Part shown: positions 1 to 64,000 of the stretch, piece by piece
Layout of the letters: each line of letters opens with the position of its first letter
Numbering within the stretch: position 1 is the first letter of the stretch
Assembly: GCA_951406725.2 (NCBI GenBank)
Contig: OX597815.1
Coordinates: 72,912,001 to 72,976,000, forward strand
Source: Octopus vulgaris
Lineage: Eukaryota
Direction of reading: 5' to 3'
DNA: 64,000 bases
Program-made: the position numbers and the translations under genes
The notes under the pieces: generated by a model
The model's input: only the letters and a program-made list of their open reading frames with translations
Told to the model about the DNA's origin: nothing
Database searches by the model: none

Positions 1-866
1 TTTCTATCCTCGAGCTTGCACCAAATTTAGGCCAGTTGTGTTTGTAAGTTTATTTATAAATTCACTAAAATATAAATTGAATTTAATAATGTGCATCACT
101 TACACTCAGAATAAGATTTAATCTATATATTTACATGTGCTTCCAGAAACAAAGGTTGCGTATGATGCGCAAAAATCATACACTCATAATAACACAAACA
201 TACGTATGAGTGGGTGTGTATTAACGTCTACCTGTATATAATATTTATTAATGAAATTAATTGATATTTAATGTAATAGAGAGTATTTAAGAAAACATAA
301 CTGTAGATAACCGATTAAACGATAATAAATAAACAAAAGTTGGTTTATATTTTTTAATTATTCGGAGACTAGTTTTCTCGGTGTCTGTTTAACAACGGAA
401 ACACCCCCAAAAGTTTATTCCAATACAGACTTGCCTAGTTTATCTCTCTCTCTTTTTTTCTCACCTGCTACAGGTGTCCGTTGCTCTATTATTACACAAA
501 CTACAGAAACATATCATTTTGTAATTCAACCTTAACACGCTCAAAGATTTTGCAAGTGTAAATAAGATTTGTTATTTAAGTAATTAAATTCATTAACGAC
601 GAAATAACATTTGTGAGTGAACATTACAATATGGTTAAACACGTATGTATGTATGCATGTATGTATGTGCGTGAGTGTTTGCTATATTTACATATACACA
701 TATGTGCATGTGTGTGTATACATAAAGTGTAATGATGTAATGACAAAAGCAGAGGTCAAACGAAAGTTCACATTCATACACATGGTAAATAGCGTGTTAT
801 ATATATATATGCATATGCACACACATATGCATATAATGCATTGACATATATATATATACACACATG

Positions 867-944
<78 letters not shown>

Positions 945-1007
945 CACGCATATATATAAATATTCATTTATTTATACACACGCAAAAACACATACGTGTA
1001 TATATAA

Positions 1008-1087
<80 letters not shown>

Positions 1088-1893
1088 AATTTTAAGAACC
1101 TATCATACATACATAACATCCCAAAGGAAGGGCTCGAATAAATTACAAATAATACATGTATTAATATATACGTAATGTGAACTATATTTCTGTAATCGCT
1201 TCTCTTGTGACTAAACCTTGTTTTAGAAATACACAAATACATTCATAAAACAGCGATTTCATCACCATTTATACCTTGATTAACCCCCCAGGTCAGCCCT
1301 AATCGATCGGATCTCATGATCAAAGGCATTGTCCTCTTTCTTTTTACAAGACAGTAAGTAGGGTGTGGTTTAATGGAGATTTGGGCGTTATTTCTAGCAG
1401 GTCGATTAACGGTGTAAAGGCTCGCTTCTTTGACTCGTCATCATTGTAAATTGTTTACTCTTGTATTTTCAATGGGTTCGTATTATTTTACCGGTGTTTT
1501 ACATTATTCGGACCGGGCTGATAATGAATCGTAGACGATGAAAAAGTACAAGCAAGACTAAAAGGTAAACAGATGATGTGTTTTGAAGGTAACGAACACA
1601 TTTCTACAGAGGACAGAAAAACTCAAAAATCCACGTACTTTATCAGAGTCCACAAGTTGTTTTTACTTCATTTTCAAGTTCATTGTGTGACATCATCATG
1701 CAAAGGACATTGATGTCGATGATGATAGTGATGGTGATGTCGGTAAGAATGATGGTACTGGTGGCGGTGACGATGACCGATAGTAGTGGTGGGGTGATGT
1801 TGACGGTTGTGATGATGATGTTCGCGGTGGAAGCTGTGAGATATGATGTTGGTTGTGGTGGCTACTATGGTCTCGATAGAGTGTTAGTTATTG

Positions 1894-1927
<34 letters not shown>

Positions 1928-2233
1928 GGTGGTAATGATGGAGGTGGGTGTGATTATGGTAGTGATTGTGATGATGATAGTAGTGATCATGATGATGATG
2001 GTGGTTGTCATAATAGTGCTGGTAGTAGTGTTTGTAATAATGACTGATACATGCAGTGACGCTCGCAAGCATGGTGCTGGTACTGGTGATAAACATCAAC
2101 GAAACTAAAACTTGATGGTAATCCAGGAATAACAGAGAAAAAAATATCCCACGAGTTCCAATTAAAAAAAAAAATAACAGCGACTTGCAGTCGATCACGG
2201 GACGGAAAAATAATAAATAAAGCCACTACTTAC

Positions 2234-2494
2234 CGAAGGTGATCTCTTGGAGATAAACTGTTTGTCCATAGTAACAGGTCCAGTGCGATAAAGAAAGGTA
2301 AAAGAGGTGTTTTGTTTAATTAAGGAACCACTATAGAATCCATTCTGAGCAAAACCAAGTGGAGGAGACGGTTGGTCTTTGTCGGTGGTCGGTCCTCTGT
2401 GAGGTTGAGAAAGCTTAGCTAGATGCTTCCAGCCTTTCAACTTATTTCCGGAGAGACCCCCAACGGTTGAACGATGACAGCAATTCTCAGTCGA
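2234..2494 (-). other. Candidate exon of a host gene (5'UTR plus possible first 12 codons MDKQFISKRSPS)
   Basis: Non-repetitive sequence. On the minus strand: TAG acceptor at 2495-2497, ATG at 2269 and a strong TCG|GTAAGT donor after 2234 (exactly 12 codons, phase 0). No homology recognised. Confidence 0.3.
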
Positions 2495-3524
2495 CTACAC
2501 ATGCACACATACCAATACATATATAAGTACACCTATATACATACATACACATATATATATATATATATATAGGCTTATTAAGTTATCTATTTAATCAGTA
2601 TGCGCATGAAGATAATATTCGCGTACGTTTTATTTTTTACCTGTATATCACATGTACTTTATTTAGTTAAGTATGTATATTTATATATAGATACACCTAG
2701 ATATATAACCACAATTAGATGCACACGTATTGAATGGTGAAGTACCGACCGTCCGTACTCTTAACGAAATCTGCTTAATATTTTATTAAATTTATCCTTT
2801 ATTAACAATTTAATGCATATTTTTGACTTGCGGCATTTGTTTTCCGAAGACTCTTGAGAGACAGACAGAACGAAAAACGAAAGAAGAAAAAAGATGATGA
2901 ATCGAAATAGCAAGCTAGTAAACAATCAACAAAGAGTATTGTGGAAAAACGATACGGTCCGGAGATAAAGATAGCATTCAAATGTGTGTGCACATGTTTG
3001 TTATACAAATATGTATGGAGTGATCGGCTTTGAACTGCACGCTGTTACTAACAGAGAATTTTAGACACGGTTTAGCATGCAGCGGTTTGGTATTTTATTT
3101 GTTGCCAAGCCTATGGTGGTCGCTGGCTGGACTGCTGCTAATATCGACTGGAACTAGGTAAATCCTCAACAGAAGTGAAATAAAAGAGAGCGGACACGAG
3201 GAGAGGAGAACCGCACAAAGAAAATTGTGGTTTGGGGAAGGGGATCGCTCAAACCGAGCATATTTCATTACAGAGTAGCGGCATTCCCCTTAGATGGGAG
3301 AAGAGGAAAGAGTAAAATTAAAAAGGAAATAACAGCAAAGGAGTAAAAAAAAAAATGGGAGAAAAAAAGGAATAAAATATAAATGAATGGAGTAGTGATA
3401 AAGGGCGGGAAGAGGAGGGAAAAAGCGTAGTGTCGAAGTGGATGGGTGATAGAGGAATAGAAAGAGGTCGAGAAAGAAACAGAGATAGAGAGAGAGAGCA
3501 ACATAGAGACAGAGAGGGAGACTG

Positions 3525-3555
<31 letters not shown>

Positions 3556-3934
3556 CGGGGACAGGGAGGTATTTAAGAGAAAGGGAAAATGAGAGAGAGA
3601 AGGATAGGGAGGGAGATGTGACGATGGGGTAAAGAATTTAAGCGGGAGCAGATTAAAGATATTGGTTAATCGAAGGAATGGGAGGAAGTGAAAAAAAGAA
3701 TTTATGTGAAGTTTTAACTTGAAACCACTATAAAGAGAAAGAATTAGGCCGAAATACTCACACGCGTATACACATATACATTACACACGTGCATGTGTAT
3801 GTGTGGAGTATATATGTATGTATGTATGTATGTATATATGCGTGCGTGCGTGTGTGAGTGTGTGACTACATATAATATAAGCATGAGTGTATATATGTGT
3901 GTGTGTTTGTGTTTGGAATTTGTGAGTATATGTG

Positions 3935-3987
<53 letters not shown>

Positions 3988-4120
3988 GTGTGTTTGTATG
4001 TTATATGTGTGAGCATGTGTGCATGTGTTATATATATATATATATATATAAATATGTGTGTGTGTGTGTGAGTATGTGTATGCGTGTTATATATGTGTGC
4101 ATGTTATATATGTGTATATG

Positions 4121-4155
<35 letters not shown>

Positions 4156-4297
4156 CAATATCTACACACATGCATATACATGTATATGAATATATGGATG
4201 TGTGTATATATATGCATGTAAATATATAGACACATAAATACATATATATAGTCATATACATATATGATATACACATACGTATAAACATGCCTATGTT

Positions 4298-4575
4298 TTT
4301 TTACTTGTTTCAGTCGTTATACTGCAGCCATGCCGGGGCACCGCCCTGAGGGCGGTTAAGTACAACGACACTGCGTCAGGACTTTCTTTCGTAAACTTAA
4401 GACTTATTCCATCGATATCTTTTTGGGAGAAGCACTATCTTACGGAGACGTAATCAAACCAACACCGGGGTTGTCAAGCGGCGGTGGGTGACAATCACAA
4501 ACATAAAGACACAAACACACGCACACGCCATGGGACAGAACTCGGAACCATGCGGTTGGAAAGCAGTCTAAATAT
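4298..4575 (-). mobile_element. tRNA-derived bipartite SINE (family B), degenerate copy
   Basis: Matches the reverse complement of the family-B tail seen at 29790-29975 and 41740-41930 (ttttacttgtttcagtc...gcagccatgc...aacaccg..ttgtcaagcgg). Confidence 0.7.
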
Positions 4576-4642
4576 GTTTTTGCATGCATATCTATGTATG
4601 TGTATATGGGTATGTTCGTGTATACGTATTCATATATATGTC

Positions 4643-4708
<66 letters not shown>

Positions 4709-4709
4709 T

Positions 4710-5230
4710 ATATCTATTCCCCCTCTTTCTCTCTCTCGCAACTCACACGTGACCATCGTCCATCTTTCTTTTCCTCACGTGACCGTCTTTCTTTTCCTTA
4801 CACGACGTTCTAAGGACTGAACATCTTCTGTCTCTCCATTCTATCTTTTTTTCTTTTCAAAGAAAATATTTCTTCCAGCGTTTAGTATTTCCCCCCTTGT
4901 TCTGGTCTAAAGACACTTCATGTTTGTTTTCGATCGGTTCCCTTGTATGTCTCAACTGTCCTGTTTTTGTTCCCAACTTTGACCCTCCATAAAATCCAAA
5001 ATTCATTTTGGAAGTAATGTGAGCAACTGTCTTCAAAGACTCATATTATCGTGGAATGCTTGAAATGAGTAGCAGATAGACAGCCGACAACTGATGAAGG
5101 GTCGCTCTTTGTGTTACTTGTCCTGTTTTCAATTTTTCCTCTCGTTGTTTGCGAATTTAACTCGTTTGTTTTCGTACTTCATGTTGTTTACACAGTTGGT
5201 GACGTCCTGTACCCATATAAGCTATGCATA
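4710..5230 (+). repeat. Interspersed ~500 bp repeat (second copy 52463-52925), probable Penelope-like solo terminal repeat
   Basis: Clear colinear similarity with 52463-52925 (e.g. ctgtcctgtttttgttcccaactttga; gacagccgacaactgatgaaggg). Both copies directly follow (TA)n tracts. The PLE assignment is inference. Confidence 0.6.
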
Positions 5231-5369
5231 TCAAGATTAATCAGCCGAAATTACTACGATGATCCGGTTCTTGACTGAAGACTGAGGGTTTCGAATGTCC
5301 TGTCCGTGTTTATTGTATCGTCTTCTAAGAGTTATACGTTCTTGTCCATGTTGTATTTTTCTACATACC

Positions 5370-5419
<50 letters not shown>

Positions 5420-5497
5420 TATGTAATTATCTGTATATATATATAGATAATTATATGCCTATAAGGGATGATGATTAATTTACTCTAAATAATATAT

Positions 5498-5563
<66 letters not shown>

Positions 5564-5751
5564 AGAAGAAGAAGAAGAAGAAGAAGAAGAAGAAGAAGAA
5601 GAAGAAGAAGAAGAAGAAGAAGAAGAAGAAGAAGAAGAAGAAGAAGAAGAAGAACAACAACAACAACAACAACAAGATTGAGATTGGGAAGCTAATGACT
5701 GTTTATTATTAACAGCTTAAACATATATAAAACATCCAAGGGAATATTTTT

Positions 5752-5837
5752 TCCCTCTGAAGATATTATGCTCAGGTCATATAAATTTAATATTTACTTA
5801 ATATTTACTTAGTATTAATTGAAACAGCTGTAAGGGA
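5752..5837 (+). ncRNA. Type I hammerhead ribozyme, canonical core
   Basis: tccct-CTGAAGA-[57 nt stem II region]-GAAAC-agct-GTA-aggga. Stem I tccct/aggga; palindromic stem III (acagctgt) as in Penelope-associated minimal HHRs. Confidence 0.75.
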
Positions 5838-6043
5838 TGATGATTAATTTACTCCAAATAATAAACAATTATTAACTTCCCAATCTCCATTTCCTTTTTC
5901 TTCTTATATATTAATAAAAACAATATGTTTTTATATATATACCTATTATTTTGAGGAAATTTATTCCCCAATAATACTAGGTATTGAACCAGTATTTCCT
6001 TGGATTGAGCCTTCCCTTCATGAGATTAACACAACCTCTAATC

Positions 6044-6079
<36 letters not shown>

Positions 6080-6085
6080 AGGCTT

Positions 6086-6142
<57 letters not shown>

Positions 6143-6559
6143 CATACATACATACATACATACATACATACATACATACATACATACATACATACATACA
6201 TACATACATTTATGTGTGTATGTATGTATATGTATGTGTTTGTGTGTGTGTGTGTGTGTGTACCATCATCATAATAGAACTCCATTGTCCATGCTGGCAT
6301 GAATTGGAGGTGACCAGAGCTGGCAAGCTGGGGAGCTGCACCAGACCCCAGTCTGATTTGGCATGGTTTGTATAGCTAGACGTCTTCCTAACGTTGGGCG
6401 CTTTTACGCGACTCTGCACGGTTACTTTTACGTGGTACCACATGGATCACTTTTACTTGGCACTTCACGGACGTTTTTACGTGGCACCATCACGAGTGCT
6501 TTTTACGTGGCATCGGCCTAAGACTCTTGCAGGTCAATCCTCACCATCGAGGGGACCGG

Positions 6560-7290
6560 TCTTAACTCTTCTGCTGCGGAATCTTGGTCCTTCATCATCT
6601 CGTCCTGAAGTCGTTCTTCAGCACTTCGTCCCATGCCTTCCTGGGTCTCCCACTTCCACGTGTTCATTCTACTTCGAGAGCGCGACACTTCTTTATGGAG
6701 CTGTCGGCTGCACACCGCAACTAATTTATCTTACGCCTAACATCTCTCTCAAACAAGGGTGCACTGAGCCGTCGGTCAATCGGCCACCGCCCGAGGGCCC
6801 GAAGCTCTGAGAAGCCCGCACTCTACCTCTACTACAACACACATTCAAAGAGGACCGTTTAAGCAGTTATGCCCGCGGGCCCTTAATACTCTCAGTACAC
6901 CCCTGCTCTCAAAGCACTAGCGCTCTGTCGAACATGTACACTTACATTGCACATCCTGCGGAGCATTCTAGCCTCATTTCTTTCTAATCTTTGCATTTTC
7001 TCTGCATGCAGGGGCCACGTCTCACTACCATGTAGAATTATTGCCCGTATACATGCATCATACAATTTCACTCGGCGAGAGAAATCTTTCGTAGCCAATA
7101 GAAGTAACAGCTCCCTGAATTTACTCCATCCTATTCTTATTCTTGCAATCACAATCTCCGTGCATCCACGCTCACTACTGATTTAGTCTCACAGGCAGCA
7201 GAAATTATCTACTACCTTTAATGAGCCACCAGAGTATTTAAAAATCAATTTCCTGAGTCTGAGTAGTTTTTAAGGATCCTGTACATCTAC
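6560..7290 (-). mobile_element. RTE-clade LINE 3' fragment (degenerate, interrupted)
   Basis: ORF 6892-7152 ARIRIGWSKFREL...LYDACIRAIILHGSETW...LERNEARMLRRMC, and a downstream GSGRPRKAWDEV motif typical of the RTE C-terminus. Confidence 0.8.
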
Positions 7291-7641
7291 CACATACGAA
7301 TACTACCTTCTCTGGTAATCTTCATATTAATCCACTGCACCTTCATCAAATATCTGAAGCCATAAAACTGACAAAAAACAACAAACAGGCAAGATGGCGA
7401 CAGACTAGAAACGTCACATGTTTTAAATGAGTGCATCCTTTTCCCGTGTGTATTTACATGCATATAAATGCACACATATGTTTGCAAATACATACAGACA
7501 TCTTGTCGCTGTGAGAGTACCTCGATGACATTTTCGGAAAGCTGGTGAGAGCACGTGTTATGTCGTCCACAGAAGGGTGACATAATCGACATTTACGGTT
7601 TTATCTTGGGATTTTATGCGTGTACTATATATGCATGCATG

Positions 7642-7692
<51 letters not shown>

Positions 7693-7858
7693 AGAGGGAA
7701 AGAGATAGATAGATCTATGCGTGCGGTCATCCTGGAGCGCCACTGTTAGTCGAACAAATCGACCCAAGGACTTATTCTTTATAAGCCTAGTACTTATTCT
7801 ATCGGTTACACACATGCACACACACACACACACACAGACACACACACACACAGACACA

Positions 7859-7929
<71 letters not shown>

Positions 7930-8014
7930 GGAGAATTCCAAAAACACAAAAGACGAAGACAGGTGGTGTAGACAACAAACATGTATTAGTTTAACGCTCG
8001 GAAACTGAAAAAGT

Positions 8015-8050
8015 CTTTAACATTTCGAGCCTACGCTCTTCCACAGAAAG
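8015..8050 (-). ncRNA. Variant minimal hammerhead-like motif in the Penelope 3' terminal repeat
   Basis: Minus strand: cttt-CTGTGGA-a-gagc gtag gctc-GAAA-tgtt-aaag. Same fold at 34121-34156 and 56463-56498. Confidence 0.55.
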
Positions 8051-8629
8051 GAATACAGAAAGAAGCAAGGAGAGAAAATAAAGAATGTGTAGTGGCTAGC
8101 GATCTATCATGGCGAATGCCGGACAGAGGGGTCACACAGGAGTGCTAGGAAGAAGGGAAGATAATAAAGTAGTGGTGATCCCAAAATGAAGGTGCGCGTG
8201 TGTGTGTATAAGAGAGCATGTATGTGCGTGTGGAAGAAGGCTGGTGACCTTGATGTGTGCGTGTATGTATGTGTAGGAGTGTGGATGTGGGGCTGGGAAG
8301 CGGTCAGTGCTAGTGTGTGCGTGGTGGTGTGATGTGATATGATGTGGTGTTGTGTGGTATGGTGGTGTAAGGTGTGGTATGGGTAGAGATGGGGTATGTG
8401 GGAGTGGGTGTAAGGGATGGGGTGGGATGGGATAGGATGGATAGGGAAGGTGGGGTTGGATTCTGTAAGGGTGGGTGGGGTTACGAGGGAGGGGTGACGA
8501 TGAAGAGGGAAGAGAGAAAGTGGGTAGGAGTGAAGAGAAGAGAGAAGGAGAGTAGGAGTGAAGAGAAGAAGTAGGAGTCGGAGCAAGAAAGGAGAGGTGG
8601 GTGGGAGGAAGTAGGTGTGAAGGGGAGAG

Positions 8630-11350
8630 AGGAGAAGAGAGTTGAGCCCATGTGGCACAAATGAGCAAAGAGAGAAGATTAATCCCTGTTCACAGCACAA
8701 ACGTGAGTGCGAGTGACCCCTGTGCAAGGAGAATTCGAACACAGATAGGTGTTGCAAAGAGTGACCGGTAGAACGGAAATGGCGCGAGACCGGGGTGTCA
8801 TTGCCGAGTCGGATGACTCGGAGGTGTTCCGCGAACCGGTCAGCTAAGCGGCGTCCTGTTTGCCCGATGTATAGGGAAGGGCAGAGAGAGCAGGAGATGC
8901 AGTAGATCACATTGGTAGAAGTGTAGATGAAGGAGTCCGTGATGTGATAGGGTCGATGATAGGTGCCGGTGAGGAGGATAATGTTGGAGAGGTAAGGGCA
9001 AGTGCAGCAGCTTGGGCGGGAGCAGGGGAACGTGCCGGGTTGGGAGGTTGAGTTAGGGAAGAAGCTGTGGACCAAGAGGTCTCGTAGGTTGTGGGCTCGT
9101 TTGAAGGAGGGGAGGGGTCGGTTAAGTAAGATGTGTGAAGTGGAGGGGTCGGACTGGAGACGCCGGAAGGCTTGGAAAATGGTACGTTGGAGAGGTAGGG
9201 TGGTGGAGTGGTAAATGAGGAGAAACGGGAAATGGGAGACGGCAGGGCGGGTGCGGGGGGAGAGAGCAGATGCGCGGTCCACGGAACATGCTCTGGCAAG
9301 GGTGGTGTGGATAGTGGTGAGGGAATATCCGCGTAGGATGAAGTGGCGAGCCATGAGTTGAGACTGTGTCTCAAAGTCATGGTCGTCACTACGGAGCTTG
9401 CGTAGACGGAGGAATTGAGAATAGAGGATGGAAAGCTTGGTGTGTTTAGGGTGGAAGGAGGAGAAGTTGAGGTATGAGTGTGAGTCTGTGTATTTGTAGT
9501 GGATGGAGATGGTGAGAGTGGAGTGATAAATGCTGACCGAAATGTCAAGAAAGGAGACAGAGGTGTCTGAGATAGTGCAGGAGAAGTGGAGGGTAGGATG
9601 GAAAGATTTGACAAAAGAGAAGAGGGAGTCTAGATGTTCGTGGGAGAGTGAGGTCGCACCGATACAATCGTCAATATAATGGCCGTATAGTTCGGGAGTG
9701 GGACCAGTGAAACTTGAGAATATTTGGGCCTCAACGTAGCCATAGTTGGGGCCCATTCTCGTTCTCATGGCCACTACCGAGAACTGCTGGTAAAAATCAC
9801 CAGTGAACGAGAAGCAGTTGAGTGAGAGGACAACTTCAGCCAGACGAATGATTGTGCATGTGTCGAGTTGGGGGTTGGGTCGAAGATCAAGGAAATGTTG
9901 GAGTGCACGCAGCCTAGGCTCTGGATGTTGAGAGTGAAGAGAAGTTTAGAGGGGCCAAGAGGGAAGAAGAACGAGTTGAACAAACGAAGAGCGTGGTTGG
10001 TGTCATGGATGTGAGAGGGGAGGGAAGCCACTAGGAGGCAAGGACACGGTCAAGATATCTGAAGATGAGCTCGGTGGGGCAGTTTCAGGCGGAGACGATG
10101 GGGCGGCCAGGGTTGTTAGGTTTGTGGATTTTGGGGAGGAAGTAAATAGTGGGTGTGCGAGAGGTGCGGACAGTGAGGTTGGAGGCGGTGGGGGCAGACG
10201 AGAGGAGGTCATGGATAGTGGAGGACTGTTGGTAGGGGGAAGAGGTCAGTAGAAGGAAATGTCTTGAAGTTGGCGGAGAGCTTCTGCCTTGTAGAGGTCC
10301 GCGCACCACACTACCACGGCTCCACCCTTGTCGGCTGGCTTTTATGATGATGTCAGAACGGCCGAGAGTTCGGCTGGGGAGATGTTCAGATGACGGGGAC
10401 GCCTGGAAAACCGGTCAACATCGCACTGGCGGGCACCTGCAAACATCGACTGCTTGGAACTGGCCAGGAGCTGGCGTCCACTGGGATGGTCGGCGGCCCA
10501 GGTCGGTGAAGCAGTCCTCTTCATTATATGCAAGTGGAGTCTCGCGGAAAAGTACACACAATCTAACACGGCGCACAAAGTTGTGGATATCGGCACGAGT
10601 CCGAAATTCATTGCTGGATGGAGTGAGGAGGATGAAGCGCAGACCCCCTACTGAGGAGGGAGCGCTCCGCCTCAGAAAGAGGGAAGATCTGGAGGAGATC
10701 TCTATCTGAAGTGGAGAAGGGGTGGATGGGATAGAAGTAGGAGGCGTGGTGGGGATGGTGGAAGGCTGGGAGGGAGGGGATGGGGGTATGTGTGTGAGGG
10801 TTTGGAGGGACGGGGGTTGGGTGATGGTAGGGGGAGCGTATTAGGGAGGGAGAGGGATAGTGGAGGATTTGGGGAAGTGACATCGGATGTGATGGAATGG
10901 AGGAGTGAGTGGAGTTTACTTTGCTTAGTTTGAGAAATTGATGAAATGATTTAAATGAATTATGCAACGTAACGTAGTGTTTGCATGGGAGGGCGACTGA
11001 GAGGAGAAGAAGATGGAAAAAGCAAGAGGGAGAAGACGATCGATGGTGTGTATTTTGGAGAGATTAGAGCGAATGGTGGCAAGCATAATGCGGTAGGATG
11101 TAGTACGGAGTATGAGTAGGATGGTTGTAGCAGAGTGGAGAGTGGGGTGGAAATGGAGGCGGAAACCTTTAGAGATGAGGCGGTGATACAAGCAGCGACT
11201 GAGAAACGAAATGTGACTACAGAAATAAGTGTCTTTGAAAATTAGTAGGGAAAGGTTAATAGAAGGCTGAAAGCAGCGGAAAGGGGGTGTGCAAAGGTAT
11301 TGTTTTAGACTGTAGTGGAGGTGGTGGAGGAAAGGTTTGTAATCGGGCAT
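8630..11350 (-). pseudogene. Penelope RT + GIY-YIG polyprotein pseudo-ORF (element 1)
   Basis: Pieces in ORFs 10925-11494 (MPDYK start at 11350), 10085-10309, 9774-10031 and 8107-9774. Several frameshifts. The natural end is near VPHGLN (~8640); the rest of the 555-aa ORF is low-complexity read-through. Confidence 0.85.
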
Positions 11351-11780
11351 GATTGTCACACGAGAAGAGAAGAGAAAGAAAGAAGAAAAAAGGGGAAAGC
11401 GAGGAGAGAGAGAAGGTAAATAAAGACGTGGGGAGGAAAATTCAAAAGGTGTGGGGAGAAAAGAAAGCAAATGGTATGAGGAGAATAAATGCAAAAGGCG
11501 TAAGGAGGAGAAAATATATATGAGAAGTGGGAGAAGAAAATAAAATCAGAGAAAGAAGGGACAAAGACGGAAGAAACAGAGATAAAAAGGAGGAAGAAGG
11601 GGAGAAGAGAAGACGAAAGGGGAAAAGAAAGGGAGGGAGAGAGAGGCAAGGTAACAGGTGCGGATTAGAGAAAACAGAGCAAGAACAACCAGAGTAGGAA
11701 GAAACGACAATAGGAAAAAGCAGAAAATGCAATAAAAGTTTAGAAAGTATGAAAAAGTTACGAAAAGTTCAAAAGGTTGA

Positions 11781-11935
11781 CGTGCTTCTTTCAGTTTCCG
11801 TCTACTAAATCCACTCACAAGGCTTTGTTCGGCCAGAAGATATAGTAGAAGACACTTGCCCAAGGTTCCACACAGTGGGACTGAACCGGGATCCATGTGG
11901 TTGGTAAGCAAGCTACTTACCACACAGCCGTGCCT
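11781..11935 (-). mobile_element. SINE family B 5' half (tRNA head + CORE-like segment); a 3' half lies at 7724-7810
   Basis: Reverse complement of ggcacggctgtgtggtaagtagcttgctt...ggttcagtccc...accttgggcaagtgtcttctactat...ggaaactgaaagaagc. Confidence 0.8.
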
Positions 11936-12337
11936 CATATTAATGTATGTTTGCACACGTATGCAGATATGTCGCTGTGAGAGATTGTACCTCAATGACA
12001 TTTTCGGTAAGTTGCTGAGGTACATGTCTCATGTCGCCCACAGAAGGGTAATATAATCCACATGGACATATAAGCGTAGACATGGCTGTCATCGCATCAG
12101 TGAATCTAACCACAAGTTGACCTTCATGAATGTTTTACATATTTTGACAGTACCATTGACAGCTTATAGCTGTAATCTCCTGATTAGGCCTGTTCTTTCT
12201 GGTTTTGTGAATTTCAACTTTCCAAGATTGGAGCTGAGGCATTTAGTCACATAGCCAATCCCGCCAATAATTACTGGTAGATGTCTAAATTTATAGTCCG
12301 GGTGGAGTAGCTGCAGATATGCTGACATCTAGTAGGC

Positions 12338-12570
12338 CAGTGGTTCCCAAACTTTTTCGGGCTACCGCTCACTTGCACCCAGACCACATTCCTAGTGCTT
12401 CTACCCCAACTAATCATCACAAACATAGACCTCTGCAAATTCAAAGCAACTGTATTTCACAAATAGAACTTAACCTAATGAACCCATATTTTGTTGTTTT
12501 TACATGAATTGCTACCCCACTACCGCCCCACTTTTCTTCAACATTCCACCGCCCACTTTGGAATCCACTG
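12338..12570. mobile_element. hAT (Charlie-like) MITE
   Basis: TIRs CAGTGGTTCCCAAA / TTTGGAATCCACTG; flanks tagtaggc / tgctaggc resemble a decayed 8-bp TSD. Confidence 0.65.
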
Positions 12571-13779
12571 TGCTAGGCAACTGATTCACACTGCTGTGCA
12601 TCGTTTGTTTCCTTGTTCCAGATTATGTCGGGACTATTGAGTTTGCATCTTTTTTTTTTTTGAGATCTTTACAAGGACATTCCACTAGTATTCTTTCAAG
12701 TTATGGGTGATGATGCCCTCCATTCATTGTAGCTTCTTATATTTGTTTCCTAGGGATTATTTTTTTCTATGGACATCATTATATAATCTTCTAGCCATGA
12801 TTTAAGTATTAAAGGCAAATAATTCTGCGATAATATTTTTGGGTAGCTACTTATGATATGGGTGACGTGCTCAGTTTAAATACTACAGAGTTTGCATCAG
12901 TTGTCACATCTCGATGATTTACCTGCATCTCTATCCTCTGTTTATATCTCTTATGGAGATAACAACTGATGCTACTGGTAACGTGTAACCCAGGACAACT
13001 TGTATGTTTAGATCACCGGTGACTAAACTGGTTAATCCTACCAAGCCTACTTGGCAAGGAGGATAGTTTTCGTTAGACAAATACAAGACAAAAAGTAAAA
13101 CCTGACAAAGTGTGAACTAATAAGAGTCCAACGGCCATCTGATATCTAGGAGTGAGAGACGCCTAGTATTTGTTTAGACATCTCTACAGGAGAAGGGAAT
13201 CTCTGACGTTAATGCATACGATTTCATTTTCATCCAATGATGTCTTCTTGCCCAATGTCACATCTCTCGTGGACGTCGATTTCCCCAACTCGAGAGCACA
13301 GTATGTCTTTCATTGGAGTTTTCATGGTTACAATCTCAGACCAGCTACACGGTCTGCCAGCCCACGTGCAGGACGTTTTTACGAGACATCCCTCTTGTGG
13401 ATGACCGTTGACTCACAATGAGTTCATCCGTCCTTTGATAGGTCCTGTTTTTAGTCTTACAGTATCCACAATACCCTACTCACCTAGCAAGCTAGGTCGA
13501 CGAGCCTGTTTAATAGCCAGCTACTCGACCATGTAGCACTGGGTTACACTGTACCAGTAGCAGGATTTTTCTGACCTGAATTCTATCTAATGAAGTAGAC
13601 CAGTTCTTCATTTTTGGGTAAAATCATACGTGGCCCTGTGCAAACCCTTTCCTCACTTTATAAAGCTCCAGGCATAGGCATCACTTGGTTTTTCACATCA
13701 CTGTTATGTGTTGCATAATATGGCTGATAGTAGCTGGAAAATGCAAAACACTCAATGAAAAATTCCGTGAGAGAATGAC

Positions 13780-13996
13780 GGAATATGTCAGTATGGTAGG
13801 TAAACTCTCTGAATACCTGCTGTAAGAGGTGCTTGTCATTGCTACATTTATGGTGCAAAAGAGTGTCGGTCCCTGACAGGGCTGAAAAGCCACATCCGTG
13901 CTGCTCATATTTAAGAGCAGAATCAAATGATGGCTTAGCTCAAAACTGAGTTGCAACCATCATCATCATTATCATCATCATCAGATAGAGAAAGCG

Positions 13997-14039
<43 letters not shown>

Positions 14040-14240
14040 AAATCGCTCAACGAAAAATTTCATGATGGAATGAGGCATGTGTCAGTATGGGAAGTAAGCT
14101 CGCTGAACAGCTGCTGCAAGAGGTACTCATCGTCGCCACATCTGTGCACAGGAGTGCAGATCCCTAGAAGGACTGAAAAGTAACGTATTTAACAGAACAA
14201 TTACGCGATGTCATTTCTCAAAATCGAGTTGCGGCCATCA
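13780..14240 (+). mobile_element. Two tandem RTE-like LINE 3' end remnants
   Basis: 13780-13960 and 14080-14240 are similar to each other. The first reads KECRSLTGLKSHIRAAH (RTE C-terminal zinc-finger-like) and ends in a (CAT)n tail. Confidence 0.5.
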
Positions 14241-15189
14241 AGCAAGTGGAGTGGGTGGAAGATACTGATAAACAAACAGACAGACCAGAGAAATATCAAT
14301 AGTTGTATTTTTTTACATTATTTACATTATTGATATTTGACGGATATTTGTCCTCATCAGAGAAACTCCACAAGATGAGGACAAATATCTGTCAAATGTA
14401 AATAATGTAAATAATGTACATAATTCCTCATCTCTCAAATATAGAACTGTTGTATTTTTTTTTTTTTTTTGATAATTTGACTTCGAAGAAGAGGGCTGTA
14501 TCTACGAAGGTTCTCAAAACCGGTGAGATTAAAGCTGCCTAAGTTCATCAAAGTCTACAGGAAAGACGTGCTGAAAGTGGAATTCCAGAGAGTCGACAAT
14601 CTGATGAGGATACGTTGGGCGTAGTGATCTGTTCTGTGCCGAACCTAGACGGGCACAATACGGATAACGAGTAAATGGGGGCCGAGTGAGCGGGGAGTGG
14701 CTGAGTAGAGTTGGCAAGAGGAGTAAAAACTATCATTGTAGCGGAGGGAAAAATGAGAAAGAAAGGAATTAATTTGTGGAAGAATGCTTGGGATATTTTT
14801 GCGGGTGAACTCGTGCCAATCAGTCTAGTAGGTTTCTTTGGATGTAAAGTAGGATGCTTCTGTGTGTAGTAGTTGATATGGGACCACTATTCTAGTGTGG
14901 ACGCCATCTGAGGTTCGTTGAATATTAATAGTTGTTGGGAGATGAATTATAGTTTAGCACTGTGTGTAGCAGTGATACGAAAGTAGTACTCCAGTTTGGG
15001 CGTTACCTGAGTTTTGTTATGGATTAATATTTGTTCACCATCACCATCGTCGTCGTCGTCAACATCATCTTCGTCGTTGTCGTCGTTGTCATCATCATCA
15101 GCCTCCTGGACATTATTTCCTCGAATCCGAGGATTCGCAGGGCCGGTTACCCGGTTTCCACGGTAAAGGTTACCTTCTCTAGTCTTACC

Positions 15190-15635
15190 AACTCATAAGA
15201 GCCGTTTTCCGGTTCCATGTCATATAAATTCCCCACCTGGACGGGACGCTAGTCCATCGCAGGATTACTCCTTTTTGTCAACTGAGTGGACTGGAGCAAC
15301 GTGAAATGAAGTGTTTTGTTCAATAACACAGCGCATCTCCCGGTCCAGGAATCGAAACCACAATCTTACGATCATGAGTCCAACACCCTAACCACTAAGC
15401 TACGCGCCTCTACGAGTCGGTTACTATGGCGTATAAGTGACAGAGATCACAGCACTTCCGCCTGAATGAGACCCCAGTCTGTCGCAGGGTTAACTTCCCG
15501 GCTATTGCTGGAACATATTTACAACTGAGTATAATGGAGCAATGTGAAAAGAAGTGTTTTGCTTAAGAATACAATGCACCACTCGATTCAAGAATCGAAA
15601 CTACGATCTTACGGCTGTGAATGCAACACCCTAGC
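15190..15635 (-). mobile_element. Two tandem tRNA-derived SINEs (family C)
   Basis: Reverse complement of ggcgcgtagcttagtggttagggtgttgg...gtttcgattcc (A/B boxes) followed by aaaacacttcatttcacgttgctccagtccactcag. Other copies: 16150-16250(+), 18380-18525(-), 37632-37850(+), 38160-38310(-), 42240-42400(-), 44288-44610(+). Confidence 0.8.
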
Positions 15636-16286
15636 CGGATGTTATAAAGCTACATGTTATTAAACCAGATCTACTGTGGACTTAACGTGTAATATCATTA
15701 TTTTGATATATGTGTCGCAATGTGTCTTTTGACAGTTGGAGGAAACAAGACAGGTATGATTGATTCCATTGGATGACGTATCCACGGCCTCTGTTCATGG
15801 TGTCAGTACACATGCGATGCGAGGTATCAAGGTTTCAATGTGGGTTATGCTTGCGTGAAACGAAGGGCAGTTTCATAGATGATATGACCAATCCAAGAGG
15901 TCATTGAAAGCTAGTAAAATCAACAGAATTTTCTTTTAAAAAACTTTGCTTTGAAACCATTTAGGGCTGATGTTTAATCTAGATATTCTAAGCAATTTGA
16001 AAATATATTTATACAATAAAATTAATTTTGTAGGAAATGGCAGACACGATCGAAAACTGATCTTTCTTTCCAAATTTGAAAACCCAATATTGACTGACAT
16101 AATAGAGTAAGTCTTCCAGTGGATCTGACTTTATAATATCCGTATTGGTGATTACGATATTGCACTCACGATACTAAGACCATGGTTTCGGTCCTGGATC
16201 GAATGGGGTGTTGTGTTCTTGGAGCAAAAGCACTTCATTTCATGTTGCTACAGTAAAGGAGTTCCAGTATTTCTTGGAGAGTATAA

Positions 16287-16496
16287 GGCGGCGAGCTGGC
16301 AGAATCGTTAGCAGGCCGGATAAATTACTAAGCATCATTTTGCTCGTCTTCACGTTCTGAGTTTAAATTCTGCCGAAGTCGAGATTGCTTTTCATCCTTT
16401 CGGGGTCGATAAAATAAGTACCACTGGGGTCGACGTAATCGACTTAACTCCTCCCCTAAAATTCCTGTCCTTGTGCCAAAGTTTGAATCCAATATT
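16287..16496 (+). mobile_element. tRNA-derived SINE (family A)
   Basis: ggcggcgagctggcagaatcgttagc...gagtttaaattc...ttcatcctttcggggtcgataaaataagtacca...tttgaatccaat. Other copies (all minus): 18838-19040, 20100-20517 (partly doubled), 34520-34710, 34843-35053, 36020-36215, 40066-40280, 40298-40510, 53962-54180. The central segment recalls the Meta-SINE domain (from memory). Confidence 0.85.
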
Positions 16497-16966
16497 ACAT
16501 AGGAGTGAACCATACATACATCCTTATGTATATCTACATGTACGTGTGGGGGCGCGCGTTCGCATGCTTCGTATAACGAAAGTTTCGATTACGGCATTAA
16601 GCACTTACGGAAATTACAAAACATGACCTCTAATTTCGAGATCTTGGCCCGTAATTCCACCTTTATAGAAACTCGTGTAAATTTTAACAATTTAAAAATC
16701 TAAAATCTATGTTACACACTTTTTTTAGAACCTTGCCAGCAGCTATGCATTCCCTCCTCTTACTCACCCACCTTGTTTGTGCATGTATCAATTCACTCGA
16801 CTTTTTTTTCATTGGTTTCAACATTTACTCGTTCCCTTCTTGGCACTCCACCACTTTGTTCTTGTTCCGATTCAAATGACACGAATCTTAATCAAACAGT
16901 GCTACCTCCTACTTCACTTCTCAACGTCTGTCATTTTCTAATTAATTAATATTTCTTAGTTTAAAC

Positions 16967-17489
16967 TAAGTGATTCCCAACATGGCATATACGCCCCATC
17001 GGTAGGTCCAGGGAAAATTATGGTGAGGCGTGGGGTCCAAATTCTTTTTTCTCTTATTTTTTAGTGGGATATGGAATTGTAAAACTCTGTTTTTTCACAG
17101 CAAACATACTACACTTATACTCAGCCTAACCAAACCAACTCCACCAGTCAAGCATTTGTGTGTAGACCATTTGCTACAGTTTAGCGCTATTCCAATGCTA
17201 TGGTTGAAGTTAACAAAATTGTCCCCTCGAATCAAGGAAATCTGCCGTAGGCGCCAGGCACAAGGCTCTCATTGAAGTGACTCACTGTTTTTTTTTCATA
17301 ATCAATGTCGTACATTTTTTATTTGTACTCAGTACTTAATACAAGAGTTACTGGTAGATTCTTTTGTATTAAATAATTGTGATAAAATATATTAAAAATA
17401 CAGTTATATTTTTCCAATCACCAGTGGAGCATACATTTTTCTGGAAAGTTACTGTAGGGCCTGGGGGGAAAATAGATTGGAAAACACTG
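16967..17489. mobile_element. Probable hAT-type non-autonomous element
   Basis: Ends agtgattcccaa / ttggaaaacactg; flanks gtttaaac / gtttgaag look like a decayed 8-bp TSD. Confidence 0.4.
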
Positions 17490-17619
17490 GTTTGAAGTAA
17501 CAAAACCGCTATTTTTTACCGACGTCGATCATCACTATTTTTCTGGGAATCTGCTGTTTACTATCTGGCGTTGGATTTAACTACTAACGGATAAGTTATG
17601 GTATATAATTTTATTCAAG

Positions 17620-19620
17620 ACGACAGGAAAGGGACCATGAAGGGAGAGGTGAAGGCAGTTGTGAGAAAAGTATTTGTAACTGGAATACCTTGGACGATAA
17701 GCTTGATTTTTCACTAAAGTATGACGTAGAAGAAAAACTCAACCATATGATAAAAATATTAAAGCCTGTAACATGTACAGTGAGAACGATACATAACAAT
17801 AAAGATAGAATTAAACCAAGAGCACAATCAACCAATGACTGTGTTACATGCTCGAACATTGTTTTGTCTTTTTGGTGTTGTGGTTGTTGTTTTCGCAGAT
17901 CTTAAGTGATGCTTAAAATGATACGGCTGTGTGGGTCGACGACCAGACCGATGTAATGTGTCAATAAACGATGAGCCAAGCGAAAGCTAAAAGTTTGAGT
18001 GGCGATTTACGGAAAGTAGGATAAGCAAATTCTGATGCCAAACTCATTTTCGATTAATAAAGGCTAATTTGAAAGGTTTAAGAGGTGTCTTAATTTGCAC
18101 AACATTAAGATGATCGATGAAGCTGCTAGTGTTGTTCGAGAGGCTGCAACTAATTATCCCGAGGGAATGAGGAAATTTATTGCTGAATGAGACTATACAC
18201 CAGAATAAGAGGATGATGTTGATGTAGAACCAGTCATCACTCGCGAGCGAGTAAGGGTTTAGTAATGCGTACCATATTTTGTTTTAGGTGCCTATGTAGT
18301 TGAAAGCAGACAAAAGACACCCTCTCGGCGCTCCCTGCTTTCGCTTCAGCATTACATCCAGGATACAATAACTGGAGGATAAGATAACTGCACCAGCACT
18401 CAGCTGGTACTCATTTTCTGTTGAGTAGACTGGAACAACAGGGTTACAGTTACCACCCGGTTTTGGAATTGAACCCACAACCTTATGGTCATGAACCGAG
18501 TACTCCTAATCTTTAAGCTACGCTCCACCATGAGATTGTGGATGAAACTGGAATTTTCTGGATTTACCTATTAAGGCCCATGTTTCTGACGAGGAAATTC
18601 AGCATCAGTCATTAAAACTTCCAAAAATTACCTGCTTTTTTTTTGTAGGAGGAAACGTTGCAGATGAAATAAAATGAAAACCCTTAATTAAGTATTACTA
18701 CTCCATGAATTCAAGGCATTTCAGGATTCTACTAAGTTTAATCTGCCTGCAATTAAAAAGGCTTGGATGACTGTTTGTAAGAGTGATTTACTAACTAATT
18801 TTTGTTTAGGTGTAGAAATGTACAGTCACATTTGTAATATTGGTTTCAAATTTTGACACAAAGCCAGCAAGTTCGGGGGAGGAGGCTAGTCAATTACACC
18901 GATCCCAGGGATCAACTGGTACTTATTTTATCGACTCCGAAAGGATGAAAAGCAAAGTCGACCTCGGCGGAATTTGAACTCAGAACGTAAAAGTCGTTAA
19001 GCATTCTGCCCGGCGCACTAACGATTCTGCCAGCTCACCACTCTAGTGTCTTGCTTCTGCAATACATATACTAAAAATACTAAAATAATTCTAACAAAGT
19101 ATTGCTACTTTTAGACAATGCATCACACCACCCTGTGAACTTCCTGATAATGAGGCTGGAATTTATCCCTAAGAAAATGCTACGTATCTGTTCCAACCAA
19201 TGTATCCAAGTGAGATAGCTACCTTCAATGCATGTTGTCTGAGAAGAACTTTGAAACAATTTATGAACGCAATTGACAAGAAAGGGTAAACTGACATTTA
19301 GGAACCATTCTGGGAGAAGTTTATCACTTCGGCTGCAGTGGATAACATAGATGGAGAATAGAACGATGTGAAACGCTAAGTTTTGAATGGTGTTTAACAA
19401 AACATATGGTCAGACTGTATCCGTAGCATTACAGGTGTCCACAAACAGTAACTTTATACCAAGTTCAGCCAGAGTTTCTAACTCTCGGAACTGATGCAGA
19501 GTTTATAGAAATTATAGATGATGCTGTTGGGTTACCAAGGCTCCATAAAGCAAATGAGGAGCTGATGATGTTAGTACAAGAGCGAGCTGCAGAACAACAA
19601 ACGGCTATAAAAGTTCTAGC
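17620..19620 (+). mobile_element. Tigger/pogo-family DNA transposon remnant (CENP-B-like transposase pseudogene), interrupted by SINEs
   Basis: Translated fragments FERFKRCLNLHNIKMIDEAAS...YTPE (~18070-18205), VDETGIFW (~18538), GGNVA, KKAWMT, LDNASHHP (~19110). These are the pogo/Tigger HTH + DDE motifs in order. Confidence 0.8.
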
Positions 19621-19641
19621 CATTCTACTTTAGTTGTCTGC

Positions 19642-19696
<55 letters not shown>

Positions 19697-19730
19697 TGTG
19701 TGTGTGTGTGTGTTTTCAAGTGTGTATGTA

Positions 19731-21076
19731 TTGAAAAGTTCATAGGCTGACCAAGATACTTTTATGGAATGTGACCAGATGAGGTTTATTTTTCAACATA
19801 GTCCTCTTCATTGATGGTGTGGTCCTTTTGACAACAGTCAATAAACAATGTCTTTTGCATTTCAAAAACTAAGGCTATCACCTCCCCTGCAGATGAAGCA
19901 ACTTTGATCGTCTTTGGTGAGTAGGTGAGGAAAGGTGTTTCCACTGCATGAATTGTCTCTTTGTCTTTGGCACAAAGGGATGAAGCCAACACTCATCCTG
20001 GGTTGGGAAACGTTCAAGGAAACCGGCTGAATCTGTCTCAATTCTCGTGATGTGATCAGCCTGGTGCGCTTTTCATTAAGTGCTTGAAGCCGTCGCATTC
20101 TTATTTCTTTATTGCCCACAAGGGGCTAAACATAGAGGAGACAAACAAGGACAGACAAAACGGATTAAGTCGATTACATCGACCCCAGTGCGTAACTGGT
20201 ACTTAATTTATCGACCCCGAAAGGATGTAACGTAAAGTCAACCTCGGTGGAATTTGAACTCAGAACGTAACAGCAAACAAAATACCTATTTCTTTACTAC
20301 CCACAAGGGACTAAACACAGAGAGAACAAACAAGGACAGACAAACGGATTAAGTCGATTACATCTACCCCAGTGCGTAACTCGTAATTATTTAATCGACC
20401 CCGAAAGAATGATAGGCAAAGTCGACCTCGGCGGAATTTGAACTCAGAACGTAGCGACAGACGAAATACCGCTTAGCATTTCGCCCGGCGTGCTAACGTT
20501 TCTGCCGGCTCGCTGCCTTGAGGGTTTGGAGTCGTCGCATTCGCCGAACAGAAACCTTTGCCATACTAAGCTCATTGTGTAGAATATTCTCAGCTCTCTC
20601 ACGGAATATGCTAATAGCATTGGCAGTTCGATTTATAGTTAATCGCCTGTCATCCATCCTCATGTGATGAACACGATCAATGTTTTCTTCGGTGGTGGCA
20701 GCTGCAGGACGTCCAGACTTTGGGCCATCTTCAAGACTTTCCCTTCCCTTCCTAAGTTCAACTGCCCAATTGTGCACTGTTGATAAAGCTGGAGCATCAT
20801 CCCTAATGTAGCAACCATATCAGCTTGAATGTCGTTGGTGGCTAACCCACTTTTCTGCAAGTACTTCATAACACGTCGCTGCTAAATTTTGTCGATTTTC
20901 AAGAGAAATCGTAATTGGTCACTTTTGGAGTCTTCTTTGAACAGTGGGATGTGAGTTTAGCTGGAAAGAAACAATGCAATTATTAATAAGAAGAGTTGAA
21001 ATTAATGCATGCAAGATTTCACATCTCTAGCATTACTCCTTCATAGTCAGCGTATGAACTTTTCAACCCACCCTCG
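19731..21076 (-). mobile_element. Mariner element, internally deleted, interrupted by SINE 20100-20517
   Basis: TIR ttgaaaagttcataggctgac / gtcagcgtatgaacttttcaa(cccaccctcg)+TA. Transposase pieces MKYLQKSG..., WAVELRKGRESLEDGPKSGRP...DDRRLT. Confidence 0.85.
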
Positions 21077-21101
21077 TATATAAACAGACATATACATACA
21101 T

Positions 21102-21132
<31 letters not shown>

Positions 21133-22139
21133 TACATACATACATGTATAGGTATATGTATATAGGTATAAGTACACACAGAGACACATAGAGACATGCA
21201 CACACACACATACACACGCACGTATGCACACACACACATACACACGTACGCACGCGCACACACACACGTTCATACTTCAATATGTCTAACTCTCGTATCG
21301 TTTCATCTCTTTATATATTTCAATATATTTCAATAGACGAAGTGATAAAGCTGTTTGAAAATTGGATTAAAGTAAAACAAATCGCAAGACCGATTAAAAA
21401 GAGCAAAGATAAAACGAGTGAGAAGGTTGGTTGGCGAGTCGGTGGGAGGTTGAAACCAATCCCAGCACGTTAAAGCTAAAGTTAGAGGCAGCTCAGTTAG
21501 CGGGAAAAGCGAGTCACAAACTGATCGTCCATATTTTGTTGTTATCTTATTAATTCTATTGAAATCTATAGAAATAAAATGCTGAAATCGTTTCAATACA
21601 GTTGCTTCTATCTTACTTTGAAAGATAGCGCTATTAGTGAGTCTATTTAAGACAGACGGACGATGTTTCATTAAATTTCTTCATAGCCAGTGTCTTATAA
21701 CTTGACTGCTTTACTATATTGCTTGTAAACTCAGTTCTCGAGGGTGTATTTTATCTAATCTAATATGCTAAGTATCTATTTCAATTAGACATGTATTTTT
21801 TTAATGACTTTCATCCTCTCCTTCCTTTTTTTTTTCAATTTTGTTACGAAGCATCTCGCATTCAGTTGGTATTAACACATCCACACGCAATGACACACAC
21901 GTAATGACATTATGTATTACTATTCGGTTATTGGTAGAAATCAACGAAAACGTACTTCATCCAGCAAGAGGTAAACATCACGTAATAAACACACAATTTC
22001 AACGTGAGCTACTGTAAGTTTCATGCTCAGGTAGTATAGCAGTTGGACGAGCTTGTATAGGCTGTCACTTACTTGTGTGCGTGCGCGCGCGCGCGCGTGC
22101 GTGTGTGTGTGTGTGTTAGGAAACTGGTAGCTATATTAG

Positions 22140-22410
22140 TAGAAACATTCAGATTACCTTTCTCTTTTAAACTTTCTCTGAGTTTGGAGGGAGTGAGTAC
22201 CTCTATACACATTCACTTATCGGTAAAGCCATTCTTCTTGGTGCCTCATTAAAATAGAGTGCAACTCTGTTGGTGATCTTTCTATCTGCAGATAGATTGG
22301 AGATTCTTCTGCTTAAACTTGTGACTAAGTTTCTAATTACTGCTAGAAGGTGGTTGGAGTATCTATGAATATAAACAACTTCTTCGTTGGGCTTTTTGTA
22401 GAAGTATCCT
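22140..22410 (-). mobile_element. Penelope-like element fragment (RT thumb region, Naiad-like)
   Basis: The minus strand translates FYKKPNEEVVYIHRYSNHLLAVIRNLVTSLSRRISNLSAD, matching the YxKPN...SNHPP...ISRRISxLS thumb signature. Confidence 0.6.
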
Positions 22411-23320
22411 TACATATCTAATGAGTCCTTCCGTCATTTTAAATACGGTCGGGTGTTATTTGAAGGATGTTTTGCGGCTATTTCTATCAGGCTGAGTGGC
22501 CACGTAAGTACTCTCTTATGGATACGCGCTATACACCTGTTGTTGTTATTGTTACAGTATAGTACTGTAGCGCTGTTTTAGTAACCTATTCGGTTATTGG
22601 TAGAAATCAACAAAAACGTACTCCATCCAGAAAGAGATAAATATCACGTAATAAACACACAATTTCAATGTCATCTCCTGACCCCACTTAACCTGTGTCT
22701 CCTTTCGCAAGGCCAACATCAAGCACTATTACCATTCTGCACTAGAATATAAACCCTCCAAAATTCCCTTACTACGTATCGTTTTCTTTTTGCCATCGAT
22801 TTGTAGCCGTTCAAGCTGAACACCAACAACATAAATCTGTTCCGTCTCGGACTTCCTGCGATGGTCTCTGGGACTGTCACTTCCCCTTGAATAATACCAT
22901 AACATCATCACCCTGAAGGTTGAAATCTAGAGTTCAGCTTCAAGTCATTTCTTTTTGACACCAGGATTGGGGAGGGATGTTGATATCAGCACCTTTGTTA
23001 GCCTTTTACTAATTTTAATTGCTTTAAATCTCTAACAGTGTGGGTAACTCGTCCATTTCAAGTCCTGCAAGCTGTAATAAGGAGCGATGGATAAATTCAT
23101 TCTTAGACTGTACTATTGATAGGTATACGTAATTCAAGCTGCATTAAATTGAAGTATACGTCTTTGCATCTAATTCAACGTGTAAATACTGTCGACAGGC
23201 AAGATGTTGCGCGGTGTGTAACGATAAGTATGATACATAAACGGCTATTTGCATTATTACTAGTATTAAAGACTGTGTATTCTTGCTTGAGACCTAAATT
23301 TATTCGGTTGCCACTGATTA

Positions 23321-24026
23321 CCGTATTTGATGGCATAAGAGACGCACGGATGTAATTGACGTGCCCCAATTTCCTCTGCGCAAATTCAGGCAAAAGCAGT
23401 TTTTGGTGCATTCAGCCAGATGCAGCTTTGGTAGTGACAAAGATTTGGTGTCAGTTTATATACAACATCTATTACTACGTTTTTTTTTACAAGGCTTCAT
23501 GGAAATACAGACAGAATCAATCTTATATGAACATCGTGTTTTTTCAGTTGCTGAAGCTCTTCAACAGATAACTGACAATTAATCTGATCTTTTACATCGC
23601 TGCAATATGCATGGCTGCGTTGATTTTTTATCCAACTCGGAGTTGGATATAGAACTGTGAAAACAACTAGTAGGGAATTCGCGTTGGTTTGAGTATGAAG
23701 CTGTGAAAACAGTTATTAGCAAGAGGAATTCACCTGGGACCGAATGCAACGAAATCCAAATTGACTCTGGTTTTTCGTGCTATAAGTCTGTTAATAAGGC
23801 TATCGTTGAAAGAAAATTCTAGAGCTTATCACGTGAACAATGAGTTCTGATTAGCTGAAAAGGAGTCTGCACGCATGATAAACTCAGGATTTACAAGCGA
23901 TCGGAAATGGAGTTAGAAAAACGACTGCTATACATACAATATATGCCCAATTTCGCATAAAGGAGAAGTTTTTGAGACTTTTTTTGTGGGGGGGAAAAAG
24001 TGAGTCTTTTATGGCATCAAATATCG
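23321..24026. mobile_element. Non-autonomous pogo/Tc1-mariner-type element (~0.7 kb)
   Basis: TA-flanked ~27-bp imperfect TIRs ccgtatttgatggcataagagacgcac / gtgagtcttttatggcatcaaatatcg. Confidence 0.75.
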
Positions 24027-25423
24027 TAGTTTCTTTCCTTCTGAACTCTTTGATGGACACTGGTTGGTCATTGCGTGCACTATAAATGTCTCCAGAGCTC
24101 TTCTGTAGACATTAGGGTCGGCACAGATCCGAGTCCACCATTCATTCTAATTGTCTGGAGATTTTTTTATTTTTCTGGAGTGTCCTACACACGTTGCAGA
24201 AGACTTTTACTGGTTGTACGAGATCTGTGACGGTTATTTCTTCGCCAATGGTTCTTGATTTTTCCTGGCCATTTTCATGGAACTAACCCTTGTTCTTATT
24301 TGCTGAAGGCCTAAGATAATCCACCTTCAAATGTTTAAAGTGTCACTGACTTTATGATATCTCAAATTATTGTAAAAATGTCATCAAAGTAACAAGCTTT
24401 TTTTAGTTTTTTTTTTAAAGATTTGAACTGCAAACCTTCCTGAGATTCCAGCCTGATCTTCCATTGAAAATGACGAAGCCTTTTTTAACAGAAGGTTCCT
24501 TCCTCTAAGGTTGCGTGCGGGTAAGCTAAATGGTGTAGCGAGCATTACAGTAGATATCACTCTAGTGTACAGAATATAATTTAGGTCAAGCTAGTGCATG
24601 GATATCTTAATCTATTAATTTATTATAGGAAAGCTTATAGAAGTTTTAAAATATACTTATATGATTAAAACATATTTAGTTGAACATTTCAGCCTGAGAA
24701 GACTATTAATAAACCCTCGAAAATCGCGGTTACTTTATCAGTTACATAACTTGAGCATAACCCCAATTGTAGCGAACTAAATAGACCAAATATGTTTTAA
24801 GCAAAATAAGTCTTAATATTAAATAAGCCTTTACATACTGAACTGCTCGTTTAACACTGTATAGCATTTCAAGTAACTTATAAGCAAAATGGTGCCATTT
24901 CTTTTTAATTAAAAGCGGAAATGCATCTAAGTAACTTTTTAAAAAATAATTTTATGATAAAAGTTGGGAATGGTAAGCTCCATTTTTTAAGGTAGGATTC
25001 CTCCTGTAGATTGTTATTGTTAGTTTTGTTTTTGTTTTCTTCCCTATATTTTCCTAGTACATCTTCCAGGACCTTAGTCTTTTGCATTGAAATACCCAAA
25101 GATAACATTTGCCGAGGAATTGCATAAAAGTTTTCACATAGGCGTAGGTACGCCTGTGTGGTTAAGAAGTTCGCTTCACAACTACGTCGTTTCAAGTTCA
25201 GGCCCATAGCATGCCACCATAGATAAGTGTCTTCTACTATTGGCATTGGCCTATTACTGCCTTGTGAATGAATTCAGTAAACTTAAAGTACATGGAACAC
25301 CGTCGTACACACACACATACACACATACAAGCATTCACATACACATACTCGGAATACGCAACCGAGGCAGTATTAAATTAATATAGCAATCGATATATCA
25401 TACTTAAAGTACGTACATTGTTA

Positions 25424-25971
25424 CATCGTCGACATGCAAGTTATTTCGGCATTCGTTAAGCGATAGCATTCCTTATGGACGTGCTGTGTTTAAACACACA
25501 GTATATATCGGAGGGAGGCGAAAGACGTTCCAGCAGCGGCTAGCGAGAACGCCAGATGCATTTCACTATAGCTAGACTCTTTCAGTGGCGTATCCTCGCA
25601 GCTAGTCACATACCTTGACGACATTTGTCACCTCTGATGTATAGGAAACAGTAGATACAGCAGTCACTGGTATTGCGAATGCCAGCCGGACTTAAAAATC
25701 TAGTATACTCAATTGAAGCTGTATCAGATTAAAATAGTCACCGATGTATCATACTGAATGTATACACATCGTTCACAGACAAATCTCCTCTAGGCATGTG
25801 GCTGGCTGTGAGTACACGCTATTGATAAGGAGCAATAGACCGAAATGCGACTGACTTACTCACTAGCCGCTGCTGGGACGATTTTCTTCCTCAGCTAAAT
25901 ATTTTCTGAATAAAGCACGTCCATACATGATGTTATCTCTGGACTAATACCGCAGTAACTTGCCTTTCAAC

Positions 25972-25975
<4 letters not shown>
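25424..25975. mobile_element. MITE with long (~150 bp) imperfect TIRs
   Basis: TA|catcgtcgacatgcaagtta...atggacgtgct...ccagcagcggctag mirrored by ctagccgctgctgg...agcacgtccat...taacttgcctttcaacgatg|TA. Confidence 0.75.
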
Positions 25976-26056
<81 letters not shown>

Positions 26057-26112
26057 TCTATACTTCCTTCAAAAGAAAAAAATTATTGCCTAAGTACCAC
26101 CAGCTCTATATT

Positions 26113-26225
26113 AACCCTGAAGAAGTCCTACCACCATATAGTTTGAATGTGGTAACTTAGCATTAAACCAAATGCTTCGAAATTCCCATCAACTAGATGA
26201 CGGGACTGAAACATATATGTGGGTT
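26113..26225 (+). ncRNA. Type I hammerhead motif with long stem II and a mutated (GUG) cleavage triplet
   Basis: aacc-CTGAAGA-agtcc...[84 nt]...ggact-GAAAC-atatat-GTG-ggtt. Lies between two (TA)n tracts. Confidence 0.6.
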
Positions 26226-26381
26226 CCCTTTATTTTATTTTGATTTAATTTATTTTTTGAGCTTTCAACTTGTAATCAATTTATTTGTACTGCTATGTTT
26301 TTAAGAAAATGATATCTTTTTGTAACACATAAATTATCAATTACATCCATTTCTTCCCAATTTTCTTCTTGTTTCCACCCA

Positions 26382-26714
<333 letters not shown>

Positions 26715-27169
26715 CACTAAATCCTTTTGGCTGTTTAGTACTTCAGTTCTTAACCCTATCTTTTGTGTCACTACACCACCTCAAGCATTTGGGCTTGTTT
26801 CTCTTTGATTAAGCCCAAATAGGAAAACGTGACGTTTATGGCTCTCTCTCAAACCGTACTCGTAGAATTAAAGACTACCTAATTTGCTTTCTTTAAACCT
26901 TAAACGCGAAATGTCGCATTGGCTGTATATTTGATAACGCAGTTCCACACGCAATCCATCGTCCTGGTTCTTGGGTCTAGTTCTTGGGTACGTTTAGCGG
27001 AATCATCTCTGTCGCAAGCATTCAGGTCAGGTATCTGGTCGGGTGATATCTTTCCTTACCGCTCTCGTTGGAGATGCTTCAAAAAATCACAGGTTCTAAG
27101 CCATTAGAAAAAAAAAGGAGAAAAAATAAAAGAAAATATTCTCGATGAGAAGACGTAGACTGAAACACG

Positions 27170-27741
27170 CTTGTTCCTCCGTTACTTGGTAACGCTTACG
27201 TGTGATTAGTTGAAGGGGATGGGCATGGCAGAAGAGACACTAGGGAAGAGAGATGAGGAGGGAGGGGGAGATGGGGAGGGAGAGAAAGGAGGTGAAGGTA
27301 AGGAAAGGAGGTGGAGGAGGGTTGAGTGAAATGTGTATTTTTTAAAAAGTTTTTTCCTCCGCTACTGAGCTCGTCTCTAACGCTTTGGCGTGTTTAGTTG
27401 AAGGGAAAGGCGAAGAGCGACAGAAAAAGAAGAGAGAAATAGAGGGAGAAAGAAAAAGGAGAGAGAAAAGAGGGTAAGGCGAAGAGTGAGAGAGGAAGAG
27501 GGAGAGTACTGCGTATTATGTCTATAAAATCGTGCATAAAATATATAAAGTGTATATATGAAGTGCATTAACTAATCATCGCATCTCAATTGCCTTCACT
27601 TTTCAATGAGTAGCAGATGAACGACTATCTTTTGATACAGACACAGCACAGGCTACGCTTTCAGGTTTTTTGGATAAAGTTTTCAGAAATAGCCCGATAA
27701 GTTTCCCATTAATTCCATGAAATATTCATGGGTCCCGCTAG
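27170..27741 (+). mobile_element. Non-autonomous Helitron 3' portion (copy 1)
   Basis: Subterminal hairpin ccatgaa-ata-ttcatgg, then gtcccgCTAG|t. Colinear with copy 2 at ~30050-30575. Confidence 0.75.
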
Positions 27742-28399
27742 TAGTTATAAATTTTTTGAATATCACTTCATTACTTTGCATACATCAACAGATTTTTAAA
27801 CAATATTTTTTCTTATTTCATTTTAATTATAAAACAAAACTTTTACTCTAACACTGTACTTTTACTGTAAATAATCTTTCCTCCCAACTTTTTTCTTTCG
27901 CAGTAATATTTCTTTTTTAGTAATAAATTTTTTAACGTTTTTTTCTAATTATCTTAATCACTATGTTATAATTTCCAGACCTATCAATTCACTTTACTTG
28001 GCTAAATTTTGACACATGTGTAAATCTTTTCAACGTTTTTCTTTACACCATTTTGTTTTGTCTCTTCACCCACACTTGTCCTTCAAACTTAATGTAATAT
28101 AGTGTTTGTTTTCAACCTATTTTCCTACAAAACACCACACTGTTCAACCTCATATGATGTTTTATTTAGTTTCTTCCAGGTTTGTTGATATTTTGTCTAT
28201 TAATTCTTTAAAGTGTTATGTTTGTGAAGTCTTCGGTGATTCTCTTCTTTCCCTTCTGTTCGCCGAAGATTGAAGAAAGACAGAGGAAAAAAAATTCGAT
28301 GACATTCACAGTCACTACTTTTCCTTTAAAGTCTCAAAAGATCACCTCGGGTCCTATATGCGAAGCTGAGCACATATTACATGCTTTAATACACAAAAG

Positions 28400-28900
28400 A
28401 CGTATTTTTCCTGAATATGAATGCGTCAAATACGTCATTTACAAATAAATGCATGAAATTTTGAAAGAATATAAAGGACATAATGGAAATTAATATGCAT
28501 AAGTCAATTCTTTCAACACCACTACATCACATGAAAAACGATATCGCTTAGATGGCAACCATTTTTGGCTTCGCACGCCCGTGCTCTTTCCAAAACTTGC
28601 ACCATAATACCCTCAAGAGTTTCAGACCCCACTTTTCTGATTTCTGTATTGATGTCCTCCTTCAATTGCACAAAGGTCTCCGGTTTGTTTACGTATAACC
28701 TCTCTTCCAAGTATCCCCACAAGAAAAAATACGGGCTAGTCAAGTCTGGAGAACGTGAAGGTCATTCGAAGTAGACCTCACACATGGTTTCAGCAAGATG
28801 AAGCAACTGCTCATACCACAAGAGAAACAATGCAGTTGCTACGGCAATGTCAACTGGCCTTCACGTTCCCCAGACTTGACTAACCCGGATATTTTCTTGT
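28400..28900 (-). mobile_element. Tc1/mariner-superfamily transposase C-terminal remnant with an inverted duplicated piece
   Basis: PSRSPDLTSPYFFLWGYLEERLYVNKPET...ARACEAKNGCHL (ORF 28522-28743). The PSRSPDLT segment is repeated inverted at ~28850-28900. Confidence 0.75.
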
Positions 28901-29472
28901 TCAGTGCAAGAGTTGGTTACTATTTGCAAATGCTACGAAACTACACCATCTGTCATTTCGAGAAGAGGTTGGTTTATCAAAGCGCAGAGAGAGAGGGGGG
29001 AGGGAGGGGGCGGGAAAGACAGACAAATTTGAAATGATCTAAATCAGTTACGTAATTCGCTTCAGTTATTTATAAACCTATGCAGCGGCGGGTGGTTGCT
29101 GTTCGTAATTAGTTGTTAATTAGTAATTATGAATAAACCAGAAATCATTCACATGAGAAATATTTCAATTTATTATTATATCTTCAACTAAAGTGAATTT
29201 CCTTTCACAAACTTGAATAACGCGAAAGCTTTTGTATGGCCGCTCGATCTGTTAACAAGAACAGCCAAAATCTCCCGTAAACCATACCCTACAATCTTAA
29301 AAAATGGAACGGTATATTGGATGATGTAGTCCTAGATAACCGTTGACTGATCAGGATGTGATTGATCACCATTTACCAGGAGATAAGACAACAATAGTAC
29401 AGACCGAATAAACATCTAAAATAACTAAATTGGAGTATTTCCTTCAGATCTATCGCTCTTGTATACACATAG

Positions 29473-29975
<503 letters not shown>

Positions 29976-30049
29976 ACGATAAAAAATAAACACACATCCT
30001 GGACCGCATCCGGAAAAGAGCCACTCAACCGATCTGATGATAATTTTGC

Positions 30050-30575
30050 TTGCCACTCCGTTACTTAGCCCGTCCGTAACGCTTCCACATGATTGGTTGA
30101 AGGAGGATTGTGATGGGGAGAGATGCGAGCGAAGTAGAGGGGAAATAGGAAGGCATGGGAAGGGTAGAGAGATGGGGAGGGAGAGTTGGTGGTGAGTGAA
30201 ATGTCTAATTTTTTAACTAAGTTTTTTCTTCCGTTACTTAGCCCATCTATAACAGTTTCACGTGATTAGTTGAAAGGAAAGGCAAAGAGCGAAAGAAAAA
30301 GGAGAGAGAAAAAGAGGCTAAGGATAAGAGTGAGAGAGAGTGCTTTGTATTAAGTCAATAAAACTGTGCATAAAGTATGTAAGGTGTATATATAAAGTGC
30401 ATTAAGTAATCATCGTATTCCAATTTCCTTCACTTTTCAATGATTAGCAGACGAGGAACTATTTTTGGATACAGATACAACACAGACTACGCTTTCAAGT
30501 ATTTTCGATAAAGTTTTCAGAAATAGCCCAGTACGTTTACCATTAATTCCGTGAAATATTCACGGGTTCCGCTAG
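30050..30575 (+). mobile_element. Non-autonomous Helitron 3' portion (copy 2)
   Basis: Hairpin ccgtgaa-ata-ttcacgg (30549-30565), then gttccgCTAG|t. The A-T/G-C stem change relative to copy 1 is compensatory. Confidence 0.75.
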
Positions 30576-30971
30576 TTAGCATGCTAGCATAAAGTTAATC
30601 GCAGATACTCTTCAGCCTCTGATACATGAGCGCGCTGTCTCTTCTCTTTGTCTCTTCTATCGCTACTATAATGGCTTCTAGTCGTTGGAGCTGATTGCGC
30701 TCATGCCATCCCTACTCAAGTATTGCCGTCCCATCATACTTTTTTCTTGTCTCATCTCTCTTGTTTCAGTCATTTGACTGCGGCTATGCTGGAGCCCCCC
30801 CCCCCCACCCAAAGGGATTTTAGTCGAAGAAATCGACCCCAGGACTTATTCTTTGTAAGCCTAGTACTTATTCTATCGGTCTCTTTTGCCAAACTGCTAG
30901 AATAACAGGGACGTAAACACACCAAAATCGGTTGTCAAGCGATGATGGGGCAAACAAAAATGCACACAGAT

Positions 30972-31022
<51 letters not shown>

Positions 31023-31152
31023 CACACACACACACATCCGAGTTTCTATGATTGTATAGAACAATATACTAATGAGTGAAATTCCAACTTAGTCTGATTT
31101 TCCCGTTTCATTATTTGCAATTTTTACAATTTTACAGTTTCACAATATTGAA

Positions 31153-31194
31153 ATAAACTAGTGCTTTCATGCGTTACGCATTCATCAGGTTTAT
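31153..31194 (-). ncRNA. Minimal type I hammerhead ribozyme, canonical core
   Basis: Minus strand: ataaac-CTGATGA-atgcg taa cgcat-GAAA-gca-CTA-gtttat. Perfect 6-bp stem I and 5-bp stem II. Confidence 0.8.
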
Positions 31195-31599
31195 GTAGGT
31201 GCAGTCGTGTTCCACAGTTGACAGTCAGTTGTGGAACACGACTGCTCCTACATAAACCTGATTAATGCGTTCATCAGGTAAGTACTAGTGTATTTCAATA
31301 TTGTAAAACTGTAAAATTGTAAAGATTGCAAAATAATAAAACGTGATATACAACAGGCTTCTTTCAGTTTCCGTCCACAAATTCACTCACAAGACTTTGG
31401 TCGGCCCGAAGCCATAGTGAAAGACATTTGCCCAAGGTGCCGCTCAGTGGGACTGAACCTGGAACCATGTGGTTGGGAAGCAAGCTCCTTACCACATAGC
31501 CATGACTGCGCCTGGTGGATTCTCAGCAATCCTTCCAAAGACCTGTTAACAAACCCGAGCAAAACCACAGCAGCCTTGTTTTCCAGAGCAAGTCATTGC

Positions 31600-32850
31600 A
31601 AGTGGTAAACCTTCGGACAAGTTAAAGGAAGACGTAATATGCTCCATTTTTAGAGGCAAAAGTAGAGCAGATGCTAAAAATTATAGGCCTATCTCTCTGA
31701 CCTCACCTATCAGAAAAGTCGTGGAATGAATTATCAGAAGGTATCTAGTCACGTTCTTTGAAGATAATTACTAACTGATACCCAACATAGTTTTCGATCG
31801 GGAAGAAGCTGCCTGACACAGCTCCTACAACACTACGACTGGGTGTTAAAACAGGTGCTCAGTTACTCAAATATGAATGTGATCAATCACGACTTTGCGA
31901 AAGTCTTTCATAAAAATCGATCATGAAATGAAATGTCGCAAATTGCATGATCTCGGAATGGCTGCATGTTGTTTTAAAAGACTGAAGTCAAGCATTAGAA
32001 CCCAATGAAACTGCCTCCCAGGGAACAATTTTAGCATATGGAGAGTGGAGTTCCACAAGAACCCTAGAGATGATACGCACTGCAATATGATTTAAATGCT
32101 AAATATAAACTGCTCAAAGTTAAATGAAATGCAGACAAAAAACACTGGACTCGGAAGAATTGCAGTACCAGAGACTCAATCAGTGTGTGACCCAGGCACT
32201 GACATGAGTAATGATGATTCTTTTCATGTGCATATTACTAAGATTGTATTAAAATTAGTGAGGTGACCGGATGGATTCTAAGAACTTTCAGAACAAGAGT
32301 GTAGGAAACCACGCTGGTCTTGTGAAGGACAATTTTCCTCCGCCGCCTAGAATATTACTCCAAATTATGATCATCATTTAGTATAAAATTAACAGCCGAA
32401 CGTGAAGAACTTCAACGCTACTACACGAAGAAAATTGCCTCGTTACAAGATTTCGACAATTCGGAAAGGCTAAAAAAATTACGATTCTACTCCTTTGACT
32501 GAAGACAGGAAAAATATCTCTGAAAAACCTGGAAGGATTTGCATCAAACTTTGGCATAGAAAGCTATACTTATCTCCGAATAGGTAGCCACTGCGTAGTG
32601 TCGAAGATCTCATCTTTGTCATCTAGATTTTGGATCAGATACTGCAATAGCTTAAGGTCCAAAGGCCTGCAGATTTTCAATATCCTTTAGACACATGCAT
32701 GGTGCAGATGTAGATATCTCTAAAACGTAGTTGAGCCTTCTGTTGTCTAGAATTCCAAATAAGTCTACTTAGCAACAAGAAAAACAACCGAAGGCAGCAA
32801 CTTAGAACTACCTCATTCACGAAACTCTAACTGAAGGCGGAAGATCACAA
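31600..32850 (+). mobile_element. CR1/L2-type LINE RT remnant
   Basis: KSRADAKNYRPISLTS..KVVE, FRSGRSCLTQLLQHYD, DFAKVF. Heavily decayed. Confidence 0.8.
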
Positions 32851-34031
32851 GATGTGTAGCAACACCAAATGCTGTGGTACCCGAGCATGACCACTGCTTA
32901 CGGACTGAAACAAGTTAAACATAAAACGCGCGCACGCACACACACACAAGCACATACACACACATGTACACATGCACAAACATACACAAACACACACATA
33001 CAAACACATACACACATACATAAATTTACTCAAACACACACACACAAGCTTACACATACACACACATAAGCTTATACATACACACACAAACACAAGCATA
33101 CACACACAAACACATGTACACACACATTCACACACACATTCACATGTGCGCACGCGTGTTTTATGTAACAAACAGGATTTAAAAAATATACTAATCAAGC
33201 ACACATTTTACGTCTTACTACATGTACAAGTCTATACGCACAAACATCTGTGTACGGGTACATACATACATACGCACACACACACACACACACACATACA
33301 GACATGCATACGTATATACGTAGATATATATACACATACAAGCACATGCATACATACGCACGCACACACAAACAAAAATAAATATATATATACATGTATG
33401 TATGTCTGTATGTATGTATGTATGTATGTATGTATGTATGTATGTATGTATGTATGTATGTATATACACACATATACACACAGAGACACACACGTATATA
33501 TATATATATGTGTGTGTGTAAAAAGGCGGATAGTCGATTTGCACGTGCGTTTATTTATTAATTTTTTTTCTTGGTCAGCCACCTGCTATCAGTTCACTTT
33601 AGCTATCAGAGAGCGAGTTCCTCCCTCATACGTGCTGAATCGAATGGTGAAGTACCATCTTTCAGACTACTCGCCAAAGTTGAAGCTATAAAATTTGTGC
33701 AAGCTACGTATATGTGTATCAAGGAACGTGAAAACTAGCAAAAAAAAAAAGGACTTTTTAAAATTCATTTATTCTTTTACTTGTTTCAGTTCTTAGACTG
33801 TGGCCATGCTGGTGCACAGCTTTGAAGAATTTTTAGTCGAATGACTCGACCCCAGTACTTTTATTAAAAAAAAAACTGGTACTTGTTCTACCGTTTTTTT
33901 TTTTTTGCCGAGCCGTTGAGTTACGAGGACGTAAGCTCACGAACGCCGGTTGTTAAGCGGTAGTGGGACACACATACACACACACACATGCACGCGCGCA
34001 CACACACACACACACACGCACACGCACACAC

Positions 34032-34215
34032 AGTTCAAATTTATAGGAAAACAATGACGAAGATAAGTGTTGGAACAACAAGCAAGTGTATTAGTTTGAT
34101 TTGGGGAAAAATGGAAAAGTATTTTATGTTTCAAGCCTACGCTCTTCAACAGAAAGGAATAAGAGGAAATAAAGAGACAGAGAATAATAAAAAAAAACAT
34201 GTTGAGTTCAGTGGT
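34032..34215 (-). mobile_element. Solo Penelope terminal repeat (element-1 family) inside a family-B SINE
   Basis: Similar to 7930-8100 (gacgaaga..gtgtattagttt...gcctacgctcttc..agaaaggaa). Contains the CTGTTGA HHR-like motif at 34121-34156. Confidence 0.7.
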
Positions 34216-35474
34216 CCTGGGCTTCTATCAGTTTCTGTCTACCAAATCCACTCACAAGGCTTTAGTTGGCGCGAGGCTATAGTAGAAGACACTTGCCAAA
34301 GCTGCCAGGCAGGGAGACTGAACCCGGAACAACGTGGTTGGGAAGCAAGCTTCTTACCGCATAGCTACTGCTGCGCCTGTAGATGTCTACAACATTTTGT
34401 TTTTAACTTTTGGTCAACCCCAGGCCTCATAAGGCCGGTTACCTGGTTTCCATGATCTATAAATGACCGAGATTGTAATTCCTTTAAACTGGACACCGAC
34501 CCGTTGCAGGGTTCAAGGTAAGCATTTTTTGAAGAGAAGGAACAAGTCGTTTACATCGACCTCCCTACTTGACGGGTACTTTATTTTATCGAACCCCGTA
34601 TGGAGAAAGGCAAAGTTGACCCCTGGGATTTAAACTCAGAATGTAAAGAGCTTGAAGAAATGTCGCTAAGTATTTTGCCAGACGTATTAACGATTCTGCT
34701 AACTCCCCACCTTATACCTACAACTAGCCAAAGCTATCCCAGTTAATTTATTTAACAAGCTGTGAATCTTGTCATCGAGTCTAAATCCAAACAGATAATA
34801 AAGCAAATTCTAAGAGATTCCGTGCAGTCTAGCAAATATAGGATTCAAATTTTGGCACAGGCCCAGCAACTTCAGGGGAGGAGCAATGCCGTTTAAATTG
34901 ATCCCAGTGCTCAGCTGATACTTATTTCATCGACCACGAAACGATGAAATGCAAAAATCACTTCCAGCAGAATTTGAACCCAGAACGTAAAGATGGACGA
35001 AATATCGCTAAGCATTTCGTCTGGCGTGCTAACGATTCTGCCAGTTCGCCACCTTAGGTTTAGCAAATATACAACGTAACATTCTAATTTCTGCATTTTC
35101 CCGAAGCAAATGGAATATAGTTCGACGTTTATAGTATCTCTTAGTTACTTGGCGACTATACTGTAATGCCTTTGAAAGAAACTAAATCGTAACCCACCAC
35201 TTACGTGATATTTTGGAAATGTTTTGCCATCTTAAGATTAGGAGATGATGTTTGTTGACTAATGTTTCTCAAGGTGAGTTCACGACAAAAACAAAGACAG
35301 AGTTTATCACAGTTACAATTATTTCTGTATCAAATCTGTTTATAAGGCCAGTTAACGCAAAAATTCCGTGTGAAAAGTTACGTAATATTTGCGGGTTCAA
35401 ACATTAGAGTGATGCTTCGTCACACAAGTATCAAAGGTGCGCTCTTACACTGTACGTCTACAATAGGACTTTGC

Positions 35475-35521
<47 letters not shown>

Positions 35522-37437
35522 TTTTCGTGCTACTCCCAACGCCGTTAGCATTCTTAGGGAAACAGCAACACTTAAGACTTATTCCCATTTCTTTTTTTTT
35601 CTAATACATACTTAAATCTATATATGATTCGATCATGGGGAAAATGGAAGTTTAGGAAGCCTAAGCTGTTTGTCAAGTTATAGGCATCGTAAATGATGTA
35701 GAATGATTTCAACCGAGAATTGAAACCACCAAATCACGAACTCCCGACTTTTCTATAGCGTTGGGTACTTTAGCGCAATTAAGAGTTTAAAAGACAGCTA
35801 CTATATTACAAATTTTGAATAGATGAATAAATCGAATAAATCGATTACATTCCCATCTTCCCAATACTTATTTAATCGACTACCAGAAGGATAAAAAAAA
35901 AATTAAAGTCGGAATCAGTGGGATTTGAATTCCGAAAGTAAAGAAGTGTACTAAATAATTTTATTCAAATTTTTTTTTCCAGTTTCTGTTACCCATCTGT
36001 CCTTCGGGAAATAACTTTTTAATTTTGGTACAAAACAAGCAATTTTGAGGGTGCGGAAAAGCCGATTACATCAATCCCAGTGCTGAACTGATACTTATTT
36101 TATCGACCTTAAAAATGATGAAAGGCAAAGTCGAAACGGGGAGCATTTGAACTCAAAGCGTAAAGAGCCAGAAGAAAAGCTACTGGCGCGGTAACGATAC
36201 TACCAGCTCGCCACCGTTGTGCAATAAATAATATAAATGCATAAAGCTTCTTTTGATTAGATACAAGATGAATTTTTCGCAGAGTATTGATTCACTGAAT
36301 TGTATCAAACTCTGTTATTTTAGTGCTACGTATTTGATTGCTCCTGGAGGGATGAAAGACAAAGGTGATCCTAGCAGGGACGAACATACATCTGTATAAA
36401 TTTCTTCCCAAAACACACACATACCATCACCACCACCACCACCACTACCACCACCACCACCAACAACAACAACAATAGTAACAACACACAACAAAACTGG
36501 TCGCCCGAGAAGAAAGCCGCTATGAACACAAGGATTTCCTTGGATTAAAGGAACGAGCACAGCTGTTTACTCCCTTTACAAATGGCACGATAGAATGGTT
36601 TTTATCGTCAACCGAACCATTTCCATTATATGCTAGTACAATCCTGCAAATTGGTCGGAACACTTTCTAGTGTTCGACTATCATCACATATAAACCTCAA
36701 AGGACGTGTTAATACTAAAGCATTTATCACATGTCGCATTCGACATAAACCGAAATAAAACATCATGGAACATTCAGCATCTAAAGATAACAGCAAAACC
36801 ATTTTGCACTCAATCCAATTCTTTCCTTTATCGCACCACGTACGCACAAAAATACAATGTTACGGGGTTGTTGTTATCTTTTATTTTTATTTTTATAAGA
36901 TACATAACTCATTCGAAACATTTGCTTTTTTCTTTTCCACAAGAATTTTGTGTAACTTGCAATCCGAATGCTAAATTTATCGATTGAAACGCAGGAGTTT
37001 CCCTGAGGCTAAACCTTTCAATGACAAAGGTTACTAATTCATTCCTTGTCGGATCCATTCACTCAAATACTTAACTTCAAATTTTGTCAACTGTGAACCT
37101 CCGAAACTCTCACTCATATGTTCAGCCTCATAGTCAGTTAAACTGAAGTCGCAATCAATCATTCAATCACTCAATCACTTAATTACCCTCAAATTTTGCC
37201 GACTCAGGTCAACAACAACTTTCAATTTATAAACAACCATTGAAAGTACTTTTCCCCCTAATTCAGATCAACAGCCATCCACTCAAATATCTTAACAGTT
37301 TGCACATTCTCAACCACTCACTCACTCACTCACTCACTCACTCACTATTTCACTCACCCTCAGAGTCTTCACCTTCAGAACCACAACTATCTAATCACTC
37401 ACTCAAATTATTCAACCACATTATCTACAACATTGAA

Positions 37438-37673
37438 GTCATAACCAGTCACTCAGTCACTTGCTCACCCTCAAAAATTGCAAACTCATGGTCACTACTA
37501 CCCCTCTGGGGAGGCGCGTGGCTTTGTGGTTAGGGTGTGTGACTTATGATCGTAAGTCATAACCAGTCACTCAGTCACTTGCTCACCCTCAAAAATTGCA
37601 AACTCATGGTCACTACTACCCCTCTGGGGAGGCGCGTGGCTTTGTGGTTAGGGTGTGTGACTTATGATCGTAA
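37438..37673 (+). repeat. Perfect 118-bp tandem duplication spanning a SINE 5' junction
   Basis: gtcataaccagtcac...gacttatgatcgtaa at 37438-37555 and 37556-37673. Confidence 0.9.
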
Positions 37674-38687
37674 AATTGTGGTTTCGATTCCCAGACCGGG
37701 CAACACATTGTGTTCTTGAGCAAAACACTTCATTTCACGTTGCTCCAGTCCACTCAGCTGGCAAAAATGAGCAATCCTGCGGTGGATCTGCGTCCCGTCC
37801 AGGTCGGGAATATATACGTCATAGAAACCGAGAGACTGGCCCTTATGATTTGGTATGATCCGGGAAGGAATAACAACTATTTCTCCATTCAATCACAAAC
37901 TCCCAAAATTTACCAACACAGACCACAATTATTCACGACATTCTTATATATTCGTGTTGGGATGGAGATATAGGAATACGTAAAAACAATTAAAATGAGT
38001 AAAGAACCGCCACAAGACTAAGGAATTGCTAGACCGGAATTAATTCTGTTGCCCATGGTGTATACGTGAGAGAGAGAGAGAGAATGCTTGAGTCCCACCC
38101 TAAACCCTAAACGAGACGCCAGGCTGTGACCGGCTAAGTACCCATCTCCCACCCGCAATAACTGCTAGAACTAATTTTCAGCTGAATGAAATGAAGCAAT
38201 ACGAATTAAAGTGCTTCACCCAAGATCACGATGGGTCTTCTGGACAGGAAATCGAACCTGCAGTCTTATGATTATCGAGAGCACAGTTGGCTAACCACTG
38301 AGCTACGCGTTTTCCCAGAAGGAATTAAAAAAGAAGTTAAAACTTCGTAACGTAGGAGAATAGCGACAGATTAATGGGGGTGGGTGGGAACTCTGGGAAA
38401 TTGAATCAGGGTTTGAAATGAAAAGCAGTGTTGTTCTTGTTGTTGCTGTTTTAGTAGCAGATCGATCTTTATCATGCCAACATATGACTAAAAGTGTTCC
38501 AGCTGAGACTTTGTGGTCTTTGGTGTTTCTAAAACAGCATAAAAACACCCGCGTACTCTTTGTGTTTTAAGACGCTGGGTTGTATGTGATATGACGTAGA
38601 TCCGAGTACTCTTTCTAGTTGGCTTTCTAATTGGTTCGAGATGGATAGTTTATAACGATTTGTGTGGATCCTATGGAATGTGTGTGT

Positions 38688-38745
<58 letters not shown>

Positions 38746-38856
38746 GAGAGAGGGAGAGAGAGAGAGTGTTTGATATGTACACGCGAGAGCGAGAGAAGCA
38801 GAGTGAGAGAGAGAAGGTTAGAAAGATAGATCAATACAAATAACTATGTGTGTGTG

Positions 38857-38901
<45 letters not shown>

Positions 38902-39789
38902 CGTTCGTGTCTGCGTGCGTGCATGGGAACTAAGAAATTCCTGGTTTGATACCCAGATGTGCATTTCGCCTACCAGAGAGAGTTGGATACTAAACCGTGG
39001 CAAAGGAAACTAACCGAAGAGATGGCGAACTCCAGTAGAAAAACTGAGTTTGCGACAAACATAAGCATAAACTTTCAGCTATCAGCATTTTCAAAAAGTT
39101 TGGCTGGTCCAATACAAGCTTTCACCACTGAAAAAAAAAAAAATCTTCCGAGTAGGTAGTCTAACAGCTGGCTGTTGGACTGTCATACGTCGCAAACGAT
39201 AGGTGAGTCCATTATTATGTACAAAAGAACGGAGTAACCTTGAAGTCTAGTCTTCACTTTGCAAGCTTATGTGCTTGCCTATTCACATGTATGAGTTTTT
39301 GTGTGTAAACATGTCCAGCAAAGAATGTAATGCTCACACACAGTATGAAACCATCTTGAAATCTTCTTTTAGGTCTAGTTACGTAGAACATAACCGGATA
39401 TGTCATTTCTTTCGCCCGTTTTTTTATTACCATTTAAAAAAGATGAAGCATCTTTGTTCATTCAAGGAGATAACATTTTGAAAAAAATAAATACATAAAT
39501 AAAATCTTTCTTTGTACAGTTAAAGAAATCACTGTCTGGTAAGAATGTTTCTTTCGTCGATAACAAGGGTTATTTTCAGATTCTTTAAAAATATCTACCA
39601 ATGTTGTGCTTGGATACATTTCTTCCGTTCCTTTAACAGGATTTTCTCAATATAAGGAGCTAACTTATTTCTGTCTATAAAATAATCTTGAAATAATAAT
39701 TCGTCAAATGAACAACGAGAAACAAAACGATGACTTGTATATTCATTCTTAATACATTCCGGCAGATTTGAACGTGAATATGGCAATCG

Positions 39790-40000
39790 CTGCCCCTTAC
39801 ATGATCTGTGTAGCAGCCTCCTAAAGTACTTCCTCTCAAATACCTGGATTCTTCGCTCCATGTCAGCGGTAAGAATCCAGCTCTCTCATCTACACAGAAG
39901 AATCGAAGTCACTATAGTCTTGTACACTCTAAGTCTCTTTGGAAAACTAATGGAATTGCTTTTCCATATGGTGTTCAGTTTCGTTATGGCAGCTCACCCT
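39790..40000 (-). mobile_element. RTE LINE fragment
   Basis: ESWILTADMERRIQVFERKYFRRLL (RTE post-RT motif). Confidence 0.65.
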
Positions 40001-41579
40001 GCCCAATCATATGGTTTCTGCTGTAATTGCTCTTAGTCTTTTTAATTGTATTATTTTTCTATTTATTGGTTTCAAATTTTAGTACAAAGGCCAACAATTC
40101 CGGGAATGAGGATAAGTCAATTTCCTTGATCTCAGTACTCAAATGGTACTTATTTTATCAACACCGAAAGGATGAAAGGCAAAGTCGACCTCGGCAGAAC
40201 TTGAACTCAGAATCTACAGACGGACGAAATGGCACTAAGCATTTTCAAGGCGTGCTAACGATTCTGCCAGCTCATCGCCTTACTATTTATATATATATTA
40301 GTTTCAAATTTTGGAACAAGACCAGCGATTCCGGGGAAGAGGGTAAACCATTCACATCGACCCCAGTGCTCAAATGGTACTTGCTTTATTAAGACCGGAA
40401 GGATGAAAGGCAAAGTCGACCTCGGCGGAATTTGAAATCAGAACATAAAGACGGACGAAATACTGCTAAGCATTTTGGCCGGCGTGCTAACGATTCTGCC
40501 AGCTCACCACTTTAATAATTTTCTATATATTAACAGCTAAACTTGGAATATACTATTGTTTCTATCTCCCTATCACATCTTCAATAATCTATAATGCTCT
40601 GTTTAATCTTCTCTACTAAAGTTGTAGTTTGCAATGAAAGGCAGAGCGCCTTGACCACCAAACACAAGTGATGGTGATGTTAACATGTTGCTTCCTACAC
40701 GATAAGTTGGAAACGCATCACTGTCTCTTAAACATCTCCCTAAATCTCTCATCTACTGACTCCAAGTGCCAGACCCTGATATATTGCTTCAGCTGATGAG
40801 TTAAAGCACATGAGTGAGTGGTGTTGACACTGGCTGTGGAGAAGCTGCAGCAATGGCCAATGATCACTAACCAGGACAGAGGAGTCTCAAGAAGACCAAC
40901 GACAAGGTGTGCGTGACTGAAGATGACCCACTCTATATTTCATGGACATCAGCTTGTAGTCGACAAAGACAGCTCCATTTACAGTCTCCGTCCAATATGC
41001 AAGTGGATAGGCTTTGGGTTAGTATCCTGTCCTCTCAAACTACGAAAACAGTTTGTAGTGCAAAAGCATCACATCAACTGCGGCTGTTGAACGATCCTGC
41101 TGGAGTACTTTCACTCTTTTGTCTGTCGCTCAACATGTACACACCTAAGTCTAAGTCAGTCAAAAATACTACACACTTTCCAGACCGGGAATTGAACCTA
41201 CAATCTTATGATCGTGAGCACATTTGTCTAACCAGTAAGATACTCCCCTTCTCAGTAGAAATGAAAAAGAGAAGTTAACACGGAATTCGAAATAGTGGAG
41301 AGTGAAACGAATATTTATAATGACTTAATACATAACTAATACTTAATGCAGAGTGTCTTATATTAATACATAATTATATTCCTAACCACATGGTTCCGGG
41401 TTCAGTCCATGCATGACACCTTGGGTAAGTCACGGGCCAACCAAAGCCTTCTGAGTGGATTTGGTTGATGGAAACGTATGTATGTATATATGTATATATC
41501 AAAGTACAGGTGATGAGTTGAAACAATTGTAGGTCTGGTCTTGTCAAAGTATTAATGAACTTTTATTAATCTTATCTTC

Positions 41580-41674
<95 letters not shown>

Positions 41675-43809
41675 GTCTGTGTGCGTGTGTGTGTGTGTGT
41701 GTGCGCGCATATGTCTTCCTGTCTATGTTTGTCCCTCACCACTGCTTGACAATTGGTGTTGGTGTGTTTACGTCCCCGTCACTTAGCGGTTCGCCGAAAG
41801 AGACCGATAGAATAAGTACCAGGCTTAAATAAAATATGTCCTAGGGTCGATTTGTTTGACTAAAAGCTCTTCAAGGCAGCACCCCAGCATGGCTGCAGTC
41901 ATATGACTGAAACAAGTAAAAGATAAGAGACTAGTATCCAAGGAAACCAGCAATAAGTTTGATCGGGAAATATTGAAGGATCATACAGAACGGAAGTGAT
42001 TTGTCCCTTAAGATTAGAATAAAACTAAATTGAAAAGCATTAATCAAAGTAGAAAGGGTTAAAATAGCAGAGTACAACCAGCCGTTACTCACGAACGAGT
42101 ACAGCTTGGTAACTTGTACCAAGTTTTTGCTCACTATTTTAGGTCCCTATTTAGTTGTGAACAGCATTAGATATCTTCTCAGTCTTCCTACCCTTGACCT
42201 AGTGGTACATCCTGATGTGACAGCTGGAAAAGAGAGGGCTGCACCACTAGTACTCAGCTGTAAATTAGTAAAAGCTGAGTGGACTGGAGCAGCGAGATAT
42301 GAAGTGCCTTGCTCAAGTACACACCGCACCGCCCGGCCCGGGAACTGAATCCACACTCTTATGATTATTATCTAAAGACCCAAATCATTAGATTACGTGC
42401 TTTTAATAATGTTAAAGCAATAACAGAATATTTATTTGTAGTGTGAAACGGAACGCACAGATCACTGGAGAAAGAAATGGAAAATGCGTCTCATAAAGAA
42501 TCGGTGGAAACTAAGAAGAAATCAGGTACCAGTATCCTATGTCTGCTATTACAGTAAGGAATATAAATATATTCCAGATCGACAGAGAGAACATATATAC
42601 CTGCTCTGCACAACTTAAGTAGTGATTAAAAGATATAAATCAGCTGTTTATATTCTTCATCTCCTCCCTACCCTGCTGCATCTAGTTTAGTTCTTTATCT
42701 TTTTTTTATTCCTTTATTTTTGTTAGGATCTTTCTATATTTTTTCTTTCTCCGGGATTAATGTAATATACACAAGTTTTCGTTTCTCGAATTGCTGTTTA
42801 AGGATGCATATCGTTTTATATTATTTATCTTCCAAACCTTTGCAAATAATTTATTATTTATTCACATTTTGTGGGGATTAATTCTCGATACCTCGAATCA
42901 AAATGGTATTATCTTTCTAGGTATACATAAGTTAGAAAACACACGTTGCTAGAAGACTTATAGATGTTAAACCTGTGAGGTTTCTTCTTGCTCTAAATGT
43001 TTGATACTGTAAATAGATGTTTGAAACCGGAGGCCCCACATTTGTGTAAATGTTAAGAACGTTTACCTGCTATACAAAAGATGCGTAGTTCGATACCAGA
43101 TGCTAGGCATTTTGCAGTTGTGACAAAGTCCAAATATGTTATTTAGAGGACTCGTAACCTTGTAATGAACTAGAGCATCTAAGAGGCAATTATGCAGAGG
43201 CAACAGAGTTTTGACGTCGGAAGACTGAAATATACCTGCAGAGACGATACACAACGAGCAATGATCCTTACATGAACGGATTGAACCCACGACTTAGCGA
43301 TCGTGAGTACAATAGCCTAACCACTAGGCCACGCGCCTTTCAAATGACAACAACCTTGTTATATGTCTTGCCTTTCGTAGCCGACGCTCAAATTTACTTC
43401 CTTCCAATAAGTTAAATGCTGTCATTAAGACGCTATTGTATGCTACTTAGTGTAAGAATTCCAAAGATACTGAACGGCTCAGAATTTGCCAGATTATTTA
43501 CTGCACCAAAGATAGAGGCAAGAACAGACGAGGGAAGCCTTAAGGATGTTGCGACCACTGGCACCATGCAGATCTGCAAAACTCGAAACTATTTTGCAAC
43601 TTCACAAGATACTTCAATGTTCCCTGGGACGAAGTAATTCAGTTCAGATATGAGAAATATGTACATTAGCGCCCCCAGCACCAAGATACCATCGAATCTA
43701 ACCTCCAGCCACAGCTAATGAGCCAACACGCCTGTAGCTGTCTTCTCAGCGGCAGCTTTTAATTGTCATACCACATGCTTAGTTTCTATCTGCACTTACA
43801 CGCACACAC

Positions 43810-43874
<65 letters not shown>

Positions 43875-45929
43875 TACGCAGACACACAGGCGCACGCAGA
43901 GACACACGCGCACGCAAACACACACGCACATACACTCACACATATACATACACTCACACATATATATACACATAACACCTTAAATTATCTTACATAAGAA
44001 AATACAGATATATTAATGTGGAATGTACACGCTCATTTACGACATAAAATCAACAATGAAACGCAATTCATTTGGGACAACTATTCCTATCTGTCACAAG
44101 CATGTGAGAAAAAGACAAGCTCAGGTCGTATCAAATGACAAAAGTTAGTCTTTCAATCTTCTCTTATAACATAAACTATATTTTGAAATACCCGAGTACT
44201 TTCTCCTTCCATTTTGATTTCATGAACTTGAAAATTCTCTCTCCTTTCGTACGACTTAAAAAAAAATCCCATGCATTTATTCCATGTAGGCACGTGTCTT
44301 AGTAGTTAGCATGTCACAATCATGAGGTAGTAAGTTCGATTCCCGGGCCGGGCTGTGCGTTGTGTTCTTGAACAAGACACTTTATTTCACGTTGCTCCAG
44401 TTCACTCAGCAGTAGAAATGAGCTGTGACACCACTGGTACTAAGCTGTATCGACCTTTGCCTTTCCCTTGGATAATACCGGTGGCGTGGAGACGTGAGAT
44501 ATGCATGGGCGACTGCTGGTCTTCACAAATAACTTTGCCCGGGCTTGTGCTTCGGAGGGGAACTTTCTAGGTACAATCCTATGGTCATTAATGACTGAAG
44601 GGGGTTTACCCTATTCCGCTTTAACATAGGTGTTATTGACCTCCACGCCGCATGTCTTTGATAGAGTTAAAGTATAAAGTATTCCCCAGACCCAGTCAGG
44701 TGAGGAGTATGGCTGAGATATTAAACTAATTTCATAGTGTCGTAAATATAGCGAAGCGGCCGAATTGGGGTTGCTCCGAAGAAATCTCCAGAGTAATGTT
44801 ACTCGACAGGACAGGTAACTCGGAGATCAGGGAGTCATTCCAGTTAGAGCCGCTACTTCTCTGAAAAGCGGTCATAACTCTGGTCCCACGAGAATGTAAA
44901 TTAGAAAGCCGTAGGAAAGGATCGCAAGATGGATTCCTCAAATCAAGCCAATCGACAGGAGATCTAGGGGTAGACGAAAAACGAGATGGTTGGATATCAT
45001 CCATAGATTCAGTTGTCTACGTTCGGAATCCATTTGGAAAGTGAAATGGGTTTTTTTTTCTGGTAGCACCATATGGAAGATGTGTCTGAGGACTTTATCA
45101 CACGACCTTTACTGTTTGGTGGGTGGGTAAAATGGATAGATGGATGTGGCTAACTTACAATTTATCCAATTTGACGAATGTCGAGACTTATTACAATAGC
45201 AATAGATGATATAACTGACCTAATGTCTGCTAGAAGATCCTTTACTTTCAAGAGAAAAAATGCTGAATAGAAGAGGTTGAAGAGAAGTTCAATGTCATCA
45301 CGACTCAATATTGACGAAATCCAAAATTGTGATTTAATAAGTTTATGACTAGATAATGAACTAAAATACATAATGAGCAATAAAACATTAGAGGGACGAC
45401 AAACTTATGATGTGAAAAAATTTGAATGGTTGTACAGACAACAGACTCCATAAAACAATCATCATATTAACATTGGTAAATAGAAAATATGATATCAGGG
45501 AACTTCTCAAACCTAACGTCGAGCCCAAAGGGAAGCATTAAAACTGTCAGAATCCAGAGCTGCTCTTCGTAGCTAAAAGAATTTGAAGGATCTAGACACC
45601 ATTTTCTTTAATCACCAGTCCTAAATAAACTACACATCGTCTTCCAAACACATATGGGACATATAGAAAAAATGAAAGATATTACTTCATGGCAAATCAT
45701 TGCCGCAGCTATACACTTGGTGAATATAGTGAGGGGTGGGCGCTAATTCTGTTTATCCCCCCCCCCACCAAAACAGTAGGTCAAAGCTAATGCCAATTTG
45801 ACGTCACGGTAGAAATGTTTACAAATGAATGTGTACGGTACTTTACAACATTAAAGCTGTTCATTAATAAATTGCAACCAATGAACAAAAATTGTGACCT
45901 GATCAAAGAACAAGACAATAGACAATCAT

Positions 45930-47830
45930 CGAGTGTTTAATTTCAAAAAGGTAGAATATTTTTTCTTTGATACAACGGAAGGAACTGGAAAAACATCAAC
46001 TTGTAGTAAAAATTTTGTTAAAAGCAGCGAATTATACCTTCGGCTTCGTTTTCATGTGTTTGCTGCATATCTGCATAGAGGCGATGCATTCTATGCTCTA
46101 TTCATGATTTTCCTCAACATGGAGATAAACAAAAATTCTGCCTACAATTTCAGCGAGGGAACAGAAATAGTAGAGATCTAAGATGATGCAGAATGATTGT
46201 TGAGAATGAGCGTATAATGTCTCGCAAAGAATCATTGGAAGTTCTGGACAAGACACAATAAGTTTTCCATGGAAACAGAAAGATACTAAGAGGAGCTATT
46301 AATTTTGGCTGGCGATTTCATTGCTCTGATGAAATATCTGGTCTACTACCCTCCGTCAAGACCTTTAAACGTCTTCCCAGACACATCATTTCTCTGTTGA
46401 GCTTCCCGTTAATCTTAAATATATTTATTCTAATAGCTTCTTTCCTCGAACTGCTGCTCTCTGGAACTCACTATCATCATTTTGTTTTCCTTTGGCATTT
46501 GATATTCAATTCTTTAAGCTTTCTGTCAATCAACATTTTTTTAAATTTGAAGGTCTCTCCTTTTCTGTCGTTGTAGTTCCTTATACTACAGCGACCTCAA
46601 GCCTTGTATGGGACAGAATCGTATAAAAAAAAAGAAACAAACATTATCCGTTATTCAATAAAGCACAGGAACAGATGAAATTAAGGCTTGTTAAAACTCA
46701 TCGTGTCTTAAGAGAAATTCCACTTATTTATCAATATGAGAGTCCAATCTTTTGCATCAATTATCTGGGCAAAGAAGTTATCTGAACATCACGATGATAA
46801 AGTTAAAGTAGGTGTACAAGAAAGAATTGATATAGCGACAACGACATAGCTAGAGTGTGAGACGCCCGGGGCGGCCCTTGAATTTGCCCTTCCCCACAGC
46901 AATGCAACCTATATAGAGCTATATAGTAGGCTCTAAATTACCGCTCTATAAAAGCATTGGTAGGTGCGAACAGCCTCTCGCCCTTTCACCCCCAATCCTG
47001 GCTACGCTACGCATATAGACAGTATAATAGTATTATTTGTTGATGAAGTTAAAGAAATGGTCTTTTCGAACGTTTGAATGATAAGTAGTTGTATGAAAGA
47101 ATAATGATATTAGCGCCGAAGGACAGTGGTTTCGACGCCATTCACACAACTAGTTGCAGCTGTTATTTGGTACGGGTTACCTCCACAGTTAAAATGTGTT
47201 AATTAATAAAGCAGTGTTAATTGAATTAATTGACACGGTTTAATAGTAGAAGAGGTTTTTACCAGTTAGCTATTGTAAAATTGGCAATTAACACAGCTTA
47301 TTGCGCTAAGAAAGAAAAAATAATAAAACCTAAGAGGTACAGACTCATCAAACTTTATAGTGACAAATGTTTGTGCGACTATTTAAATCTTTGAAACTGT
47401 TAAACTGTCACAAGTTAAAAGACAGCTCTTATTCGTTTTTTAATGTGGATGTTTTTAAAAACTCTTTCTAAGCTTTTTTTTAATATATATTATTATGCTT
47501 TAAAAAATCTCTTCAGATTTTTATACTTTGAAAGTCAAAAGTCTACAAAATATCCTTTTAAGTAAAAGAAATTAATTTAAAAACTTTTATCTGAAACGAA
47601 TTATGATTAGGTGATTTACGGCTACAGCGCATTATCTTTATATACAAATATATTTTGCTTGTATTTGAAGTGAAAAAATATGTTTTTTTTTGTATTTAAA
47701 TACATTAGTTTGCTTTTTCTTACTGAAAGTTTAAAACGCAGTTGTTCAAATAATGGACTTATTCAGAATGACCATGGTTCTTTTTCAAGAATTTGTTCAC
47801 CACTCGAGCGTGAGTGACCTGTATCTTGCT

Positions 47831-47832
<2 letters not shown>
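45930..47832 (+). mobile_element. Decayed Helitron: PIF1-like helicase remnants and CTAG 3' end
   Basis: FFFDTTEGTGKT (Walker A, ~45960), CRMIVENERIMSRKESLEVLDKT, AGDF (~46310), NMRV (~46734). Terminal hairpin cactc-gagcgt-gagtg and CTAG|t at 47829-47832. Linking these pieces into one element is inferred. Confidence 0.6.
46320..46630 (+). mobile_element. LINE 3' end (CR1/L2-group) inserted in the helicase remnant
   Basis: YSNSFFPRTAALWNSL...FFKLSVNQHF, followed by a short UTR and an A-rich tail. Confidence 0.65.
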
Positions 47833-47882
<50 letters not shown>

Positions 47883-48039
47883 AGGAGGCGTGGCTGTATG
47901 GTAAGAAGTTTGTTACCGAACCAAAGGCTACGGCTTCAATCACACTGTGTCGCACCTTGGGCATATGTCTTCAATTAATCTCTTTGGCCGACCAAAGCCT
48001 TGTGAGAGGATTTGGTAGACGGAAACGGAAAGAAGCTTG

Positions 48040-48086
<47 letters not shown>

Positions 48087-48150
48087 GAAATGAAGAAAAT
48101 GCTGACAAAATAATTTAAGTAAGGGAGAGTGTATTTAATTAGGTGAAAGT

Positions 48151-48190
48151 TCTTTTTACCGGTTGCGCATTTGTTATGCTTATCAAAAGA
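48151..48190 (-). ncRNA. Variant hammerhead-like motif (U3-A8 core) in the element-2 terminal repeat
   Basis: Minus strand: tctt-TTGATAA-gcat aacaa atgc-GCAA-ccg-GTA-aaaaga. Palindromic stem III accggt; stem I is weak. Confidence 0.55.
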
Positions 48191-48284
48191 TATTTTTTTA
48201 AGAGAGATAGAGTTCCTTTCTGATAGATTTTTTTCTCTTATCTGACTTTATGTTGGGTTTGCTGTCTCTTATATGTGAAAAATG

Positions 48285-48620
48285 AGGCTCCAGAGTTGTT
48301 TAAGATTTGCTTGGTTTCGCGCCTAAAATTTCTTGTGGACAATGGTCAATACAATTTTGATTGGTCATTATAAAGGGTCACGTGAATGTTTGAATGGAAG
48401 TTGGTGTTGGGGTAAGAAAATAGGCTCCAGAGATGTTAAAATTTGGCTAGTGTCGCGCCTAAAATTTCTTATTGGTCATAATAAAGAGGTCACGTGGATG
48501 TGGTCATAATAGAGAGGTCACGTGAATGTTTAGAATGAATGTTGTTGTGGGTGGTGTATGGAGTTTTCGAAAATAGCGTTGTTGAAAATTCTTATTGTTC
48601 AGGCTGGTCAGTAGACGTCA
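48285..48620. promoter_or_regulatory. Putative internal promoter of the Penelope terminal repeat
   Basis: GTCACGTG E-boxes at 48377, 48489 and 48517; ATTGG (CCAAT) at 48360 and 48471; TTTCGCGC at 48315. Lies just 5' (minus strand) of the HHR-like motif. Confidence 0.4.
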
Positions 48621-48737
48621 TGTGGATATTTTAAATAGCTTTTTAGCGCGTAGTTAAGGAGTGTATTTTCCGCTTGACTGAATTTGAACTGGATAAGTAA
48701 GTTCGTTTAGGACAGGAAGAGCTATATGTATGTATGT

Positions 48738-48770
<33 letters not shown>

Positions 48771-49059
48771 TGCTTATATGTATGTTGGGGCGCGCGCGCA
48801 TGTATATATGTGTGCGTGTGTGGGTACAATTTTCAATATTTATAGTTCTGCTGGCCTTGTGCCTGTATCGGGAAGCAACGTGTTTGTGTGAAGTCAATAT
48901 TTACAGTCATTTCCAAAAAATAGTGTTGGATGTTTTGCACCCGTATCAAATTATGTGTATGTGTGGAACCATATATTTGCGTGTGTCATGGTGTTAATAT
49001 CTGGGTAAAAGTGTGTGTAGGGTGTGTGCAGGTGTAAGTGTGTTTGTTGTGGGTTCGTG

Positions 49060-52000
49060 TTAGGGGGATGTGTTTAGAAGTGGTCTGTATTTATTAATAA
49101 GGTGGGATTCCATGGTTATTCGCTGGGTATGAGTGGCATTGTCTTTAAATTTGTAGAGGGGAAAGATTCTAAAATTGGGATGAAGTTGTGCGGCACAGGT
49201 ATCAATATGTGCACTAAGTGCTATTTTTCTGTATTCCTGTATTTTTATTTGGGATCTGTGGACAGTCATGCGTTGGCGGAGGCTATTTTTAGTTTGGCCT
49301 ATGTAGTGTTCATTACAGCCCGAGCAAGTTAAGACATATACTAGGTTTTCTGATGCGCATGTGAAGTTGTGTTTTACTGTGAAACGTTGTCCCTGTTTAA
49401 AAAGGAATTCCGGACCTTCTATTAGGTTGATGCATATACCACAGTTGGGTCTATTGCATTTGTTTACTGTGGGTTTAGTTGTTGTGGTTGGCAGTACTTT
49501 GGCATTTGTTAGGATGGTTTTCAATGATTTGGGTTGCCTTTTGCTCTTTATGATTTCGTGTGTTAGGAGGATTTGGTTCATTCTATGGTCCTTTTTTAAT
49601 ACAGGAATGTTCTGGAGGATGGTGTCAAAAGCTTCATTGTTGAGGGGTTGTGTGTAGAGATGTATGGTAGAGTATGGGGTTTCGATGTAACAGGTTTAGG
49701 GCGTCTAAGTTCCTGTGTGCTGAGTTTTAGGGCGCGTTGGATCCCATTGTCAATTAGTGACGTGGGGTAATCCCTGCTTGTTAATGTGTCCTTAAGTTCT
49801 TGTAGATGTAAGAGACGGGTGTTTTTATTGGAGACTATAGTGCAAATTCTCTTGGCTAAGTTGTAGGGAATGTTAATTTTAACGTGTCTAGGGTGGCATG
49901 AATTGAAAGGGAGGTATTGCTTGGAGTCTGTGGGCTTGTAGTATATGTCTGTTTCTATTTTTTGTTGTGAATTTTAATGAGGATGTCGAGGAAGGGAATT
50001 TGTTGAGGGCTGTATTCCATTGTGAAAATAATGTTTGTGTTGAGCCCATTTATAAGGGTGTGAAATTCTTTAAGCTTCTCGACGGTTTCGGGCCAAAGGA
50101 TGAAGCAGTCATCAAGATATCTCTTCCAGTTCTTCTCTATGTGTGTGTGGAGAGTGGTGCCAAATTGGTTAAGAACGTTATTATAGAGGGTGATTTCCAG
50201 GTATCCCATGACTAGGTTGGCGTAAGTGGGAGCTGTTTTCGTTCCCATTGCCGTCCCTGATTTCTGTCTGTAGAATTTGTTGTTGAAGGTGAAGAAATTA
50301 TTCTCTAAGATGAATTTGAGTCCTTCTAAAATAAATTCCTTTTTGATGCGGTGTGGGAGTTCGTTGGAGTAATTATCCAGCCAGAATTGGATAGCTTCTA
50401 TTCCTAGGTTGTGGGGGATGTTGGAGTAAAGATTAACTACATCGAATGTTACTAGCAGGGTTTGTTCAGCAAGAAGTGTATTGGGGCGGTGGTTGAGCAT
50501 ATCTAGATCGTCCCTTATGTAGCTTTTAATGTGTTTGAGGAAGGGCTTGAGAAGGGTATCAATGAAGTTGCTAAGGCGGTGGGTTTCGCAAGAGGGACCT
50601 GATATTATAGGTCTCAATTTGAGGTCATTTGGTGAGGGGACATTGATTACAGAGTTTGTGGCTTCCTTGCATGCCTTACTTATTAATTCGCTTTTATGAA
50701 TTTTGGGAATACCGTAGAAGAGGCTGGTTTTACTAGTGAAATTTGTGATGAAGTTGAATTCTTTGTTAGTGAGTTCTTCTTTGTGGGGGGTTGATCAGGG
50801 TTTTTAAGTTTCTCATAATTTTCTGTTGATTGTAGTGTTCAGCCTTTTCGTAATATGTTCCATTTTCCAAGGTGGAGAGTGCTAAGTTGATATAGTATTC
50901 TGTCTCCATTAAGACTACTGCACTTCCTTTATCGGCCTCTTTAATGGTGATAGATCTTTCATTTTTTTATTTGTTTAATTCTTCCCACTCTTTCTTGTTG
51001 AGATTTGGTTTTGGTTTTGGTTTGTGTAAGTGTTGGTAGGGGAAGTTTGTAATGTGCTCACAGAATTCGTCTAGGATTTTATTTCTACCTATTGGTGGGG
51101 TGTACTTGCTTTTATTTCTAGCTAGTGACTCATCCTCATTGTGCTGGTCGAATAGTTCCTCACTAAGTCGTAATTTTCTACAAAATTCTGTAATGTCTTC
51201 CTTCATTTCGTAGTAGTTTGGACGTGGGGGGGGGGTGAATTTAAGACCTTTGGAGAGTAAGTTGAGAAGGTTGGGGTTGGGTTCTGTATTGGTGAAATTG
51301 ATGACTTTAATTAGTTTCTGTTTCTCTTCCCTGTCCTGTGTTATTTTGTTTGCCTGTATCTGTGTGCTGTGTCTAAAAAATGATTGGGGTAGAGGGGTTG
51401 TCTGTTGGTGTTAAGAGGTCCTGTGTGTTTGTTATATTCCTTGTTGTGAAATATGGTTCGGGTTCGTGGTTGTGGATAGAATGGGGCGTTCCTGTATTGC
51501 GGGTGTTGGTGTGTGTTTCTTTGTGTCGTGATGGATTGTGGTGATATGAGTGGCCTACGTGGGTGCTTGTATCGAGTGGTATGGGCTTGTTGTGTATTGT
51601 GAGAGTTGAGAAAGTGAAAATTACCTTGTTGTCCCCTCGTGGTGTGGATGTTGTTGTGTCTATCCTGGTAGTGGAATCCTCTTTTATTTGTTAATAAGGT
51701 ATTCGAATAGTTGTTGAGTTGTTGTGTATAGTGTCTCCTTGAAGGGGGAAATTCGTTAATGTAATTCTGGTGGTGAGGGTTTCCAGGGTTCTTGTTCCTC
51801 CTTATGGACGTGGGGTAAGAAGGTACATCTTCAATATGCTGTTTCCTTCTTTTGTTCGAGGTTGGAGGGTTGGTGGAGTAGTTGTGTATATCTCGGCCTT
51901 GTTGTTTCTAATCATTTTCCAGAAGGAGAACTTTCTGTCTCTGAGGGATTTGTTCCATTCTGGGATTATATGATTTTTCAGTTTGTATGAATCAATTTGA

Positions 52001-52233
52001 CATGGTTCTATTTGTTTTTTGGCTGGGTCGGTGGTGGTGAAAAAGGTGTGGATCGTATCACACAGAGTTTGTAGCTTATCGCCGATTTCGGAGGGTTTGT
52101 GTCCGGTAATGGTTTCCTCATTAGTGGAGTCCAATTTGTTGACTAGTACAGAGAGGTTGGTGTTGATGTTTTTGAGTTCTTGTAGGATTTCTTCGTTTAA
52201 GTTGATTAGGGTGGTTTCAGTTTTTGTAGGCAT
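49060..52233 (-). pseudogene. Penelope RT + GIY-YIG polyprotein pseudo-ORF (element 2, ~1050 codons)
   Basis: ATG (MPTKTET) at 52233. Pieces in ORFs 51802-52344, 50967-51206, 49955-50617 and 49060-49581. Several breaks coincide with homopolymer runs. Confidence 0.88.
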
Positions 52234-54409
52234 TTTCTGTATCTCGTGCGGGGATATGATATATAAAAAAGGAGATGTGGAACACGAGTTGTGATATATA
52301 AAAAAAGGAAATGAAGAAAATGCTGACAAAAAAAGAACTTTCACCTAATTAAATACACTCTCCCTTACTTAAATTATTTTGTCAGCACTTTCTTCATTTT
52401 CTTTTTTTATATATCACAACTCGTGTTCCACATCTCCTTTTATATATATATATATATATATTTCTCTCTCTCTCGTTACTCACATGTAACAATCGTCCAT
52501 CTGTCTTTTCCTTAAGTGATCATCTTACTTTTCCTTCAGGACTGTCCTAAGGACTAGACGTATTCTATCTCTCTCTTCTATCTTTTCGCTTTTCAAAGAA
52601 AATATTTCTCCAGTGTTCGCTATTTTACCCTCGTTCTGGTCTAACAACTCTCCATGTTTGTTTTCGTTCTGTTTCTTTTTATGTTTCCACTGTCCTGTTT
52701 TTGTTCCCAACTTTGACACTCCATAAATCCAGAATTTTATTTTGGTATTTATGGGAGTAACTATCTTCGAAGACTCACATTGTCGTTGAATGCACGAAAA
52801 GAGGAATAGACAGCCGACAACTGATGAAGGGTTGTTCTTTGTGTTACTTGTCCTGTTTTCCATTTGTTTCTCTCGTTGTTTGCGTATAGAAGTCATTTGT
52901 TTTCGTATTTCATGTTGTTATATACAGCGGCGTACGTACACCCTTGTGCTCACCTTATAGTAGATATGTATCATTCATAAACACAAGAGTATTATTATAG
53001 TAGATTATCTCGGTAACCATGGGAGCTATGAAAAAATACAAAGCCCAGCATCACCACCGGATCATTCTACACATCTGTAATTTTTCGCGCAATTCCGCCC
53101 AGCCGTTTGACCGTGAATCCCAAGACAAAAAAGAATCACCCATGTCAAATTTATATGTATAGATAGCGGCGTGCGTACACCCTTGTGCTCACCTTATAGT
53201 AGGTATGTATCTAAATTTTGTACGACTCTTACTCTATTTTTTATTCCCCCTCTTATTTTCTCCCTTTTTCTCGCTCCCCCTCTCTCACATTTCTTGACCC
53301 TCTCTTTCTTTAACTCTCACTATTTCCCACTCGCTTATCTCCCTGTACCTTTCTCTTTGACTCTGATTTTTTCTAATCCTTCAATCCCGCTGTCCCCTAC
53401 CCATCTCTCTTCCTTCCACGTGACCGGTGTCCGGCCAGCCATGATTTTTCTTTCTTGGCCTGACTGCCGACCGCCAACACCTCTTGTGTCCATCTTCCAT
53501 GTTCCTGCTTTTAGGCTTTCACTTCATACACGCCAGCACAATTTGATTCGTTCTCAGTCGAAAGACGCCTCTTGTTATTTCTTGTTATTTGCATTCGTAA
53601 TTGTGTACCATGTTCTCTGTTGTTTTTTTTGTGTGTCTTCGTTGCCATACACATCCGCTAGCTTTCTTACAAAGGGGTCTAGACTTTCTTGGGGGCAACC
53701 AGATGGTCGTGACTTCCGGGACTTGACTAATGAAAGAAAGCCAAGAATGACCCGTCTTTTTTTGCCTGTCCATCTAATTGTTGTTTCTCTTGTCCGTCTT
53801 TGTATCGTCTATCTATCCAAACGTTTTAATGCCCTCTATTGCGTTTTTGTTCCATTTATATATATACCACATGTATATCTATGCTATCTAACAATATTCA
53901 TGTGTGTCTGTGTGTGTGTAGAGAGAGAGAGCAAACTCAAGCTCATACACCTGCAATAAATATCGGTTTCAAATTTTGACATGAGGCCAGCAACTTCGGT
54001 GTCGGGTGTAAGCCAATTACCTCGACCGCCAGTCCTCAACTGGTACTTATTTTAACGATCTCAAAAGGATGAAAGGATGAAAGTCGACCCCAGCGGAATT
54101 CGAACACAGAACGTAAAGGCGGACAAAATGCCGCTGAGCATTTTGCCCGGCGTGCTAACGATTCTGCCAGGCTCGCCGCCCAACACCTGCAATACATATT
54201 GCATAAGGGAAAAACGCACGCGCCTAAACACACTTAATGACATCACGTTCATTTCATCGTCGTTGTCGTCGTCATTGTTATATGATCGTTATCCTCATCG
54301 GAGCGTTGTCGTTGTAATACTTTTGACTGCTGACGACATCGTCATCGTTTGTTGTCGCCACTGTAATTGTTGCTCTACTTCGTTGTTCATCACATATCCA
54401 CCATCGTAG

Positions 54410-54790
<381 letters not shown>

Positions 54791-55210
54791 TCCGTCTGTT
54801 CTGCTTTTGCACTGCACTCTTCTCTCGTCGGCCAGATTGTGTTACTTGTATTTGTCGAGAAAACACGACTCTGTGTTTAGTTCTCTTTGAACTTCTAAGA
54901 TAATACAAACACACCACAAGTTTGAGCTGTAAGGAAGCTTACCGAGAGAGAGGGAGAGAGGGAGAGAGAGAGAGAGAGAGGGGAGAGAGAGAGAGTGAGA
55001 TGGCGGGGGAGCAAAGGAATCGCAAGTAAATACGAAAAGTAGAAAATAGAATATAGGAAATATAAAGATAGAAATAAATAAATAAATAAATAAATACAGC
55101 GAAAGACAGGAAAAAGAAGAAAAGAGGTAAAAAGCGGGAAACTAATGAAAACAAAAATGAAGGCACCATTACATGTAAGGAATTAATTACAATCATATAC
55201 ATGCATGCAT

Positions 55211-55241
<31 letters not shown>

Positions 55242-56084
55242 TACACACACACACACGCGCGCGCACACACACACACATATATATACTTGCATACATATAT
55301 ATACATGCGTACATATACAGAGGCACGCACATATATATACACATACATATATATATTTACATATGTGCACACACATTCACATGTGTATATATATATATGT
55401 ATATATATATCTATATATCTATATCTATCTGTCTATGTATATATATATATATATAGAGAGAGAGAGATGACAGACAGACAGACAGACAGACAGAGAGAGA
55501 CAGAGAGACAGAGAGACAGAGAGAGAGACAGACAAACAGAGACAGAGACACAGGATGAGACAGACAGACAGAAACAGGGAGGGAAGCAGAAAGAGAGAGA
55601 GAGAGTCAGACAGACAGACAGACAGACAGAGACAGAGGGAGATACTAGTTTCAGTCATTAGACAGCGGCCATGCTAGGGCCCCGCCTTGAAGAATTTTAG
55701 TCAAACGAATCAAACCCAGTACTTTTTCTTTACCTTAAGCCTGGCACTTATTCTATCGGTATTTATACCGAACCGCTACGTTACGGGGACGTAAACACAC
55801 CAGCACCGGTTGTGATGGGAAACAAACACAGACACAAAGACACATACACACATACGCGCGCGCGCACACACACGCATACACATACGCACATGATATAGCT
55901 GTGTGCATGCGTGTATATATGTGTGTGTGCGTGTGTGAGTGTGCGTATGTGTGCGGGCGCGCGTCTATGTGTGAGTGGTGTGTGTGTGTGTGTGTTATGT
56001 TTAACGGCGGTGTCCCAGCACGGTCGCAGCTTTGAACTGAAACCGATAAAAGAATATAAGAATATATATATATTTACAAAAAAG

Positions 56085-56207
56085 GGCTCTGACGAAGGTA
56101 GCATAACTTTTCTAGGTCGTTCAATTTCTCTCAACCGATCAGTGGGGCCTATTGAGTGAGCCTATTAATAACGAATCTATAATGGATACTGGAAACAGCT
56201 GTAAGTC
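56085..56207 (+). ncRNA. Type I hammerhead ribozyme, canonical core, long stem II
   Basis: ggct-CTGACGA-aggta...[96 nt]...tactg-GAAAC-agct-GTA-agtc. Same GAAACAGCTGTA end as 5821-5832. Confidence 0.7.
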
Positions 56208-56306
56208 AAATATACTACAATAAAGAAAAATATGTAATGACTATTATCATGCTTTATCTTGTGTGTGTGTGTGTGTATGTGTATGTCTGTGTGTGTGTGT
56301 GTGAGC

Positions 56307-56360
<54 letters not shown>

Positions 56361-56371
56361 GTATATATATA

Positions 56372-56508
56372 TAGTTGAAATTTACAGAAAAACAAAAGAC
56401 GAAGACAGGTGTATAAACAATAAGCAGGTGTATTAGTTTGATGCTCGAGAAAGTGAGAAAGTCTTTGATATTTCGAGCCTACGCTCTTCAACAGAAAGGA
56501 ACACGATG

Positions 56509-56510
<2 letters not shown>
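56372..56510 (-). mobile_element. Solo Penelope terminal repeat (element-1 family) flanked by (TA)n on both sides
   Basis: Similar to 7930-8060. HHR-like cttt-CTGTTGA-a-gagcgtaggctc-GAAA-tatc-aaag at 56463-56498. Confidence 0.75.
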
Positions 56511-56554
<44 letters not shown>

Positions 56555-56557
56555 TGG

Positions 56558-56616
<59 letters not shown>

Positions 56617-57237
56617 TGCTGGTCTTCCATAAACAACCTTGCCCGGACTTGTGTCTAGGAGGGTAACTTTCTAGGTGCAATCCCATGGTCATTCATGATC
56701 ATACCCTTTATATATATACATACATACATACATATGCAAGAAATCAGCTGCAAGTATTGCGTGTATTTTCACATATCATTTACGTCCAATAGTGTTTAAA
56801 ACGCAGTGGTACCGAGACAATTGTAATTAGTGATAAAATTGTGCTATATCCATTCTTCGTTTTCTTATTTGTTTAATATATACATGTGTGTGTGTGTGTG
56901 CATACGTGCGTGTGTATGTGTGTGCGCGTGCGTGTGCGCGCGTGCGTGTGTGTGTGTGTGTGTGTGTGTTTTCTTACGTCCTTCCTAGCATTAAGTTCGT
57001 CAACCCCGTGATACTTTCATCAGGATGTCCAATTTTTAAAATAACGAACGTTGGGATGTGCGCTTCGTTTTCATATTATTTCTATAATCTTAGTTGTTGT
57101 TTTTTCTATCAAGGAGTGTTGTAGTAGGTAGAAATACCATTGTAGGAAATGATCTAATGCGTTTTCCGACTGTTATTTTTGCATATTACGTCGGGCATCT
57201 GTGACTCTGTTAATTATTATTATTATTATTATTATTA

Positions 57238-57296
<59 letters not shown>

Positions 57297-57304
57297 TTCA
57301 TCAC

Positions 57305-57358
<54 letters not shown>

Positions 57359-57379
57359 TGTTGTTGTTGTTGTTGTTGT

Positions 57380-57650
57380 TACTTTTTATCACAGTTTTTG
57401 TTGGAACTCCTGGAGTTGCAACATGCTATCCGTTCTTGTCATGCTATCCCTTCTTTTCAGCTATCTAATACTTTCCTGATTATTCTGGCCGTGCCAAGGA
57501 GATAAACCTTTTGTAACAGTTCTGCTGGGCTACTCTATTTCAATTTCCTTGATATCCCTCTTCATGCCTTCTGATACTGTTCTCAAGGACCCAACAATAA
57601 TTGGCACTATCTTCACCGTCTTCATTTTCCATAGCCGGGCTATTTCGTAA
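57380..57650 (-). mobile_element. R4/Dong-like RLE retrotransposon 3' end (copy 1)
   Basis: YEIARLWKMKTVKIVPIIVGSL...LLQKVYLLGTARIIRKVL. Bounded by (TTG)n/(TTA)n. Confidence 0.75.
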
Positions 57651-57779
57651 TTATTATTATTATTAAATATTTACTTCCCTTCTTTCTTATGTTTTTTTAT
57701 CATTTCATTATATGTAAACCCCCACACTTTATGTCTGTCTTTGTATTGTCCCCCTCATCTTTCACCCTCGTGGCAAATA

Positions 57780-57838
<59 letters not shown>

Positions 57839-57924
57839 CAATTATTATTATTACTGTTGTTGTTGTTGTTGCTGTTGTTGTTGCTGTTGTTGTTGTTGTT
57901 GTTGTTGCTATTATTATTATTAGT

Positions 57925-58806
57925 TACTTTTAATTTGCATGTTTGTTACAATCACTCGCCGAGACACACCCAGCGTCCTAGGGCAAGTGAAGGTTAAGAT
58001 GTTTTACACTATGACTGAAAGTTTGAGGAGGCCAAGTGGCAGGGGCAGTAGCGATATATCTTCATGTAATACAACACATTCATTTAAATTGATAGGGTTT
58101 TTCTAAGGATGTACTTGTCAGCACAATCTTTGGGATTTCTCTGAGACATGGTTCTCCTGGGATATTATCTAGATGTTTCTGACATCCCTTTCTTATCATA
58201 CCTCGGGTATCCACAATAACAGGAACAGTTCTCGATTTAAGATGCCACATCTGTTGCATTTCAATTTCCACGTCCTTATATTTACTTAATTTGTCAAATC
58301 CTTTTACTGATATATTTTGTTATCAATGGGAACCCTCACATCTATTAGTCTACAGGTATTTTCTTCCCTGTCTTTAATGACTATGTTTGGTCGATTAGCC
58401 TGGATCGTTCAGCTGGTGTTGACTGGAAAATCCCAGAGGATAGCGACATTTTTACCTCCAACGACTAGCTCAGGATGATGTTCATACCTGTAAGCAGCAG
58501 TGCCAATTTTGTAGTGTTTACATATTTTCCAATGTAAATACTGTCCAACCCTATCGCAGCGATTTTTGTATTCGTTTGGTATTAGTACAGGACATCCCGA
58601 AACGAGATGGTCAATTGTTTCATCAAATTTATCACAGAATCTGCATTTAGGATCAGAACCGTTTCGAAGAAAGTTAGCGTGGTAGTTTTTTGGTAAGCAA
58701 TCTTTGATCTTGTGCCTCCAATATGAAACCTTCAGTGTCTGCTTTCAGACCTGAGCTTTCTCAGCCACTGACGGTTTGTTGCTCGGGCTACATCAACATT
58801 TTGACT
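57925..58806 (-). mobile_element. R4/Dong-like RLE retrotransposon 3' portion (copy 2)
   Basis: CCHC finger KCRFCDKFDETIDHLVSGC, then RVGQYLHW, ILWDF, ANRPNIVI, LIDV and EIEMQQMWHLKSRTVPVIV. Both ends lie in (TTA)n. Confidence 0.85.
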
Positions 58807-58831
58807 TATTATTATTATTATTATTATCATC

Positions 58832-58862
<31 letters not shown>

Positions 58863-58863
58863 A

Positions 58864-58896
<33 letters not shown>

Positions 58897-59021
58897 TTTT
58901 TTTCTTCTTCAAATTTTCATCATTTCATCATCATCATCATCATCATTATTAAACAAACTCATCATTCATCAAAGTCAAATTAAATGCATCAGCAACAGTT
59001 CTCATCATGCTCTTCTCATCA

Positions 59022-59181
59022 TGTGATGTACCAGTTAAGACAATCTTTTGCACTTCTTGCAGGGATGGTAAGCCAGGGATCATTCTCATATAATTTTCGG
59101 TTCCCTTCTTGATCATTCCTAGTGCTCCTACGATCACTGGTATTGTAACCGCCTTGAGATGCCACATTTCTCAATTTCAAT
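59022..59181 (-). mobile_element. R4/Dong-like RLE retrotransposon 3' end (copy 3)
   Basis: MWHLKAVTIPVIVGALGMIKKG...LQEVQKIVLTGTSH. The 5' end lies in (TTA)n. Confidence 0.8.
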
Positions 59182-59182
59182 G

Positions 59183-59235
<53 letters not shown>

Positions 59236-59334
59236 CTATTATCGCTATTATTCTTCTTCTTCTTCTTCTTCTTCTTCTTCTTCTTCTTCTATCACTCTTC
59301 TTCTTCTAATTATTTTTTTATTGCTGTTATTAGT

Positions 59335-61000
59335 TTATTTCCGGCCCATAACCCTGCTAAATGCAAAATTTAAAATCATGGCTAAAGTGTGAGCGAAGAG
59401 GTTGGCGATTGCAGCTGCTATTTTGGACATGGTAGCACAAACGTGTGTAATCCCCAACAAATACATCTGCAACAACCTCTAAGTTATGCAATGCATCATT
59501 AGTAGCAAATCTACCGTTGATGAAGCCCTGATCAATTTCGATCAGTCGAAAGCTTTCAATAAAGTCAACTATCGCTCCTTGGCACCAATCATAAAAACAG
59601 CCAGCTCCGAGCTCGTTTTCAGAGACTGGATCACAGCAATGCACACTGACGCTTAATCGGTTGTCAAAATTAACGGCTACCTCACGGATCCGTTTCATAT
59701 TGTGCTCTCGATCCATCAGGGTTGTCCTCTGTCATCTTTTCTATACGTACTGGCTCTTGAACTATTGCTGCGGAAGTTAGAACTCTCAATGGGCGAACTA
59801 GTATCCAGGAGTGCTGTGTCGGCGTATGTGGATGACATCACCGTAATAGTTCAAGTAATTAAAAAGGAATCCGATGTGATGGCTGGAGCAAGATAAATTC
59901 GGACAAATCGGTGGGCTTTCAGCTCAGCATCTGGAGAGGCAAATCTAGCTCATCGAACAGCATAGGAGACCGATGGACAGGCGGACCAGTTAATTGCTCG
60001 GGGTCTGGTTTGGTCAGGATAACCAGGTGGAGAGGAATAGGGATGAGATTACGAGCAGGCTTGCCAGCCCCACTCAGAAATGAGCTGAGAAGGGACAATC
60101 CCTGAAATGTCGAGCAGAGGTGGCGACTACCTATATCATCTCCACAACTTACTTCCTGACCATTGCATATTCTTCCAGTTCGCCTTTGGCCAGACTGGAG
60201 CGTCTACTTTTCCGCTTCCGGTAGATGGGACGCGTTCTACCGATCAGACAGTCCATCTATTACCAGAGTCCTCTGGAAGGCGGGTTTGTCATGCTATGAC
60301 TGCTGATGTGCAGACATGCGGTGCGGCTATGCCACTTACAAATTTTCCAGACAGTGAGCAAGTGTGGTCTCCGTTTGTAAGACACACCTTCCCGCAGCTC
60401 ATCTCTTTGACAGAACGTTAGCCTTGTGTCAAGAAAAGACCAAGATTGGGTCGCTGAAACTTGAAATGTCGTCAGACATTCACCGCCCTCAAACAGTTAG
60501 ACTATGCGACCGGTGAAAGGTCTACATTAGCAATATATAGAGATCTAGTGGTTGGCAAGAGCGATGGCGTTCTCGAGGAAACTCTAGACGTCGTCGAGGA
60601 CGATCTAGCCTGCTCTGTTTCAGTCGGGGTAACCATTTATAACTTCCAGAAATCCTGGTCTGGCATTGCTGCCGAGGAGCACAGCCGGTTCAAAGTAAAG
60701 TTTTCAGGCACAGAAGTGTTCCCTGTCGGGACTGTCCGAGATGTGCGCAGAGTGAGAAAATGGAAAATGTATGAACTGTAAAACTCGAAACAAGTTTTGA
60801 TTCGTTGTTGGTCGCTGTAAGGTCGAGAAGTGTAGAGGAAAACTGTCATTTCGGGACAGATAAGTAAGTTGCATAGCTGATGATAAGAAGCCGAATGGTA
60901 AAACACTTACTTCACTGGCAACATAAGTGACTATACACCGGTCTGCAGAGCAGCTAGAGTCATCGATGCAGCGGTCCTCGGAGAAGCGAAAGATCAAACT
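59335..61000 (+). mobile_element. L1/Tx1-clade LINE RT remnant
   Basis: YFRPITLLNAKFKIMAKV, FDQSKAFNKV, IHQGCPLSSFLYVLALE, SAYVDDITV. Many stops and frameshifts. Confidence 0.8.
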
Positions 61001-61460
61001 GGCTCTTCCATTTTATAGCATTTTATCCAGAGAATAGTCCATTTCCTTGATCAGTCCATTTTTGGTATAATCTCGATTTAATAGAGGTAACGATCGCTGA
61101 AAAGGCATAGAGGCACAATATTTCCATTGCTTTAAAAAAGTTGGAGGTAAGGTAGAGGTTTAGGTGACAATTCAGCAGAGTAAAAGAGTCTCTGTTGTGT
61201 TTCTGCATATTGAAAAGTAAAGAAACTAAATAAAAATTCGGTGTGAGGAGAGGGACTATTTCGGAAGTCCGAATATTTGGGGACGGGAGACTGGTTAAAG
61301 TTTTCGCTTTTCGTTATCTGTTTGATTATATCGTAGTGGTGTTGGTGGTAGAGTGTTGAAGTTGTTGATAGTGGCGAGGTTGAAATATGGAGCTAAAAGA
61401 GAGAGACACCAAGAAGCGTTGTGTATGTAAAACGGAGTAAATCGGGTTAAAGCTTGTATA

Positions 61461-62707
61461 TCAGGTAATCCCATAAGTTCTGTCCGAATTTTGAATAAAG
61501 AAAACAAGTGATCAAATGTTATATTTAATTGAAATTTAGTCATCAATGTACTTTTCCTGATTACCTATGACTTCCTTCCATCTATTTACAAGCTTTTTAA
61601 TCCCATCAATTAAAACTCTTTTGGTTTCAAAACAAAGAACTCTGAAATGTCAGTTTCAACCTCCTCCTGTCTTGCAAAAGTTATGTCCCCCAAATGATTC
61701 TGTAAACTACAAAACAAATGGTAGTCTGAAGGAGCAAGGTCGGGAGAATAAGGTGGATGAGGAATTTTTTCCCAACCAAGCTCTTCGATCTTGTGTGATG
61801 TGATCTTTGCAGTGTGGGGTCGCGCATTATCCTGATGAAACATCACTCCTTTTCGATTCACTAAAGCGGATCTTTGTTTTCTTCGAAGCTTGGTTCAAAC
61901 GCTTTAATTGCTGACAGTAGACTTAAGCATTGATTGTTGCATTAGGTGGTAACAATGCAAACTGAATTACTCCTTTGCAATCCCACCAGATAGAGAGAAG
62001 AAACGTTTTCCCATGAAGTTCCCTTCTCGGTTGTGGTTGAGCTTTTTCCGTTTTACCAAGCCACTGTTTACGACGTTTAACATTTCGATAGAAGATTCAT
62101 TTTTCGTCACCAGTCACAAGTCTATCTATGTGTTCGCGAGAATGGAGAGAAGAGCAGACAATTCATGAGGCACCCACTTCCCAAGTTTAGGAACCTTTCC
62201 AAGTTGTTGAAGATGACGATGAACAGTTGTATGGTTTGGACTAAGCTTTATTATCAATTCTTCAACTGATAATGCAGGATTTTCTTCAAGTAATGCCTCA
62301 AGGAGTTTATCATCAAACTCTGCTGGATGTCTTGTTCGATCTTCATCTTCAAGGCTGAAATCTCCACTTCTGAATTTTGCAAACCATCTTCCGCAGGTTC
62401 TTTCATTCAAGCATTCTTTCCCATAAACTGAGTGTTATGTTTAAAGTCGCTTCGGCAGCAGAGTTTCCTTTTTTTGTACTCATAAAGCATAATGTACCCC
62501 AAATGCTCTTTGGATACTTCCATGTTAGAAAGGGTTTTAATCAAAGAAATTTTAATTCTATTATTCTGTAAAATAATAATTAATTAGTTTAAATGTACAC
62601 AAATGCATAAAAATAATTTTTTATCCCATTAGACATTCTAAAATACTATTAAATTTCATTCAATTTTTAAAAAGGTAAAATCGGACAGAACTTATGGGAT
62701 GATCGCA
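61461..62707 (-). mobile_element. Full-length mariner element (DD34D), transposase pseudogene ~61536-62523
   Basis: TIRs atcccataagttctgtccga / tcggacagaacttatgggat, with TA at left. Motifs WFAKFRSGDFSLED, KWVPHELS, HQDNARPH, HPPYSPDLAPSDYHLF. Confidence 0.93.
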
Positions 62708-62740
62708 CATTTGTATTTACTATTGAATGTGCATGTATGT

Positions 62741-62795
<55 letters not shown>

Positions 62796-64000
62796 CGTGC
62801 GTGTACGTATGTGTGTGTGTTTATGCGTGTGTATGTGCGTGTACGTGCATGTGTATGTATGCGTGTATGTGTGTATGCGTGTATGTGTGTGTGTGTTTGT
62901 GTGTGTGTGTATGTGTGTGCACTTGTGCGTAAGTGTTTATGTGTTTGAGTGCTGATGTAGGAAATTGCCTTTTAATCAGATAAACTGGTGTTTAAACAAA
63001 TACAGCACAAACAGACAGACAGACAGACATACAGACGCACCATTCGTCGTCGATGTAACGTCATTGAGTGTTTGTCATCTTCTTTTGCTGTTTCATTCGT
63101 GAAAAATTACTAGAGTGAAAGAGTGTGTGTGTGTATGTGTGTACGAGAGAGAGTGTGTATGTATGTGAGCGAAAGAGTGTGTATATCTGTAAGCGAGAGG
63201 GAGGCAGAGAAGCGAGAGAGAGAGAGAGAGAGAGAGAGAATAAAGCTTATCCGTTCAAGTAGTGTTTGATAGTTTCTAATGACTAAGGACGGTTTGATGT
63301 TGACTAAAGCTTTTGTTGAGGGCAGTAAAATTATCGGCTTTTTCTTTTTGTTTCATACATCTCCTCTCCATCTCTCTTGCTCTTGCTCTCTTTCACCCCC
63401 TCTATCTCTTTCCTTACTTCCTATAATCTCTCTTTCTCCCTGTCTTCAATATTTCGCTTTCTTTTGGTCACTCACGCAATAATCTTTTTTTTATCTGCAC
63501 TCTATCTTTTTATCTCTTACTCTCTTCTTTCTCTTTCTCTTTCTCTTTTCTTTCTTTCTCTCTCTCTCTCTCTATCTCTCTCACACATACACACACATGT
63601 TTACTTCTCACGTATCTCCTTTACATACACACACACACACACGCGCACATACAAACATACACAAGCACACAATTACACATACTCTCCCTCTCTCTCTCTT
63701 TCTGTCTCTCTCTTACTCTTTCTCTCTCTCTCTCTCACTCTTCTCTCTCATTCTACACTACACATCTTTCTATCTCTTTTATTCTCCTACAAACTCTCTC
63801 ATTCCCTTTCCAAAATCCTTCGTTATGGCACCATCACCCCAACACACCGATCTCTTTCCATCTCTTTTAAATTCAGTCTCTTTCTGTTCTCTTTCGTTTA
63901 TTCAAAATTCTTCTCTTTCTTTCTTTCTTTCCTTTCTTTCTTCTTTCCTTCTTTCTTCCTTCCTTCTTTTCTTTCTTTCTTTCTTTCTTTCTGTCTTTCT

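Follow-up and report, generated by a model that had tools for sequence, protein, structure and literature searches.

A hammerhead-type motif with C at position 13 as the apparent family state of a Penelope-like element in Octopus vulgaris

A Penelope-like element (PLE) on the minus strand of the 64,000-nt stretch of Octopus vulgaris DNA analysed here (the window) carries near its 3' end a minimal type I hammerhead-like core (48157–48186, minus strand) in which the conserved A13 is replaced by C (48165, minus strand), and C13 appears from contig comparisons to be the state of the family and not the decay of a single copy. The part that appears to be new is the family-fixed C13; the U3–A8 pair and the PLE pLTR setting are already known. 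Our working hypothesis, held with moderate confidence, is that the hammerhead of this family would be slow and dependent on dimerization and probably on protein, with the element copied mostly from uncut RNA. Hammerheads in PLE pLTRs are well known, their role has been called unclear (Craig et al., 2021; PMC8557442) and their cleavage is dispensable in vitro (Frangieh et al., 2024; PMC11167929); a family fixed for C13 as a whole offers a natural test of that role.

Read along the minus strand, the core runs from U3 (48186) through U4, G5, A6 and U7 to A8 (48181) and A9 (48180), followed by a 4-bp stem II, GCAU/AUGC, in which 48179–48176 pair with 48170–48167 around a 5-nt loop and which includes G10.1–C11.1. 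Then come G12 (48166), C13, A14 and A15.1 (48163), the 6-nt palindromic stem III ACCGGU (48163–48158) and A17 (48157), with the predicted cut between 48157 and 48156. The initial annotation had described a double-variant hammerhead-type motif (U3–A8, C13, 4-bp stem II, accggt palindrome, GUA end), and our reading of the minus strand is the same. When the 978-nt 3' UTR was dinucleotide-shuffled, 2 of 2000 sequences gave an equally good motif; for the last 301 nt the count was 1 of 2000 and for the whole element none of 300, all under a descriptor that allowed one free core deviation and was relaxed after the motif had been seen; inside the 4.25-kb element this motif is the descriptor's sole match. 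Its U3–A8 pair is indeed the known compensatory swap that it had been taken for (PMC4209133; PMC3088659), and a Watson–Crick N3–N8 pair together with U4, G5, A6 and A9 is accordingly present. From the remaining canonical set (G12, A13, A14, A15.1–U16.1 and H17) the motif departs at A13 alone, C taking its place both in the window and across the family, so that it is classed as a hammerhead variant and not as a canonical member. The hallmarks of PLE minimal hammerheads are likewise found, namely a pLTR site downstream of the RT-EN ORF, a palindromic 15.1–16.1 segment and G10.1–C11.1. The motif lies 75 nt before the 3' end of the element; in related elements (L002, L003, L014 and the L072 family) canonical hammerheads lie 44–65 nt before theirs.

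The helices themselves are uneven. Stem I (arms 48187–48190 and 48151–48156, minus strand) has two A–U pairs, both next to the core, and a predicted pairing probability of 0.00, confirming the weakness that had been flagged as the main caveat; a two-pair stem I occurs in 3 of 20 relatives, and 7 of the 20 have a stem I probability of at most 0.06. Stem II, at −1.4 kcal/mol, is weaker than in 18 of the 20. The lowest-energy fold of the monomer forms stem II and hides G5–A8 in a small hairpin, whereas the predicted self-duplex of stem III between two copies, at −8.3 kcal/mol, is the strongest among 22 motifs. Folding z-scores, at −1.05 to +0.40, do not stand out. A search of the whole window at the Rfam gathering threshold gave no match, a test that is insensitive because it also misses a canonical-core minimal hammerhead on the minus strand at 31120–31380 (core from 31188). 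The latter has a 6-bp stem I and a 5-bp stem II within a degenerate palindrome of ~260 bp that is probably an inverted PLE remnant. Two further hammerhead-like remnants on the minus strand, at 56494 (A6U) and 26657 (U4C), each have a single core deviation and a 4-bp stem I.

The host DNA is of animal type, AT-rich and rich in microsatellites, and the 4.36-kb insertion (48082–52441) has (TA)n on either side. The RT region of the PLE ORF (49596–51308, minus strand; PF00078, E 5.2e-9) passes through three frames by frameshifts, and the GIY-YIG endonuclease frame with its CX4CxxC linker of Neptune/Nematis type lies at 49060–49695 (minus strand; PF01541, E 6.7e-7). This copy is broken, with the ORF spread across four frames, and shares 56–65% identity with P0003, an intact protein; of 683 homologues, the best 120 include named matches that are mostly bivalve proteins and bivalve-symbiont assemblies. 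At its 3' end the pLTR (48082–48156, minus strand) extends from +1 to +75 of the predicted cut into the (TA)n microsatellite target (48042–48082). At the other end the main copy begins with a truncated pLTR (52267–52331, minus strand) that starts at +47 to +49 of the cut and is followed by a 36-nt tail, and an inverted pLTR copy (52330–52441, plus strand) has its inner end at −1 to +1 of the start of the predicted 3' product (52330–52332) and its outer end, tail included, at +111, beyond which it runs into (TA)n at 52441–52461. The tail length of 36 nt follows from the ends at +75 and +111. The order of inverted pLTR copy with tail, 5'-truncated pLTR, ORF and 3' pLTR is the standard PLE arrangement, and the features expected of an EN+ PLE of Neptune/Nematis type are present: RT with C-terminal GIY-YIG, a CX2-5CxxC linker, a pLTR, an inverted 5'-truncated copy, a tail in the 30–40 nt range and a (TA)n target. 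The CX4CxxC linker and (TA)n target fit assignment to the Neptune/Nematis type as described by Craig et al. (2021; PMC8557442). The 3' UTR also contains two diverged copies, 76% identical, of a ~135-nt unit (48279–48551), and elsewhere in the window (8752–10341, minus strand) there is a second, more distant PLE-type RT-EN remnant, 26–28% identical to P0003, P0004, P0007 and P0075.

Whether GCAA belongs to the family consensus had been put forward as a check on the motif. The stretch is contained in 20 of 24 runs listed, from 10 studies, none of the 20 being recorded as RNA, and four were compared over 48080–48340, with contigs taken at 80% likeness and variants reported from 5% upwards: X1 (organism A, some 80% of the run covered, 715 contigs), X3 (organism B, 292 contigs), X11 (organism C, kind unrecorded, 131 contigs) and X2 (organism A, RNA by guess only, 8 contigs), the labels A–C possibly standing for fewer than three species. 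At 48157–48186 no alternative letter or indel reached 5% in any of the four. Variants were reported nearby, at 48199, 48200, 48193 and 48127–48132; position 48199 differs in about 10% of depth in X1 and 34% in X11, which shows that the comparison is capable of revealing variants. U3, A8 and C13 are thus kept in at least 95% of depth-weighted contigs, where summed contig depth is not copy count and a GAAA subfamily below 5%, or below 80% likeness, would escape. The consensus is therefore GCAA and not the GAAA that would make the motif a decayed known variant. Loose contig ends further show that subfamily forms with another upstream spacer retain the U3–A9 box. The family is young (653 of 715 X1 contigs are at least 95% alike), and its fixation is accordingly no proof of selection. 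One X2 contig has exactly the window's sequence over 48082–48225 and crosses the cut site unchanged. In the same run (RNA by guess), two contigs with loose ends (48153–48207) differ from the DNA forms by plus-strand T>C alone, which accounts for all visible differences (6 in one contig and 3 in the other); the changes correspond to A>G on the sense strand of the element, touch A17 and the 3' arm of stem I, and resemble A-to-I hyperediting of pLTR RNA in a duplex with the inverted copy.

Among the related motifs recovered here, C13 has no counterpart. A relaxed scan of host-derived PLE contigs within prokaryotic assemblies gave 47 loci (8 of them duplicates), the 26 loci of one MAG being scanned separately; low-score descriptor matches at L042 and L057 (its second match) were removed, and 19 distinct motifs together with L007, recognized by eye, make up the 20 relatives. 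All 20 have GAAA, two have U3–A8 and one family has U4C. The animal PLE contigs found in several prokaryotic genome records (L002–L016, L041–L074) are host contamination, with G005 alone contributing 53 nuclease matches. Published collections made with descriptors that required this sequence show GAAA with A13 in 56 of 56 cases (PMC4209133, Fig. S3, where U3–A8 families are also reported) and GAA with A13 in 34 of 34 rows (PMC8557442, File S2). Perreault et al. (2011; PMC3088659) found U3–A8 to be natural and active and single core deviations to be tolerated at lower activity; among the natural core variants in their text (U3–A8, A6C, A6a, a U13a insertion, U15.1–A16.1 and U10.1–U11.1) a C13 substitution is unnamed. 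In satellite DNA, A13 was changed in just 2 of 198 copies (PMC2837043). Changes at A13 inhibit 10–100-fold, and those at C3, G5, G8, G12, A14 and A15.1 more than 100-fold (PMC4075628, after earlier work); the text of PMC9901934 gives no value for A13. The accessible text of PMC3907566, PMC11014351, PMC2553840, PMC6155905, PMC6765202 and bioRxiv 10.64898/2026.07.22.740005 has nothing on C13, and a literature search on A13, GCAA, cephalopod and Terminon topics, of incomplete coverage so that a prior description in print is possible, found no natural C13 family.

Searches for the motif elsewhere were similarly unproductive. An exact-motif scan of metagenome contigs gave a single match, within a bacterial peptidase-like coding frame and attributed to chance, and viral contigs yielded no loci by protein or by motif. 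A GCAA look-alike at L019/L026 and six sibling loci was rejected for its weak G–U stem II and absence of a pLTR link. A degenerate GCAA pattern had 32 matches in five MAGs against 30 in the reversed control, while a pLTR DNA search found nothing in the five MAGs and 8 short chance matches in 179 genomes. About 150,000 PLE-linked hammerhead variants were reportedly described by Lunse et al. in 2017, and these could already include C13.

The initial annotation had further equated the predicted cut with the 5' boundary of the element, which fits the start of the inverted copy to within 1 nt but not the insertion or the main copy. The inverted copy is identical to the pLTR at 73 of 75 positions. 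It meets the main copy in a run of seven A (52328–52334), of which the main copy may own 52328–52331 and the inverted copy 52330–52334; because the run is shared, the inverted copy may start at 52330, 52331 or 52332, and the cut predicts 52331. The junction has 2 nt of A/T in common. However, the insertion has its boundary at ~52441, position 52331 being where the inverted copy ends on its inner side, and the main copy itself begins 47–49 nt downstream of the cut. Both 5' ends at the locus are at or downstream of the cut, and, going by the control family described below and an even spread of ends up to 50 nt from the cut, the chance that one of the two meets the 3-nt window is about 3%. One X11 contig, whose true end is uncertain over ~5 nt, ends in the same A-run with a flank that is not element sequence. 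We regard the match of junction to cut as suggestive; microhomology in the A-run, or stalling of the RT at a paired stem III, would predict the same junction.

The broader proposal that the motif, or its recent ancestor, defines the RNA 5' end is not supported. Clustering of copy ends at the GUA was not seen: the run tables list no pile-up at the cut, a test that is weak both ways because 23 of 101 loose ends are shown and short-overlap junction contigs were possibly missed. There is no step in depth at 48157 and no fall upstream of the cut, so that most copies would include the whole motif, with the proviso that contig depth is a poor measure. As a control, 40 5' ends were mapped in G005 for a family with many copies and a near-canonical hammerhead (44 loci, accounting for most of 54 matches). 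None fell within 3 nt of the cut, 18 lay at −44 to −18 and one at +28, and 19 of the 40 were within 50 nt; three ends (−750) were probably limited by a truncated reference, none of them close to the cut. Two smaller families had no ends at the cut, and an end that seemed to lie at −3 in L177, of the L067 family, was a palindrome artefact. Hammerhead-bearing PLEs therefore do not, as a rule, end there, and no RNA-seq reads end at the cut site of the Anolis element (PMC11167929). The L072 family of G005 (L075–L104, L178–L191) consists of short copies, often in head-to-head inverted pairs, with U4C in many copies and with several ends exactly at −31, the first base of stem I; its end cluster at −44 to −18 may represent a start site, a splice site or an RT stop at the hammerhead's upstream edge.

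If the hammerhead of this family is slow, as we propose, two RNA copies would pair through the ACCGGU palindrome, the dimer would be cut slowly after A17 at low but non-zero activity, likely needing the element's protein, and RT starting at +75 and +111 would usually read through the uncut motif. An occasionally cut template may have produced the inverted copy, a tentative suggestion that we consider somewhat doubtful. A slow ribozyme is consistent with the position near the 3' end, shared with the canonical hammerheads of related elements, with the rarity of an equally good motif in shuffles (2 of 2000), with fixation across the family and retention of the U3–A9 box in subfamilies that vary upstream, and with the strongest stem III self-duplex of the 22 compared. 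It also agrees with the natural activity of U3–A8 (PMC3088659; PMC4209133), with the 10–100-fold cost of A13 changes, below that of the >100-fold core positions (PMC4075628), with the weak, dimeric cleavage by PLE minimal hammerheads (PMC4209133), with the Anolis PLE hammerhead, which needs protein to cut and whose main insertion template is uncut (PMC11167929), and with depth that holds upstream of the cut. Against it stand the retention of A13 in 20 of 20 relatives and throughout the published sets (56 of 56 and 34 of 34), which are biased towards GAAA, the weakness of stems I and II with G5–A8 hidden in the best fold, and the youth of the family, in which fixation need not mean selection; of the three other hammerhead-like remnants that the window contains, two have core deviations, which fits relaxed constraint.

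We consider a dead relic rather less probable. On this account C13 and the two-pair stem I inactivated the ribozyme of the master lineage, spread continued because PLEs do not need cleavage, and the junction reflects A-run microhomology or an RT stall at the foot of stem III. Catalytic hammerhead mutants leave PLE insertion in vitro unaffected (PMC11167929), and Naiads, which lack canonical hammerheads, are thriving elements (PMC8557442); the 2 nt shared at the junction, the second copy end (X11) in an extended A-run and the gathering of short-copy 5' ends near the motif regardless (19 of 40 within 50 nt) point the same way, as do the A6U and U4C cores elsewhere in the window. Yet the other hallmarks are intact (the 3–8 pair, G10.1–C11.1, the palindrome and H17), the first core box is retained in subfamilies differing upstream, A13 is one of the more tolerant core positions (PMC4075628), and the control ends group upstream, at −44 to −18, with none at the cut. 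A further alternative is a fully competent ribozyme, in which the double variant would be an adapted core whose efficient cut in vivo sets the RNA 5' end, RT run-off then giving inverted copies that start at the cut. This is quite improbable, even though the junction is at most 1 nt from the cut (about 3% by chance), an independent copy (X11) ends in the same A-run against a non-element flank, both 5' ends at the locus are at or downstream of the cut, and the proposed RT starts at +75 and +111 resemble those of Anolis, computed to be ~85–92 nt downstream of the cut (PMC11167929): there is neither an end pile-up nor a depth step at 48157, an X2 contig (RNA by guess) crosses the site unchanged, 0 of 40 control ends are at the cut, and the Anolis RNA-seq reads do not end there (PMC11167929). 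A chance AT-rich look-alike, or another register with C inserted after G12, a C15.1–G16.1 pair and the cut one base earlier, is highly improbable, since the empty Rfam search, unremarkable z-scores, post hoc descriptor and known GAAA-box insertions (PMC3088659; PMC3907566) are set against a sole match in 4.25 kb, 2 of 2000 shuffles, a site matching that of canonical hammerheads in related elements and, for the register, two required deviations instead of one.

The most far-reaching combination, in which this natural hammerhead still cuts with C13 fixed across its family and the inverted copies are genomic footprints of RT run-off from cut RNA, we consider unlikely, but each part would have consequences. 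Cleavage by the C13 hammerhead would mean that the core has been defined too narrowly, with a position treated as invariant being widened, and that surveys based on GAAA miss real ribozymes, possibly including those of PLEs scored as lacking hammerheads. Inverted copies that start at the cut through RT run-off would, if real, show directly that Penelope insertions are shaped by hammerhead cleavage. Should the C13 hammerhead be dead, a PLE family has spread with an inactive ribozyme, in support of dispensability.

The closest known systems are the minimal hammerheads of metazoan PLEs, including the U3–A8 families of Schistosoma and Saccoglossus (Cervera and de la Pena, 2014; PMC4209133), with which the octopus motif shares the pLTR site, an open stem I, a 4-bp stem II with G10.1–C11.1, a short palindromic stem III suited to dimers and U3–A8, and from which it differs in C13, in having no extra nucleotide between 9 and 10.1 and in its two-A–U stem I. 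The core variants of Perreault et al. (2011; PMC3088659) share the U3–A8 covariation, the octopus motif again differing by C13. At the level of the element, the Neptune/Nematis EN+ PLEs of Craig et al. (2021; PMC8557442) have the same RT followed by C-terminal GIY-YIG, CX2-5CxxC linker, (TA)n insertion and 5'-truncated pLTR with inverted copy and tail, the octopus copy having frameshifts. In the Anolis carolinensis PAc Poseidon element (Frangieh et al., 2024; PMC11167929) RT starts at two internal sites downstream of the hammerhead, and the tail marks them; PAc and the octopus element have in common a hammerhead shortly upstream of two RT starts, proposed ones in the octopus, that bound a tail of 30–40 nt (36 nt here), as well as AT-rich targets. 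PAc has a C3–G8 core, demonstrated protein-assisted cleavage and a hammerhead at the ORF start, whereas the octopus element has a Neptune/Nematis-type linker, a (TA)n target and a variant core.
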